A stretch of DNA of 64,000 nucleotides from Candidatus Latescibacterota bacterium (GTDB lineage Bacteria > Latescibacterota > UBA2968 > UBA8231). Under the pieces are notes generated by a model, which saw only the letters and a program-made list of their open reading frames with translations, was not told the DNA's origin and searched no databases. The stretch is taken from NCBI GenBank assembly GCA_965248355.1, contig OZ252098.1:3648001-3712000 (forward strand). The letters are read 5' to 3'. Position 1 is the stretch's first letter. Every line of letters begins with the position of its first letter. Made by a program: the position numbers and the translations under genes. Positions 1 through 64,000 of this stretch are shown here, piece by piece.

Positions 1-2
1 CC

Positions 3-1295
3 CGGCGCTGCACCCTGCTGGCCGTGCCCGCCCACGACGGCCGGCTGGACGCCACCGTGGTGGCGCAGCCGGGCGACACCCTGTGGATGCGCCTGATCGA
101 CGCCGACGTCAACCACCGCCCCGGCGCCGTGGACACGGCCTTCGTCACCACCACCAACGGCACCGGCACTCGGAACGTGCCCCTGGTGGAGACCGGCACG
201 AGCGACAGCGTGTTCTTCGGCCACCTCCTCACCGGCGCTCAAGAAGACGGCCCTGGCCTCTCGGTTGCCGCCGGCGACACCCTGCGCCAGACGTACCAGG
301 ATCTCCATACAACCGGCGGCCTCGAGGCCCTCGTGGCCGACACCACCCGGGTGCTCGGCCTCTTCGGGGACGCCGACGCCAACGCCCGGCTGCAGGCCTT
401 CGACGCCTCGCGCATCCTCAACCACGTGCTGGCGCCTATGCTGGCGGAGCGGGATTCCCTCGCCGCCAACGTCGACTCCCTCGCCCCCTTCGGCGCCATC
501 ACGCCCTACGACGCCGCCCTCGTCCTGCAGCAGCGCGTCGGCCTGCGGCGACGGTTTCCCATCCAGGAGCCGGAGGCCGCCAACCACCCGCGGTCCGAGC
601 CGGATCCTGCCGTGGAGCCGGGCACCGGAGCCGGGCGTCCCCAGGCGGCGGAACGCCGCCTGGAGCTGCGCGACGGCGGCGATCACCTCGCCCTGTGGCT
701 GGACGAGCGCTCCGGGATCATCGCCGGGGACGTGCTGCTGCACTGGGACGAAGAGGTGAGAGCGCGCCTCGAGCCGTCGCCGGACCTGCAGGGCTTCCTG
801 GTCGCCTCCGGGCCGGCACCCGGAGGCCGAGGCCCGCACGTCCTGCGCGTCGTCCTGGCCGGCGCGAGACCGGCGACCGGTCCCGGCGAGCTCTTCCGCA
901 TCCAGCGGCCGGCCGGGACCGGGCTGTCCGGCGTGGCTGCGGTGACGGGCGTCCGCTTCAACGATGGACGGATCCCGGCCCGGGTGACCGCACCCGGCCC
1001 GGGATCGAGCCGCCCCGGCCGCTTCGCCCTGCACGCCAATCACCCGAACCCCTTCAACGCCGGCACCGTGATCCCCTTCGAGCTGGCCGAGTCGGGGCCG
1101 GTGCGGCTGACGGTGGTGAACCTGGTTGGCCAGGAGGTGCGCAGGCTGGTTCAGGAGACCCGGCGAGGGGGAGATCACCGCGTTCGCTGGGACGGGCGGG
1201 ACGAGGAGGGGCGGCCGGCGGCCACGGGGGTGTACTTGATACGGCTGCAGGCCGGCGCCCTGGAGCGGACGCGGCGGATGCTGTTGCTGCGCTAG
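3..1295 (+). CDS. 5'-truncated secreted protein with dockerin-like repeats, a cohesin-like region and a C-terminal FlgD-Ig (T9SS-like sorting) domain
   Basis: Frame is open to the window edge. Paired dockerin-like motifs LFGDADANARLQAFDASRIL and AANVD..GAITPYDAALVL. C-terminus FALHANHPNPFN...WDGRDEEGRPAATGVYLIRL...RRMLLLR. Confidence 0.8.
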   Translation, partial: RRCTLLAVPAHDGRLDATVVAQPGDTLWMRLIDADVNHRPGAVDTAFVTTTNGTGTRNVPLVETGTSDSVFFGHLLTGAQEDGPGLSVAAGDTLRQTYQDLHTTGGLEALVADTTRVLGLFGDADANARLQAFDASRILNHVLAPMLAERDSLAANVDSLAPFGAITPYDAALVLQQRVGLRRRFPIQEPEAANHPRSEPDPAVEPGTGAGRPQAAERRLELRDGGDHLALWLDERSGIIAGDVLLHWDEEVRARLEPSPDLQGFLVASGPAPGGRGPHVLRVVLAGARPATGPGELFRIQRPAGTGLSGVAAVTGVRFNDGRIPARVTAPGPGSSRPGRFALHANHPNPFNAGTVIPFELAESGPVRLTVVNLVGQEVRRLVQETRRGGDHRVRWDGRDEEGRPAATGVYLIRLQAGALERTRRMLLLR

Positions 1296-1299
1296 GCCC

Positions 1300-2073
1300 T
1301 CACCCTTTGGGCACCACCAGGGCGCGGTCGCCGTACGGGATCGAGTCCATGCCGGTGTCGTAGATGCGCTCGAGGAAGTCCCGGTCCCAGGGCCGCTCGG
1401 CCGCCGGCAGCCGCTCCACCAGGCCGTCCTTCAGGAAGATGAAGTGGTCGCCGTAGAGGAAGGCGCTGTTCGGGTCGTGGAGGACGGAGAGGACGGTGAG
1501 ATCGGAGTCCACCAGCTCACGGATCAGGCGCAGGAGGTGGGCCTGGTTGAGGAAGTCGAGGTGGGAGGTCGGCTCGTCGAGGAGGATGAGGCGCGGCTGC
1601 TGGGCCAGGACCCGGGCGATGCGCACCATCTGCTGCTCGCCGCCCGACAGCTCGGTGTAGGGCCGCTCTCTCAGGTGGAGTATGCCGACCCGCCGCAGGG
1701 CGTCGACGGCGATCTCCAGGTCCTCCCGCTTGGGCGCGTAGCTCACGTAGCTGGCGCGCCCGGTGAGCACCACGTCCTCCACGGCGAAGGGGAAGACCGG
1801 GCGGTGGTGCTGGGGCAGGTAGCCGAGGACCTTGGCCCGCCCCCGGGAGGAGAAGGAGAGCAGCTCCTCGCCCATGATGCGCACCTCGCCGCTCTCGAAC
1901 TCCAGCATGCCTCCCAGGATGCGCATGAGCGTCGACTTGCCGCTCCCGTTCTTGCCCAGCAGCACGGTGAACTCCCCCTGCGGGATCTCCAGGGAGATGT
2001 CGTTGAGGATCGGCCGGCCCTCGTAGGCGAAGGAGAGCCCCTCGACCTGGATCGCCGGCGTCAGCTCTCCCAT
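1300..2073 (-). CDS. Iron-chelate/cobalamin ABC transporter ATP-binding protein (FecE/FepC/BtuD type)
   Basis: Walker A GKNGSGKST, signature LSGGEQQ, Walker B ILLDEPTSHLD. Confidence 0.92.
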   Translation of the reverse strand: MGELTPAIQVEGLSFAYEGRPILNDISLEIPQGEFTVLLGKNGSGKSTLMRILGGMLEFESGEVRIMGEELLSFSSRGRAKVLGYLPQHHRPVFPFAVEDVVLTGRASYVSYAPKREDLEIAVDALRRVGILHLRERPYTELSGGEQQMVRIARVLAQQPRLILLDEPTSHLDFLNQAHLLRLIRELVDSDLTVLSVLHDPNSAFLYGDHFIFLKDGLVERLPAAERPWDRDFLERIYDTGMDSIPYGDRALVVPKG

Positions 2074-3068
2074 CCGATCCGCGCCCTCTTGAGGAGGAAG
2101 ATGAAGAACGGCCCGCCGAGCAGGGTGGTGAAGACCCCCACCGGGATCTCGAAGGCGGCCAGCGTCCGCGAGAAGGTGTCGACCAGCAGCAGGAAGGCCC
2201 CGCCGAAGGCGAAGGAGGCCGGCAGGGTGTGGCGGTTGTCCGGCCCCAGGAGCATGCGCACCATGTGCGGGACGGCCAGCCCGATCATGCCGATGACCCC
2301 GGCCACGGCGATCGCCGCCGACGCGGCCAGGGTCGCCGGCACCAGGATCAGTATCCGTTCGCGTTCCGGGTTCAGGCCCACGGCCCGGGCCTCCTCGTCG
2401 CCCTGGGCCAGCACGTTCATGCGCCAGCGGAACAGGAAGAGCCAGACGACGCCGACGGTCACCCCCGGGGCCGCCGAGCGCAGCTTGGCCCAGCTCGAGT
2501 TGTGCAGGTTGCCCATGGTCCAGTGGACGATGGTCTGCAGCTTGTACGGGTCGGTGAGGAACTGGACGATGGTCAGCAGGGCGGTGAAGATGCCGGTGAC
2601 GATCACCCCCGAGAGGATGAGGGAGACCACCGACACGGTCTTGCGGGTGCGGGCGAGGAAGTAGGCGAGGCCGACGGCGAGCAGGGCAAAGCCGAAGGCG
2701 GTCGGTTGCACCGGCAGAAGCGGCACCGTCAGGGCCAGGGCGGCGCCGAAGGCGGCCCCCGACGAGAGCCCGAGGATGTAGGGGGCCACGAGGGGGTTGC
2801 GGAACAGCGCCTGCAGGGCGTTGCCGGCCGCGGCCAGGGCGCCCCCCACCAGGAAGGTGAGGAGGATGCGCGGCATCCGCACCTCCCAGACGATCGTGCC
2901 GACCAGCGACTCTTCGGCGCCGGCGGCCTCCTCGCCGAAGACCAGGCCCCAGAGCCAGGCCAGGATCTCTCCCGCCTCGGCGCTCGCCGAGGGGCCGAGG
3001 AGCAGGGACCCCAGGAGGATGGGCAGCGGGCAGAAGTAGATGAGGCGGCGGAGCAGGGTGACGTTCAT
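2061..3068 (-). CDS. FecCD/BtuC-family ABC transporter permease
   Basis: RMPRILL, QALFRNPLVAPYILGLSSGA, GDEEARAVG and EIPVGVFTTLLGGPFF motifs. Overlaps the ATPase gene. Confidence 0.92.
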   Translation of the reverse strand: MNVTLLRRLIYFCPLPILLGSLLLGPSASAEAGEILAWLWGLVFGEEAAGAEESLVGTIVWEVRMPRILLTFLVGGALAAAGNALQALFRNPLVAPYILGLSSGAAFGAALALTVPLLPVQPTAFGFALLAVGLAYFLARTRKTVSVVSLILSGVIVTGIFTALLTIVQFLTDPYKLQTIVHWTMGNLHNSSWAKLRSAAPGVTVGVVWLFLFRWRMNVLAQGDEEARAVGLNPERERILILVPATLAASAAIAVAGVIGMIGLAVPHMVRMLLGPDNRHTLPASFAFGGAFLLLVDTFSRTLAAFEIPVGVFTTLLGGPFFIFLLKRARIGWES

Positions 3069-3182
3069 GGGCCGCCGTCCGGTGAGCTCATGCTGGTCGG
3101 TGCGCTGTCAGGCGATTGCAGGTTGGAGACATAATAGAGGGGCCGGCCTGGCGGGGCGAGACTGGGGCGGCCGGGGGTGACC

Positions 3183-3358
3183 TCAGGCGACCAAGCTCCG
3201 CCGGGCGATCCGGGCGAGGCCGCTGGTCGATGGACCGTGGACCCGCCGGTGACCAGGCGATCCCCAGCTCGGCCAGGCGCTCCGGCAGAGCCGGCCATCG
3301 ACCGGGCGTCCGGCTGGCGGCAGACTCACGCGATCCCCAGCTCGGCCAGGCGGTCCGG
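3183..3358. repeat. Three degenerate ~33-bp direct repeats, period ~70-73 bp, copying the 3' end of the oxidoreductase gene
   Basis: 3257-3286 vs 3330-3359 match at 29/30 nt. A more degenerate copy lies at 3183-3213. Confidence 0.75.
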
Positions 3359-4828
3359 CTCGCCCAGGTAGTAACCAGCCCGCACCAGGGCTTGCTGCAG
3401 GGAGCGGATGTCCACCTCCCGCGGCGGGACCCCGGCGGCGGCCGCCTCCGCCGCGGCCATGCCGGCCACGCCCCCGGTGACCTTGGCGATCCAGCGCCAG
3501 CGCAGGCTGGCGGTGCGCTCCCGGCCGATCGACCGGCCGGCGGCCAGCATGCCCTCCACCCCCCGGGGCAGGAACTGCCGCAGGGGCATGTCGAAGTAGT
3601 GGCCCTCCTCGCGGTTCTTCAGGTCGACGAGCCGCCGCGCGCGGCCCTCCCGTTTGGCCTCCTCGTCGTAGCGGTAGAGGGTGGTCAGCACGTGCACCAC
3701 GTCGTCGAATCTCCGCTCGTCCACGATGTCCTTCTCCGCAAGGGTGTAGTCCGGCACGATGGTGCGGCTCCAGCGGTTGCCCATGTAGGGCGCCGTCTGG
3801 CTCACGCGGGCCTGCCCGAAGCCGGGGACGTGGCGGCTGTAGAAGTCGATGGTGTCGTAGGCGTGCTGCCGGGCGGAGGCCTCGATCGTGGAGCGGTCCA
3901 GGGCGTTGAGGACCGACAGCCGGCCGGGCGGCCAGCGCACCTCGATGGTGGTCACGTCCTGGTCGTGCGTCCCGAAGGGGATCTTGTAGGCGTAGGCCCC
4001 GCCCGGTACGGAAGCCACGTACCTGAAGGCGCCGGAGGACCAGTCCGCCATGATGAAGGGCAACAGCTCGCGCGGGTAGTTCTTCCAGACCATCTGCATC
4101 GACTCGACCAGCACCTCGTCGACCCAGCGCTGCTCGTCGGCGGACAGAGGCTTGTCCCGTTCGCTCGCCCTGAAGGCCTCGTATTCCCCCCAGTCCACGC
4201 CCTCGACGCGGAAGAACAGGCCCATGCCGGACTCGTCGCTGGCGTGGCGCTCATCGGTGGCGGCGCCGGCGGCGGCGGCCACGTCGGCCTCGCCGGTGGT
4301 GTCGACCACGACCCGGGCCAGCACCGCCCGCCGGCCCTCGGGGGTCTCCACGAAGACGCCGCCAACGGTGCCGTCCTCGACGATCGCCCCCGCCACCGTG
4401 GTGGACAGCAGCAGGGACACCTCCAGCTCCCGCAGCCTCTGGAGGGCGAGCCGCTGGAACTCGTTGCGGTCGATCACCGGGATCGGAGCCATCCCGTTCC
4501 ATCGCCAGGGCACGTTGTCGCCGCCGCTGATGAAGTCGAAGGTGCGGATGCCGCCGCGGCGGTCCAGCTCGGCCAGGAAGTCGCCCACCTGGCCGCCCAG
4601 GCCGCGTTCGTGGAGCCTCGGGCTCTGCCAGAGGTCGTGGCGCGACCCGAGGCCCGGGCCGTAGTTGCCGCCCACGGTGGAGTACTCGTCGACCAGGGTC
4701 GTGCGGGCCCCGTGCGCGGCCGCCTCCAGGGCCGCGTAGAGCCCGGCGATCCCGGCTCCCGCGACCAGCACCTCGGTCTCGTGAAGGACCGGCACCTCCC
4801 GCGCCGGCTCGTGTACCACTCTGGTCAC
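3326..4828 (-). CDS. FAD-dependent oxidoreductase (FAD_oxidored family)
   Basis: GTG start after GAAAGGAAGG. VLVAGAGIAG Rossmann motif, VVDTTGEADVA, and C-terminal GMLAAGRSI..GGVAGMAAA..DIRSLQQAL. The longer ORF call to 6310 is an overextension. Confidence 0.85.
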   Translation of the reverse strand: MTRVVHEPAREVPVLHETEVLVAGAGIAGLYAALEAAAHGARTTLVDEYSTVGGNYGPGLGSRHDLWQSPRLHERGLGGQVGDFLAELDRRGGIRTFDFISGGDNVPWRWNGMAPIPVIDRNEFQRLALQRLRELEVSLLLSTTVAGAIVEDGTVGGVFVETPEGRRAVLARVVVDTTGEADVAAAAGAATDERHASDESGMGLFFRVEGVDWGEYEAFRASERDKPLSADEQRWVDEVLVESMQMVWKNYPRELLPFIMADWSSGAFRYVASVPGGAYAYKIPFGTHDQDVTTIEVRWPPGRLSVLNALDRSTIEASARQHAYDTIDFYSRHVPGFGQARVSQTAPYMGNRWSRTIVPDYTLAEKDIVDERRFDDVVHVLTTLYRYDEEAKREGRARRLVDLKNREEGHYFDMPLRQFLPRGVEGMLAAGRSIGRERTASLRWRWIAKVTGGVAGMAAAEAAAAGVPPREVDIRSLQQALVRAGYYLGEPDRLAELGIA

Positions 4829-4936
4829 CCCTGCCTTCCTTTCGACCGGCGGCGTCCCTGCCGCGGGCGGGGGTAACAAAGGCCATTCCCGGACCCCCGG
4901 CGAGCCGTTAGATTGGCGGGAAGGAGGATCTCGCGA

Positions 4937-6304
4937 ATGGGCATTCCGGCGGGCTGGCCCGACCCCCACCTGCATCTCTTTCTGACCGATGAGGAGGTCG
5001 ACTCCCTGGCCGGCGTGACCCGGCTGATCAACCCCATGCGCCGGGAGTCCCTGGAGCCGGTCCTGCGCCCGGATCAGCCCTGGGAGATGGGACAGGTCGT
5101 GCCCCGCCGCATCCTCCACGACCCGGCCGATGGGCTGTACAAGTGCTGGTACCTGGCGGCGACCACCAACGAGCCCTCCCCCTGGCGCTACGGGACCGGG
5201 CTCGCCACCTCCCCCGACGGGATCACCTGGGAGAAGCCGGACCTCGATGTGGTGCGCTACGAGGACGGATCTCCCACCAACATCGTGGACCTGCCGCGGG
5301 GGTCCAACGCGCGCCTGCTGTTCCCCTGGCTCGACGCGCCGGGCGCGGCGCCTGGCGAGAGATTCCTCGCCACCCTGTATCAGAGCGGCAACTCGCGGCA
5401 GCGGGGCATCTACCGGGCCGCGTCCCCGGACGGGATCCACTGGACGGTCGGTGAGGAACCGGTGATCCGCGCCGGGGACCGGTACTCCATCTCCCGCGAT
5501 CCGGTGCGCCAGGTGTGGATGCTGACCACGCGCAGGGGCACCGCGGCCAAGGTCCTTCGGCAGCGGGAGGTCTCCCTCTGGGAGAGCGAGGACCTGCGGA
5601 CGTGGTCCTTCCGGGGGCACCTGCTGAGGGCCGACGAGCAGGACCGCCCCAACACCGAGTTCTACAGCATGCTCCCCCTGCGCTACGGCCCCGGAATGAT
5701 CGGTTTCCTGGAGGTCTACCACCGGGCCGTGGAGCGCCTGGACACGCAGCTCTGCTGGAGCCGCGACGGCCGCCACTGGCAGCGCGTGGGCCATCGCGAC
5801 GCCGTCCTGACGCGGGGCGGCGAAGGCAGCTGGGACTCCCATTGGGTCGTCCCCACCAACAACGCCCCGGAGGCCGTGGGCGACCGCCTGCGCTTCTGGT
5901 ACTCGGGCGGCGGCACCCACCACGGCTCCAAGGGCGGGCACCGCCGGGCCATGGGCCTGGCCTCGATCCGGCGGGACGGCTTCGTCTCCATCGAGGGGAG
6001 AATGGAGCCCGGCTTCCTGCTCACGGCGGCCCTCGACGCCACCGTGCCGCGGCGGCTCACCGTGAACCTGAACGCGGGCACCGGGGAAGCCGCCGTCGAG
6101 GTCCTGCACCCCGACGGCGGGACGATCGAGGGATACGGCGCCGAGGACGGCGGGCTCTCCGGGCGCGACGGGGTCGCCCTGACCCCGGGCTGGCGCCGGG
6201 GCGGCGTGATCCCTCCCCAGGCCGGCGGACGCGTGCACCTCAAGTTCAACCTCCGCAACGCCAGTCTCTACTCCTACCGCTGGGCGCCGGCGGCCGACGG
6301 CTGA
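4937..6304 (+). CDS. Five-bladed beta-propeller glycoside hydrolase-like protein (GH32/GH43/GH130-like)
   Basis: RBS AAGGAGG at 4921. Repeated SxDGxxW Asp-box motifs (TSPDGITWEKP, ASPDGIHW, WSRDGRHW), GEGSWDS, GLASIRRDGFVS. Confidence 0.7.
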   Translation: MGIPAGWPDPHLHLFLTDEEVDSLAGVTRLINPMRRESLEPVLRPDQPWEMGQVVPRRILHDPADGLYKCWYLAATTNEPSPWRYGTGLATSPDGITWEKPDLDVVRYEDGSPTNIVDLPRGSNARLLFPWLDAPGAAPGERFLATLYQSGNSRQRGIYRAASPDGIHWTVGEEPVIRAGDRYSISRDPVRQVWMLTTRRGTAAKVLRQREVSLWESEDLRTWSFRGHLLRADEQDRPNTEFYSMLPLRYGPGMIGFLEVYHRAVERLDTQLCWSRDGRHWQRVGHRDAVLTRGGEGSWDSHWVVPTNNAPEAVGDRLRFWYSGGGTHHGSKGGHRRAMGLASIRRDGFVSIEGRMEPGFLLTAALDATVPRRLTVNLNAGTGEAAVEVLHPDGGTIEGYGAEDGGLSGRDGVALTPGWRRGGVIPPQAGGRVHLKFNLRNASLYSYRWAPAADG

Positions 6305-6327
6305 CGCCACCCGACGGGAGAACAGCG

Positions 6328-8100
6328 ATGCAGCGGACCATACTCGTCCTGGCCTTCGGGATCGCCGCCTCCGCGGCGGCCGAGGAGATCGGCCTGGCCG
6401 AGGTGCGCCTCACCCTGCTCGACGCCGAGGCCACGGGGTACGCCACCTTCCAGTCCCACAACCAGAAGGTGGCCGCCAACGCCAACGGCATCTTCACCAC
6501 CCACATCCGTTCGCGCAACGAGGCCTTCACGGCCCAGCAATGGCGCCTCTCCCGCAGCCTCGACGGCGGCGCCACCTTCGAGACCCTGTACGAGTCGGTG
6601 GACGCCACCAACGCCCCGGCCATCGAGACCGACGCCGCCGGCAACCTCTACCTGGTGCGCTCCGACTTCGTCGACGGCAGCGCCAGCCTCTACCGCTTCC
6701 AGGCGGACGACGGCCACGCGCAACCCGCCGTGGCCCGCATCCCGGGCGGCAGCGCCGGCAAGTACTGCATGAACCTCGACGAGACCCGGGGCCGGCTCTA
6801 CTACTTCGCCTGGGGCCGTTCCCTCTTCGTCCTCGACCTCGACGGCGGCCTCCTGGAACGCCAGGAGCTGACCGTGGACGGCGCCAACGCGGGGCCCCAG
6901 TACCCCCTGTCCTTCCTCGACCCTTCCGGCGTGCTGCACGCCGCCTGGACCACGCAGAAGCTCGGGGTCTACCTGTACTGGGACATCCACTACATGGCCT
7001 CCGACGACGGCGCGCGGAGCTGGCGGCGCATGGACGGCGCGCCGCTGCAGATACCGCTGCCGGTCGACGACAGCGGCCCCAGCGACCGCATCACCCTCGA
7101 CGACGAGTTCGAGGTCCATTCGTGGCTGTCGAACCTGCTGGTGAAGGACGGCAAGGCTCACTTCGCCTACGCCGCCCTGGCCGATTCCTGGCGCCAGCAC
7201 TACGTGCGTTACGACCTGGCCGCGGCGGCGCGGGACGTCGACCTGTTCCCCATCTTCGAGGGCGAGGAGATCCGCCTCGCCAGCCTGGACGGGTTCTTCG
7301 CCAGCCGCGCCGGGCTGCCGGAGGCCCCCCTCTACTACGTGTCGAGCGCCGGCGGCCGCCTGGGATGCCTGGCCAGCGACGACAACGGCGAGACCTGGTA
7401 CGACTACGCGGTCTCCGAGGAGAGCTGGAACCCCTACTCCATCGGCGGGGCCCGCGAGCTGACCGCCGGCGGCGCCATCATCGGCACCTTCACCGACTAC
7501 CAGGCGACGGAGGACCGGGACAGCTCCCAGGTCCACTTCTTCCGCATCCAGGCGGGGCTGTCGAGGGCCCGCCTCCGGATCGAACCCGGCGCTGACGGCC
7601 GCCAGTCGCTGCGCTTCCACGAGGTGCGGGGCCGGCCCCGGGAGGTGCGCTTCCGTGCATCCGGCGAGTGGGGGGAGTGGCGGCCCTTCGCCGAGGACAT
7701 GGACGCGGACCCCGGAGGGCCCCCGGCCCACTTCCAGCTGCGTAGCCACCTCGGTGTCGAGTCACCGGTCTTCGCCGTGGAGGCCACCACCGCCGTGGGA
7801 GAGAGCGCCGCATCCCCCGACGGCCTCGACCTGGCGCAGAACTCCCCCAACCCCTTCAACACCTGGACCACCATCGGCTTCGATCTGCCGAGGCGCGGGG
7901 ACTGTCACCTGTCCATCTACGACCTGCGCGGACGGCGGGTGCGCGCCTTGCTGATCCAGGCCGACCTGCCCCCGGGCCGGCACCGGGTCGCCTGGGACGG
8001 GACCGACGAAGCCGGCGGCGCGGCGGCCTCCGGGGTCTACCTCTACCGGCTGCGAGCCGGAGACGAGACCCGCACGCGGCGGCTGGTGCTGGTGAAGTGA
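6328..8100 (+). CDS. Secreted BNR/Asp-box beta-propeller protein with C-terminal FlgD-Ig (T9SS-like) domain
   Basis: Signal peptide MQRTILVLAFGIAASAAA. Asp boxes SLDGGATF, SDDGARSW, SDDNGETW. C-terminus LAQNSPNPFN...WDGTDEAG..ASGVYLYRL..TRRLVLVK. Confidence 0.8.
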   Translation: MQRTILVLAFGIAASAAAEEIGLAEVRLTLLDAEATGYATFQSHNQKVAANANGIFTTHIRSRNEAFTAQQWRLSRSLDGGATFETLYESVDATNAPAIETDAAGNLYLVRSDFVDGSASLYRFQADDGHAQPAVARIPGGSAGKYCMNLDETRGRLYYFAWGRSLFVLDLDGGLLERQELTVDGANAGPQYPLSFLDPSGVLHAAWTTQKLGVYLYWDIHYMASDDGARSWRRMDGAPLQIPLPVDDSGPSDRITLDDEFEVHSWLSNLLVKDGKAHFAYAALADSWRQHYVRYDLAAAARDVDLFPIFEGEEIRLASLDGFFASRAGLPEAPLYYVSSAGGRLGCLASDDNGETWYDYAVSEESWNPYSIGGARELTAGGAIIGTFTDYQATEDRDSSQVHFFRIQAGLSRARLRIEPGADGRQSLRFHEVRGRPREVRFRASGEWGEWRPFAEDMDADPGGPPAHFQLRSHLGVESPVFAVEATTAVGESAASPDGLDLAQNSPNPFNTWTTIGFDLPRRGDCHLSIYDLRGRRVRALLIQADLPPGRHRVAWDGTDEAGGAAASGVYLYRLRAGDETRTRRLVLVK

Positions 8101-8112
8101 GCCCGGCCGCCC

Positions 8113-8141
8113 TTGACAGATTTTCCCATGCTGGGTAGGGT
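8113..8141 (+). promoter_or_regulatory. Putative sigma70 promoter
   Basis: TTGACA-N17-TAGGGT, about 20 bp upstream of the ATG at 8161. Confidence 0.55.
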
Positions 8142-8160
8142 CCCGCCCGGGAGACAAGCG

Positions 8161-9303
8161 ATGAGCAGAAGGACAGCCCCCTGGCGAGGAATGCTGCTGG
8201 CCGGCCTGGCGGCCGTGGCCGCGGCGCACGGGAGCGAAGAGGGGGAGCTGCGCTTCAACCGGGTGGAGGGGATCTTCCTGGGCGCCCGGAAGGACCTCGC
8301 CTACCCCGCCGCCAGCGGCCGCGGATCGACCAGCTACGGCCATCTCGGCTATGCCTTCGGCGCCCGGCAATGGCAGTACCAGGTGGGTATCGAGGAGTTC
8401 TTCCTTGGGCGTTCCCCCCGGAGGCGGGAGAGTCTCGGCGTCGAGTTGCACGATCGGATCGAGTCCCAGGATACCTGGCTCCTGAGCACCGAGGAGAACT
8501 CGGTCTACGCCGCGCTCTTCCGCCGGGACTACTTCGACTACTACCAGCGGCGGGGATGGAGCGTCTACACCCGCTACGACCATGTCGACCAGGTGCGGGT
8601 GACGGGACGCTGGAGCCGCGACGAGTTCTCCTCCCTCGACTCGCAGGGGGACTGGAGCCCCGTGGACTGGCACCTCGGGCGCTGGCACCCGCTGCGCACC
8701 CGGTTGGCGCACGATGCCTTCAGGGCCAACCCGGCGGCCGACGAAGGCCGGGCCTTCAGCCTGCGGCTGGACATCCGGGTGGACCCGGACCGGCCGAGGT
8801 GGTCCGGCCGGAGATGGCGGGTCGAGGGCATGGTCGAGCGGGGCGGGGGCCGTCTCGGCGGCGACTTCGCCTTCCGCCGGTTCCTGCTGGACGCCAGGCG
8901 GTACCTGCTCCACGGAGGCAACGAGCTGGATCTGCGCCTGCGCCTGGGACGGGGCTCCGGGGAGCTGCCCCGCCAGTACCTCTACCACCTCGGCGGATAC
9001 TCCACCCTGCGCGGCTACCCGCACAAGGCCTTCTCCGGCGACCGGATGGTGCTGCTGAACATCGAGTACTGGCACGAGGGCGTGGGGGTCCTGCTCGACA
9101 CGGGCGCCGCCTGGTTTTCCCCCCAGGGGGCCCGCCGGGCCCTGGAACGGGGCGCCCCCGAGCCGGAGGAGGGACCCCGCTACAGGCGGAGCCTGGGCTT
9201 CGCCGCCCGTCTCGAAGATGACTTCCGCGTCGGCATGGCCCGTCCCCTGGACGGCCCGCACCGCGGCTGGCGCTACTTCGCCCGCTGCAACCGGACCTTC
9301 TGA
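8161..9303 (+). CDS. Outer-membrane beta-barrel protein (BamA/TamA/DUF5686-like)
   Basis: Signal peptide, LRFNRVEG motif, LGGYSTLRGY (Omp85-like L6 motif), terminal Phe. Confidence 0.7.
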   Translation: MSRRTAPWRGMLLAGLAAVAAAHGSEEGELRFNRVEGIFLGARKDLAYPAASGRGSTSYGHLGYAFGARQWQYQVGIEEFFLGRSPRRRESLGVELHDRIESQDTWLLSTEENSVYAALFRRDYFDYYQRRGWSVYTRYDHVDQVRVTGRWSRDEFSSLDSQGDWSPVDWHLGRWHPLRTRLAHDAFRANPAADEGRAFSLRLDIRVDPDRPRWSGRRWRVEGMVERGGGRLGGDFAFRRFLLDARRYLLHGGNELDLRLRLGRGSGELPRQYLYHLGGYSTLRGYPHKAFSGDRMVLLNIEYWHEGVGVLLDTGAAWFSPQGARRALERGAPEPEEGPRYRRSLGFAARLEDDFRVGMARPLDGPHRGWRYFARCNRTF

Positions 9304-9306
9304 ACC

Positions 9307-10481
9307 ATGGCCTACCACACCATCTGGTCTTACCTGTGGGACCTGGTCGACGACGGCATCGATGAGTCCGTCCGCTACCTCGGCCAGGAGCTGGGCCTCG
9401 ACGCCGTCAGCGTGGCCACGGCCTATCACACCTTCCAGCAGCTGCGCCCCCAGCGCCCCGGCGCCAAGCTCCTGACGGCCGACACCGCGGCCCTCTACTT
9501 CCAGCCCGATCCCGCCTTGTACCGGGACACCCGGCTCCGTCCCCACGTGGCGGCCCTCGCCCGCCAGGACAATCCCCTGGCCCGGCTGGCCGAAGCCTGC
9601 CGGCGCGAGGGGCTCGACCTGATCTCGTGGACCGTGGGGCTGCACAACTCCCATCTGGCCGTCGAGTACCCCCACTGCGCCGAACGGACCGCCTACGGCG
9701 ACAATCCCGGCTGGGCCCTGTGTCCGGGCGAACCGGAGGTGCGCTCCTACCTCGTCGCCCTGTGCCGCGACCTGGCCAGCAACTACCAGGTCCGGCGGCT
9801 GGAGCTGGAATCCTGCGGCTTCGGCGGCTACGGCCACTCCCACTACCACGTCAAGGACGGGGTGAACCTGGCGCGGTCGGGCGCTACCTGTTCGGGCTGA
9901 GCTTCTCGCCCGGGTGCCTGGACCGGGCCCGGGAACGGGGGATCGATGGCGAGGGCCTGCAGCGCTGGGTGCGCGGCCGGCTGGACGGGGTCTTCGCCAG
10001 CGGCCGGCCCCTGGAGGGCGACCTCGAGGAGTTCGTGTCCGGCCATCCCGAGCTGCAGGGCTTCCAGGCCATGCGTGAGGATCTGGTCATCTCCCTGGTC
10101 GAGGAGATCCGCCAGGCCAGCGGCGTCGAGGTCTCCTTCCTGCTGATGGGCGACCGCTGGGGCGCCGGCATCGACGGGGCCCGCATGGCCGCCACCGCGG
10201 ATCTCGTGGAGATCCTGGCCTACGTCGATACGCCGGAGAAGATCACCCGGCGGCTCGAGGGTCTCCGGGGGACCGTGCCGGATCCGAGCCGTCTGGTCGT
10301 GGGCCTGCAGGCCTACTACCCATGCGCCGTGGAGGCCGGCGGGCTGGTGGCCCAGGTGGAGGCCGCCAGACGGGAAGGGGTGGAGCAGTTCTCCTACTAC
10401 AACTACGGCATCATGCCCCGCCCCAATCTGGGGTGGCTTAGGCAGTGCACTCTCGGCCCGCCGGCGGCGAGCGTCGGCTGA
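9307..10481 (+). pseudogene. TIM-barrel glycoside-hydrolase-like hypothetical protein, split by a 1-nt frameshift near 9870
   Basis: ORF 9307-9900 (YLWDL, SVATAYH, LCPGEPEVRSY, ELESCGF) continues in another frame as GAVGRYLFGLSFSPGC...FSYYNYG. One extra G at ctgg|cgcg restores VNLGAVGRYLF. Confidence 0.7.
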
Positions 10482-10524
10482 CCCCATCCGAAGCGTCACC
10501 CGGGAGCGGGGCACCAGAAAAACC

Positions 10525-10836
10525 ATGGCATTCGGCCTCTTCGCACAGAGACGGGACGGTCTCGGCGCCGGCATCGTGGTCCTGGCCGCGCTCGTGCTGG
10601 CCCTGTCCCTCTCCCTGCCCCTGCTGCACCACCTGCACCACGGCGGACAGCTCGAGATCGAGGAGTGCCCGGTATCGGCTCTCTCCTCCGCTCTCTCCCT
10701 CGGCGTCCTGGCGCTCCTCGGCCTGTTGCTCCTGGCGCCGCACCGCCGGGACACGCCTCTTCCCCACCCCAAGGCCATCGCGCCCCGCACCATCCACCTG
10801 GCCACCCAGGGCGCCCGCGCACCTCCCCGCTCCTGA
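10525..10836 (+). CDS. DUF2946-like upstream ORF/leader with His cluster and C-terminal RAPP ribosome-arrest motif
   Basis: Hydrophobic N-terminal segment, then LLHHLHHGGQLEIEECPVS, a second hydrophobic segment, a Pro-rich linker and ...QGARAPPRS-stop. Lies directly upstream of the lipoprotein and TonB receptor genes. Confidence 0.8.
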   Translation: MAFGLFAQRRDGLGAGIVVLAALVLALSLSLPLLHHLHHGGQLEIEECPVSALSSALSLGVLALLGLLLLAPHRRDTPLPHPKAIAPRTIHLATQGARAPPRS

Positions 10837-10990
10837 GCATCCGCACCTGATCGACTGAACTCCTGTCCGGCGGCCCTCCGCCGGGTGCGGATGCGTTCTC
10901 CTGCTTCATCTCCGGGATCCGGCCGCATGCGGCCGGCACCCTCCCCTCAGCTCTTCGCGGCGGATTCGCGAAGGCCCCTTCAAGGAGAAC
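10837..10990 (+). promoter_or_regulatory. Structured mRNA leader with anti-SD (putative translational attenuator)
   Basis: 11-bp inverted repeat 10837-10847/10884-10894. GTTCTCCT (10895-10902) is the exact complement of AGGAGAAC (10983-10990), the SD of the next gene. Internal hairpins are also present. Confidence 0.6.
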
Positions 10991-10995
10991 CCGAA

Positions 10996-11514
10996 ATGCT
11001 CAGGAACTACCCCATTCCCGGCAGCGCTTTCCTGCTCCTCCTCCTGGCGGGTTGCGGCGACGACGACAACCCCGTCGACCCGGACCACGGCGAGGAAGAA
11101 CACGCCGAAGCGGTTGGATTGATCATCCGCAGCAGCGGCGAAGAGATCGTTCGCTACGAGAACGGCCAGGTCGAGGGCGCCATCGAGGTCGGCCACGACC
11201 GGGAGACGCCCCTGCTCACGGTGCGGTTCATCGCCGAGGACGGCGACCTCTTCGCCCCGGAGGCGGACGAGGGCTTCTCCCTGGGCTGGGAGATCGGTGA
11301 CGAGACCATCGCCGAAGTGGAGCAACACGAGCAGGACGGCCCCTGGGCCTTCCACATCGTCGGCCTCGGAGAGGGTCAGACCACCCTCGTCCTCAAGGTC
11401 CTCCACGCCGGGCACGCCGACTTCGTCTCCAGGGAGATCGACATCCACGTCGAGGAAGACGGTCCGGGCGAGGATCCCGACCAGGACCACGATCACGACG
11501 ACGACCAAGGCTAG
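10996..11514 (+). CDS. His/Asp-rich lipoprotein, putative metal-binding partner of the TonB receptor
   Basis: Lipobox LLAG|C, DHGEEEHAE, HAGHADF and C-terminal DQDHDHDDDQG. RBS AAGGAG. Confidence 0.8.
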   Translation: MLRNYPIPGSAFLLLLLAGCGDDDNPVDPDHGEEEHAEAVGLIIRSSGEEIVRYENGQVEGAIEVGHDRETPLLTVRFIAEDGDLFAPEADEGFSLGWEIGDETIAEVEQHEQDGPWAFHIVGLGEGQTTLVLKVLHAGHADFVSREIDIHVEEDGPGEDPDQDHDHDDDQG

Positions 11515-11517
11515 GGC

Positions 11518-13725
11518 TTGCGCCTCGTCCCCCTCTCTCTGCTCCTCCTGGGTCTGGCCTCGGCCCCCGCCCGCGGCCAGACCGGCGCCCTGGCCGGCCA
11601 CGTGGTCGACACCGAGAACGGCCAGGCCGTGGGATGGACCACCATCGTCATCGAGGACCTCGACCGGGCGCGGACCAGCGACTCCGAGGGACACTTCTTC
11701 TTTGCCAACGTACCCCCCGGCGTCCATGTCCTGCGCACTCTGCGCATCGGCTACCACGACGCCCGCTTCGAAGTCGAAATAACCGCCGGCGATACCATCC
11801 ACGTCGATCTCCAGATCGGTCACGAGACCATCGAGGTGAGGGCCGTGATCGTCGAGGGCGAACGGGTCCACCCCCTCTCCCCGCTCCAGGAACCCGAGGT
11901 CGTCTTCAGCAGCAGCAAGCTGCGCCAGAACCTGAGCCGCACCATCGCCGAGACCATCGACTACGAGCCGGGCATCGCCCAGCGATCCATGGGCCCGGCG
12001 CCCTCGAGGCCGGTGCTGCGGGGCCTGGGCGGCGACCGCCTGCTGGTGCTCGAGGACGGCGAGCGCACCGGCGATCTGTCGGCCACCTCCTCGGACCACG
12101 CCGTGGCCATCGAGCCCATGACCACCGAGCGCATCGAGGTGGTGCGCGGCCCCCGGACCCTGCTCCACGGATCCAATGCCCTGGCCGGGGTCGTCAACGT
12201 GCTGCGGGGATACGTGCCCTCCGAGCTGCCCGACGGCCTGGGGGGCTCCTTCACCTGGCAGGGGGAGAGCGTCAACCGGGGCCTCGCCGGCGGCCTGGCC
12301 CTCGAGCACGCCCTCGGCCCGCTGGCGCTGCGCGCCGACGGCAGTCTGCGCGACGCCGGCGCCATCGCCACCCCGCGCGGGGAACTGCCCAACACCGGGA
12401 TCCGCACCGGCAACGCCTCCGCCGGCGCCGGGCTGGTGCGGCCCTGGGGGCACGTGGGCGCCTCCGGCAGCATCTACGACTCCCACTACGGCATCCCTCC
12501 CGACCCGGAGGGCGGCCACCCCCACGGGGTCTCCGTCGACCTGCTGCGCCAGCATCTCGTGGCGCGCGGCGAGATCCTCGCCGGGCCGGCCTGGCTGCAG
12601 CGCCTGGAGCTGCACCACTCCTTCTCGCGCTACCGCCACGGCGAATTCGAGGCGGACGGCTCCCTGGGCCTGGAGTTCGGCGTGCTCTCCCACCACGGCG
12701 GCGCCCTGGCCCACCTCGAACCCGCCGGCCCCCTGGCCAACGCCGCCGCCGGCCTGTGGTACGAGTACCGCAACTACGCGGCGGCCGGGCTCAACTTCAC
12801 ACCCGCCGCCGAGGAATACGCGGGGGCCCTCTTCACCTGCCAGGAGGCGGAGGCCGGCCCCTGGTCGGCCAACGCCGGCCTGCGCGTCGACGCCCGTCGC
12901 GTCGAGCCGCGCGAGGAACGCCACTCCCGCACCGTCGGCCGTATCCGGAGCCGCGACTTCGCCGGCCTGTCCGCCGGACTGTCCAGCCACTACCGGGCCA
13001 CCTCGACCCTGACCCTTGGGGCGACCTTCATGCGCACCTTCCGCGCCCCCGGCATCGAGGAGTTGTTCTCCGAAGGGCCCCACCTGGCCGCCTATTCGTA
13101 CGAGGTGGGCAACGGCGATCTGAACACCGAGCGCGGCCTGGGGCTTGAGATCTTCGCCGAGTACCGGCACCAGGAGGGCCAGATTCACCTGGCCTTCTTC
13201 CGCAACGCCATCGACGGCTACATCTTCCCCAGGAACACGGGCGATCGCAGCCTGAGGCGGGCCGATCTCTTCCTCTACAGAATGGTGGGAGAGTCCGTCC
13301 TCATGCACGGTGCCGAGGCGGCCTTCGACTGGCACCTGGCGCGCGCCTGGAAGGCGGCGGGAACCCTCGGCCACGTGCGGGGCCGCCTCACCGGCCTCGG
13401 CGGCGAGCCCCTGCCGCGCCTGCCCCCCCTGCAGGGCCGGGTCACCCTGACCTGGGAACCCTCCGAGTCCCTGAAGGCGGCGGCCGCCCTGCGCCTGGCC
13501 GCGGACCAGGATCTGCCGGGAGAGTTCGAGGAGCCCACCGAGGGCTACGCGGTGCTGGACCTCTCGGCCGACCACCAGGTGCACTGGGGGGGGCGCCTGC
13601 ACACCTTCGCCCTGACCCTGGAAAACGCCACCGACGCGGTCTACCGCAACCACCTCAACCGCGTCAAGGAGATCCTGCCCGAGCCGGGCCGCAACCTGCG
13701 CCTGCTGCACAAGGTGTTCTTCTGA
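11518..13725 (+). CDS. TonB-dependent receptor, ZnuD-like metal transporter with N-terminal carboxypeptidase-regulatory-like domain
   Basis: Plug motifs RPVLRGLGGDRL, DHAVAIEP and IEVVRGPRTLLHGSNALAGVVNV. Barrel motifs RAPGIEELFSEGPH, LPRLPPL, YRNHLNRVKE. Terminal Phe. Confidence 0.9.
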   Translation: MRLVPLSLLLLGLASAPARGQTGALAGHVVDTENGQAVGWTTIVIEDLDRARTSDSEGHFFFANVPPGVHVLRTLRIGYHDARFEVEITAGDTIHVDLQIGHETIEVRAVIVEGERVHPLSPLQEPEVVFSSSKLRQNLSRTIAETIDYEPGIAQRSMGPAPSRPVLRGLGGDRLLVLEDGERTGDLSATSSDHAVAIEPMTTERIEVVRGPRTLLHGSNALAGVVNVLRGYVPSELPDGLGGSFTWQGESVNRGLAGGLALEHALGPLALRADGSLRDAGAIATPRGELPNTGIRTGNASAGAGLVRPWGHVGASGSIYDSHYGIPPDPEGGHPHGVSVDLLRQHLVARGEILAGPAWLQRLELHHSFSRYRHGEFEADGSLGLEFGVLSHHGGALAHLEPAGPLANAAAGLWYEYRNYAAAGLNFTPAAEEYAGALFTCQEAEAGPWSANAGLRVDARRVEPREERHSRTVGRIRSRDFAGLSAGLSSHYRATSTLTLGATFMRTFRAPGIEELFSEGPHLAAYSYEVGNGDLNTERGLGLEIFAEYRHQEGQIHLAFFRNAIDGYIFPRNTGDRSLRRADLFLYRMVGESVLMHGAEAAFDWHLARAWKAAGTLGHVRGRLTGLGGEPLPRLPPLQGRVTLTWEPSESLKAAAALRLAADQDLPGEFEEPTEGYAVLDLSADHQVHWGGRLHTFALTLENATDAVYRNHLNRVKEILPEPGRNLRLLHKVFF

Positions 13726-13811
13726 AGCGGCACCCCGCTTGTAGCCAACCCCCGTCGGACTAGATTACCGCGCAAGGACCGGCCCCGTCACCGCCCCATC
13801 CGGAGGATCCC

Positions 13812-14819
13812 ATGCCCGCCCTGACCCGCGACCAGATCGAGCACTTCGAAGAGCTGGGCTACGTCGTCGTCGACGACGTCATCGACCCCGAGAAGACCCT
13901 CGATCCCGTGATCGAGGAATACGCCGGGGTCCTCGACCAGCTCGCCGACGAGCTCTACGAGCGCGGCGACATCCCCTCGCGCTACGAGCACCTCGCCTTC
14001 GGCGAGCGCTACATCCGGATCTGCATCGAGACGGGGAGCGTCCACAGCCAGTACTTCGACTTCTCCCTGCCCTTCCAGAACGTCCGGCCCGCCACCCCCT
14101 TCTGGGCCGGCCCCGCCGTCTTCCGGGCCCTGACCGACGAGGACCTGCTCGACGCGGTGGAGTCCCTCATCGGCCCCGAGATCTACTCCAACCCGGTGCA
14201 GCACGTGCGCATCAAGCCGCCCGAGCAACACCTGCCCACCAACGCCCACGGCAATGCCATCCTGGGGGCCACTCACTGGCACCAGGACCACGGCGTGGTC
14301 ACCGCCGAGGCGGACGAGACCCGCATGCTCACCGTCTGGTTCTCGCTGCAGGACACCCCCATGGAAAAGGGCCCCCTCCACCTCGTGCCGGGCTCGCACC
14401 GCAACGGCCTGCTGCCCCACTGCCCCAACTACATGGGCAACGGCCCCAAGGCCGCCGGCAGCACCCAGATCCCCGAGAAGCTCTTCGACGCCGGCCACTC
14501 GCGGGCCCTGCCGGTGGGGCCCGGGGCCGTCATCTTCATGCACAAGCAGACCGTCCACGGCTCCCTCTCCAACGTCAGCGACGACGTCCGCTGGAGCTTC
14601 GACCTGCGCTACAACCCCACCCACGAGCCCACCGGGCGCATCGCCTTCCCCGGCTTCGTGGCCCGCAGCCGCGCCAACCCCGACACCGAGTTGCGCGATC
14701 CGGAGGCCTGGCACCGCTCCTGGCTCGAGGCGCGGGCGAACATGTCGATGATCAACCAGGGCGGGAAGATCGACATACCCTTCCGCCGTCCCCGGACCGA
14801 GCATCTCCTCTGCGCCTGA
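13812..14819 (+). CDS. Phytanoyl-CoA dioxygenase (PhyH) family Fe(II)/2OG oxygenase
   Basis: LTRDQIEHFEELGY, WHQD (HxD), VPGSHR, distal HGSLSN and RWSFDLRY. Confidence 0.9.
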   Translation: MPALTRDQIEHFEELGYVVVDDVIDPEKTLDPVIEEYAGVLDQLADELYERGDIPSRYEHLAFGERYIRICIETGSVHSQYFDFSLPFQNVRPATPFWAGPAVFRALTDEDLLDAVESLIGPEIYSNPVQHVRIKPPEQHLPTNAHGNAILGATHWHQDHGVVTAEADETRMLTVWFSLQDTPMEKGPLHLVPGSHRNGLLPHCPNYMGNGPKAAGSTQIPEKLFDAGHSRALPVGPGAVIFMHKQTVHGSLSNVSDDVRWSFDLRYNPTHEPTGRIAFPGFVARSRANPDTELRDPEAWHRSWLEARANMSMINQGGKIDIPFRRPRTEHLLCA

Positions 14820-14869
14820 GCCGCCCGGGCCTGTCGCCGCACTCGAGGCGGGCCCTGCTGGGAGGCCTG

Positions 14870-15193
14870 TTGCTGGGTGCAGTGGGCTATCTGGGCCTCC
14901 ACGGCATGCGTTCGACGGAGGAGGGAGACCCGGGGCCAGCCGCGGGGGAGACGGCCCGGAGCCACTACGCCTTCTACTGCGCCGACTGCCACGGCGCCGA
15001 CATGGGCGGTGGCATGGCCAGCAGCCTGGTGGACGGCCGGTGGGCCTGCGGCGACAGCGCCGCGGCCCTATTCCGGAGCATCGCCGCCGGCATCGAGATC
15101 GACGGCATGCCCGCCTTCGGCGCCGTCCTGACGACGGCCGAGATCGACGCGCTGGTCGCCCTGATGCGGGCGGCCGAGGGTGATCCGAGATGA
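14870..15193 (+). CDS. Monoheme c-type cytochrome (start uncertain; may extend to a CTG at 14816)
   Basis: CADCH heme motif and distal Met in GMPAFG..LTTAEIDALV. Overlaps the GSDH gene (ATGA). Confidence 0.75.
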   Translation: MLGAVGYLGLHGMRSTEEGDPGPAAGETARSHYAFYCADCHGADMGGGMASSLVDGRWACGDSAAALFRSIAAGIEIDGMPAFGAVLTTAEIDALVALMRAAEGDPR

Positions 15194-16320
15194 GCTTCCT
15201 TGCCTGGTTGTCCTCCTGTGCCCTGATCGCCCTGGGCTGCGCCTCGGCCGAGGAGGTCGTCGAGTCGGAGGAACACTCCTTCCGGGTCGAGACCTTCGCC
15301 GCCGGGTTCGGCGTGCCCTGGGGCCTGGCCTTCCTGCCCGACGGGCGCCTGCTCGTGACCGAGCAGGAAGGGCTCCTGCGCATCGTGGAGCGGGATGGCT
15401 CGGTCTCCGAGCCCATCGAGGGCGTGCCGGCCGTGGTCTCCAGGGGGCAGGGGGGACTGATGGACGTGGCCCTGCACCCGAGGTTCGCCGAGCAGGGATG
15501 GATCTACCTGAGCTATTCCGACCCCCTGCCCGGCCCGGAGGGAGCCCTCCTCGGATACACCGCCATCGCCCGCGCCCGCCTGGGGGAGCTGCGGCTGGCC
15601 GACGTGGAGATCGTCTACCGGATCCCGGAGCGGTTCTACACCCGGCATGCCCACCACTACGGCTCGCGCATCCTCTTCGACCGCGCCGGCTTCCTCTACT
15701 TCGCCATCGGCGACCGCGGCCAGCGGCCCCTGGCCCAGAGCGTGGAGTGGCCCAACGGCAAGATCCACCGCCTGCGCGACGACGGCGCCGTGCCGGCCGA
15801 CAACCCCTTCGTCGGGGAGCGGGACGCCGTCGAGTCGATCTGGTCCTACGGCCACCGCAATCCGCAGGGGCTGGCCATGCATCCGGTCACCGGCGAGTTG
15901 TGGGCCGCCGAGCATGGCCCCAAGGGGGGTGACGAGCTCAACCACATCCGCCGCGGCCTGAACTACGGCTGGCCGGCGATCACCTACGGCATCAACTACG
16001 ACGGCACACCGATCACCGATGCGACCCACGCCGAGGGCATGGAGCAGCCCGAGACGTACTGGGTGCCGTCCATAGCCGTATGCGGCATCGACTTCTACAC
16101 GGGGGAACGCTTCGCCAGGTGGCGGCACGATCTGCTGGTCACCTCCCTGCGCTTCAACCGCCTGCACCGCCTCCGGCTGCAGGGGCGGGAGATGGTCCAC
16201 GAGGAGATCGTCTACCAGGGGGAGTCCCGCGTGCGCGACGTGCAGACCGGCCCCGATGGGGCGGTCTACCTGGCGGTGGAAGGACCGGGGCGGATCCTGC
16301 GGCTGGTCAGCCTGGACTGA
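15190..16320 (+). CDS. PQQ-dependent glucose/sorbosone dehydrogenase (YliI/GSDH family), lipoprotein
   Basis: Lipobox ALG|C. PWGLAFLPDG, GQGGLMDVALHP, SYGHRNPQG, EHGPKGGDELN and RVRDV motifs. Confidence 0.92.
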   Translation: MSFLAWLSSCALIALGCASAEEVVESEEHSFRVETFAAGFGVPWGLAFLPDGRLLVTEQEGLLRIVERDGSVSEPIEGVPAVVSRGQGGLMDVALHPRFAEQGWIYLSYSDPLPGPEGALLGYTAIARARLGELRLADVEIVYRIPERFYTRHAHHYGSRILFDRAGFLYFAIGDRGQRPLAQSVEWPNGKIHRLRDDGAVPADNPFVGERDAVESIWSYGHRNPQGLAMHPVTGELWAAEHGPKGGDELNHIRRGLNYGWPAITYGINYDGTPITDATHAEGMEQPETYWVPSIAVCGIDFYTGERFARWRHDLLVTSLRFNRLHRLRLQGREMVHEEIVYQGESRVRDVQTGPDGAVYLAVEGPGRILRLVSLD

Positions 16321-16326
16321 CCGCGG

Positions 16327-18540
16327 TCAGCCGCGCCGGCGCTCCACGTAGATCGGGCTGCTCCAGGCGCGGTGCTGGTTGATCTGGGTCACCCGCACCC
16401 AGTAGGGGCACAGGCCACTGACCTCGCGGGTGTCCCGGAAGGACAGCTCGACCCGCGGGGACAGCTCGGGGCTCGGCGCCGGCCCGGCGATGACGTGGCG
16501 GCTGGCGCCGCCCGCCTCCACTCTCATCGGCTGTTCCCGCACCTGGGACAGGGCGAAGTCGAAGGTGGCCGGACCGGACTCGAAGCGGCAGGACGCCGCC
16601 GCTCCGCCCTCGATCTCCACGCACATCCCCATGCGGTTGCCGGCGGTAACGGTGTCGAAGCGGACCGTGCGGGCGTCGACCTGTTCTACGCGGTCGAAGG
16701 GGGTGGCCAGAGCGACGGGCTCGACCCTGGCGATCCGTCCGCCGTCGACGATGAACCGGCCCTTCCACAAGGCGCGCTGCTGGGGCGCGCCTCCGTGTCC
16801 CTCGGTCCCTCCCCAGAGGAGGTGCACGGCGCCGTCGACCGGGGCCATCGCCGGCCTCCACGTCCACAGCGGTTCGGCCCCGCACAGCAGATCGACCTGC
16901 TCGATCCCCGCCGTTCCCTCGGCCTCGACGGTCACCAGGGGATAGCCGTCCGTGGCGTATTCGCTGCCCATGAGGTGGCCGTCGGCCGAGACCGCCAGCC
17001 GCATGCGAGGTCCGTCAGTGGCGTAGCACCGCCTCGCCGCCATCGCCTCCCACAGCGCCTCCCGGGTCAGCTCCGAGGCCAGGAAGGCCGTGACCCCGCT
17101 GCGGGCGTTGCGGATCAGCCGGCTGCCGGGATGGTCGCACCCGGGCCGGCCGGTGACGCCGTCGGTGCCGGCGGTGATCCCCACGCGGTAGCCGCGGCGC
17201 AGGGCGTCGAGGACGAACCAGTCCGAGGTGCCATGGGTGGAGTGGATCTCGGCAAGGGTCTCGATGCGCGGCTCGTGGAAATCCAGATTCGTGGGCCTGC
17301 CGCCGGCGTGCATGTTGACGAGCACGTCCTCGTCCTTCATGGCCTCGAGGAACTCCGGCGCCGTCTCCAGGTCGGGCTCCGGGTCGGGCTCGTCCTCGGT
17401 GAAGAACCGCCCCGAACGCCGCAGGCGCGGCTCGTCGCGGCGGTAGAAGACGTTGCGGTCCCCGCCCTCCGGCGTGTTGGCGCTCCACTCGCACCCAAGA
17501 AAGGCGACGAACCTCCCCTCCTCGTCGGCGGCGGCCGTCTCGCGGCGTGTCCGCTCCCAGAGGTCCAGGCTGACGTGGTGGTCGTTCCCCTGGTGCGAGC
17601 AGACCTGAAGTCCCGCCACGTGGCGGGCGTAGTCGAAGTGGTGGCGGACCGAGCCGACGCCGCAGCCGATCTGTCCCTGCCCGGCGTGCAGATCGCCCCA
17701 GAAGGTGCGCAAGGGCGGGCGCTCGCGGGTGATCCGCACCGGGTTGGTCACGGCCTGCAGCCCGAAGGCGGGGAGGGTTGCCTCGATGCGGTGGATGCCG
17801 GGGCTGGCGATCCGGACCCCGGCGCGGTAGGCGGGCATCTCCCCGGCCTGCTCGACGGAGACCGCTCTCACCCCTTCGGCTGGCACCACCTCCGGGGAGC
17901 AGCCCTCCACCAGCAGGGGGTTCCCCCATTCGTCCTCGACGCGCAGCGTCAGCTCCAGTTCTTCGCCGGCGATCCCGTCGGCGGGAGCCAGGGCCACCAG
18001 CCTCGCCGGGGCCCCGGCCGCGACGGAGAATCCCGGCGCCGGCGGCAGCTGAATCCAGCGGCGGCCGCCCTCGGGGTTGATCAGGAAGAGCAGCTCGGCC
18101 TCCGGAACGACGAAGGTCGGGGCGCGCCACTCCCGGCAGGCCAGCTCCACCCGGTCTCCCCGGGTCAGCTCACCGGAGACCACCTCCACGTCGATCTGGT
18201 GATTCCACGGCACGAGGTCGCCCCGGAAGGCGCAGGTGACCCGCAAGTCGACACCGGGCCTGGAGCAGGAGGCGTGCACGTAGTCCGACCCCCCGGGATC
18301 GGCCGCCTGCGGCGCGGCCCAGTCGAAGGGCCACAGCCAGACGACGCGCAGGTGTCCCCTCGCCGGGACCGCCGTCTCACCGAGCTCGAACCCCAGGTTC
18401 AGCCCGAGGCGCTCTCCGGCCCGCACCGGGGCCGAGCGGTCGATGCGGCCGGCGCCGTGCCGGCGGCGGCGCTCGTCGAGATCGAGGCCGGGGAAGTGAT
18501 GGATGTGCGGGCCGTTGGGAAAGCCGCTCGTCAGCAGCAT
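16327..18540 (-). CDS. DUF3604 domain-containing protein (PHP-like metallohydrolase)
   Basis: FWGDLH, GCEWS..GGDRNVF, EIHSTHG, ELTREALWEAMAARRCYATDG, and C-terminal YWVRVTQ..HRAWSSPIY. Confidence 0.8.
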   Translation of the reverse strand: MLLTSGFPNGPHIHHFPGLDLDERRRRHGAGRIDRSAPVRAGERLGLNLGFELGETAVPARGHLRVVWLWPFDWAAPQAADPGGSDYVHASCSRPGVDLRVTCAFRGDLVPWNHQIDVEVVSGELTRGDRVELACREWRAPTFVVPEAELLFLINPEGGRRWIQLPPAPGFSVAAGAPARLVALAPADGIAGEELELTLRVEDEWGNPLLVEGCSPEVVPAEGVRAVSVEQAGEMPAYRAGVRIASPGIHRIEATLPAFGLQAVTNPVRITRERPPLRTFWGDLHAGQGQIGCGVGSVRHHFDYARHVAGLQVCSHQGNDHHVSLDLWERTRRETAAADEEGRFVAFLGCEWSANTPEGGDRNVFYRRDEPRLRRSGRFFTEDEPDPEPDLETAPEFLEAMKDEDVLVNMHAGGRPTNLDFHEPRIETLAEIHSTHGTSDWFVLDALRRGYRVGITAGTDGVTGRPGCDHPGSRLIRNARSGVTAFLASELTREALWEAMAARRCYATDGPRMRLAVSADGHLMGSEYATDGYPLVTVEAEGTAGIEQVDLLCGAEPLWTWRPAMAPVDGAVHLLWGGTEGHGGAPQQRALWKGRFIVDGGRIARVEPVALATPFDRVEQVDARTVRFDTVTAGNRMGMCVEIEGGAAASCRFESGPATFDFALSQVREQPMRVEAGGASRHVIAGPAPSPELSPRVELSFRDTREVSGLCPYWVRVTQINQHRAWSSPIYVERRRG

Positions 18541-18562
18541 GGGTTTCCTCGGCAGGTGGCCA

Positions 18563-19816
18563 TCAGAAGGACAGCCCAAGGTAGGCGTGGCCGCGCGCCG
18601 GCCAGGCCGGGTGGTAGGCGAACCAGGTCCTGCTGATCGACAAGTGCTTGACAACAAACAGCAATCCATCCCGCGAAGAGCTGGGCGGCGTGCTCTCCAG
18701 ATGGTGGGCCATGTACCTGAAGAAGCCGTCGGACCGGATGGTCCCTCCCGAGGTTCTATGGTGGATGTTACCATCGAAGTCGTCGTACTCGCCTCGCCGG
18801 AAGGAGATCGTTTCGAGGATCGAGACCTCGAATCCTCTCTTGTCGTCGTCGGCACGGCTGGTGGCCTGGACACCCTCTATCTGGGGGCGGTAGGTCTCCC
18901 TGGAGAACGTCACTCTTCCGATGGCGAGTTGGAGGGCATCGGAGCGCCAGTCCACGGCGAGGCTGCCCGACCATCCGTGCCGTCTGTTCGCCGGCAAGGG
19001 ATCGGGCTCCAGGGCAACGATATAGGCGATTCTTGGTCCGCGATTGTGCCAGGCGATGCCGTATCCGATGTCCAGCCGGGGCCGGAGATGCTGACTCAGG
19101 GCAAGCTCCCGCCCGGTGAACCGTTGCAGAATCCCGGCCACTGGTGCCACCGCCATGAGACCGAAGTCGTAGGCCCTGACTGACTCTTTGGTCTGGCCGA
19201 GATCGGACGAGATCCACTTCGAGGTCGCACCGACCCCCACCTCCAGGAAGGATCTCAAGGCCATGCTGACGCCGAGATTGTTGGAGGCGTCTGTGGCGTG
19301 GAAAGTACCTGCTGCATTGCCCACATCACCAATGCGGTTCCGTTGTCCAAGATCGATCTTGGTGCGGTATCCGTACAATGCGGCTGAGAGGCTCGTAGGA
19401 CCCCTCCAGGAGAGGGCGGGCAGCTCGCACCCCGCCGCAGCCTGGAGGGCATGGTAGCCGTAGCTCATGTCATCGGCCAAGGCGGGAAGCCACGGCATCT
19501 CGCTCAGGTAGAGGCGGCTCTGCACCGTCCGCCCCGCAGAGGACAGGGCCGCCGCTCCGGGATTGTAGTAGCCCGCCGGTTCGTCGGGCAGGGCGACTCC
19601 CGCCTGGCCCATCCCGTTGACGCGCACGGAAGGGGAGATCAGCAGGAACAGCGCCGCGGCCCTGCTCTCCGGAGTCGCATCGACCGATTCACCCTTCGCG
19701 AGCAGAAGGGTCAGGGCCAGTGCGAATACCCCGAGGAGCCGCGATCTGCACGCCTCGAGGGTGAAGAAGCCCCGCCGGGCGGCCAGCTGATCGATGTCGT
19801 CATGGATTCGTCCCAT
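18563..19816 (-). CDS. PorV/PorQ-family outer-membrane protein (T9SS shuttle-like)
   Basis: AAALFLLISPSVRVNGMGQAGVAL..YYNPGA and WLPALADDM hallmark motifs. Terminal LSF. Confidence 0.75.
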   Translation of the reverse strand: MGRIHDDIDQLAARRGFFTLEACRSRLLGVFALALTLLLAKGESVDATPESRAAALFLLISPSVRVNGMGQAGVALPDEPAGYYNPGAAALSSAGRTVQSRLYLSEMPWLPALADDMSYGYHALQAAAGCELPALSWRGPTSLSAALYGYRTKIDLGQRNRIGDVGNAAGTFHATDASNNLGVSMALRSFLEVGVGATSKWISSDLGQTKESVRAYDFGLMAVAPVAGILQRFTGRELALSQHLRPRLDIGYGIAWHNRGPRIAYIVALEPDPLPANRRHGWSGSLAVDWRSDALQLAIGRVTFSRETYRPQIEGVQATSRADDDKRGFEVSILETISFRRGEYDDFDGNIHHRTSGGTIRSDGFFRYMAHHLESTPPSSSRDGLLFVVKHLSISRTWFAYHPAWPARGHAYLGLSF

Positions 19817-19926
19817 TCCCTCTCCTTCATTCGAGGCCCTCCTTGAGAATCTCAGGGGCCGCGTCAGGATCCGGCTCAGAGCTCTCCTTCAGCAGTCGGA
19901 CTCGCTCGTCGTCCCCCTCGAAGCCT

Positions 19927-21081
19927 TCAACCTCGAAGCGACCCCTCCAGATCCCCAATCGCCAGCGCCCGGATTCCCTCGGCCATTTCGAAGCTCCTGG
20001 GTCCCGCATGGACCACGTCGAGCCGATCCAGGCGCAAGTCTTCGCGGGCGATGTGCATGCTCCGGGTCGAGCGCGGCGCCGTCGTGAGCTTCACCTCGAA
20101 TCCGAGCCGTTGACCGCCCTGGAGGACGAGCAGGTCCAGCTCCGCCCCGGCGTGGGTGGCCCAGAAGTAGCACTCTTCGGGAGCCGCATCCACCAGGCGG
20201 ATCACCTGATCGATCACGAAGCCCTCCCAGGATGCGCCCACCTTGGGATGGCCCTCCAGATCCCGCTGCGAGGGCAGGTTCAGCAGCGCGTGCAGCAGGC
20301 CGCTGTCCCTCAAGTAGACGCGGGGCGACTTGACCTGCCGCTTCGAGATGTTCTCGTGCCAGGGCTGCAGTTGCCGCACCACCAGTGCCGAATCGAGATG
20401 TTCGAGGTAGGATCGGACCGTGGTATCGGCCACGCCGAAGGAGCGGGCGAACTCGGACGCGTTCCACACCTGTCCGTGGTAATGGGCGAGCATGCTCCAG
20501 AACCGGCGCATGGTGCGCGCGCTCACGTTGACCCCGAGCTGAGGCAGGTCGCGTTCCAGGAAGGTGCGCACGAACTCCCGGCGCCACTCGAAGCTCTGCC
20601 GTTCGCCGCGCACCAGATAGGACCGCGGGAATCCGCCGCGCCGCCAGAGCCGCTCGGGGGTCTCGTGGCCGGTTTCGTCCAGGGCGAACCCGCCCAGCTC
20701 ACGATAGGCGATGCGTCCGGCGAGGGTCTCGGACGACTGGTGAAGCAGCTCGGGGGAAGCACTGCCCAGAATCAGGAACCTGGCCGGCGCGCCCGGCCGG
20801 TCCGCGAGCACGCGCAGGGCCCGGAAGAGCTGCGGGACGCGCTGGATCTCGTCGAGCACGACCAGACCCCGCAGGGGTCGCAGCGCCCGAAGCGGGTCGG
20901 CCAGCCGCGCCAGATCGGCCTCGTCCTCGAGATCGAATCGCTCGACGGGCCCCTCCCAGGCTGAAGCGATGAGCCCCGCCAGGGTGCTCTTGCCCACCTG
21001 GCGGGCGCCGATGATGGCGGCCACCGGGTGGTCTCGCAGCAGTGCGAGCAGTCTCTCCAGTTCTCGATCGCGGCCGTTCAC
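19927..21081 (-). CDS. AAA_14 ATPase with DUF4143 domain
   Basis: GARQVGKST, LDEIQR, LGSAS, SETLAGR, RGGFP, KSPRVYLRDSGL and ELDL..GFEVK. Confidence 0.92.
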   Translation of the reverse strand: MNGRDRELERLLALLRDHPVAAIIGARQVGKSTLAGLIASAWEGPVERFDLEDEADLARLADPLRALRPLRGLVVLDEIQRVPQLFRALRVLADRPGAPARFLILGSASPELLHQSSETLAGRIAYRELGGFALDETGHETPERLWRRGGFPRSYLVRGERQSFEWRREFVRTFLERDLPQLGVNVSARTMRRFWSMLAHYHGQVWNASEFARSFGVADTTVRSYLEHLDSALVVRQLQPWHENISKRQVKSPRVYLRDSGLLHALLNLPSQRDLEGHPKVGASWEGFVIDQVIRLVDAAPEECYFWATHAGAELDLLVLQGGQRLGFEVKLTTAPRSTRSMHIAREDLRLDRLDVVHAGPRSFEMAEGIRALAIGDLEGSLRG

Positions 21082-21170
21082 GCAGGTAATTTACATAGAC
21101 ATCTCTGTGTGTGCCACAGAATTTTCAAGGAAGACTGCAAGGGGCCCTCAGGGCTGCTCGTGAACAGGAA

Positions 21171-21198
21171 GAGCCGGACCCCAAAAGGGATCCGGCTC
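21171..21198 (-). terminator. Putative intrinsic terminator after the sigma factor gene
   Basis: Minus strand GAGCCGGATCCC-TTTT-GGGGTCCGGCTC followed by TTCCTGTT. Confidence 0.55.
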
Positions 21199-21233
21199 TC
21201 GTCGCGGCGTTCGGGGAAGCGGCGGACGCCGCT

Positions 21234-22109
21234 TTAGAACACCTCCGTCTTCTCGTCGCAGATCGCCATGAGCGCGTGGTAGCGCTCCGGGTGGCGCAGC
21301 TTGCCCAGGGCGCGCTCCTTGAGCTGGCGGACGCGCTCGCGGGTCAGGTTCATCAGGCGGCCGATCTGCTCCAGGGTCATGGCCTCGGCGCCGTCGAGCC
21401 CGAAGTAGAGGCGGATGATCTTGAACTCGCGCTCGTCCAGGACCTCCAGCACGTTCTCCAGCTGTCGGCGGGCGGTCTCCTCCATCACGTCGCCGTCGGG
21501 CGGGGCCTGGTCGTCGTCGCGCAGGACGTTCATCAGGCTGCGTTCGTCGTCCTCCTCGAAGCTCTCGTCGAGGGAGCGGACCGAGCGGGCGCTCAGGATC
21601 GTATCCTGCACCTCCTGGGGAGAGACCTGCAGCTCGGCGGCGATCTCCTCGATCTCGGGCTCGGTGTCGCGGCCCTGGCCGAGCCTGTGGGACGCCCGGG
21701 AGATGTCCTTGAGCAGGCTCAGCTTGTTCAGGGGCAGGCGCACCGTGCGGGCGTGGTCGGCGATGGTCTGCAGGATCGACTGCTTGATCCACCACACGGC
21801 GTAGGAGATGAACTTGAAGCCTTTGGCGCCGTCGAAGCGCTGGGCAGCCGTCATCAGGCCCACGTTCCCGGCGCTGATCAGATCGGCCAGCGACAGGCCG
21901 CGGTTCTGGTAGTTCTTGGCCACGTCGATGACGAAGCGCAGGTTGGCCTGCACGAGCTCGTCGCGGGCTTCCATGTCGCCGGCGTGGATCCGGGCCGACA
22001 GCGCCACCTCTTCCTCCCGGGACAGCGGGGTGGAATCGGCGATGTCGTCGAAGTAGAGCCTGAGAGTGCTCTCTTCCTTGTTCAGGACCTCGTGAAGAGG
22101 GTAAGCCAT
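21234..22109 (-). CDS. RNA polymerase sigma factor, RpoD/SigA family lacking region 1.1
   Basis: LVQANLRFVI, DLISAGNVGLM, KFISYAVWWIKQSI, TVRLPLN and TLEQIG..LTRERVRQLKERAL. RBS AAGGAG. Confidence 0.93.
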   Translation of the reverse strand: MAYPLHEVLNKEESTLRLYFDDIADSTPLSREEEVALSARIHAGDMEARDELVQANLRFVIDVAKNYQNRGLSLADLISAGNVGLMTAAQRFDGAKGFKFISYAVWWIKQSILQTIADHARTVRLPLNKLSLLKDISRASHRLGQGRDTEPEIEEIAAELQVSPQEVQDTILSARSVRSLDESFEEDDERSLMNVLRDDDQAPPDGDVMEETARRQLENVLEVLDEREFKIIRLYFGLDGAEAMTLEQIGRLMNLTRERVRQLKERALGKLRHPERYHALMAICDEKTEVF

Positions 22110-22164
22110 CAACTACTCCTTGGTTCGGTTAGGGACTCTTTTCCAGCCGGGGCCGCCGACGCGC

Positions 22165-22701
22165 TCACGGCTCGACCCACCGTACGCGGCCCACCAGCAG
22201 GGCCTGCATCTCTTCGGCCGTTTCCGCGCGCTCCATGGTCGACAGGAAGTCCCCGTCGCCGAAAACGCGGGCCAGCGCCCCGAGTAGCCTCAGGTAGAGG
22301 TCGGGGGCATCGACGGGCGCGGCGATCAGGCAGATCATGGCGACCTCGTGTCGGTCATCCCCGGAGGGGAACTCGATAGGCGCCCGTGTGCGGGCCAGGG
22401 CCAGGCCCAGGCGGCGCACCATGCGGCCGCGGGCGTGGGGCAGCGCGATGCGGCCGTCCGCCAGGACCGTGCTGCTCAGGTTCTCGCGCTCCAGGACCGC
22501 CTGCATGAAGGCCAAGCTGTCCTCGACCACCTCCTGCGAGCGGAGGCAGTCGGCGAGCTCCTTGATGGCCGCGATCTTGCTGTCCGCGGCCAGATCGGGG
22601 ATCATCGCGGTGGGGCGGGAGACGATCTCCGCCACCTCACCGGCAGCCGCGAGCGCAATTTCTGCGCCTACCCCCCGGCCATTGGTCAGCGTGCTGTACA
22701 T
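22165..22701 (-). CDS. PTS IIA (fructose/mannitol/Ntr class) domain protein, PtsN-like
   Basis: VLERENLSST..GRIALPHARG with the phospho-His; YLRLLGALAR. Confidence 0.85.
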   Translation of the reverse strand: MYSTLTNGRGVGAEIALAAAGEVAEIVSRPTAMIPDLAADSKIAAIKELADCLRSQEVVEDSLAFMQAVLERENLSSTVLADGRIALPHARGRMVRRLGLALARTRAPIEFPSGDDRHEVAMICLIAAPVDAPDLYLRLLGALARVFGDGDFLSTMERAETAEEMQALLVGRVRWVEP

Positions 22702-22891
22702 CTACCCGTAAGTCGTTGTTTTACAGGAAGTTTCAAGGGAATCCCACGCTTCCGGACCGAGGCTGCAATTTTTGCGCTCCCGGGCCAATGCCCGGAACCG
22801 CCCGGGGACTTCTCTCTCGCCGGTCCCACCGGTAAGGTCCGGCCAGGCCCGGCATCTCAGGGCGGCGGAAGTACCGCCCGCAGTGTCATGC

Positions 22892-22906
22892 GCAAAGTCG
22901 GTGCCA
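22892..22906 (-). promoter_or_regulatory. sigma54 (-24/-12) promoter
   Basis: Minus strand TGGCAC-CGACT-TTGC with exact GG-N10-GC spacing. An IHF-like TATCAAGCTGTTT lies at ~22926. Confidence 0.7.
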
Positions 22907-23024
22907 AAGGCCCTGCACACCCACGTATCAAGCTGTTTTGATTGAGGTTGCCGAAATTAGAGGAACTGCCGAACGGCCCTCGGCGGCCAGCGCGGGGCAC
23001 CGGGGCGCAATCCTTGCAGCGGAT

Positions 23025-24409
<1,385 letters not shown>

Positions 24410-24413
<4 letters not shown>

Positions 24414-25501
24414 ACGGAGGTGCAGGTGGGCAGGAGGAGAGAGACGGTGGTGCCGCGTCCGGGAGAGCTGGCCAGATGCAGGCTGCCGCCGTGCTGCCGG
24501 AGGATGCCCTGGGCCATGGACAGCCCCAGGCCGGTGCCGCTGTCCTTGGTAGTATAGTAGTACTCGAAAACCCTCTCCAGGTCCTCGGGCGCCACCCCGC
24601 AGCCATTGTCCTTCACCAGGATCCGCACCTCCTCCGCCTCCACTTCCGCCTCCTCCAGGATCACCTCCACGAGGGGGTCTTCGCCGGTCTCTTCCACGGC
24701 CTGAAAGGCGTTGATCAGCACGTTCAGCAGCGCCTGGCTGAGCATGTTCTCGTCGGCCCGCACCAGGGGCCCCTGCCCGGGCCGGGTCAGCTCGAGGCGG
24801 ATGCCGCGCTCCCGGGCCTCGGGGGCGACCAGATCGTGCATACGCTGCACGAGGAGGCCCGGCTCGGTCGGGGCGAGGCGCACCGCGGGCGGGCGCGAGA
24901 ACCGAAGGAAGTTCTGCACGATGCCGTCGAGACGGCGCACCTCGGCCCGGGCCCGGGCGACGCGCTCCCGCACCCGGCCGGCGGCCGGCTCCCCGAGAGA
25001 CTCGGCGTCCCGGACCAGCAGCTGCAGCTGGATGTCGACGGCGCCGAGGGGGTTGCGCACCTCGTGCGCCACCGACCCGGCGAGGCGCCCGAGGGCGGCC
25101 ATGCGCTCCGCCTGCCACAGGTGGCGATCGGCATTGGGGTCCCCCGACGCCTCCCGCAGGATGAGCAGGCATCCCCCGTCGAAGGGGGTCACCCAGGCCT
25201 GCAGCCGCCGGCCGTCGCAGGGCACGTCGGCGGCCGTGCGCGGGCTCCGGCTGCGGCAGGCGAGGCCGACCAGGTTCGCCAGAGGGGGAATCCGCTCGAG
25301 GGCGGCGCTGCGGCTCGCTCCGGCCTCGACGGACCGGCCGAGGAGCGCCGCGGCCTCGGCATTGGCGAAGCAGACGGCGTCCCCGCCGTCGAAGATCACG
25401 ACGGCATCCGGGATCGCCCGCAGGGCCTCCCAGGCCAGGCGGGACCGCCCATCGTTCGATTGACACCGGTCCGTGGAACCGGTAGGCTCGCGCTCACTCA
25501 T
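24410..25501 (-). CDS. Cytoplasmic PAS sensor histidine kinase (start uncertain)
   Basis: PAS (IPDAVVIFD..FANAEA), H-box VAHEVRNPL, N-box NVLINAFQA, G-boxes DNGCG and GTGLGLS. Confidence 0.88.
25460..25488 (+). promoter_or_regulatory. Putative sigma70 promoter of the menaquinone operon
   Basis: TTGACA-N17-TAGGCT immediately upstream of the menG ATGs at 25500/25506. Confidence 0.6.
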
Positions 25502-26264
25502 GCAGATGTCCACGGAAAGGGCCGAGGTGAACAAGCGCAAGCGCGCGGTCCGGGAGATGTTCAACGCCATCGCCCACCGGTACGACTTGCTCAACCACCT
25601 GCTGAGCGCCGGCATCGACATCTACTGGCGGCGGCGCGCCCTGTCCCTGGTGCGCCACGAGGCCCCCCGGTGCCTGCTCGACGTGGCCACCGGCACCGGC
25701 GATCTCGCCATCGCCGCGCGGCGGCTTGGGGCCGAGCGCATCGTGGCCGCCGACGTGGCCCTCGAGATGGTCCGCCTGGCCGTGCCCAAGGCGGCGGCCG
25801 GCCGCGGCGCCCCCATCCACTGGCTGGGCGGCGACGCCGAGCGCCTGCCCTTCGCCGCCGGCACCTTCGACCTCGTCACCGCGGCCTTCGGCGTGCGCAA
25901 CTTCGGTGACATCCCCACCGGTCTCGCGGAGGCCCGCCGCGTCCTGCGTCCCGGCGGCGAGCTGCTCGTCCTCGACTTCACCGAGCCCACCGTCTTCGGC
26001 TTCCGCCACCTCTATCGGCTGTATTTCCGCCACCTGCTCCCCGTCGTGGGGGGCCTGATCTCCGGCAACCGCAAGGCCTACGCCTACCTGCCGCGCTCCG
26101 TGGGCGATTTCCCCCAGGGCCGGGCCTTCCTCGCGCTCATGGAGGAGGCCGGCTTCGAGGACAACCGGCACGTGCCCCTGACCCTCGGAATCAGCGCCGT
26201 GTACCAGGGGCGGGTGCCCCGGGACGGGGTTGTCGCGCCCCGGGGGCAGGGGTATGTTGGGTAG
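25500..26264 (+). CDS. menG: Demethylmenaquinone methyltransferase
   Basis: VREMFNAIAHRYDLLNHLLSAGID..WRR, LDVATGTGD, AFGVRN, AYAYLPRSV..FP. Confidence 0.92.
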   Translation: MQMSTERAEVNKRKRAVREMFNAIAHRYDLLNHLLSAGIDIYWRRRALSLVRHEAPRCLLDVATGTGDLAIAARRLGAERIVAADVALEMVRLAVPKAAAGRGAPIHWLGGDAERLPFAAGTFDLVTAAFGVRNFGDIPTGLAEARRVLRPGGELLVLDFTEPTVFGFRHLYRLYFRHLLPVVGGLISGNRKAYAYLPRSVGDFPQGRAFLALMEEAGFEDNRHVPLTLGISAVYQGRVPRDGVVAPRGQGYVG

Positions 26265-26297
26265 CACGACCCCGATACGAGTTGCTGCGGAATCCAC

Positions 26298-27425
26298 TTG
26301 ATCCTCCAAGAGCAGATCGAGCGCGCCGGTCTGGCCGGCGTCCACGCCAAGGTCCTCGACGGCCAGCGCCTGTCGGCGGACGACGGGTTGCTCCTGTACG
26401 AGTGCCCCCACCTGCCCGTCCTCGGGTACCTGGCCAACCTCGTGCGCGAGGCCAGGCACGGGGATCTCACCTACTACGTGCGCAACCAGCACATCAACTA
26501 CACCAACATCTGCAACAAGCTGTGCAAGTTCTGCTCCTTCTACGTCAAGCCGAAGGACGACCGGGGCTACGTTCTGGATCCCGAGCAGGTGGCCCGGCGC
26601 GTGCGCGACTACGCCGATGCGCCGATCACCGAGATCCACGTGGTGGGAGGGGTCAACCCCAAGCTGCCCTACCAGTACTACCTCGACCTGCTGCGGGCCA
26701 TGAAGGCGGCGCGGCCGGAGGCCCACCTCAAGGCTTTCACCATGATCGAGATGGCCCAGATCCAGAGGGTGGCGCGCAAGCCCATGGAGGAGGTCTTCGC
26801 CGATCTGCGCGAGGCCGGGCTGGAGTCGTTGCCCGGCGGCGGTGCCGAGGTGTTCTCGGAGCGCGTCCACGAGGACCTGTTCTGGACCAAGGCCGACTCC
26901 GAGGACTGGCTGGAGATCGCCGCCGCCGGCCACCGCAGCGGCCTGCCCTCCAACGCCACCATGCTCTACGGCCACGTGGAGAACACGGAGGAGAAGGTCT
27001 ACCACCTGGCGAGACTGCGGGAGGTCCAGGACGAGACCGGCGGATTCCTGTGCTACATCCCCCTCTCCTTCCATCCCGAGCGCACCGAGATCGACCACCT
27101 GCCCGGCCCCACGGGGCAGCTCGACCTGCGCGAGATCGCCGTGGGCCGCCTGATGCTCGACAACTTCCCCCACATCAAGACCTTCTGGATCATGAACACC
27201 ATCGAGATCTCCCAGGTCGCCCTCTGGTACGGCGCCGACGATCTCGACGGCACGGTGATGGACTACGAGATCACCCGCGAGAGCATCGAGGCCACCCGCC
27301 AGCGGCTGACGCAGCGGGAGTTGCTGGGCCGGATCGTGGAGGCGGGCCGCAAGCCGGTGGAGCGCGACAGCCTGTACCACGTGGTGGCCGGGACCGAGGA
27401 GCTGCTGGGCGAGGCCGCGGGATGA
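26298..27425 (+). CDS. mqnE: Aminofutalosine synthase (radical SAM)
   Basis: NQHINYTNICNKLCKFCSF, EIHVVGG, HLKAFT, SLPGGGAEVF, SNATMLYGH, RLMLDNFPHIKTFW. Operon context. Confidence 0.9.
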   Translation: MILQEQIERAGLAGVHAKVLDGQRLSADDGLLLYECPHLPVLGYLANLVREARHGDLTYYVRNQHINYTNICNKLCKFCSFYVKPKDDRGYVLDPEQVARRVRDYADAPITEIHVVGGVNPKLPYQYYLDLLRAMKAARPEAHLKAFTMIEMAQIQRVARKPMEEVFADLREAGLESLPGGGAEVFSERVHEDLFWTKADSEDWLEIAAAGHRSGLPSNATMLYGHVENTEEKVYHLARLREVQDETGGFLCYIPLSFHPERTEIDHLPGPTGQLDLREIAVGRLMLDNFPHIKTFWIMNTIEISQVALWYGADDLDGTVMDYEITRESIEATRQRLTQRELLGRIVEAGRKPVERDSLYHVVAGTEELLGEAAG

Positions 27426-28579
27426 GCGGATCCAGGGGCATCGCGGACATCGCCGAGAAGGCCGGCCAGGGCCGCCGCCTGACGGTCGACGACGCCCGCC
27501 GGCTCCTGGCGCATCCGAACGTGGCGGAGCTCGGCGTGCTGGCCCACGCCGTGCGGATGCGGAAGCATCCGGAGCCCGTGGTCACCTACAACGTGGGCCG
27601 CAACATCAACTACACCAACGTCTGCTGGGTGAGGTGCGATTTCTGCGCCTTCTACCGGCCCCCCGGGTCCGACGAGGGGTACACCCTGCCCCACGAGGAG
27701 ATCTTCGCCAAGATCGACGAGCTCGTGGCCTTCGGCGGCGACGAGCCCAAGTCCAACGAGATCCTCATGCAGGGGGGGCTCAACCCCAGGCTGCGCCTCG
27801 ACTACTACCAGGACCTGCTCAGCCGGATCCGCGACCGCTACCCCTCGGTGCAGCTGCACTGCCTGTCGGCCACCGAGATCATCTACATCGCCCACCTGTC
27901 GAAGCTCTCCCTGGAGGAGACGATCCGCAGGCTGCGCGACGCCGGCCTCGACTCGATCCCCGGGGCCGGCGCCGAGATCCTGGTGGACGAGGTGCGCGAC
28001 GTCATCGGCTTCCGCAAGGACCGCACCCACGAGTGGCTGGACGTGCACCGCGCCGCCCACGGCCTCGGCATGCGCACCACGGCGACGATGATGTACGGGC
28101 ACGTGGAGAACGCCGGGCACCGCCTCGAGCACCTGCGCCTGCTGCGCGACCTGCAGGACGAGACCGGCGGCTTCACCGCCTTCATCGCCTGGAACTTCCA
28201 GCCCGACAAGACCGACCTGGGCGCGGACGAGTCCCGCTGGAACGGGGTCAAGGCCAGCGGCTACGATCACCTGCGGACGGTGGCCGTGAGCCGCCTCTTC
28301 CTCGACAACTTCGACCACTTCCAGGCCTCCTGGGTCACCCAGGGGCCGCGGATCGCGCAGGTCAGCCTGCGCTACGGGATCGATGATTTCGGCAGCACCA
28401 TGCTCGAGGAGAACGTGGTCAGCGCCGCCGGCACGAGCCACACCAACGAGATGGACCTGGCGAACATGGAGCGGTTGATCCGCGATGCCGGGTTCGACCC
28501 GGTGCGGCGGAACACGCGCTACGAGAGGGTGGCCACGAGCCCCCGGATGCAGGCCCTGCGGCAAGCCGCCGCTTCATGA
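27422..28579 (+). CDS. mqnC: Cyclic dehypoxanthinyl futalosine synthase (radical SAM)
   Basis: RNINYTNVCWVRCDFCAFYR, ILMQGG, SIPGAGAEIL, TTATMMYGH, QASWVTQG, DFGSTMLEENVV. Confidence 0.92.
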   Translation: MSGSRGIADIAEKAGQGRRLTVDDARRLLAHPNVAELGVLAHAVRMRKHPEPVVTYNVGRNINYTNVCWVRCDFCAFYRPPGSDEGYTLPHEEIFAKIDELVAFGGDEPKSNEILMQGGLNPRLRLDYYQDLLSRIRDRYPSVQLHCLSATEIIYIAHLSKLSLEETIRRLRDAGLDSIPGAGAEILVDEVRDVIGFRKDRTHEWLDVHRAAHGLGMRTTATMMYGHVENAGHRLEHLRLLRDLQDETGGFTAFIAWNFQPDKTDLGADESRWNGVKASGYDHLRTVAVSRLFLDNFDHFQASWVTQGPRIAQVSLRYGIDDFGSTMLEENVVSAAGTSHTNEMDLANMERLIRDAGFDPVRRNTRYERVATSPRMQALRQAAAS

Positions 28580-29385
28580 GCGCCCCCCGCCGCGTCCGCC
28601 TCGGCGCGGTGAGCTATCTCAACGCCCGCCCCCTCACCTACGGTCTGAACCGGGACGACCTCTTCGAGCTGGGCTACGGCGTGCCCTCGGCCTGCGCCGA
28701 CGATCTGGCCGCCGGCCGCATCGATGTCGGTCTGATCCCGGCGGTGGAATACGTCCGCCGGGGCCCCGCGCTCCGGATCGTGCCCGGCCTGGCCATCGGC
28801 TCCGAGGGCGAGGTCCTGACCGTGCGCCTGTTCTACCGCGGGCGGCTGGACGGCGTGCGCCGCGTCGCCGCCGACACCGGTTCCCGCACCTCGGTGGTGC
28901 TGTTGCGGATCCTGCTCCGCGAGCGGTACGGCGTCGACCCCGAGATCGCCCCCGCGCCCCCGGACCTCGACGCCATGCTCCACGGCGCCGACGCCGCCCT
29001 GCTGATCGGAGATCCGGTGCTGCCCCTGGCCGGCACCGCGGACGCCGCCGGCCGCTCCAGCCTGGACCTGGGCCGGGAATGGCACGAGCTTACCGGCCGG
29101 CCCTGCGTCTTCGCCTTCTGGGCGGGACGGGAGAAGGCGGTCGGCGCGGAGCACGTGGCCCGCCTGCAACAGGCCCGCCGCGAAGGAGTTGCGCACATGG
29201 CCGAGATCGCCGCCGGCTTCCAGATGGAACGGGCCGGCTCCGCCGAGCTCTACGAAGGCTACCTCCGCGACCACATCCGCTACGACCTCGGGCCTTCCCA
29301 GGTCGCCGGACTCACCGAGTTCTACCGCCGCGCCCACGGGCACGGGCTGATCGAGTCCATCCCCGAGCTGCGCTTCTACAGATGA
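28576..29385 (+). CDS. mqnA: Chorismate dehydratase
   Basis: [43 protein letters not shown]. Confidence 0.92.
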
Positions 29386-30269
29386 ACGTCCTGTCGCCGG
29401 TCCTCCTCTACGGCCGGCTGATCAAGTTCACCCACAGCATCTTCGCCCTGCCCTTCGCCCTCAGCGGCGCGGCCCTGGCCGCCGCCGCCACCGGCGTCCA
29501 TCCGCGGCAGCTTCTGTGGATCGTGGTCGCCATGGTGGCGGCGCGGTCGGCGGCCATGGGCTTCAACCGCATCGTGGACCGCCGCATCGACGCGGCCAAC
29601 CCGCGCACCGCGCGGCGGGAGCTGGCCACCGGGGCGCTGTCAACGGAAGCCGCCGCCGCCTTCGTCGTCCTCTCCTCGGCGCTGTTCGTATGGGCCGCCT
29701 GGCAGCTGAACCCGCTCTGCCTGGCCCTGTCGCCGGTGGCCCTCGCCGTGATCTTCGGCTACTCCTACACCAAGCGTTTCACCTGGGCCTCCCACCTGTT
29801 CCTCGGGGCCAGCCTCGCCCTGGCGCCCCTTGGGGCGTGGATCGCCGTGGCCGGCGGCTTCGACCTGCCTCCGGTCCTTCTCGGCCTGTCGGTGCTGTCC
29901 TGGGTGGCCGGGTTCGACGTGCTCTACGCCTGCCAGGACCACGACTTCGACCGCGGGGCCGGGCTGCACTCGATCCCGGTGCGCTTCGGCCTGGCCGGGG
30001 CGCTGCGACTGGCGCGGCTCTTCCACCTGCTCGCGGTGCTCTTCATGGCCTGGGTCGGCCTGGCCGCCGGACTGCACGCCGTCTACTTCGCCGGCGTCGC
30101 CGCCATCGCCGCCCTGCTCGCCTGGGAGCACCGCCTGGTGAAGGCCGACGACCTGACGAAGGTGAACACCGCCTTCCTGACCATGAACAGTCTCGTCAGC
30201 GTCGCCTATTTCTCCTTCACCCTGGGCGATCTGCTGATCCTGGGCGAGCCTCCGCGCCTCCTGCCATGA
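29382..30269 (+). CDS. mqnP: UbiA-family polyprenyltransferase of the futalosine pathway
   Basis: [55 protein letters not shown]. Confidence 0.88.
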
Positions 30270-32257
30270 CCCGGTCCGTCGACCTCGACGACCTCCTCGC
30301 CGACGGCGGGGAGGAGATCTACGAGGTGCGCTCCCGCGCTCCGGGACCGGCCGGGCGACTGAACCTCGACGAGCAGACGGTGATCGGCTCGCCGAGCGGC
30401 GACATCTTCGCCTACAGCCAGAACGCCGGCATGGGCTGGAATCCGGCCCATCTCGGGCGCAGCGAGTTCCTGATCGTCAGCACTCTGGGCGGCATCCGCG
30501 CCCCCGACGGCACCCCGGTGGCCCTCGGCTACCACACCGGCCACTGGGAGGTGGGCCTGCTCATGGAGGAGGCCGCCCGGGAGATCACCAGGCTCGGCGG
30601 CATTCCCTACGCGGCCTACTGCTCCGACCCGTGCGACGGCCGCTCCCAGGGCACCACCGGGATGTTCGACAGCCTGCCGTACCGCAACGACGCGGCCATC
30701 GTCATCCGGCGGCTGATCCGCTCCCTGCCCCGGCGGCGCGGGGTGATCGGCGTGGGCACCTGCGACAAGGGGCTGCCGGCGGTCCTGATCGCCCTGGCCG
30801 GCGCCCCGGGCCTGCCCGTCGTCGTCGTGCCCGGAGGCGTGACCCTGCCCCCGGAGCACGGCGAGGACGCCGGCAAGATCCAGTCGGTGGGGTCGCGCCT
30901 GGCCCGCGGCGAGATCACCATCGACGAGGTCAACGACCTCGGCTGCCGGGCCTGCGCCACGCCCGGGGGCGGCTGCCAGTTCCTCGGTACAGCGGCCACC
31001 TCCCAGGTCGTGGCCGAGGCCCTCGGCCTCACCCTCCCCCACGCGGCCCTGGCTCCCTCGGGCGAGCCGGTCTGGCGCGACATGGCCCTGCGCTCCGGAC
31101 GCGCCATCGTCGCCCTGGAGTCGCTCGGCCTCACCTCGGCAGACGTGCTGACCGAGGCCGCCGTCGAGAACGCCATGATCGTGCACGCCGCCTTCGGGGG
31201 TTCCACGAACCTGCTCCTGCACGTGCCGGCCATCGCTCACGCCGCGGGACTGCGGCGGCCAACCGTCGAGGATTGGGACCGCGTGAACCGCCAGGTTCCG
31301 AGGCTGGTCGACGTGCTGCCCAACGGTCCCATCAACCACCCGACGGTGCGCGTCTTCCTGGCCGGCGGCGTGCCGGAGGTCATGTTGCACCTGCGCGCCA
31401 TGGGGCTCCTCGACCTCGAGGTGATGACCGCCACGGGCCGCAGCCTGGGGGAGAACCTGGACTGGTGGGAGGCCAGCGAACGCCGGCGGCGGATGCGGGA
31501 CCTCCTGCAGGCCCTGGACGGGGTGGACGCCGCCGACGTGATCCACGACCCGGACGGCGCCCGCGCCAGGGGCCTGACCAGCACCGTCTGCTTTCCCACG
31601 GGCAACCTGGCGCCCGAGGGCTCGGTGGTGAAGAGCACGGCCATCGACCCGGGCCTGCTGGACGAGAACGGCGTCTATCGCCTGCGGGGGCCGGCCAGGA
31701 TGTTCACCACCGAGCGCGCCGCCATGGCGGCGATCAAGGAGGGCCGGATCGCGGCCGGCGAGATCCTGGTGCTGCTGTCCTGCGGTCCCCTGGGCACCGG
31801 CATGGAGGAGATCGCCCAGGTGACGATCGCGCTGAAGTACTGGGAGTCCGGCGGGCAGGTGGCCCTGCTCACGGACGCCCGGTTCTCCGGGTTCTCGAGC
31901 GGACCCTGCATCGGCCACGTGGGGCCCGAGGCGCTCGCCGGCGGGCCCCTCGGACGGCTGATCGAGGGCGACATTGTGGAGGTGTGGATCGACACCCGCA
32001 ACCTCAGGGGCCGCATCGACCTGGTGGGGCACGGAGAGGAGATCTTCGGGGCGGAAGAGGGCGAACGGGTGCTGGCCGGGCGCGATCTTCGTCCCGACCT
32101 GGCGCCCGAGGAGGAGCTGCCCGACGACACGCGCCTGTGGGCGGCCCTGCAGCAGGCCGGCGGCGGCACCTGGGGCGGTTGCGTCTACGACGCCGACGAG
32201 ATCGTGAAGCTTCTCGACGCGGGCCGGAAGGCGTTGAACGGCGGAGATTCTTCATGA
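30266..32257 (+). CDS. YjhG/YagF-family D-xylonate (sugar-acid) dehydratase, IlvD/Edd superfamily
   Basis: [76 protein letters not shown]. Confidence 0.9.
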
Positions 32258-32865
32258 AGGAGTCCAGGTCCTTCGTCGTCGGGGTGACGGGGGCCAGCGG
32301 CGCCCTGTACGGTCTGCGCACCCTGCGCGCCCTGCTGGCCTCCGGGCACCACGTGCATCTGGTGATCTCCCGGTACGGCCGCTACGTGATGCACGAGGAG
32401 CTCGGCTGGGAGCCCGACCGCGAGTCCTTCTTCGACTTCCTGGCTCGCGCGGCGGGGGAGGAGGTCCGGGCCGGGACCCTGGAGGAGCACGGCGTCAACG
32501 ACCTGACGCGGACCATCTCCTCCGGCTCGGCGCGCATGGACGGCATGGTGGTCGTGCCGTGCTCGGTCAAGACCCTGTCCGGCATCGCCCGCGGCGCCTC
32601 GTCCAACCTCATCGAGCGCTCCGCCGACGTGACCCTCAAGGAGCGGCGGCCCCTGGTGCTGGTGGTGCGGGAGACCCCGCTCAACCTGATCCAGTTGCGC
32701 AACCTCGTGGCCGTGGCCGAGGCCGGGGCGGCGGTGGTGCCGGCCATGCCGGCCTTCTATCAGAAGCCGGAGACCTTCGACGACCTCGGGGACTTCATCG
32801 CCGGCCGGGTCCTCGGCCTTCTGGGGCTGGACCACGACCTGTTCGCGCGCTGGGAGGGCGGATAG
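32254..32865 (+). CDS. ubiX: Flavin prenyltransferase (UbiX/MqnM)
   Basis: [47 protein letters not shown]. Confidence 0.93.
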
Positions 32866-32998
32866 AAATAGGTGCGCCGGACGGTCTCGGGGAGCGGACC
32901 GCCCGGCGCGGCCCGGGGCCGGGGGACGGCCGCCGGGATCGTTCCCGGGCGGGCGGGGAGGTCGCACGGCCCGGGTACGAGTGTCGGCTATCCCTATG

Positions 32999-33013
32999 GC
33001 AACGGCTGTGCCA
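32999..33013 (-). promoter_or_regulatory. Orphan sigma54 promoter consensus
   Basis: Minus strand TGGCAC-AGCCG-TTGC, with the same TTTGGCAC context as the 22892 site. Confidence 0.55.
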
Positions 33014-33128
33014 AAGCATCATGTGGTATCAGCGATCGGGACGGACCACCATATGCCGGGTCCCGAACCCCTGTCCGGTGCCACGCCCGGAGGAAAAGGC
33101 TGCCGCCAGCGGGAAGGGGTTTCCGGTG

Positions 33129-34220
33129 CTACCGGGAGGGCTTCACCGTGGAGGCCGGCACCGGCCGGGACCGCTGGTACCACTGGAGCAGCACCTTCTC
33201 GGCGGGCTTGCCCACAGGGGTGAATCCTCCATTGGCCTCACCGCCCCGCCGCGGGTCGGAGTGCCATTTCCACCAGTACATGCCGTGGAACCAGGGGCGC
33301 TCCCAGAACGCCTCAAGCACGGCCTGGTAGCAGCGGGCCTGCTCCTCCATGGACACGGTCGCCTCCTGGCCGCGCGTCCACTCCCACGGCCTCAGGCTGG
33401 CGCCGCTCACCGACTTGAACCCGATCTCCGTGAGCAGCACCGGGCGCCCGGTGAGCCGGTGGAATCGCTCGATCTCTCCCGCCACCCGGTCCGCGCCGGC
33501 GCGCAGCTGCTCGAGGGTGGGGTCCGGCGCCTCGGCGAGGGGGAAGAAGGCGTTGATGCCGATGTAGTCGAGGGCGCCCCAGAACTCGATCTGGTCGTAC
33601 TCCTCCCACCAGTTCGCCGCGTACGTCAGCGGCCCCGGGTACGCCTGACGCACGCGCGCGACCAGCCGGCGCCAGTCCGCCGGCCGCTCCCGGGCGGCGC
33701 GGGACAGCTCGACGCCGATGCAGAAGATCTCCGCGTTCTCCTGCGCCGCGATCCGGGCGTAGTGCAGGATGAAGCTCTCGTAGTGGCTCCACCACTGCTG
33801 CCAGCCCTCCTCCGAGTCCATGCCGATGGTCCCTCGCCAGTGCTGGCTGCTCTGCCGCCGCACCCAGACGTGGGGCTTGACCATGACCTTGAAGCCGAGC
33901 CGGTGGGCCTCGCGGATGCCGTGGCGCAGGTGGTCGTCGGGCGGATCCCTCCCGAAGAGCAGGAGCGGATCCTCGACCGTCTTCTGGTAGGCGAATGGAT
34001 TGAGGGCGATCCACTCGGCGTTGACCCGGCGGAGGGATTTCAGCGAGGCCGAGGAGGCCGGCGACATCAGGTCGTCGTCACGGCCGTAGCCATGGGTGAA
34101 GGTCATGCCCTTCTGAAAGACGGGCCGGTTCGCCGAAGGCTGGGCCTTCAGGGGCAGGGCGCCGGCGAGGCAGACCCAGGCCAGGAGCCGGACCACCGGG
34201 TGCCAGCCGGCGCCGCTCAC
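33129..34220 (-). CDS. Secreted glycoside hydrolase, GH113-like TIM barrel
   Basis: GTG start and signal peptide. QKGMTF, KVMVKPHVW, FCIGVEL, LTYAANW, DYIGINAFFPL, LTEIGF, GMYWWKW. Confidence 0.8.
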   Translation of the reverse strand: MSGAGWHPVVRLLAWVCLAGALPLKAQPSANRPVFQKGMTFTHGYGRDDDLMSPASSASLKSLRRVNAEWIALNPFAYQKTVEDPLLLFGRDPPDDHLRHGIREAHRLGFKVMVKPHVWVRRQSSQHWRGTIGMDSEEGWQQWWSHYESFILHYARIAAQENAEIFCIGVELSRAARERPADWRRLVARVRQAYPGPLTYAANWWEEYDQIEFWGALDYIGINAFFPLAEAPDPTLEQLRAGADRVAGEIERFHRLTGRPVLLTEIGFKSVSGASLRPWEWTRGQEATVSMEEQARCYQAVLEAFWERPWFHGMYWWKWHSDPRRGGEANGGFTPVGKPAEKVLLQWYQRSRPVPASTVKPSR

Positions 34221-35662
34221 CGAAGCAGCCCCTTCAGCCGGTCGGTGCGCGAGACCTTGGGCAGGTACCCCTGCAGGCCGCCCTCGCGGCTCGGGACCGC
34301 CCGGCAGACCGGGTGGCCGTCGTAGAAGCAGATGACTTCGCCTGCCGGCGGCGACGCCAGCGCCACGTGGTCCCCGCGGAACAGACCGGCCACCTGGGGC
34401 CAGGAGAGATCCACTCGCCGCTCCCGGACCTGGTGCCCCCAGAGAGCCACGGCCTGCTGGGACAGGTAGACGGCCCCCTTGTGCAGGCCGGCCACGCGCA
34501 GGCCGGCGCGCACGAACCACGGAAGAACCCCCGCGAGCCGGGCCGCCCCCGCCGGCCTCAGGTGGAGGTGGCGCCGGCCGGCGACCAGCTCCTGGCCGGG
34601 CGGGATCCCGGGCGCAAAGCCCCACCGCTCGCGGATGGTCTCCGCCACGCCCCCGGGGTCCGGGTGCCGCGGGGGCTCCGCCAGCACGGTCCCCGCGTCG
34701 CCAGCCACCAGCTTCCAGTCGGTGCGTCCCCGCTTGCCAAGGGCTGCCACGAAGGCCCCCTCCGTCGCGTGCACATGGGGCCACACGCGGGCGCAGCGGC
34801 CGAAGCGGGCCGGATAGCGGGCGGCCGCCTCGGGCGCGAGACCGGAGGACTCCACCCCGTCTACCGGCTCGAGGTCGACGAGATCCCCGTACCTCTTCAC
34901 CAGGCCGAGCAGGACGTCCTCGTTCTCCTCCGTCGACAGCGAGCAGGTCGAGTACACCAGACGCCCCCCGGGCCGCAGCATGTGAAAGGCGGCCCTCAGG
35001 AGGCCGACCTGCTGCACGCTCTTGCGGCGGGCGTCCTCGGGCGACCAGTAGGCGAGCATGTGCCGGTCCTTGCACAGGATGCCGTCGCCGGAGCAGGGGG
35101 CGTCCAGCAGGACCCGGTCGAAGACGTTGTGGAACCAGCGCGCCATCATCGCTCCGGGGGCCGCGGTGACCAGGGTGTTGTGGGCACCGCAGCGCTCGAG
35201 GTGGCCCACGAGGGCCGGCAGGCGCCCGGGGTGGGGCTCGTTGGCGACCAGGAGCCCGGTGTTTCCGAGGGCGGCGGCGATCTGCGTCGCCTTGCCGCCG
35301 GGGGCGGCGGCCAGGTCGAGGACGAGCTGACCCGGGCGGGGATCGAGGACGGCGGCGGCGAGAGTGGTGGCCTTCGCCTGAACGTACAGCCCCCCGAGGC
35401 GGTATTCCAGGCTGTGGCCCACGGCGCCGGACAGGGCCGACGGGAGGGTGAAGGCATCGGAGAACCAGGGCACCGGCCGGGCCTTTTCCGCCAGGGGTCC
35501 GCGCAGGCGCTCCGCCGCCGGCAGCAGGGGATTGAGCCGTACGCAGGTGGAAGGCTCGGCGACCATGGCGGCGCGGAAGGCGCGGGACTCCCCCGGGTGG
35601 GGAAGCAGGCGCTCCAGGTGGGCCAGAAGCGCCTCCTGGCGCTCTCCCCAGTCACGCTCCAT
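34217..35662 (-). CDS. RsmB/RsmF(NOP2)-family rRNA m5C methyltransferase, RsmF-like
   Basis: VLDLAAAPGGKATQ, ANEP, FDRVLLDAPCSGDG, LVYSTCSLSTEENE. Confidence 0.88.
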   Translation of the reverse strand: MERDWGERQEALLAHLERLLPHPGESRAFRAAMVAEPSTCVRLNPLLPAAERLRGPLAEKARPVPWFSDAFTLPSALSGAVGHSLEYRLGGLYVQAKATTLAAAVLDPRPGQLVLDLAAAPGGKATQIAAALGNTGLLVANEPHPGRLPALVGHLERCGAHNTLVTAAPGAMMARWFHNVFDRVLLDAPCSGDGILCKDRHMLAYWSPEDARRKSVQQVGLLRAAFHMLRPGGRLVYSTCSLSTEENEDVLLGLVKRYGDLVDLEPVDGVESSGLAPEAAARYPARFGRCARVWPHVHATEGAFVAALGKRGRTDWKLVAGDAGTVLAEPPRHPDPGGVAETIRERWGFAPGIPPGQELVAGRRHLHLRPAGAARLAGVLPWFVRAGLRVAGLHKGAVYLSQQAVALWGHQVRERRVDLSWPQVAGLFRGDHVALASPPAGEVICFYDGHPVCRAVPSREGGLQGYLPKVSRTDRLKGLLR

Positions 35663-35781
35663 GGACCTTCGGCCGGAACCTTCTTTGCACATCCCCCGAG
35701 TTGTCCCGTTATTCCTCCGTGACGCGCACCCCACGCGCGACGCTTAATAACCGCCCTCTCTCAGAATCAGCAAGGACCCCG

Positions 35782-36480
35782 TTGGCAGCCGGCGATACCT
35801 GGATCGTCAGCGACCTCCATCTGGGAAGCGTCTACTTCCGCCACGAGAACTTCCTTCGTTTTCTGCGCGAGATGCCGGACGGGGTGCGCCTGATCCTCAA
35901 CGGCGACACGATCGACGACCCGGCCGATCCACTGCCGGCCGAGCACAAGCAGGTGCTGCACCGGCTGGTGGAGGAGTCGGACAGGCGTTCCGTGGTCTTC
36001 GTCTACGGGAACCACGACCAGGGCTTCGGCCTCGACCAACCCGGCCGGATCGAGTTCGTGCAACAGCTGACCGTGGACGGACGACTCCTGGTCGTGCACG
36101 GCGACAAGCTCGACGGAGTGATGCCTCGCCATTCCTGGTTCGTGGCCGCCTTCAGGCGCTTCCACCGGTTGCTCGTCCGCCTCGGACTGAAAGACGTCCA
36201 CGTGGCCCAATACGCAAAGAACTGGGGTTTCCTGTACCGGGTGCTCAACCAGCACGTCGCCCACCGGGCCCTGGCCGCGGCCCGGGCCGAGGGCCTGGAG
36301 GCGGTCACCTGTGGTCACACCCATGCTCCCATGGAGCTGCAGCGCGAGGGGCGGCGCTACCTGAATACGGGGGCATGGACGGAAGAGCCCCACCATTACG
36401 TCGCGGTCTCGGGCGGGCAGATCGACCTCAGGGTGTATTCGAATGGGGTACCCCGGCCTGGTGACCGTTCTCCCGTCTGA
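35782..36480 (+). CDS. Calcineurin-like metallophosphoesterase (LpxH-like UDP-2,3-diacylglucosamine hydrolase)
   Basis: SDLHLG, LNGD, GNHD, VHGD, CGHTH, YLNTGAW. TTG start after AAGGA. Confidence 0.8.
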   Translation: MAAGDTWIVSDLHLGSVYFRHENFLRFLREMPDGVRLILNGDTIDDPADPLPAEHKQVLHRLVEESDRRSVVFVYGNHDQGFGLDQPGRIEFVQQLTVDGRLLVVHGDKLDGVMPRHSWFVAAFRRFHRLLVRLGLKDVHVAQYAKNWGFLYRVLNQHVAHRALAAARAEGLEAVTCGHTHAPMELQREGRRYLNTGAWTEEPHHYVAVSGGQIDLRVYSNGVPRPGDRSPV

Positions 36481-38746
36481 CCGGCGCGGCTCCGGCCCCC
36501 GGCTTCCCGAGGCATCGCGGGCGTTGTTGCTCGCCCTGCTTTCCACTTCGTCCGCGTTCGCCCAACCCGCGCCGCTCCGCTGGCCCCTCGACCTGAAGCC
36601 GGCGGCCCTCTCCTCCACCTTCGGCGAGACCCGGAGCGCCTCCTTCCACGCCGGAGTAGACCTGAAGACCTGGGGCAAGACCGGGTTCCGCGTGCACGCC
36701 GTGGCGGATGGATGGGTGGAGCGGTTGCGGGCCAGCCCCTGGGGATACGGGCGCGCCCTGTACCAGCGGCTCGACGACGGCCGGGTCGTCGTGTACGGGC
36801 ACCTGGAGAGGTTCTTCGAGCCCGCCGCCGAGCGGGTGCGCGCCGAGCAGCGGCGCACTCGCCAATACACCGTCGATCTCTGGCTGAAGAAGGGGGACAT
36901 CCGGGTCCGCCGGGGTCAGGCGATCGCCTGGTCCGGACAGAGCGGGGCCGGCCCGCCCCACCTGCACCTGGAGATCCGCGACTCCGGGAACGCGCCCGTG
37001 AACCCCCTTCTCCAGGGGATCGGCCCCGTGGCGGACACGACCCCACCGCTGCTGCGGGGGCTGGTGCTCATGCCGGTCGGCCCCGCCTCGACCGTGGACG
37101 GGGGCTACGTCCACAGGCTGGTGCCGCTGCGTGGAGGCTCCACTCCCGGCCGCTTCTCCGGGCGGGAGGTGTGGGCCTGGGGGCGGATCGGGGTCGGGGT
37201 GGATTCCCACGACCGGGCCGACGAGGCCCCGAACAAGCTCGCTCCCCTGGTGCACGAGTTGCACGTGGACGGCCAACGGATCCTGCGCGCCAGCTACCGC
37301 CGCTTCACCTACGCGGACCGGCACCAGGTGGCCCTCGACCGTCAGCGCTTCGAAGGCGGTGGGCCGGTCTACGCTCTGCTGTTCCGCCGGCCCGGCAACC
37401 GGCTGTCCTTCTACGAGACCGGCGGCGGCGACGGCACCGTGACCTGTGGTCCAGGAGGCCTGGAGGCGGGTGCGCACCGGCTCGAGGTGCGGGCGAGCGA
37501 CGCGGCGGGAAACGAGAGCCGGGCCATGCTGAGCCTGCATTGCGCGCCTCCGCCGCGGATCCGCTGGGCCCGGCTGACGGAATCGGCCGAGGGCCGCTTC
37601 CTGGACGCGGACATGACCCTGGACGGGAAGGGCCGGCTTGCCGTCAGGCTGTCGCGCTCGCCGGACGGTGCGAACTGGAAGGAGGTTCTGGACGGCCAGG
37701 TACCGGCCAGCGACGGCCCCTTCACCTGGGAGCTGCCGGACCGGTCTCCGTTCTGGCGGCTCTCGGTGCAGGCCGGTGATGGCGCGCCGGAAGTCCTGGT
37801 CCTGGCCGCGGCTGGTGCGGGCAACGTCCCCACACGTCCTCTGGCGCTGCAGGCCACGGCCGAGGCCCGGCCCCTGCACACCCTGATCGAGATCCAGTCC
37901 GGGGAACCGCTGTCCGGCCTTCCCGTCGTCGAGGTCCCAGGGTCGAAGGCGTGGGTCCCCGTCCGGCAGGTAGGCGACCGGAGCTATCGAGCGCTCATCC
38001 CCCTGCCGGGGCCGGAAGTGCACCCGGTCCCCGTCCGGGTCACCGCCCGCGACGCCCGAGGCCGCCTGTCTCAGCAGGATCTGGCCCTATCCGGCCAGCG
38101 GCTTCGGCCCGGGGCGGGAGGGACCCTGCGCTACTTGGAGGACCAGGTGCGGCTCCAGGCCTCGGCGGGCTCGGCCTATCGGACGCTGGCTCCCCAGGCC
38201 CGGCGGTTCACCCCGCAGGCGTCCAAGGGGCTGCGCGCGACCGATCTCGGCTGCCGGCTCGGTCCTGCCGACGCCGCCTTCGACGAGCCTGTCCGGTTGT
38301 GGCTGCAGGTCCCGGCCGGCGTGCCGGTCGAACGCGCCGCCGTCTACTCGGACAACGGCCGGGGGCGCTGGGTGTTCCGAGGCCGGGAGCAGGCGGCGGG
38401 GGGGCGCTACCTGACGGCGACCGTGCGCGCTCTCGGGAGATTCGCGCTCATGGTCGACGAAACGCCTCCGGAGGTGAGCGGTGTGCAGCCGGCACAGGGC
38501 TCGTCCGTTGCGGCGCCGCGCTTCTCGGCGCGGATCCTCGACGGGGGCTCCGGCATCGGGCGAGAGAGAGACGTGGTCCTCGAGCTCGACGGGGTCCGGC
38601 TCGTCTCGGAGTACGATCCGGAGGCGGCCCGCGTCATCGCGGAGCCCGACGGCCCCCTCGCAGCGGGGCCCCACAAACTCGTGATCACGGTGCGCGACCG
38701 GGCCGCCAACGAGACCCGGCGCGAGGTCACCTTCACCTCTCGGTAG
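36443..38746 (+). CDS. M23-family metallopeptidase with C-terminal Ig-like domains
   Basis: SSTFGETRSASFHAGVDLKT (HxxxD), YGHL, PHLHLEIRD (HxH). Confidence 0.85.
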   Translation: MGYPGLVTVLPSDRRGSGPRLPEASRALLLALLSTSSAFAQPAPLRWPLDLKPAALSSTFGETRSASFHAGVDLKTWGKTGFRVHAVADGWVERLRASPWGYGRALYQRLDDGRVVVYGHLERFFEPAAERVRAEQRRTRQYTVDLWLKKGDIRVRRGQAIAWSGQSGAGPPHLHLEIRDSGNAPVNPLLQGIGPVADTTPPLLRGLVLMPVGPASTVDGGYVHRLVPLRGGSTPGRFSGREVWAWGRIGVGVDSHDRADEAPNKLAPLVHELHVDGQRILRASYRRFTYADRHQVALDRQRFEGGGPVYALLFRRPGNRLSFYETGGGDGTVTCGPGGLEAGAHRLEVRASDAAGNESRAMLSLHCAPPPRIRWARLTESAEGRFLDADMTLDGKGRLAVRLSRSPDGANWKEVLDGQVPASDGPFTWELPDRSPFWRLSVQAGDGAPEVLVLAAAGAGNVPTRPLALQATAEARPLHTLIEIQSGEPLSGLPVVEVPGSKAWVPVRQVGDRSYRALIPLPGPEVHPVPVRVTARDARGRLSQQDLALSGQRLRPGAGGTLRYLEDQVRLQASAGSAYRTLAPQARRFTPQASKGLRATDLGCRLGPADAAFDEPVRLWLQVPAGVPVERAAVYSDNGRGRWVFRGREQAAGGRYLTATVRALGRFALMVDETPPEVSGVQPAQGSSVAAPRFSARILDGGSGIGRERDVVLELDGVRLVSEYDPEAARVIAEPDGPLAAGPHKLVITVRDRAANETRREVTFTSR

Positions 38747-39557
38747 AGAGACCTTCCCGGGGCCGGTCTTCCACCCTTCGGATCAGATCGCGCGCGACTT
38801 CGCGCAAGGCCAGGGCGGCCGGGGAGTCGGGATGCGAGGCCACGGTGGGCGTGCCTTCGTCGGCATCGGTGCGCAGGTGTGGGTCGAGGGGGATCTCGCC
38901 GAGGAAGGGGATATCGCGTTGCGCAGCGGCGGCCGCCCCGCCGCCGTGCCCGTAGGGGTGGCTGGCGCGGCCGCAGGTCGAGCACTGGAAAGTGGACATG
39001 TTCTCGAGCAGGCCGAGAATCGGGACCTCGGTCTGGCGGAACATCTGGACGCCCCGGGCCACGTCCTCCAGGGCCAGGGTCGACGGCGTGGTGACGATGA
39101 CGGCCCCGGTGAGGGGCGCCGTCTGGGTCAGGGTGAGCTGCACGTCGCCGGTGCCGGGAGGCAGGTCGAGAAGGAGGATGTCGAGCTGCCCCCATTCGAC
39201 CCAGAACAGGAACTGGGTGACCATCTTGGCCAGCATGGGGCCCCGCCAGATGACCGGAACCCCGGCGTCGACGAGCAGTCCCATGGAGATGACTCGCACG
39301 CCGCCGGCCTCGGCCGGCTGGATGCGCTGGGTGCCCGGAACGACCCCGGCGCGGCCGGATACGCCGAGCATGCCGGGTATGTTCGGGCCGTAGATGTCGG
39401 TATCCATCAGACCCACGCGCCGGCCCTCGGCGGCCATGGCCACGGCCAGGTTGGCGCTCACCGTGGACTTGCCCACACCGCCCTTGCCGCTCGACACGGC
39501 GAGCATATCTTTCACGCCTTCAACGATTTGACGATTGTGGGTCTGGACTTGAGTCAT
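38733..39557 (-). CDS. mrp: Mrp/ApbC Fe-S cluster carrier ATPase
   Basis: SGKGGVGKST, DTDIYGP, WRGPM, DLPPGTGD, ENMS..CSTC. Confidence 0.92.
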   Translation of the reverse strand: MTQVQTHNRQIVEGVKDMLAVSSGKGGVGKSTVSANLAVAMAAEGRRVGLMDTDIYGPNIPGMLGVSGRAGVVPGTQRIQPAEAGGVRVISMGLLVDAGVPVIWRGPMLAKMVTQFLFWVEWGQLDILLLDLPPGTGDVQLTLTQTAPLTGAVIVTTPSTLALEDVARGVQMFRQTEVPILGLLENMSTFQCSTCGRASHPYGHGGGAAAAAQRDIPFLGEIPLDPHLRTDADEGTPTVASHPDSPAALALREVARDLIRRVEDRPREGLSTER

Positions 39558-39583
39558 CCCTTCCACCGCCGGGGAATATCCCT

Positions 39584-40441
39584 TTGAGCCGGGGACGTGG
39601 CAAGACGTTCCGGCCGTTGGCCGTGATCCTGGGTCTGCTGACCCTGTGCGTCCTTTGGACGGCCTGCACCAGCGTCTCCCAGATGAAGAAGCGCTACGAT
39701 GCGGGAGACGAGGGCCAGTACGGCAGGATCCTGGAGGTGGCCGGCCGCCCCGACTATCCGTATGCCACCCGCAAGAACGCGGTCAAGGCCCTCGGGGAGA
39801 TCGGCGATCCCCGGGCCGTTCCCACCCTGATCAGCACACTGCGCGAGCTGACGCAGCGCACCACCCTGCAGCAGGAGGCCATGATCGCCCTCGGACGCAT
39901 CGGTGATCCCTCGGCCGTCACCGAGATCGGGCGCCTCCTCGACCGCAGCCTGACCAGTTCCGGCGACGAACTGCGGCTGGTGGCCATTCAGGTGCTCGGT
40001 CAGCTCGGCGGGACCGAGGCGGCCGAGATCCTGCTCAACGCCTTGTCCTACTATGATCGCGCCATGCTGATTGCCGAGAGCCGGAGCCTGAAAGGGGTGT
40101 TCACCGGCGACGAGCAGAGCCTCCGCGCCCTGCAGGACTCCCTGCGTCGGCCCCTCGGGCTTACCGGCCAGGGCCCGGGCCTGTTCCCTGGTCAGCAGGG
40201 CCCCGTGGGCGGCCTGTTCGGTCCCGGCACCGGCCTCCCGCAGCAGAGGATGGAGGACACGACTCCCAAGGAGCGGGACCTCGCCCACGAGTCGCTGGTG
40301 CGGGTCGGCGACCCGGCCCTGGCCGTGATCGAGCAGCACATGGCGCAGCGCGAGACCACGGTCACCCTGCGCAACGAGTTGGTCGAGATCCTCGAGCAGA
40401 TCCGCCTGGACACCGGCTCCGCCCCCGGTGAATCCGGTTGA
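39584..40441 (+). CDS. HEAT-repeat lipoprotein
   Basis: Lipobox WTA|C. Repeats AVKALGEIGDPRAV, AMIALGRIGDPSAV, AIQVLGQLGG. Confidence 0.75.
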   Translation: MSRGRGKTFRPLAVILGLLTLCVLWTACTSVSQMKKRYDAGDEGQYGRILEVAGRPDYPYATRKNAVKALGEIGDPRAVPTLISTLRELTQRTTLQQEAMIALGRIGDPSAVTEIGRLLDRSLTSSGDELRLVAIQVLGQLGGTEAAEILLNALSYYDRAMLIAESRSLKGVFTGDEQSLRALQDSLRRPLGLTGQGPGLFPGQQGPVGGLFGPGTGLPQQRMEDTTPKERDLAHESLVRVGDPALAVIEQHMAQRETTVTLRNELVEILEQIRLDTGSAPGESG

Positions 40442-40539
40442 CTTCTCCCGGGTCGCCGGATATTTTCTCGCGTCTTTTGTTCGCTGGCGGGGCACCCTCC
40501 TCTCGCCGTCCCGCTCGGTAGCCTTCTCTCCGACCTTCA

Positions 40540-41310
40540 ATGAGCGACGACATCAGCCGGATTCTCAAGGCCTGGAAGTACGAGCCCGGGGAGTTGCACG
40601 TCCGCAAGGTCGCCTCCGAGGACGGTCGCGACCTGATCCAGATTCGCATGGACCTGGGAATCATGCAGCTGGAGTGGTCCGGGCGCCCGGACGGGGCCAT
40701 CCTGCACGACCAGCCCTCCCTGCTCGACCACTATCGGGCCGAGCAGGAGCGCCACCGGGCTGCCGGGAGCTCCGAGCCCTTCGTCCTGGGCAGGGAGGAC
40801 TGCTGGTCCCTCGGGCAGGAGGCGATGCAGTACTACTGGCGCCGGATCAGCTTCTTCGAGCTCAAGCAGTACGAGCTGGCCGAGCAGGACGCGGAGCACA
40901 ACCTGGGCATCCTCGATCTGTGCGGGGAGTTCGGCGAGCACGAGGAAGACCGCCAGATCCGTGACCAGTACCGGGTCTTCGTCACGGCCCACCGGATTCA
41001 GGCGCGGGCCCTCAAACACTTGGATGAGGAGGACCACGCCGGGGCGCTGGCCGTGATCCGCGCCGGCGTCGCCGAGGTCGAAGGCATCCTGAGGGATCTC
41101 GCCGACCCGGAGGCCATGGAGACCTGCTCCGAGTTGTCCTTCCTGCGCGACTGGGAGCAGGAGGTCGAGGACAACCGGCCACGGTCGCGGAGCGAGCAGT
41201 TGCAGGTCGACCTGAAGGCGGCGGTTGAGGAGGAGAAGTTCGAGCTGGCCGCGTCGCTGCGGGACAGACTCCGGGAGATGGAGACCGGCCGAGCCCCCGG
41301 GGCACGGTAA
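40540..41310 (+). CDS. UvrB/UvrC (UVR) motif-containing protein
   Basis: IQIRMDLGIMQLEWSGRPDG, EAMQYYWRRI, and C-terminal UVR LKAAVEEEKFELAASLRDRL. Confidence 0.8.
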   Translation: MSDDISRILKAWKYEPGELHVRKVASEDGRDLIQIRMDLGIMQLEWSGRPDGAILHDQPSLLDHYRAEQERHRAAGSSEPFVLGREDCWSLGQEAMQYYWRRISFFELKQYELAEQDAEHNLGILDLCGEFGEHEEDRQIRDQYRVFVTAHRIQARALKHLDEEDHAGALAVIRAGVAEVEGILRDLADPEAMETCSELSFLRDWEQEVEDNRPRSRSEQLQVDLKAAVEEEKFELAASLRDRLREMETGRAPGAR

Positions 41311-41325
41311 CCGGGAAACAACCCT

Positions 41326-41814
41326 ATGGGAAAACGCGTAGCACTGAACAAGCGGGACCGCGAGAAGATGAAGAAGTATCTCCTGGCGCGTCGGTTCGAC
41401 ATCCTCGAGGACCTCCACGGCACCGAGCAGGAAATCGACACCCTGCAGGACCCCAAGGCCGACGACCTCGATCGGGCCGTAGAGGCCGGCGCCATGGAGT
41501 TGCTCGTCGCCCTCGGCGATACCGAGCGCCGCGAGCTCGAGGAGATCACCCTGGCCTTGGAGAAGCTGGATACCGGCACCTACGGCAAGTGCGAAGCCTG
41601 CCTGGAGACGCCTCTGAACCTGTGCGAGGGGTGTCCCTTCATCCCCAAGATGCGGCTCGAAGCGCTGCCGACAGCCCGTCTCTGCGTCGCTTGCCAGGAG
41701 GCCCAGGAGCAGAACCGGATCCCCACCTACACGAAGCTGCGGCCGAGGCGCGCGATCTTCCAGGACGGCGAGGAGTTCTCGCATCCCCTGATGGACAACA
41801 ACGACAAGGACTGA
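41326..41814 (+). CDS. DksA/TraR C4 zinc-finger protein
   Basis: Coiled coil with DDLDRA tip; GTYGKCEAC...RLEALPTARLCVACQE. Confidence 0.85.
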   Translation: MGKRVALNKRDREKMKKYLLARRFDILEDLHGTEQEIDTLQDPKADDLDRAVEAGAMELLVALGDTERRELEEITLALEKLDTGTYGKCEACLETPLNLCEGCPFIPKMRLEALPTARLCVACQEAQEQNRIPTYTKLRPRRAIFQDGEEFSHPLMDNNDKD

Positions 41815-41835
41815 CAGTCCGCCCCGGTCGGGCGC

Positions 41836-43347
41836 TCATCCGTCCCCGGCCACCAGCTCCTTCGGTTCCGCCATCGTCGCAAGCCGCAGATCCTGCAGCG
41901 CCCGCTGGTAGGAGACCACGGCGTTCAGCGCAGAGGTGCGGGCCTGGGTGAGATCGGTCTGGGCGTCCAGGAGCTCCTGGCTGTTGGCCAGCCCGAGTTC
42001 GAAACGGCTCTGCTCCACCTCGAAGGTCCGCTCCGCCACCTCCAGGGCTGAGTTCAGCAGCCGGATCTGGCGCTCCGCCTCCTGCACCGAGCGCACCGCC
42101 TCCCTCACTTCGAGCACCACCTGCCGGCGCACCTGCTCCACCGTCAGCTCCAGCCGGCGCAGGTCGATCTCCGCCTGGCGCACGACGCCCCGGCGCCGCC
42201 CGCCGTCGACGAGAGGCAGCGCCACGCGGAGGTTCGCCGATATGAGGCTGCGCTCCAGCGTCCTCCCCACGTCGTCCGGGTCGGGGCCGCGGCCGGTCAG
42301 ATTGACCCGGGCGTTCAAAGAGGCCGACGGGCCCATGCTCTGGGCGATTCGCTTGAGGTCGATCCGGGCGATACGCTGCCGCAGGCGCTGCTGGTCCATG
42401 TCGGTGCGCCGCGCCAGGCCCATGGCGACTGCGGTCTCCTCGTCGACGGCCAGAATGGTGAAATCGACGCTGGTGCTGACGGCCAGAGGGGTATCCACGT
42501 CCATGGCCAGGACCTGGCGGAGGGCGTCGCGCCGGGACTCGATCCGCGTCTCCGCCTCGGCGTACTCCGCCTGGGCGCGCAACTCGTCCACCTCGAGGCG
42601 CAGCGCCTCGACCTCGGCGATCAGGCCGATCTCGAACTTGCGCTTGGCCAACTCCAGGGCCGCCTGGGACTGCTCCAGCCGCTGTTTCTGGATCTCGAGC
42701 TGGCGGGCGCCCTGGACCAGATCGTAGTAGGCGTTGACCACCCGGGTCTCGAGCTGCGCCTGTTGCCGCCGCAGGGCGGACCGTCCCGCGGCGTAGGAGA
42801 GCTCGGCCCCGCGCAACCGGAGTTCATCCTCGGGCTCGGTCAAGATCTCCTGCTCATAGGCGAAGCTCAGGTCGGCGCTGTACTCGCGGAAGTCCTGGCG
42901 CCGGTTGGAGCTGAAGTCGTTGCGGAATCCGGAGCCGATGATCGAGAACTCACCGATGTTCGGGAGCCTCTGGGACAGACTGACCCGGCCCTCGTAGTCG
43001 AGACGGGTGTCCTCCTGGCGGATGCGGGCCAACAGGGCTTCGTTGTCGATGATGTCCCGGCTCTCGCTGTAGCTGGGCAGGGTCAGGTCGGCGTTGACGT
43101 TGAGCTCGAAAGGAGAGCGGGCCTGGCGCAGGCGTTCCCTGCTGGCGACCAGAGCCCCCTGGTCGATCAGATGGTCGAGGTTGTTCCGATAGGCCAGCTG
43201 CAGGCACTGCGGAAGGGTGAGGGTGTCCGCCGGAGCGTCGGAGGAGCCGGGGGCCTCGGCCCCCGGAGTGGACGCGGGCGAGGTGAACTGGATCGCCAGG
43301 AAGGCACCGATGGCGTACCTCGCGGCGGATCTGCAAGAGGTTGGCAT
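41836..43347 (-). CDS. TolC-family outer-membrane protein
   Basis: LTLPQCLQLAYRNN, VVNAYYDL, RKFEIGLIA, RFELGLANSQELLDAQ. Confidence 0.85.
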   Translation of the reverse strand: MPTSCRSAARYAIGAFLAIQFTSPASTPGAEAPGSSDAPADTLTLPQCLQLAYRNNLDHLIDQGALVASRERLRQARSPFELNVNADLTLPSYSESRDIIDNEALLARIRQEDTRLDYEGRVSLSQRLPNIGEFSIIGSGFRNDFSSNRRQDFREYSADLSFAYEQEILTEPEDELRLRGAELSYAAGRSALRRQQAQLETRVVNAYYDLVQGARQLEIQKQRLEQSQAALELAKRKFEIGLIAEVEALRLEVDELRAQAEYAEAETRIESRRDALRQVLAMDVDTPLAVSTSVDFTILAVDEETAVAMGLARRTDMDQQRLRQRIARIDLKRIAQSMGPSASLNARVNLTGRGPDPDDVGRTLERSLISANLRVALPLVDGGRRRGVVRQAEIDLRRLELTVEQVRRQVVLEVREAVRSVQEAERQIRLLNSALEVAERTFEVEQSRFELGLANSQELLDAQTDLTQARTSALNAVVSYQRALQDLRLATMAEPKELVAGDG

Positions 43348-43482
43348 ATCGTTCGATATAAGCAAATTGGTGGACTTCCTCAATCGTGAGGTCAGCTTGA
43401 CTTTTCGTCCTTGGCCCGTGTTGTTTTCCGCCCCGGGCAGGATTCGAGTGCCTCCCTCCCAACCCAAGTCGACCATGGGCGC

Positions 43483-44439
43483 ATGGCTCTGTACGTAGTC
43501 ACCGGTGGCGCAGGCTTCATCGGTTCGCATCTTGTGGAGGCTTTGCTCGCGCGCGGAGAACAGGTGCGCGTGTTCGACGATTTCTCCACGGGCAAGCGAG
43601 AAAACGTGGAGCCCTTCCTCGACCGGATCGAGTTGATCGAAGGGGACCTTCGCCGACTCGACGAGGTCCGCCGGGCCTTCGACGACGCCGACTACGTCCT
43701 GCACCAGGGAGCCCTGAGCTCGGTGCCTCGATCGGTCGACGACCCGCTGTCGACGAACGCCGTCAACGTGAGTGGCACCCTCAACGTTCTCCAGGCGGCG
43801 CGGGACTCGGGAGTGAAGCGCGTGGTGAACGCCTCGTCCTCCTCGGTGTACGGCGACCTCGACGACTTCCCCCTGCGGGAGGAAGCCGACACCAAACCGA
43901 TGTCTCCCTATGCGGTCTCGAAGCTGGCGGGGGAGAAGTACTGCGAGGTGTTCACCAGTCTCCATGGTCTGGAGACGGTCTCCCTGCGATACTTCAACGT
44001 CTTCGGTCCCCGCATGGATCCGATGTCGGACTACGCGGCCTTCGTGGCCATCTTCACGACCGGGCTGCTCGAGGGGCGGCCCCTGACGGTGTACGGCGAC
44101 GGCTCGATCTCCCGCGACTGGACCTACGTGGACAACGTGGTGGATGCCAACCTGCGCGCGGCCACGGCCGGGGAGGCTGCCGGCGAAGCCTTCAACGTCG
44201 CCTGCGGCGCCTGCTGGTCGCTGAACGAGGTCATCGACGTGCTGCGCACACTGACCGACGTGGCCGGTGACATCCGCTACGGACCGCAACGGCCGGGAGA
44301 CGTGCCCAAGACCCTCGCTTCCACGGACAAGGCGGGACGGCTGCTGGGCTACGAACCCGCGGTAGGAGCCCGAGAAGGCCTGGAGCGCACCGTGGCCTGG
44401 TACCGCGAGCTCTGCCGCAACGGCCGGCGAGGGGCCTGA
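43483..44439 (+). CDS. NAD-dependent nucleotide-sugar epimerase (WbpP/UDP-GlcNAc 4-epimerase-like)
   Basis: VTGGAGFIGSHL, HQGALSSVPRS, ASSSSVYG, YAVSK, LRYFNVFGPR. Confidence 0.9.
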   Translation: MALYVVTGGAGFIGSHLVEALLARGEQVRVFDDFSTGKRENVEPFLDRIELIEGDLRRLDEVRRAFDDADYVLHQGALSSVPRSVDDPLSTNAVNVSGTLNVLQAARDSGVKRVVNASSSSVYGDLDDFPLREEADTKPMSPYAVSKLAGEKYCEVFTSLHGLETVSLRYFNVFGPRMDPMSDYAAFVAIFTTGLLEGRPLTVYGDGSISRDWTYVDNVVDANLRAATAGEAAGEAFNVACGACWSLNEVIDVLRTLTDVAGDIRYGPQRPGDVPKTLASTDKAGRLLGYEPAVGAREGLERTVAWYRELCRNGRRGA

Positions 44440-44482
44440 GGGCCTCCGACAGCCATCCGCTCCCGTCACTTGGCCTGCGGCC

Positions 44483-44853
44483 ATGACGCCGCTCTCAGCC
44501 CTCCGTCATCCATCGGTTTCCCTTCGCGCCCGATTCGCCGGCCCGTACGATCCGGGCCTGGTGTTCATCCCGTCGCCGAACGATACCCACCAGGACCACC
44601 AGGCCGTCTCCCAGGAGGGCTTCCGGGCCTTCAGGAAGACCAGCCTCCTCGGCTACGAGGTCCCTGGAACAACCTGACCTTGCATACCAACGCCTTCTGC
44701 GTCGTCACCGAGGACCACCATGAGGCACTGAGGTGCTATTCCTCGCAGGTTGGCGGGCACTACGTCAACGACGAGTTCGTCCTGAGCTGGGACCGCACAC
44801 GTGGAGGGCTGATCGGCGAGAGCTTCGAGGTGATCCGATGGCGGCTCCTCTGA
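44483..44853 (+). pseudogene. PIG-L/LmbE deacetylase C-terminal remnant, frameshifted
   Basis: LVFIPSPNDTHQDH..EGFRAFRKTSLLGYEVP, then a shifted frame PWNN..ALRCYSSQ..Y..EF..RG..ESFEVIRW. The N-terminal HPDD motif is absent. Confidence 0.7.
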
Positions 44854-44891
44854 GCCTCTCCCGGATCCCCGTGCCGGCCTGACGCGCCCGG

Positions 44892-46064
44892 ATGGCCGTG
44901 GGAGCCAAGCGGGTTCTGTCTTGGTGGCGCCGCTTGGCCGCCAGGGTCGCCGCCGCGATCCTCGCCTCCGCGGCGGTCTTGATCCTGGCGGAGTTCCTGC
45001 TCCCCCACCTGGTCACCCTGGAGCGGGCGACCCTCCAATACGACCCCCTCCTCGGCTTTCGAGGGCGGTCCCACCTGAACATCCCCTGGACCCGGGAGAT
45101 GGGAGGGGGCCAGCGGCGGGTGAGGACCAACCGTCTCGGATTTCACGACCGCGAGCGCGCCATGGGCCCGCCCGCGGGCAGCTGCCGCCTCCTCTTTCTC
45201 GGCGATTCCTTCCTTGAAGCCTATCAGGCCGAAATCGAGGAGAACCTCTCACAACGCGTGGCGCGGACCCTCTCGCAACGCGGCAGGGGAAGGGTGGAGG
45301 CCCTCAACTGGGGCGTGCACGGCTACGGTCTGGGGTCCCACTTCCTCAACGTCCGCGAGCGCCTCGATGCCTGGAAACCGGACACGGTCGTGCTCGTCCT
45401 GTTTCTGGGAAACGACCTCCAGGACAACTACGCTCCCCTGGCATCGGCCTCGGTCCCCCGTTTCGAGCTGATGGGCGACTCCCTGGTCTACTCCCCGGCG
45501 CCCCCGTACACGCTGCGGTACTGGCTGCGCGACAACGTGCTGGCACGCTCCGCCACCGCCCGCCTGGTCTGGATGTACGGGGTCAAGACCCGCCCGGGAA
45601 TCGCGGCCCTGGCGCGCGAGGCGGGCATGATCGCCTCGCCGGAGGACAGGGCCACCGATGATCATCTGCAGGGGATGACCGCCGTCGCCGAGCGGCTCTT
45701 CGGGGGGATCGCGGCCCATCTGCGCCAACGGCGGATCGGCCTCTTCGTCTACCTGATCCCCGATCCCCTGCTGATCCGGGACGTCATCGACATCCGGCGC
45801 TATCGCCGGGACCCCGGCGCGCCCCGGCCCGTATTCCGCAGGGACAAGGGGCTCATCGAAGCCCGGGTGCTGGCCGCGCTGGCCCGGCTGCAGATCGATC
45901 ACGTTTATCCCCGGGAGCTCTTCATCGAGCACATCGAGGAGGGCCGGGAGATCTACAGGGGCGGCTACGGACACTTCACCGCCCTCGGCCACGAGCTGTC
46001 GGCGCAAACCCTCGCCGGGCGCCTCGACGCCAGGGCCGCCGGGGAGGCGGCCGGAACCAGATGA
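44892..46064 (+). CDS. Membrane-anchored SGNH/GDSL hydrolase (AlgX/AlgJ-like)
   Basis: N-terminal TM segment, RTNRLGFHD, FLGDSF, NWGVHGYG, GNDLQDN, GHFTALGH. Confidence 0.8.
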   Translation: MAVGAKRVLSWWRRLAARVAAAILASAAVLILAEFLLPHLVTLERATLQYDPLLGFRGRSHLNIPWTREMGGGQRRVRTNRLGFHDRERAMGPPAGSCRLLFLGDSFLEAYQAEIEENLSQRVARTLSQRGRGRVEALNWGVHGYGLGSHFLNVRERLDAWKPDTVVLVLFLGNDLQDNYAPLASASVPRFELMGDSLVYSPAPPYTLRYWLRDNVLARSATARLVWMYGVKTRPGIAALAREAGMIASPEDRATDDHLQGMTAVAERLFGGIAAHLRQRRIGLFVYLIPDPLLIRDVIDIRRYRRDPGAPRPVFRRDKGLIEARVLAALARLQIDHVYPRELFIEHIEEGREIYRGGYGHFTALGHELSAQTLAGRLDARAAGEAAGTR

Positions 46065-46204
46065 GGAAACCCATGCCGCCGTCCGCACAAGACCGACCAC
46101 AACTGCATCCTCACCTGATCGCCGCCGAGAGCCCAGAGAAGGAGGCGATCCTGGGGGGGACGGCGGAGAGCCTCTTCTTCCGCGGGCTCCCCTGGGCGAC
46201 ATGA
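46061..46204 (+). pseudogene. 47-codon collapsed remnant of an amidohydrolase_2 gene
   Basis: ORF ends ..EKEAILGGTAESLFF.., compared with DREHILGGTAQKLYF of the intact amidohydrolase at 57409. ATGA overlaps at both ends. Confidence 0.55.
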
Positions 46205-47199
46205 GCCCGGACGATCTGCTCGACCTGGCCGCGGTCGAGGAACGGTTCGACCGGGACGCCTTCCTCAGGGACGGGTACGCGATCTTCGAGGGAATCGTCA
46301 GGCCGACGTCCCGCGCGAAGTGGCTGGCGGCGCTGGAACGGGGACAGCTCCTCAACGACCGCCTGCTCCAGGCCGACTGGTCCGCCATCGACTGGCATGG
46401 ACTCGGCCGCCGCCCGCCGGCGGAGAGAGTCCCCGCCGAGAACCTGAGAGTGGCGCTCGGCGGCAGCCAGCAGGTGCCCCAGGCGACCGACGCCGCCGGG
46501 GTCCGCACCCTGAGGCTGCACTCGGTCTTCGCCGAGTACTTTCCCGCCGGTCACCTGCCGTTCCTGGCCGACATCCTCACGCACCCGGAAATGCTCGCCC
46601 TGCAACGCCTCTGCCTCCGCAGCGACGCCGTCTACTTCGATCACAGCCAGCTGCTATCCCGGAGCGCGGGATATTCCGGCGGCTCCTGGCACAGCCACCG
46701 GATCGGGGCCGGCTGCGACAGCGGCACCGTGGGGCCCACCGAGTACGACCGCCAGCCGAACCTTCTCCTCACCCTCTGCTATCTCAACGGCTTCGATGCC
46801 GACGACGGCGGCCTCAAGATCATCCGCGGCAGTCATCTGTTCCGCGACCCGGCTGGATGCTCGGCGCCGACGGATGACGAGATGGCACGCGGCTGGCTCG
46901 ACGGCCGGGTCCATCCGGTCACGGGAAGGCCCCTCGAGATGGAGCATCTCGTCCTGCCACCTGGCTCGGTGGTCTGCTGCCTTTCCCACGCCGCCCACGG
47001 AGTGGCGCCCAAGGCCGCCGGCCGGGAGACCCGCCTCTGCTCGCTCTTCTGCTATCGCAGGCCCGGGGGCGGCGGCCTCGCTCAGCCTCCCTGGGAGGTG
47101 CCCCCGGTCTGGGCCGTGAAGGCCCGGCGCGGGGAGCTTCCCCCCGTTCTGACGGAACTGCTCCGCCCCAGCTTCGACCGTCAGCTGACCCGGGGCTAG
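46201..47199 (+). CDS. PhyH-family Fe(II)/2OG oxygenase-like protein with atypical HxH motif
   Basis: FLRDGYAIFEGI, WHSH, DGGLKIIRGSHL, PPGSVV..SHAAHGV..R. Confidence 0.8.
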   Translation: MSPDDLLDLAAVEERFDRDAFLRDGYAIFEGIVRPTSRAKWLAALERGQLLNDRLLQADWSAIDWHGLGRRPPAERVPAENLRVALGGSQQVPQATDAAGVRTLRLHSVFAEYFPAGHLPFLADILTHPEMLALQRLCLRSDAVYFDHSQLLSRSAGYSGGSWHSHRIGAGCDSGTVGPTEYDRQPNLLLTLCYLNGFDADDGGLKIIRGSHLFRDPAGCSAPTDDEMARGWLDGRVHPVTGRPLEMEHLVLPPGSVVCCLSHAAHGVAPKAAGRETRLCSLFCYRRPGGGGLAQPPWEVPPVWAVKARRGELPPVLTELLRPSFDRQLTRG

Positions 47200-47230
47200 A
47201 CCCGCCGAGACGGGGCCCGAAGCTCGGCAA

Positions 47231-47260
47231 TTGCCAATCCGGGAGAATTCCGTACATTAT
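47231..47260 (+). promoter_or_regulatory. Putative sigma70 promoter giving a long csp 5' UTR
   Basis: TTGCCA followed after 16-18 nt by TACATT/CATTAT, about 180 nt upstream of csp. Confidence 0.45.
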
Positions 47261-47438
47261 TCGTTCAAGCCGTCACGGGCCCGAGCTTCTCCCCTCGAAG
47301 GCGGTGGCGAGGAAACCGGGCGGCTTTGTCGAGTTGGCAGCAGCAGTTTGCGGTAACTGAAGTCAGTCCATCAAGCTTGAGTCCGTTGCGCGCTCTGTCC
47401 AACGCTTTGTTCCACCCTTCTTGCGAAGGAGCCAGTAA

Positions 47439-47651
47439 GTGGCCGAGCGCGAAGTCGGAACCGTAAAATGGTTCAACGACGCCAAGGGCTACGGCTTCAT
47501 TCAGCGGGCGAACGGCACCGATGTCTTCGTCCACCACTCCGCGATCCAGATGGATGGGTTCCGGACGCTGGCCGAGGGTCAGCAGGTGGAGTTCGACGTG
47601 GTGCAGGGTCAGAAAGGCCCGGCCGCTGAGCGGGTGACAGCCGCCCCCTAA
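47439..47651 (+). CDS. cspA: Cold-shock protein
   Basis: [15 protein letters not shown] and DVFVHHSAI (RNP1/RNP2), [10 protein letters not shown]. Confidence 0.95.
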
Positions 47652-47686
47652 GACGGGGCATGTCGCCCGGCGAAGTCCGAGCGAAG

Positions 47687-47718
47687 CGGGGTCGGTGGTC
47701 TCCACCGGCCCCGTTTTC
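47687..47718 (+). terminator. Intrinsic terminator after csp
   Basis: CGGGGTCGGTGG-TCT-CCACCGGCCCCG followed by TTTTC. Confidence 0.75.
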
Positions 47719-47756
47719 TCGTTACTGGCGGGGGCCGCCGGGCGGTGGGGCGCCGG

Positions 47757-48779
<1,023 letters not shown>

Positions 48780-48798
48780 TCACAGGAGACAGGCTCCC

Positions 48799-49785
48799 AT
48801 GCTGATCGGCACCCGCATCTCCCCGGACTGGCTCGAACGGCCCGACGACTTGCGTTTTCTCAAGCAGGTCGGCGTCGATGTCGTCGATATCACCATGTCC
48901 CTGGTCCCTGGGTACGACGAGACCGGCCGGCTCAGCCGCGATGGCGTCGAGCGGGCCGTCGAGCTGCTCGCCGCCGCCGACCTGCGCATCGAGCGCATCA
49001 ACAGCACGGGCGCCATGACCCGGAGGACCTTCCTCGGCCAGCCCGGCGCCGGGGAGGAGCTGGCCAACCTGGCCCACAACACCCGGGTCTGCTGCGACCT
49101 CGGCCTTCCCGTGCTCGGGGTGCAGTGCTTCCAGGCCGGCACCTTCGGCCACTCTCCGGGGCCCGGCTACAGCTGGGTCGAAGGCCGCGGCGGCTACCAG
49201 CACCTGCGCTCCGATCTGTCCGAGGCCCTGCGCAACCATCCCCCGCCTGTGGGCGCGCCCACGGCGGACCAGCTCTGGGAGCGCACGATCCGCATCTTCG
49301 AGCGGGTCGTGCCCATCGCCGAGAGCGGCGGCCTGCTGGTCGCCATGCACGGCAACGACCCGCCCGTGCCCGCCCTCTACGGCGTGCCCCAGATCCTCTA
49401 CGACTTCGACTGCTTCGACCGCCTGTTCCGGGAGATCGACTCGCCGAACATGGGCATGACCTTCTGTGTCGGAACCCGCTACGAGTCGGGGCAGGACGTG
49501 TTCGAGGGCATCCGCCGCTTCGGCGAACGCGGCAAAATCTTCCACGTCCACTTCCGCAACGTCCACGGCCGCATCCCGGTCGACGGCTGGTACGAGGAGC
49601 GAGCCCCGGACGAGGGCGACCTTTCCATGTTCGAGGTCGCCCGGGCCCTGCGGGAAGTGGGCTACGAGCGCGCCATCGATTACGACCACATCATGCGCCT
49701 GGTCGGAGACGAGGCCGGCAAGGCCTACATCGCCTTCTGCGTCGGCCACAGCAGGGGCATCCTCGAAGGGTTGCGCTCCGCGTGA
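48799..49785 (+). CDS. Mannonate dehydratase (UxuA)-like protein
   Basis: GRGGY, LWER..F...VVPIAESGG..AMHGNDPP, GMTFCVG, KIFHVHFRNV, DEGDLSM, DH. Confidence 0.8.
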   Translation: MLIGTRISPDWLERPDDLRFLKQVGVDVVDITMSLVPGYDETGRLSRDGVERAVELLAAADLRIERINSTGAMTRRTFLGQPGAGEELANLAHNTRVCCDLGLPVLGVQCFQAGTFGHSPGPGYSWVEGRGGYQHLRSDLSEALRNHPPPVGAPTADQLWERTIRIFERVVPIAESGGLLVAMHGNDPPVPALYGVPQILYDFDCFDRLFREIDSPNMGMTFCVGTRYESGQDVFEGIRRFGERGKIFHVHFRNVHGRIPVDGWYEERAPDEGDLSMFEVARALREVGYERAIDYDHIMRLVGDEAGKAYIAFCVGHSRGILEGLRSA

Positions 49786-51305
49786 GGATCGCCCTGGGCT
49801 CGGTGCTGACCGAGTGCAACCAGTTCGGGGGCTCGCCCATCGACCTCGACTGGTTCGCCCGCTACGAGCTGTGCCGGGGCGACGAGGTCCTCGGCCTGGA
49901 GGCCGGCGTCGTCGGGGGCGCGCTCCAGACCCTGCGCTCCGCCGGCGCCGGCGTCACCCCCCTGATCTCGGCCAGCACCTGCCCCGGCGGCTGCATCACC
50001 GCCGCCTGCTACCAGTATCTGCGCGCTGAGCTGCTCGGCCGGCTTTCCCGGGCCCTGCCCGTCGACGGGGTCCTGCTCGGCCTGCACGGAAGCGCCGTGG
50101 CCGAGGGCGTCGACGACGTCGAGGGGGACCTGATCTCGGCGGTGCGCGCCCTCGTCGGGCCCGAGGTCCCCGTGGTGGCCACCCTCGACCTGCATGCCCA
50201 CGTGACCCGCGCCATGGTCGAGAACACCCACGGCCTGGTGGCCTGGGCCACCTATCCGCACCGGGACTCCGCCGCCACCGGGGAGCGCGGGGCCCGCCTC
50301 CTGCTCGATACCGCCGCGGGGCTCTGCCGGCCGGCGATGGCCCTGGCCAAGGTGCCCGTCATCGTCGGCGGCATCAACGGCTCCACGGACGGCGGCGGCC
50401 CCTTCGCCCGCATGATGCGCGACCTCCGCCGCCGCGAAGGCGAGGACGGCGTCTTGTCGGCGAGCCTGTTCCTCGTGCATCCCTTCCTCGATCAGCCGGA
50501 CCTCGGCGGCGGCGGCCTGTTCGTCGTCGATGGCGACATGACCCGCGCCCGGCGCCTGGCGGTCGAGACGGCGCGGGACTACTGGCGCCACCGACACGAG
50601 CTCGAGGCCTCGGCCCTTTCCCCGGAGTTGGCGATTCGCGCCGGCCTTCAGACCCGCGGCCGGCCCGTGGTCCTGATCGAGGCCGCCGACTGCGCCGGCG
50701 GCGGTGCCTCCGGCGACAGCGTCGCCTCCCTGGCCGCCCTGCTGGCCCTCGACGACCCGCCCCCCGCCCTCGTGCCCGTGGTCGACCCGCAAGCGGCCGA
50801 AGCCTGTCACCGCGCCGGCCCCGGCGGGGAGATCTCCACCACCCTCGGCCACAAGCTCGACCCGGCCTGGGGCCGGCCGATACAGGTCCGCGGTCTCGTC
50901 GAGAGCCTGCACGACGGACGCTTCCGCTACACCGGCGGCATCTGGGACGGCGTGGACGGGGAGATGGGGCCTGCGGCCGTGCTTGCCATCGGGGCGGTGC
51001 GCGTGCTGGTCACCAGCCACGCCACCTACGACTGGGCCGACGAGCAGTGGCGGGCCGTCGGCATCGATCCCCGGCGGACGAAGTTCGTCGTTGCCAAGAA
51101 TCCGATGAACTTCCACAACGTCTATGACGACGTGGCCGCCGCCTTCCACGTCCTCGACACCCCGGGGCCGACGCCGGCCACGATCCGCAACCACCCCCTG
51201 CGGCACATGCCGCGCCCCTATTTTCCACTCGACGAGGACATCCCCGGCCTCGAGCCGACGGTATGGACGAACGCCGCCCTGCTGGCCGGGCTGCCCGCGA
51301 GCTGA
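49782..51305 (+). CDS. M81-family (MlrC-like) metallopeptidase
   Basis: TECN, LHGSAV, TLDLHAHV, TYPHRD, AADCAGGGASGD, VVAK, DTPG. Confidence 0.88.
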   Translation: MRIALGSVLTECNQFGGSPIDLDWFARYELCRGDEVLGLEAGVVGGALQTLRSAGAGVTPLISASTCPGGCITAACYQYLRAELLGRLSRALPVDGVLLGLHGSAVAEGVDDVEGDLISAVRALVGPEVPVVATLDLHAHVTRAMVENTHGLVAWATYPHRDSAATGERGARLLLDTAAGLCRPAMALAKVPVIVGGINGSTDGGGPFARMMRDLRRREGEDGVLSASLFLVHPFLDQPDLGGGGLFVVDGDMTRARRLAVETARDYWRHRHELEASALSPELAIRAGLQTRGRPVVLIEAADCAGGGASGDSVASLAALLALDDPPPALVPVVDPQAAEACHRAGPGGEISTTLGHKLDPAWGRPIQVRGLVESLHDGRFRYTGGIWDGVDGEMGPAAVLAIGAVRVLVTSHATYDWADEQWRAVGIDPRRTKFVVAKNPMNFHNVYDDVAAAFHVLDTPGPTPATIRNHPLRHMPRPYFPLDEDIPGLEPTVWTNAALLAGLPAS

Positions 51306-51405
51306 CCGGTTGGTCTCCCCCCGCGGCGTCGGTTAGCTTACGCCCCGCCATGCGACTCGATCAGATCCTCTCTCGCCACCCGCGCCAGCCGCCGTCGAGG
51401 GCTGC

Positions 51406-52512
51406 ATGATGTCCACACCTCCAGGCGTCGCCATCATCGGCACCGGCCGCGTGGGCTACCAGTTCTCCTTCGGGGAGCTTCCCGACAACCACGGCGAAGC
51501 CGTGGCCGCCTGCGAGGGCCTGCGCCTGGTGGCCGGAGTCAATCGCGGCCGGGACAAGCTCGAGGCCTTCGGACAGCGCTTCGGCGTCGACGCCCTGTTT
51601 CACGACTACCGGCAGATGCTGGAGCAGGCGGCGCCGGAGATCGTCATCGTCGCCACCCATCCCGAGCTGCACTGCGAGATGGTCCTGGAGTGCGCCGCGG
51701 CGCCCTCCGTGCGCGCCATCATCTGCGAGAAACCCATGGCCCTCTCCCTGGAGGAATGCGACCGGATGATCGCGGCCTGCGATCGCGAGTCCGTCCTCCT
51801 GCAGGTCAACCACAACCGGCGCTGGCATCCCGAGTGGCAGCTTGCGGCCCGTCTGCTCGCCGACGGGGCCATCGGCGACCTGGTCCACATCGACTGCTTC
51901 ATGGACGGCTGCAAGCCGGAACCCTCGTGGCGCTCCGAGAACGAGGGTCCCCTGCTCCACGACTACACCCACTACTTCGACCTCATGGACCTCTACGGCG
52001 GGCCGGTGGCCTGGCTCTGCGGCACCGCCGAGCAGCGGACCCGGCCCTGGGCGGTGGAGGACTACGCCGCCGCCTTCCTCAAGTTCGACAGCGGCGTGAC
52101 CGGCACGATCCGCGGCTCCGAGCTGACCACATATTCTGACCACAGCTTCGAGCTGCGCGGCTCCACCGGCCTGATCCGCATGCTGGGGGAGCAGGTGCAC
52201 CTGCAGCAGTCAAAGCAGGGCATGTACGAGCCCGACTCCGGGTTCCAGTGGAGCGACCTCGAGGCCGCCGAGGTCGAACGGCCGGCGCCGGCCAGCACCT
52301 ACGTCGACGCCCTGGTGGAGCTCCTGGCCGCCCTCGACGGAGAGGGAACCCTGCGCTCCGACGGCCGCACCGGACGCCGCTCCATGGAGATGGTGACCGC
52401 CGTGTACCAGTCGCAGCTGACCGGCAACCGGCCCGTCTCCTTCCCCCTGAGCCGGCTCGACAACGGCGTCGAGGCGCTCCGCCAGGCCGGGACCTTCCGC
52501 GAGCGCGGCTGA
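51406..52512 (+). CDS. Gfo/Idh/MocA-family oxidoreductase
   Basis: VAIIGTGRVG, ICEKPMA, NHNRRW, HYFDL. Confidence 0.9.
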   Translation: MMSTPPGVAIIGTGRVGYQFSFGELPDNHGEAVAACEGLRLVAGVNRGRDKLEAFGQRFGVDALFHDYRQMLEQAAPEIVIVATHPELHCEMVLECAAAPSVRAIICEKPMALSLEECDRMIAACDRESVLLQVNHNRRWHPEWQLAARLLADGAIGDLVHIDCFMDGCKPEPSWRSENEGPLLHDYTHYFDLMDLYGGPVAWLCGTAEQRTRPWAVEDYAAAFLKFDSGVTGTIRGSELTTYSDHSFELRGSTGLIRMLGEQVHLQQSKQGMYEPDSGFQWSDLEAAEVERPAPASTYVDALVELLAALDGEGTLRSDGRTGRRSMEMVTAVYQSQLTGNRPVSFPLSRLDNGVEALRQAGTFRERG

Positions 52513-52516
52513 CCGG

Positions 52517-53542
52517 GTGGCCAGGACAAAGAGAAGGGCCCCGGCCCGCCCGGCGGCCCCCAAGCGGCCCAGCCGGCGGCGGCCGGTCCGGGTCGCCGTC
52601 ATCGGCGCCGGGGGCCGCGCCGCGAGCGCCCACTACCCCTGCCTGGCGCAGTTGCCCAACTGTGATCTCGTAGCTGCTTGCGACCTGGACGAAACCAGGC
52701 TGGAGGAGGTCTGCGACCGCTTCGAAATCTCCGGCCGATACGCCAGTTACCAGGAGATGATCGGCACGGAGCGGCCCGACGCCGTGTACGCCATCATGCC
52801 GCCCCACCACCTCTACGACGTGGCCGCCACGGTGATCGACATGGGCTGCCACCTCTTCGTCGAGAAGCCCCCTGCAGTGACCACCGAGCAGGTGCGCCAG
52901 CTGGCCGCCGCCGCCCGCCGCCGGAAGGTGCTCACGGGCGTCACCTTCCAGCGCCGGTTCTCGCCCGTCATCCGGCAGGGCAAGGCGCGCTGCGAGCAGC
53001 GCGGACCCGTGCACACCGCCCACGCCTCCTTCTACAAGAATCAGGTCGGCGCCAGCCCGTACTACAAAGGCGCCATGGACATGCTCACCTGCGACGGCAT
53101 CCACGCCGTCGACACCCTGCGCTACCTGTGCGGCGGAGACGTGGTCAGCGTGGCCGCCGACAACCGCCGCCTGGACGCCGGCCACTGGAACATCCACCTC
53201 GCCCTGGTGCGGTTCTCCTCCGGCGCCACCGGCCTGCTGCTGAACAACTTCATGGCCGGCCGGCGCACGTTCTCGGTGGAGATCCACTCCGCCGGCGTGA
53301 GTTTCTTCGGGGATCCCGAGGAGGGCGGACAGCTCTTTGCCGACGACCGGACGGATCCCATCGAGCAACTCGACCCGGCGGCGCTGGCCGGCAGCAGCGA
53401 GCCCCACCGGGCCCACGGCGCCTGGGACACCAACGCCCATTTCCTGGAATGCGTCCGCAGGGGCGTGGCCCCGGAGACGAACTTCGAGGACGCCATCCGC
53501 ACGATGGAGCTGGTAGAGGCCGTGTACGGCGGGCAGATCTGA
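52517..53542 (+). CDS. Gfo/Idh/MocA-family oxidoreductase
   Basis: VAVIGAGG, FVEKPP, FQRRF, DGIHAVD. Confidence 0.9.
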   Translation: MARTKRRAPARPAAPKRPSRRRPVRVAVIGAGGRAASAHYPCLAQLPNCDLVAACDLDETRLEEVCDRFEISGRYASYQEMIGTERPDAVYAIMPPHHLYDVAATVIDMGCHLFVEKPPAVTTEQVRQLAAAARRRKVLTGVTFQRRFSPVIRQGKARCEQRGPVHTAHASFYKNQVGASPYYKGAMDMLTCDGIHAVDTLRYLCGGDVVSVAADNRRLDAGHWNIHLALVRFSSGATGLLLNNFMAGRRTFSVEIHSAGVSFFGDPEEGGQLFADDRTDPIEQLDPAALAGSSEPHRAHGAWDTNAHFLECVRRGVAPETNFEDAIRTMELVEAVYGGQI

Positions 53543-53558
53543 GGGTGGTGCCCCGCCT

Positions 53559-55040
53559 CTACACGAGAGCCGCGGTGATCTCGGCCCCGGCGTCGTCGTC
53601 CAGGGGGAAGATCGGCCGAGTGACGTTCCGGTAGGGCAGGGACCTCAGGTTGGCGCTCGTCGACCCGGGGCAGTCCACGGGCACGATGCGGTCGGCGATC
53701 GCCTCGTAGTGGGTGCGGAACCCGTTGGGGCTCTTGCAGACCACAAGGTCGAAATCAGCCGGGTTCAGCCCCCTTGCCTCGAAGACGCGGCGCCCCATGA
53801 TCGAGACCGGAAACTCGGTCGTCATGATCACCGTGGCTCCGCTCACCAGGACCGCCGTCCTTCCAGCCCGTGAGACCTCCCCCGATTCGGTGAGGAAGTT
53901 GCCGTCGTGGAGACTCCGCACGTAGACCTCGCACTCCACCGGCTGGTGCCGTTCCCGGTCGACCGTTCCCCCCAGGGACACGGTGAAGCGGCTGCCGACG
54001 CCCCGCGAGAAGGCCGCCTCCACGGCCGGCGCGTCCACCAGGGGCAGCAGGGCGCTCTTGCCGTATCCAGCGTCGATGAGGCCCCTCAGGATCCAGTTGC
54101 TGTCGCCGGAGGCGCCGCTGGAGGTCGCGTCCGCGGCGTCGGAGAACACGGTCAGCCCGGATTCCCGCGCGGCGACGGCCACGGCTTCCTCCACCGGGAC
54201 CAGCTCCGCCTGCATGCTCCCGCGGTGCTCCCACATGAAGCCGGCCAGCTCCTCGGCCAGGTCCCGCGCCATCTGCGGCTCGCCGTCGCTGGTGACGACG
54301 GTGTTGGTGCGCAGTTCGGGCACATCGGTGAAGGGATTGCCGATGTTGACCAGCGCCGACAGCCCCTTTTCCCCGGACTCGAAGGTCTTGCAGCGGTCGA
54401 TGGCCCGGCCGAAGAGTCCGGTCTCCGTGATCAGCTCGTCGCCGCGCACCAGCATGGGAAGCTTGACCTGCGCCACCGCCGGCCGCACGCCGCCCCCAAG
54501 GAGCCGCACGAGATTGCCGGCGGCGCGCCGCCCGGTGAGCCGCATGTCGGTGTGCGGATAGGTGTGCAGGGCCACGGTGACGTCGGCCGAGCGAACGAGA
54601 CGGTCGGTGAGGATGGCGTGCAGGTCGTAGGAAGCGACGACCGGCTTGTCCCCCATGATCGCCCGCACCTGCTCGAGGATGCGGCCCTCGGGGTCGTGCT
54701 CCTCGCAGCCGGCCATGGCACCGTGAAAGGCGATGCAGGCTCCGTCGGCGTCTTTCGCGGCGGCGATGGCCTCCAGCATCTCGGCGGTCATGCCGTCGAG
54801 GTCGGGGGCCGGCACGGGGCCGCCCGAGGTCACCGAGCAGGCGCCGTAGGTCGGGATCACGTCGACGCCCTCCCGGGCGAAGACGTCGAGGCCGCCGGCG
54901 ATGTAGCTGTTGGTTCCCGCGTAGCGCTCGATCAGCTCCTCTCCGCGGGAGATGTCGAAGCGGTCCCTCGTGGTGGTGCGGGGGTTGAAGTGGGACGTCT
55001 CCTGGTAGAAGAACGCGATCAGGACTTTTCGGCCTGCCAT
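53559..55040 (-). CDS. M81-family (MlrC-like) metallopeptidase
   Basis: QETSHFNP, FHGAM, SYDLHA, TYPHTD, DAADATSSGASGD, VCKS. Confidence 0.88.
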   Translation of the reverse strand: MAGRKVLIAFFYQETSHFNPRTTTRDRFDISRGEELIERYAGTNSYIAGGLDVFAREGVDVIPTYGACSVTSGGPVPAPDLDGMTAEMLEAIAAAKDADGACIAFHGAMAGCEEHDPEGRILEQVRAIMGDKPVVASYDLHAILTDRLVRSADVTVALHTYPHTDMRLTGRRAAGNLVRLLGGGVRPAVAQVKLPMLVRGDELITETGLFGRAIDRCKTFESGEKGLSALVNIGNPFTDVPELRTNTVVTSDGEPQMARDLAEELAGFMWEHRGSMQAELVPVEEAVAVAARESGLTVFSDAADATSSGASGDSNWILRGLIDAGYGKSALLPLVDAPAVEAAFSRGVGSRFTVSLGGTVDRERHQPVECEVYVRSLHDGNFLTESGEVSRAGRTAVLVSGATVIMTTEFPVSIMGRRVFEARGLNPADFDLVVCKSPNGFRTHYEAIADRIVPVDCPGSTSANLRSLPYRNVTRPIFPLDDDAGAEITAALV

Positions 55041-55041
55041 C

Positions 55042-56823
55042 TCAACCGTCCCCCTGGCTGCCTGGGAGCGAGGGTGCCGGGCCCTCCGCGAGTGCCGCAA
55101 CGCCCGTGATCGCGTCCAGCTTCTCGCGGATCTCGGGATCGATCTCCCCGGCGGGGACGTGCTCGGCCAGTTCGTAGAAGTTCTTCTTGGCCATCAGGTT
55201 CGGCAGTCCGAGCTTCTCGAAGTAGGCCTCGAAGAGCGGCACCAGGAACTCGTCGCTTGCCTTGATGTCCGGGTCCCACGGAGACCCCTTGCCAAGCGTC
55301 TTCAAGGCTGACTCGACTTCCCCGATCGCCTCGCCCATCGTCTTCAAACGCCTGTCAGCTTCGGCCGCCGTGAACAGGGCCCCGGTTGCGTTTTCCGGTG
55401 CCGAAGCCCTGGCGTATGCCTCAAGCGTAGATCGGGAACAGAGATAGTTCTCAATCTCACGCCGCTTCCAGATCTGGCACTCAACCGGCGAAAGGTTGGG
55501 CGGACCCGCTTCGAGGCGATCGAACAGGGCGACACCAAGAAGTCCGGGGCGCGCCTCCCTCAGACCGAAGAAATGGTCCTGAACCGCCCTGGGCCGGTTG
55601 CCCACGTAATGCACGAAGGGCCGCTCAAGAGCCTTGGTGGCCGCATCCTGGCCCAGCCGACGCGCGAAGGCCTGCAGGATCGACAAGTCCGTAGATCCTT
55701 CGAGATACAGCGCCCAGCCGGTCTGTTCCGCCTGGTAATACTGGTCGAACCCGATCTCCCTGAGTGCCTTCAGCACCTGGCTGCCGCGGCCGTCGATGCG
55801 GTGGGGCTCGCCCACGAAGGCGACCACCAGGTCCTGGCCCGCGGCCTCGTTGAGCAGCACCTCGGAATGACTGGCGGCGATGATCTGACTCCCGCTCTCG
55901 CCCGCCACCTCGGTGAGCAGGCGGTAGATCTGGCGCTGCCGGAGGATCTCCAGGTGGGCGTCCGGTTCGTCGAGGAGCAGGACCGCGCCTGGATTCGCGT
56001 ACATGTATGCCAGAAGCAGCAGGGTCTGCTGCAGGCCGCGCCCGGCAGACGACAAGTCCAGCTCGACGGGGCGCTCGCGATCGGGGACCTGCTCGCGATA
56101 GGTCATCGCGATCTCGCCGCGCTCGGCGATGTAGCGCGGTGGACGGATCTCGGAACCGAACAGGCTCTCGATCTGGCCGACCAGCCCCTTCCACACTGCT
56201 TCGTCCTCGTCGTGGACCTGCAAGCAGAGATTGCGCAGCACCTCCGCGGTGCGCCCCTCTCCTACCCGGACGTTGACCGCCCCCTCGTCGAGACGGGTCT
56301 CCGTGGCCGCGAGCCCGGACATCGGCGGCAGGAAGGCGATCGGCACGGTTCCCGCATCGCGGGGGACCGGCATGCGATCAGGAGTCCTGCCCTCGGACAG
56401 GCGCAGCGGCCGGCAGTAGAAGGATTCGTCGTTGGCATAGTCGAACTCCAGCCCGCAGGTCCAGGACCGGTCATTGGTCACGCCCTCGACGACGATGTCG
56501 ATGCAGATATTGCTGGTCTGCTGCCGGCCGCCGACCCTGCGTACATCGCGCACGTGCAGTCCGCGCCACAGCAGATTGGTGTCTGGAATCGGGATGGCCA
56601 CCAAGTCGCGGCGGTTGACGGTCACGCCGGGGCGCTTCTCCGGCGCGGTCCTTCCGGACCGCTTCTCGTTCCAGCGCCTGAGGCCGACGTCCCAGAGGGC
56701 GAGGGCCTGCATGGCCGAGGTCTTCCCTGAGTTGTTGGGTCCGATGAAGACCACCGGGCTCCCCAGCTCGATCTCGACCTCGCCGAAGCGCTTGAAGTTG
56801 CGGATGGTGAGCTTGGTAAGCAT
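55042..56823 (-). CDS. ABC/AAA ATPase with C-terminal TOPRIM-like domain (OLD-family-like nuclease)
   Basis: IRNFKRF, GPNNSGKTS, LSSAGRG signature, LLLDEPDAHL, ASHS, TOPRIM YLEGSTD..LFD, REIENYL. Confidence 0.8.
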   Translation of the reverse strand: MLTKLTIRNFKRFGEVEIELGSPVVFIGPNNSGKTSAMQALALWDVGLRRWNEKRSGRTAPEKRPGVTVNRRDLVAIPIPDTNLLWRGLHVRDVRRVGGRQQTSNICIDIVVEGVTNDRSWTCGLEFDYANDESFYCRPLRLSEGRTPDRMPVPRDAGTVPIAFLPPMSGLAATETRLDEGAVNVRVGEGRTAEVLRNLCLQVHDEDEAVWKGLVGQIESLFGSEIRPPRYIAERGEIAMTYREQVPDRERPVELDLSSAGRGLQQTLLLLAYMYANPGAVLLLDEPDAHLEILRQRQIYRLLTEVAGESGSQIIAASHSEVLLNEAAGQDLVVAFVGEPHRIDGRGSQVLKALREIGFDQYYQAEQTGWALYLEGSTDLSILQAFARRLGQDAATKALERPFVHYVGNRPRAVQDHFFGLREARPGLLGVALFDRLEAGPPNLSPVECQIWKRREIENYLCSRSTLEAYARASAPENATGALFTAAEADRRLKTMGEAIGEVESALKTLGKGSPWDPDIKASDEFLVPLFEAYFEKLGLPNLMAKKNFYELAEHVPAGEIDPEIREKLDAITGVAALAEGPAPSLPGSQGDG

Positions 56824-56848
56824 CGGATTAGATGTCGTCGCAAATCAG

Positions 56849-57037
56849 CTATAACAGCTCGTTGAGTTTCTTGAAGGCCCGCTGGAAACGATCAAGCTCT
56901 TCTGCGCTCAATTCTTCCTCAAAAGTACCACTGTTTTCGCTAAGGTAGCGAGCAGGTCGATAGTGATTGAAGACGGTGCCACTTTGAAGCGGTACTCTCT
57001 CCAGGTACTCTTCTAGTTCCGGATACCGCAGGTGCCG
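56849..57037 (-). pseudogene. AT-rich 3' remnant of another ABC-ATPase/TOPRIM-type gene
   Basis: Startless frame LEEYLERVPLQSGTVFNHYRPARYLSEN..LDRFQRAFKKLNELL-stop. Composition is visibly lower in GC. Confidence 0.55.
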
Positions 57038-57412
57038 TCATCCTCCGCTCCGTTTCACCCGCCAACCCTTCTCCTGCAGGGCCCGGACTAGGCGGTCCCG
57101 GTGATCCCCCTGGATCTCCACGACCCCGTCCCGCACGGTGCCGCCGGCGCCGCACAGGGCCTTCAGCTCCCTGGCCAGTGCATCCAGATCGTCTTCGCGA
57201 ACGGGCAGGCCGGTCAGGATCGTCACCCCCTTCCCCTTCCGCCCCTTGGTCTCGCGGCCGACGCGGACAATCCCGTCCGCCGGCGCAACCGGGCCCGCCG
57301 GCCGCCCGGGTCCGCCCCGCCGAGCGTCCCTCCGGCCCTGGGGGGTCTCCTTGCGGACATCGCCGGTGCCGGTGGAATAGACCAGCTCCGAGTTCCGGCT
57401 CTTCGCCTTCAC
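57038..57412 (-). CDS. yciH: Translation initiation factor SUI1/YciH
   Basis: LVYST, DGIVRVGRETKGRKGKGVT, LK..CGAGGTV.DGVVEIQGDHRD, VKRSGG. Confidence 0.93.
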   Translation of the reverse strand: MKAKSRNSELVYSTGTGDVRKETPQGRRDARRGGPGRPAGPVAPADGIVRVGRETKGRKGKGVTILTGLPVREDDLDALARELKALCGAGGTVRDGVVEIQGDHRDRLVRALQEKGWRVKRSGG

Positions 57413-58236
57413 CGGAAGTAGAGCTTCTGCGCCGTGCCCCCGAGGATGTGCTCCCGGTCGGCGGCGGTGAAGAAGTCGATCATCTCCGCCATGATCAGGT
57501 ACTCGTAGTAGTTGGCCCACAGCATCCGCTCGGGCCCGAAGGCGTCGTAGACCCGCCGCAGGTAGGGCCACATGTCCCGGAAGGGCAGCTTCTGGCGGGA
57601 CGGATTGTGGAGCGACGTCCGGATGTAGACGTTCGGCAGCCGCTGCAGGTCCAGCAGGGGGCCGATGCCCTCGTCGTCGGGCCGGTCGATGTCGATCATG
57701 GCGAAGTGGTCGATGACGACGTTGACGCCGGGGTGCCGCGCCGCCATGTCGGCCACCTGGCCGATCTGTTGCGGCGCCAGGAAGATGTTGAAAGCGGCGC
57801 CGAGGTCGGCGGCCTTGCGCCACAGGGGATCGCAGACCGGGTCGTTCAGCCAGGTCACCTCGCGGTCGTAGATCGGGCTCAGGCGCAGCCCCGCGAGCCC
57901 GCTCTCGACGACGAGCTGCTCCAGCCGCTCGGCGTTGCCCTCGCCGTCGGCGGGTGGGTAGAGCCGCGCCCCCACGAGCAGGCCGATGGCGGCGAACCGC
58001 TCCGGCCACCGCTTAACGCAGTGCACGGCGTAGTCGTTGTTGCGCCCGTAGTAGCAGACGTGGCTGATCACGGTGCGGTCGATGCCGTGCTGGTTCATCA
58101 GCGCGATCAGGTCCTCCCCCGACAGCTCGTGATCGGGCATGGCCCGCGGGCAGCTGGAGATGGCCGGGTCGATGGGGAAGCGGTCGTCGTACAGGACCCA
58201 GGCGTGCTCGGCGCCATCGATGACGGGCGTCCTCAC
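57409..58236 (-). CDS. Amidohydrolase_2 family protein (lactonase-like)
   Basis: IDGAEHAW, GIDRTV, VVIDHFA, FGPERMLWA, ILGGTAQKLY. Confidence 0.85.
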   Translation of the reverse strand: MRTPVIDGAEHAWVLYDDRFPIDPAISSCPRAMPDHELSGEDLIALMNQHGIDRTVISHVCYYGRNNDYAVHCVKRWPERFAAIGLLVGARLYPPADGEGNAERLEQLVVESGLAGLRLSPIYDREVTWLNDPVCDPLWRKAADLGAAFNIFLAPQQIGQVADMAARHPGVNVVIDHFAMIDIDRPDDEGIGPLLDLQRLPNVYIRTSLHNPSRQKLPFRDMWPYLRRVYDAFGPERMLWANYYEYLIMAEMIDFFTAADREHILGGTAQKLYFR

Positions 58237-60092
58237 CCGCTCGCCCCCCAGGAGTAGACGTGGGAACCGCTGCCGAAGTAGATGCGGCCCCCGAGGTGAT
58301 CGCCCCCTGGACCGATGGGCACCGGCGACTCGGCGCGCAGCCGGATGCCGAAGCGGTCCGGGCCCGCCCCCTTGTCGACGATCTCGGCCACGCCCCGCCG
58401 CAGCAGCACGAAGCGCTCGCCGGCCGGGCCCGTGACGAAGACCCGCGGCCCCTGCTGGCCGCAGGTCCGTCCCAGCTGCGCCTCCACGTCCAGCTCCTGC
58501 ACCACCTGCCGCGATGCCGGGTCGAAAGCAAAGAGCCGGGCCGAATCCGCGAATCCGAGGACCAGGCCGTCGGGGCCCCGGGACAGATCGGTGTAGGACG
58601 CGACCTCTTCCAGGACCACGCCGCGCCAGGTCACGGCTCCCTCCTCGAGATCGACGATGACCATCTCCGCCCGCTGCGCCTTCTGCTCGCCGCCGGTGCC
58701 GGGCGCCACCGTCATGCCCACCAGCACCCGCCCGCCGGGCAGCTCCACGAGGCTGTGGGGCGCCTGCTCCGGCACCAGTTCCGTGTGCTCGAGGAGCCGG
58801 CCCTCCTTCCCGGCGCGGTCCCAGATCAGCAGGCCGCCGCCGGTGTACCCGTATCCCGGGGTGCCGCCCAGCACGACCCGGCGGCCGTCGGCCGTGGCCA
58901 GAAGGCAGTGGGGACGGTTGATGGCCGGCGTGCACTGCGTCCACCAGCGCGGGTTGCCGTTCTCGTCCCCCGGCTCGGTGGCCACCCAGTCCCGCGCCGG
59001 GTCCCACTCCAGCAGGAAGCCGCCCGTGTATCCGCCCACGAAGAACCGGTCGCCGGCGGCGCGCACCGTGTTCCACTGGCCGAAGCTGTCCCGGTTCGTC
59101 CATCCGTCGCCGGCCGGATCGTAGCCGAAGAACCGCATGGGGAAGGCGGTGCCGCCGCAGATCGTGCCGTCCGGCGCCGCCGCCAGGCCCATGATGTGAG
59201 CGCCCTCGCTCGTGTAGTCGAAGGACATCTCGCGGCGGCGGCCGTCCGCGTCCTGGACGACCATCCGCTTTTCCACGGTGTCGCAGACCAGCAGCCTGGC
59301 GCCGTCCGGGAAGTCGGCGTGGAACAGCCCCTGGCTGCCGGTGATGATCGCCTTCGGCCGGCGGCTCTCGTGGCGGCCGATGGCCTCGGCCTCTCCCCGG
59401 TAGAGCCGCAGCCAGCCCCCGCCGGCGCCGGCCCGGGCCTGCCCGTAGACGCGTCCGTCCTCGTCGCGGTAGACCTGCGCCGAGCCCTGGCGCCGCTCCT
59501 CCTCGGCCAGCAGCGGCTTCGCCTCGCCGCCGTCGGGCTCGAGGGCCACGATCTGGCTCGAGGTGTTACCCACGGCGAAGTAGATCCAGCCGCTGTCGTC
59601 GGCGGCGATCGACCGCTGGTACTGGCGCCAGTTCTGGAGGTACACGTGGCCGTAGTCGCGGAAGGCGCGCACCTCCGGATCGAAGCAGGCGACGCCGGAG
59701 TCCGGGTAGCTGGCCAGCCAGATGCGGCCGTCGTCGTCCTCGGTCATCCCCATGGCCATCTGGGGAACCGTGCGGTGGTGGAAGGTGAACTCCCGGGCCT
59801 CGGGATCGTACTCGCAGAAGTGGCTGTTGAAATGGGTGTAGAAGCGGTTCCGGGTCGACAGGATCGAGGCGAAGGGGCAGTCGCCGCCCGGGTCGAAGGG
59901 CACGGGCACCTCGAGGGACTCGCCGGTGCCCGCGTCGATCTGCAGCAGGGCGTAACAGCCGCGGTGGTCGTAGAGCCAGAGCAGCACCACGTTGCGGCCG
60001 TCGCCGTCCACCGTGGCCACTGTTCCGCGGTGGTTGCTCACCGGTGTGGCCACCCCGTGGTGGTGGAAGCCGTTGCCGAGGTCTTCTTTCAT
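58233..60092 (-). CDS. Hypothetical beta-propeller protein
   Basis: Repeated short blades (DDGRIW, DSGWIY, PDGTI, WDP, GGTPGYG). Coupled to neighbours by 4-bp overlaps. Confidence 0.65.
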   Translation of the reverse strand: MKEDLGNGFHHHGVATPVSNHRGTVATVDGDGRNVVLLWLYDHRGCYALLQIDAGTGESLEVPVPFDPGGDCPFASILSTRNRFYTHFNSHFCEYDPEAREFTFHHRTVPQMAMGMTEDDDGRIWLASYPDSGVACFDPEVRAFRDYGHVYLQNWRQYQRSIAADDSGWIYFAVGNTSSQIVALEPDGGEAKPLLAEEERRQGSAQVYRDEDGRVYGQARAGAGGGWLRLYRGEAEAIGRHESRRPKAIITGSQGLFHADFPDGARLLVCDTVEKRMVVQDADGRRREMSFDYTSEGAHIMGLAAAPDGTICGGTAFPMRFFGYDPAGDGWTNRDSFGQWNTVRAAGDRFFVGGYTGGFLLEWDPARDWVATEPGDENGNPRWWTQCTPAINRPHCLLATADGRRVVLGGTPGYGYTGGGLLIWDRAGKEGRLLEHTELVPEQAPHSLVELPGGRVLVGMTVAPGTGGEQKAQRAEMVIVDLEEGAVTWRGVVLEEVASYTDLSRGPDGLVLGFADSARLFAFDPASRQVVQELDVEAQLGRTCGQQGPRVFVTGPAGERFVLLRRGVAEIVDKGAGPDRFGIRLRAESPVPIGPGGDHLGGRIYFGSGSHVYSWGASG

Positions 60093-61366
60093 GAGATCCT
60101 CCCGGCGCGCACCACGCCGCCGTCCTCAACCCGTTCCCAGAGTCCGGCCCACTCCTGCGAGCCGTCGTCCTCCCAGGCCGGCTCCACCCGGACCCCCTCC
60201 GACCATCCGGGGCCCGCCCCCGCCAGTCCGGCGCCCATCACTCCCGTGTGCACCCGCGTCCCGTCCGGGAAGACCACGGTGTTGATGATCCGCGGCCGCG
60301 GGTGGGCGTAGACCTGCCCCGGCGCCAGAGTGTCGAGCGACTCCCCCGGCACCCGGAACCGCTCCACCGCCGCCTCGTCGATCTCGACGCCCAGCCCCGG
60401 GCCTTCGGGCACGGACTGGTACCCCCCGCTGACCGTCACCGGCTCCTGGAGCAGATGATCGGTGTAGAGGTTGATGCAGCTGATCGTCGGCCAGGTGGCG
60501 TGGCTGAGCACGGCGCCGAGATGGGCCGCCCAGGTGGTTGTCAGGCCGTTGCCGACCAGTTGCAGCCAGAAAGGCATCTGCGCCTCGGCGGCCAGCGCCC
60601 CCTGGCGCATCACCCCGGAGGCCCCGCCGTTGATCACGAAGCCGTCGCAGACCTCCTCGCGCACGGCCGTGATGTAGGGCGGATTGCCGAAGTGCATGGC
60701 GATGGGACGCGGCACAGAGCGGCGGATCTGGCGGTTCCCGGCCACGTCGTTCTGGGGGATCGGCGTCTCGAACACGGCCACCTGGTCGCAGGCGGCCAGG
60801 CGGGTCAGCACGGGCACGGCCTGGGCGGCGTTGACCAGCATGCCGTTGGGATCCAGGTCGAGCTTGAAGTGGGGCGGCGTCGCCGCCGTCACCGCCTCGA
60901 CCTGGGCGTACACGTCCCACCAGGGGCGCGGCTTGTTCTTGAAGCTGGTGTACCCGCCGGCCACCGCGTCCCGGGCCTCGGCGGCCCAGTCCTCCGGCGA
61001 GGCATGGCTGCACCACCACGAGATCGGAGTGGCATCCCGCACCTTGGCGCCCAGCAGCCTGTGCACCGGGACCCCGGCGACTCGGCCCACGAGGTCGAAG
61101 AGGGCCATCTGCAGGCCGGCGCCCAGCCCGTCCTCCCACAGCAGTTCGGCCGCGCTGGCGCCCGTGACCCGCCGGACGCTGGCGTCCGTCACCCGTTGAT
61201 GGGTGTAGTGGACGACGGTCTCGCCCCAGCCCACGTGGCCGCTCTCGGCCGTGACCCGGCACAGCTCCAGGATCGACCAGTTGTACACGGTGCGCTTCGT
61301 GATGCGCTGCTGCCGCCCGGTGAACGGCACGTCCACCAGGATCCGCTCCACTCCGGTCACTCTCAC
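60089..61366 (-). CDS. Mandelate racemase/muconate lactonizing enzyme (enolase superfamily)
   Basis: GWGE, MALFDLVG..GVPVHRLLG, KNK, DLDPN, FETPI, PEGPGLGVEID. Confidence 0.88.
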   Translation of the reverse strand: MRVTGVERILVDVPFTGRQQRITKRTVYNWSILELCRVTAESGHVGWGETVVHYTHQRVTDASVRRVTGASAAELLWEDGLGAGLQMALFDLVGRVAGVPVHRLLGAKVRDATPISWWCSHASPEDWAAEARDAVAGGYTSFKNKPRPWWDVYAQVEAVTAATPPHFKLDLDPNGMLVNAAQAVPVLTRLAACDQVAVFETPIPQNDVAGNRQIRRSVPRPIAMHFGNPPYITAVREEVCDGFVINGGASGVMRQGALAAEAQMPFWLQLVGNGLTTTWAAHLGAVLSHATWPTISCINLYTDHLLQEPVTVSGGYQSVPEGPGLGVEIDEAAVERFRVPGESLDTLAPGQVYAHPRPRIINTVVFPDGTRVHTGVMGAGLAGAGPGWSEGVRVEPAWEDDGSQEWAGLWERVEDGGVVRAGRIS

Positions 61367-62649
61367 GGGATCAGCCTCCCCACGTCATCGCCGCTGGACA
61401 GACACAAGGACCGCAGCCGCTCGCGGCAGGCGGCCAGCTCGCCGCCGAAGCGCGCCTCCACGGCGAGGTTCACCATCTCTCCGGGGTCCGAGGCCAGGTC
61501 GACGAGCTGCTCCCGGCCGCGCCCGAGGGCGTAGACACTGTACTTGTAGCGTTCCCCCACCAGGGCCCGGGCCAGCGCCGGTCCGCCGGGGCCGTCGCCG
61601 ATGCCGGTGATCGTCTCCACCACCAGGTCCTGCCGCCAGTCCGCGGGCGGCTCGCCCGCCAGCAGGGGCATCAGGCTGCGTCCCGGCAGGTCCGCCGGAG
61701 CCGCGGCACCGGCGGCCTCGCAGATCGTCGGCAGCAGGTCGAGTCCGTTGGAGACCAGCCCCTCCTCTACCCGGCCGGCCCCCTGCACGCCGGGACCGCA
61801 AGCCAGCAGCGGAATGCGGATCACCTCTTCCCACAAGGCCGTCTTGCCGTTCCAGCGGTGGGCGCCGTGGCCTTCGCCGTGGTCGGAGGTGAGCAGGATC
61901 AGGGTGTCGTCCCACCGGCCGGCGTCGCGCACCGCGTCGAGCAGGCGGCCCACCTCGGCGTCCACCTTCTCCACGATGCGGAAGTACTGATGCCGGAAGC
62001 GCCTCCACTCCTCCGCCGAGTAGCCGGCCGCCGCATAGATCCGCGGACTGGGGCCCCGCACCAGGCTCAGGATCTCCGGGCCGTACGGCGGCTCCTCGAA
62101 GTTGGCCGGCAGGTTGGGGCATTCGGCCAGCGAAGCCGGCTCCGGCACCGGTCCCTGTGGCAGCGGCTGCGAGCGCGCCAACTGGCAGACGTCGTGGGGA
62201 TTCAGGAAGGAGGCGAAGAGGAAGAAGGGGCCCTCGCCGGACCGCAGGAACCCGGCCGACGCCTCGGGGATCTCGTCGTCCCGGGGCCCGCACAGCACCT
62301 CCAGGCCGGCCTCCCGAGGCGTGATGCCGGGGACGTGCCACTTTCCGGCCAGGGCGCAGCGGTACCCGGCGTCTCCCAGCAGGCGGCCCAGCGTCTGCCC
62401 GTGCAGGGCCTCCCGCAGCGGGTCGTGGTTGCTGATGACGCCCGTATCGTGCGGCATGCGGCCGGTGACGTAGCTCGACCGCGCCGGCGCGCACAGGGGA
62501 TGCGTGCAGTAGGCCCGCGAGAACCGCAACCCACCGGCCGCCAGGCGGTCCATGTTGGGCGTGGACAGGTCCCCGTTGCCGGCGCAGCTCATGGCCGAGG
62601 CGGACTGCTGATCGGTGCTGATCAGCAGGATATTGGGTCGCTCCTTCAA
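61363..62649 (-). CDS. Sulfatase (Cys-type formylglycine)
   Basis: RPNILLISTDQQ, TPNMDRLA, CAPAR (CxPxR), GKWH, TSDHGE, DPGEMVNLA. TTG start. Confidence 0.92.
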   Translation of the reverse strand: MKERPNILLISTDQQSASAMSCAGNGDLSTPNMDRLAAGGLRFSRAYCTHPLCAPARSSYVTGRMPHDTGVISNHDPLREALHGQTLGRLLGDAGYRCALAGKWHVPGITPREAGLEVLCGPRDDEIPEASAGFLRSGEGPFFLFASFLNPHDVCQLARSQPLPQGPVPEPASLAECPNLPANFEEPPYGPEILSLVRGPSPRIYAAAGYSAEEWRRFRHQYFRIVEKVDAEVGRLLDAVRDAGRWDDTLILLTSDHGEGHGAHRWNGKTALWEEVIRIPLLACGPGVQGAGRVEEGLVSNGLDLLPTICEAAGAAAPADLPGRSLMPLLAGEPPADWRQDLVVETITGIGDGPGGPALARALVGERYKYSVYALGRGREQLVDLASDPGEMVNLAVEARFGGELAACRERLRSLCLSSGDDVGRLIP

Positions 62650-63161
62650 GCGACGCCGACGCTCTTCAGGTGGTCCACGCAGCGGGCTACCTTGGCCGCA
62701 AGGTCGTCCGGGTCCCCGCGCCCGAAGACGGGCCCTTCCAGCTCCATGCAGCAGGCGGACTCGTACCCGGCCTGACCGAGGACCTCGTAGACCTTGGCGA
62801 AGTCGACCACGCCCTCGCCGAAGACCGGGAAGTCGTGGTCGTGGTAGCCGCCGCTGGTGTCCTTCAGGTGCACGCCGCGCACGTGGGAGATGCACCGGCG
62901 GAGCTGGTCGATGGTGTCGATGCCGTGGTTGTAGTAGTAGAACATGTACTCGGCGCCCAGGTCGGCTGCCACCGCCGCCTGCCCGGCCATCCGTTCCGGC
63001 AGGCCGTCGTCCTCCAGCGGACAGAGCACGCCCAGCGAGGTCACCCGCAGGCCGTCGCTCCAGGCGATCTCCACGCCCTGCACGCCGGTCTCCGCGATGC
63101 GCCCCCAGGGCAGGCTCGGGTCGCCGAAGGTCCCGGCTCGGTATGAAAGCAGGTTGCTCAC
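62646..63161 (-). pseudogene. Sugar-phosphate isomerase/epimerase (AP-endonuclease TIM barrel) with in-frame internal deletions
   Basis: Only 171 aa. VHLKD, GEGVVDF and MELEG are kept, but the central E and D-x-x-N motifs are missing at the junction GAEYMF|YYYNHG. Confidence 0.6.
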
Positions 63162-63304
63162 GATCTCCCTCCCTCTCTTTTCTTCGGGCCCCCATCCTGC
63201 CCGGCGAGGGCAAAGAAGCGCCGCCGCCCTCCCGTCCACAACCCGCCTTGCCGCCGCTGGCGTCGACGGGTTTCCTTTTGCGTCACCCTTGCGGAGGAGT
63301 ATCG

Positions 63305-63397
63305 ATGGCCGTCATCGTGATCGTCGAGTGTCACGCGGACCCCGGGGGCCCCGGGAAGCCGCGCGGCCGGTCCCTGGACCTGGTGGAACCCCGATGA
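63305..63397 (+). pseudogene. 30-codon mini-ORF, possibly a collapsed ABM/quinol-monooxygenase gene
   Basis: Strong RBS GGAGGAG. MAVIVIVECHADPG|GPGKPRGRSLDLVEPR. ATGA overlap with the next gene. Confidence 0.4.
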
Positions 63398-64000
63398 GCC
63401 CTCTCGACGCCGGACAGATCGAGCGCTTCAAGCGCCAGGGATTCCTCGTCCTGGAGGGGCTGATCGACCCCGGAACGCTGTCCGCCTGGCGTGACCAGTT
63501 CTGGTCCCACGTCGGCGCCGACCGCACCGACCCGGCCACTTGGCCGGAGGACTACGTGATCCGCGACTTCGCCGTCGACCCGCCCTTCGGGCAGCTGCCC
63601 GGGATGAGGTCGATCATCGAGCAGCTTGGCGGCGGTATGTTCGGAGGCGGAGGCGGGTCGATGCTGGTGAAATGGCCGGGTCCGGAAGGCGCGGCCTGGA
63701 AGATGCCGGACTCCGGCCACATGGACGGCTACGGGCCGGGCGGCTGGAGCGGCGGCTTCATGCTCGGCGCCACCACCTACATGGACGACGTGGAACCCGG
63801 GGGCGGCGGCTTCGTCTACTGGCCCCGCAGCCACGAGCCGGTGCAGGCCTACTTCCGGGAACATCCGGAGCAGATCGACGGCAGCTTCCGCGACCGCGAC
63901 GACTGGGAGGAGCGGCAGTGGGGGTTGTTCTCGGACCAGTCTCCAGACCAGCCCGTCGAGTTCACCGGACGGGCGGGCGACGTCATCCTCTGGCACTGCT
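63394..64000 (+). CDS. PhyH-family dioxygenase, 3'-truncated
   Basis: LDAGQIERFKRQGFLVLEGL, GHMDG (HxD), GGGGFVYWPRSH, GRAGDVILWH. Runs off the window. Confidence 0.85.
   Translation, partial: MSPLDAGQIERFKRQGFLVLEGLIDPGTLSAWRDQFWSHVGADRTDPATWPEDYVIRDFAVDPPFGQLPGMRSIIEQLGGGMFGGGGGSMLVKWPGPEGAAWKMPDSGHMDGYGPGGWSGGFMLGATTYMDDVEPGGGGFVYWPRSHEPVQAYFREHPEQIDGSFRDRDDWEERQWGLFSDQSPDQPVEFTGRAGDVILWHC

Follow-up and report, generated by a model that had tools for sequence, protein, structure and literature searches.

The closest described relatives of the leader analysed here are CruR of Bordetella pertussis and CutF of Rhodobacter capsulatus, the two tested leaders of this kind, both of which sense copper (PMC9426467, PMC9973294); non-copper versions have so far been proposed in print. 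CruR (Bp2923, a DUF2946/PF11162 protein), as described in PMC9426467, is encoded by the first gene of cruR-bfrG-bp2921, ahead of a TonB receptor, and carries an N-terminal export segment and a CxxC motif. The spacer between this motif and the C-terminal RAPP is 45 residues long and functionally required, the gap that follows the gene measures 162 nt, control is Rho-dependent, and the stalled state turns the importer on. CutF is a small exported leader with a Cys/His site (CxxxC) and a terminal proline motif (PPP) that heads a detoxifying oxidase; copper switches the system on, and stalling opens an mRNA structure shielding the next ribosome-binding site (PMC9973294, bioRxiv 2025.02.05.636593). 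Clusters of CutF-like leaders that contain His, or His only, are already reported in PMC9973294, together with TonB neighbours and a suggested role for nickel or cobalt. In ApdA and ApdP, RAPP or RGPP lies a few residues from the C-terminus of a small membrane or secreted protein (PMC10951233, PMC12992588). According to PMC12992588, RAPP leaders precede TonB receptors throughout Gram-negative bacteria and those with Cys and His are candidate metal sensors; the same source states that the RAPP motif alone is insufficient for arrest and treats the conversion of metal binding into a pulling force as an open question. A DUF2946 gene heads a Zur-activated efflux operon (PMC4176598), and the Zur-regulated zinc-uptake operon zrg of Vibrio is headed by ZrgD (DUF2607), a one-helix protein of ~100 aa (PMC9817125, PMC9820375). 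No zinc or copper riboswitch is known according to Roy et al. 2022.

The window is the whole stretch of 64,000 nt that was analysed, and its features of interest are collected in Table 1. The first-pass annotation had described a 103-aa ORF with hydrophobic segments, HHLHH, CPVS and a RAPP that only two codons separate from the stop, placed directly upstream of a His-bearing lipoprotein and a TonB receptor in an FCB-type lineage. Translation bears out the ORF, both downstream genes were identified (the lipoprotein has 10 His), and the lineage is Latescibacterota-like, judging by its relatives. The protein ends in GARAPPRS, such that RAPP occupies residues 98-101 and is followed by Arg, Ser and the stop. 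His 35, 36, 38 and 39 and the sole cysteine, Cys48, lie between the two hydrophobic segments, for which Kyte-Doolittle averages over 19 residues peak at 2.59 (from residue 16) and 2.34 (at residues 52-53). The AlphaFold2 model contains helices at residues 3-38 and 49-70 with a mean pLDDT of 67.7, a moderate confidence. Two Lys/Arg residues precede helix 1, none is found in the loop and six follow helix 2, a charge pattern that fits a topology in which the N-terminus of helix 1 is inside, the His/Cys loop is exposed on the outside and helix 2 crosses back. Helix 1 resembles an anchor that is not cleaved. The gene upstream, which is unrelated, stops 43 nt before the leader and may be co-transcribed with it; this gene (9307-10481) appears as two overlapping ORFs (9307-9900 and 9627-10481) without a family match, and a frameshift or an assembly error is possible.

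Table 1 Coordinates of the leader, the mRNA elements of the gap and the downstream genes within the window.
Feature	Position	Strand	Description
Leader ORF, 103 aa	10525..10836	+	Helix 1 at ~13-34, His/Cys loop 35-48, helix 2 at ~50-71, linker, RAPP, stop
Putative metal site	10627..10668	+	H35 in 62/62, H39 in 58/62, E44 in 60/62, C48 in 62/62; H36/H38 in one clade only; metal binding predicted from sequence
RAPP arrest motif (predicted)	10816..10827	+	R in 60/62, PP in 62/62; register taken from ApdA/ApdP as given in PMC10951233
Helix A, 5' strand	10831..10836	+	Ser codon and stop; pairs with 11000-11005; under the assumed footprint of a stalled ribosome
Hairpin P1	10837..10894	+	10837-10847 with 10884-10894; starts at the first base past the stop; loop takes large insertions in relatives
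Anti-Shine-Dalgarno strand (helix B)	10895..10902	+	Pairs with 10983-10990
Lipoprotein start region	10983..11005	+	Shine-Dalgarno 10983-10990, ATG 10996-10998, helix A 3' strand 11000-11005
Lipoprotein, 172 aa	10996..11514	+	Lipobox at Cys20, acidic, 10 His; in 43/58 clustered loci
ZnuD-like TonB-dependent receptor, 735 aa	11518..13725	+	Pfam barrel, plug and CarboxypepD_reg-like domains; four ZnuD ligand positions

The ORF is almost certainly a real leader. Its pattern of RAPP and a hydrophobic stretch alone does not rise above chance, because a six-frame census of the genome for a hydrophobic stretch with a motif at most eight residues from the stop gave one case each of RAPP (this ORF), RGPP, AAPP and AGPP, and none of KAPP. 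The ORF is regarded as real because it is conserved among homologues. No family for it is found in Pfam or NCBIfam; a protein search returned 18 leader homologues among 505 candidates. Among 57 loci with a receptor homologue, mostly from Candidatus Latescibacterota or Gemmatimonadota, an ORF ending in R[AG]PP lies upstream in 41. The other 16 comprise two with a KAPP version, five that are short of upstream DNA, one partial receptor match and eight in which the leader is lost or decayed; the KAPP-ended leaders are those of loci L052 (1725) and L053 (upstream of 2327). By profile search the leader is present in 58 of 168 phylum genomes and in 50 of 75 from the family. Within these 75 family genomes, which are kin rather than independent samples and are partly incomplete, leader and receptor occur together in 45, the leader alone in 5, the receptor alone in 3 and neither in 22. 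Differences at codon positions 1, 2 and 3 number 2463, 1977 and 3325 among 21 related copies, and 85, 61 and 133 among the four copies of the window ORF's own clade; this bias, which favours third positions, is typical of coding sequence.

Across 62 aligned members of the leader family H35, C48, P100 and P101 are invariant, R98 and E44 are kept in 60 and H39 in 58, while the helices and the linker vary freely in sequence. The expected conservation of RAPP and of the His cluster splits: R (60/62), PP (62/62), H35 (62/62) and H39 (58/62) hold, and H36 (9/62) and H38 (7/62) do not, being confined to the window ORF's clade. The four-His cluster as a whole is invariant only among the closest 19 sequences. 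The residue three positions after Cys is C in 16 members, Y in 14, H in 14, S in 8, R in 4 and another residue in 6, and the C state changes at least four times on a weakly resolved tree of 54 rows. The distance from the Cys motif to RAPP is 46 residues in 50 of 55 copies, including the window ORF, 44-45 in four and unparsed in one; in more distant members from other families it is 44-48 or off by a few residues. The gap between the leader and the next gene is 159 nt here and 106-307 nt in relatives.

This pattern bears on two readings in which the leader would not sense a metal for the genes behind it. An ordinary small membrane protein that acts in trans, as a metal chaperone or accessory subunit, would account for the two predicted membrane helices and the His/Cys loop, and RAPP might be incidental, as the motif pattern arises once per genome by chance. 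Nevertheless R and PP hardly vary and keep a fixed distance behind a linker of free sequence, RAPP and RGPP are excluded from proteomes save in such leaders as reported in PMC12992588, the last codons of the leader covary with the start of the next gene, and tandem cassettes hold one copy of the leader for each lipoprotein gene (both described below), so that we regard a function in trans as very improbable. A monitor of membrane insertion or secretion resembling SecM or MifM, with helix 2 as the force element and the His and Cys residues in a structural or redox role, is improbable. Helix 2 is present in 60 of the 62 members and begins 47-50 residues ahead of Pro100, a distance at which insertion force begins: published force profiles place the onset for a helix 45-50 residues from the catalytic centre, with the periplasmic mouth of SecYEG at ~50 (PMC7886326, bioRxiv 2021.02.06.430026). 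Moreover, the fourth ligand position tolerates R, G, N and S, and RAPP peptides are classically monitors of localisation (PMC10951233). Against a pure insertion monitor speaks the strict invariance of H35 and C48 next to helices and a linker that are free to vary; in addition, the identified downstream genes all encode metal-uptake proteins or the lipoprotein, none a Sec or YidC component, and a Fur-type operator replaces the leader in leader-less copies. Taken on its own, control of the downstream genes by translational arrest is highly likely, and responsiveness of the leader to a metal is likely.

The resemblance to a CruR/CutF-like RAPP leader noted in the first-pass annotation is upheld by the spacer, which matches the 45 residues of CruR to within one residue in most copies (PMC9426467). 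As in CruR, the leader is the first gene before a TonB receptor, has an N-terminal export segment, places a Cys motif 45-46 residues ahead of a C-terminal RAPP and leaves a gap of ~160 nt (PMC9426467). Several features by which CruR-type leaders are recognised are found: a C-terminal RAPP, a spacer of 45 ± 2, a predicted N-in membrane helix, and a position first before metal-homeostasis genes with a long gap. The rules on size and layout given for CutF-like leaders in PMC9973294 likewise describe it, with a length of at most 150 aa, PP at most 15 residues from the C-terminus and a following gene in the same orientation no more than 1000 nt away; these rules also call for a cleavable Sec signal peptide. 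Like CutF, it would be a small exported leader with a Cys/His site and a terminal proline motif, and we propose a similar logic of unmasking the next start (PMC9973294, bioRxiv 2025.02.05.636593). Unlike CruR, the window leader has CPVS instead of CxxC, conserved H35 and H39 and a second strong hydrophobic helix after the Cys, its target carries the ZnuD ligands, and the ORF has no PF11162 match; CruR acts through Rho (PMC9426467), whereas conserved pairing of the start region suggests translational control here. Unlike CutF, with its CxxxC, PPP, induction by copper and oxidase target (PMC9973294, bioRxiv 2025.02.05.636593), it heads an importer, and the masking structure would be a three-helix junction that spans a long range and is closed by the final codons of the leader itself.

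Membership in DUF2946 (PF11162) was checked by Pfam search, and the outcome was divided. The window ORF has no match at E ≤ 1 (the family cut-off is 23.7 bits), while 21 of the 62 family members match at E ≤ 1; 14 of 15 tested CxxC members match weakly, at 15-23.7 bits, one at the cut-off, and none of three non-CxxC members does. DUF2946 is also the nearest named cluster in a language-model comparison (Atlas, 0.90), which serves as a lead only. On these sequence comparisons the ORF is filed as part of a divergent DUF2946/CutF-like clade and not as a DUF2946 member. The CutF-like clusters of PMC9973294 and the leader sets of PMC12992588 may already contain the family. The language-model likeness of the leader to ZrgD/DUF2607 (Atlas, 0.89) is likewise a lead only. 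Membership in DUF2607 was rejected, with no PF10795 match at E ≤ 10 in the genome; from the literature and the Atlas value of 0.89, Vibrio zrgD might itself be an unrecognised leader.

Behind the leader, the lipoprotein has no family in Pfam or NCBIfam and no relative in the PDB (best E 0.61), and 3 nt separate it from the receptor gene. The prediction of a ZnuD-like importer downstream is supported at the sequence level. The best PDB match of the receptor is ZnuD of Neisseria meningitidis (PDB 4RDR, E 2.7e-33), and ZnuD (NF038289) is also the best of the 25 NCBIfam families listed, at 146.2 bits against a cut-off of 950. Receptor residues D193, H194, E376 and H522 align with D99, H100, E340 and H499, the zinc ligands of ZnuD named in the review PMC6288298; these correspond to PDB chain positions 113, 114, 354 and 513, with a constant offset of 14 counted from the alignments. 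Of the 43 receptor ORFs retained by the filter, 43, 43 and 42 contain the respective ligand motifs. Unlike ZnuD, the receptor has an extra N-terminal CarboxypepD_reg-like domain and a much shorter His-rich loop, and unlike the ZnuD case no Fur-family regulator was found in the window genome. The genes that neighbour the leader in relatives are of the zinc type as well. In 58 clustered loci they include a COG0523/CobW GTPase (12), its WD40 partner (11), ZIP (8) and an SO_0444-type Cu/Zn transporter (16); AztABC-like genes together with a Fur-family gene occur in the loci of 3-4 relatives, and behind one distant leader come a porin-like gene, ZnuA, ZnuB and a gene of the Fur family. In the window genome only ZIP, of these neighbour genes, has a clear counterpart, located far away. 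That genome, which is 95.7% complete, yielded no ZnuA or Fur-family match and three DtxR-type matches.

The first-pass annotation had read the degenerate CxxC beside a His cluster as the sign of a non-copper metal. That argument is not supported: CxxC copies head the same pair of genes, and H36 and H38 are specific to one clade. CPVS does not by itself mark a non-copper metal or a changed target, because CxxC relatives head the same lipoprotein-receptor pair and the residue changes repeatedly. CxxS as the mark of a different target was therefore rejected, the downstream pair being the same across fourth-residue variants and the changes recurring on the tree. Zinc is the leading candidate because of the genes that are regulated, and not because of the CPVS motif of the leader. 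The same switch could answer to another metal, copper or cobalt/nickel, or to several. Both tested members, CruR and CutF, sense copper (PMC9426467, PMC9973294), 16 of the 62 members have CxxC, with weak DUF2946 matches, and His-only CutF-like clusters are tied to nickel/cobalt genes in PMC9973294. In locus L118 (1266-7117) a CPVD leader heads a receptor, a lipoprotein, COG0523 and CbiM, and is a candidate for a cobalt/nickel version. On the other side stand the four ZnuD ligands of the receptor, which the copper receptor OprC matches in the plug only (E ~1e-11), the ZIP, COG0523, AztABC-like and ZnuAB neighbours, and the scan of 11 + 15 neighbour proteins, in which the SO_0444 Cu/Zn transporter was the only copper family. 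A signal other than zinc appears unlikely for the switch; the claim that zinc is the main signal, judged by itself, is nearly balanced and leans slightly to the negative.

The gap region between leader and lipoprotein folds better than all of 200 shuffled sequences (z -2.71), forming the three helices A, P1 and B. The 3' strand of helix A coincides with lipoprotein codons 2-3. In 42 of 52 distinct loci, many closely related to one another, helix A outperforms shuffled sequences (p ≤ 0.05), and its sequence is wholly different between clades but complementary each time, two groups sharing one version. Cognate pairs score 16-21.5 and cross-clade swaps mostly 8-13, with no cognate advantage in three distant members. 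Swap and shuffle tests were used in place of column-wise covariation because the MAFFT alignment of the gap misplaces the helices across clades. Out of sample, helix A passes in 6 of 16 loci, with four more lacking a scoreable downstream gene and two dropped as duplicate or decayed; a fifth version, from another family, covers the Shine-Dalgarno sequence directly. Only 14 of 766 ordinary gene pairs in the window genome reach a weight of 20; the window locus, by our own count with the same weighting, has 21. Helix B does better than shuffled sequences in only 5 of 52 loci, and a CTCC-type strand directly follows P1 in 14 of the 16 copies listed. P1 is the most stable conserved element of the gap. 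In loci L015, L018 and L032 the gap loops carry insertions of 100-160 nt, and P1, the anti-Shine-Dalgarno strand and helix A are intact.

The footprint of a stalled ribosome is 12-18 nt. With the first Pro codon (10822-10824) in the P site, the register reported for ApdA/ApdP (PMC10951233), a stalled ribosome would by analogy cover exactly the 5' strand of helix A. With this footprint masked, the start region opens at a median cost of 9.2 instead of 13.1 kcal/mol, with a drop of at least 2 in 33 of 53 loci, a comparison that has no control of its own. At the window locus the cost falls from 14.0 to 13.0 kcal/mol and the Shine-Dalgarno sequence stays paired. Which way the switch works does not follow from folding, because masking the footprint of a terminating ribosome lowers the cost as much or more (to 11.2 kcal/mol here; in 35 of 53 loci). 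The direction, with the stall turning the genes on, is therefore inferred by analogy from the importer logic of CruR (PMC9426467) and from the importer nature of the target.

These folding results can also be read in favour of a metal-responsive arrest peptide that works by Rho-dependent transcription attenuation, in which P1 is a polymerase pause hairpin and pairing of the start region is secondary. CruR works in this way with a gap of 162 nt, close to the 159 nt here (PMC9426467), the Shine-Dalgarno sequence remains paired in the window fold, and no other conserved element is as stable as P1. If attenuation were all, however, helix A would not need to be rebuilt in five sequences, always against the start region or Shine-Dalgarno, and the + strand has no intrinsic terminator; as the sole mechanism attenuation seems to us hardly probable, and the two layers of control may coexist. 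Neither a sigma-70-like promoter nor a + strand intrinsic terminator was found in 10200-14000, and Rfam gave no match at E ≤ 1 over 10200-11100. Thirty of 55 leaders (in loci L009-L046) have a -35/-10-like pair that ends 5-9 nt before the ATG, as in leaderless transcripts, a raw count without a chance control; no such pair is seen for the window ORF or its clade. RNA-library contigs from three runs of one study are near-identical to the locus and skip 10521>10721 and 10760>11039, thereby losing most of the leader, the entire gap and the beginning of the lipoprotein gene, with further skips in the receptor; they may stem from a degenerate copy in a closely related strain or from an artefact of the library. 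The five RNA runs listed for the locus have shares of only 0.05-0.07, and the four that were aligned consist of contigs from relatives, which carry no information on transcript start, strand or level and do not enter the evidence.

Taken together, it is rather probable that the ORF encodes a metal-responsive arrest leader which acts in cis, belongs with the DUF2946-like leaders CruR and CutF and governs how a zinc-type uptake pair is translated. In the proposed mechanism, helix 1 would insert with its N-terminus inside and place H35, H39 and C48 at the periplasmic face. The ribosome would stall at RAP/P once helix 2 has moved 47-50 residues away from the catalytic centre, the distance at which a transmembrane helix begins to insert and pull. 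Because of the force-profile distances cited above, C48, H39 and H35, which are 52, 61 and 65 residues out, could meet the metal at the outer face. When the metal is scarce the stall would persist, the Ser codon and stop would be covered, helix A would open and the lipoprotein start would be easier to load, the receptor presumably being translated by coupling to the lipoprotein across the short intergenic gap. Metal, most likely Zn2+, would bridge H35/H39 to C48, so that the helical hairpin closes, pulls and releases the stall; the RNA junction would then refold and the import genes would be turned down. The fixed 46-residue spacer and the membrane helix right after the Cys suggest how metal binding could become a pulling force, the question left open in PMC12992588. 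The conserved leader would be a variant within the CruR/CutF kind, and it probably responds to zinc, on the strength of its target and not of CPVS. No zinc-sensing arrest leader or post-transcriptional zinc leader of this kind was found in the open-access literature. The family lends itself to a clean test: its target carries the ZnuD ligands, no Fur/Zur gene is detected in the host, nature supplies a series of ligand variants on one and the same target, and the mRNA helix can be broken and restored.

Copies of the receptor without a leader point to a second mode of control. Operators were sought with Fur/Zur box patterns, and the only palindrome form that gave a coherent set was GATAAT-2-ATTATC. 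Five loci in which the leader is lost or decayed (L013, L031, L035, L039 and L043) have an AT-rich 9-2-9 palindrome upstream of the receptor and lie near a Fur-family gene. The scoring matrix was derived from five such sites, of which three come from these leader-less copies themselves (close kin), so that the comparison is partly circular; on it the five copies score 29.6-32.8, the leader-less L027 16.9, three other leader-less copies 3.5-6.1 and 53 leader-headed copies at most 13.2; the window genome has no site at ≥15. These sequences suggest that a single receptor can be controlled by either the leader or a repressor, one taking the place of the other. At L043 (2947-3333; the same place as L110), which lies downstream of a Fur-type palindrome and a Fur-family gene, the 5' part of the leader is lost, its stop is read through and the RNA gap is intact. 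At L052 a Fur-box-like palindrome lies upstream of the KAPP leader, and both controls may be stacked there.

A further reading, tentative and somewhat doubtful, is that a zinc-sensing nascent-chain switch stands in for Zur: zinc would staple the two helices, arrest would be released and the three-helix junction would re-mask the importer start. That the same receptor is wired to either a leader or a Fur-family operator belongs to this Zur-substitute reading and is held just as tentatively. Among the leader-bearing genomes of the family, 33 of 50 have no Fur-family gene. Such genes occur in 17 of 50 leader-bearing and 6 of 25 leader-less family genomes and are not rarer with the leader. Mutual exclusion of leader and Fur-family gene across genomes was rejected, as the leader is found in 17 of the 23 family genomes with a Fur-family gene and in 33 of the 52 without one. 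The family (f1) has a Fur-family gene in only 23 of its 75 genomes, while nearly all genomes do in most other families of the phylum.

Leaders also occur in more than one copy per locus. Tandem leader-lipoprotein cassettes are seen in 12 of the 57 loci: L009 (1866-3227), L010, L015, L016, L018, L021, L030, L032, L033, L036, L045 and L046. The first leader of such a pair has CPAY and a Phe before H39, and the second, which adjoins the receptor, has CPAC and a Cys in that place. The tandem leaders are possibly two sensors of different affinity, and within the Zur-substitute reading their different ligand sets could grade the response. In L002-L005, leader paralogues that carry HHLDDC and CPIS, with Asp in place of H39, stand directly before a receptor without the lipoprotein, and a second TonB receptor gene comes next.
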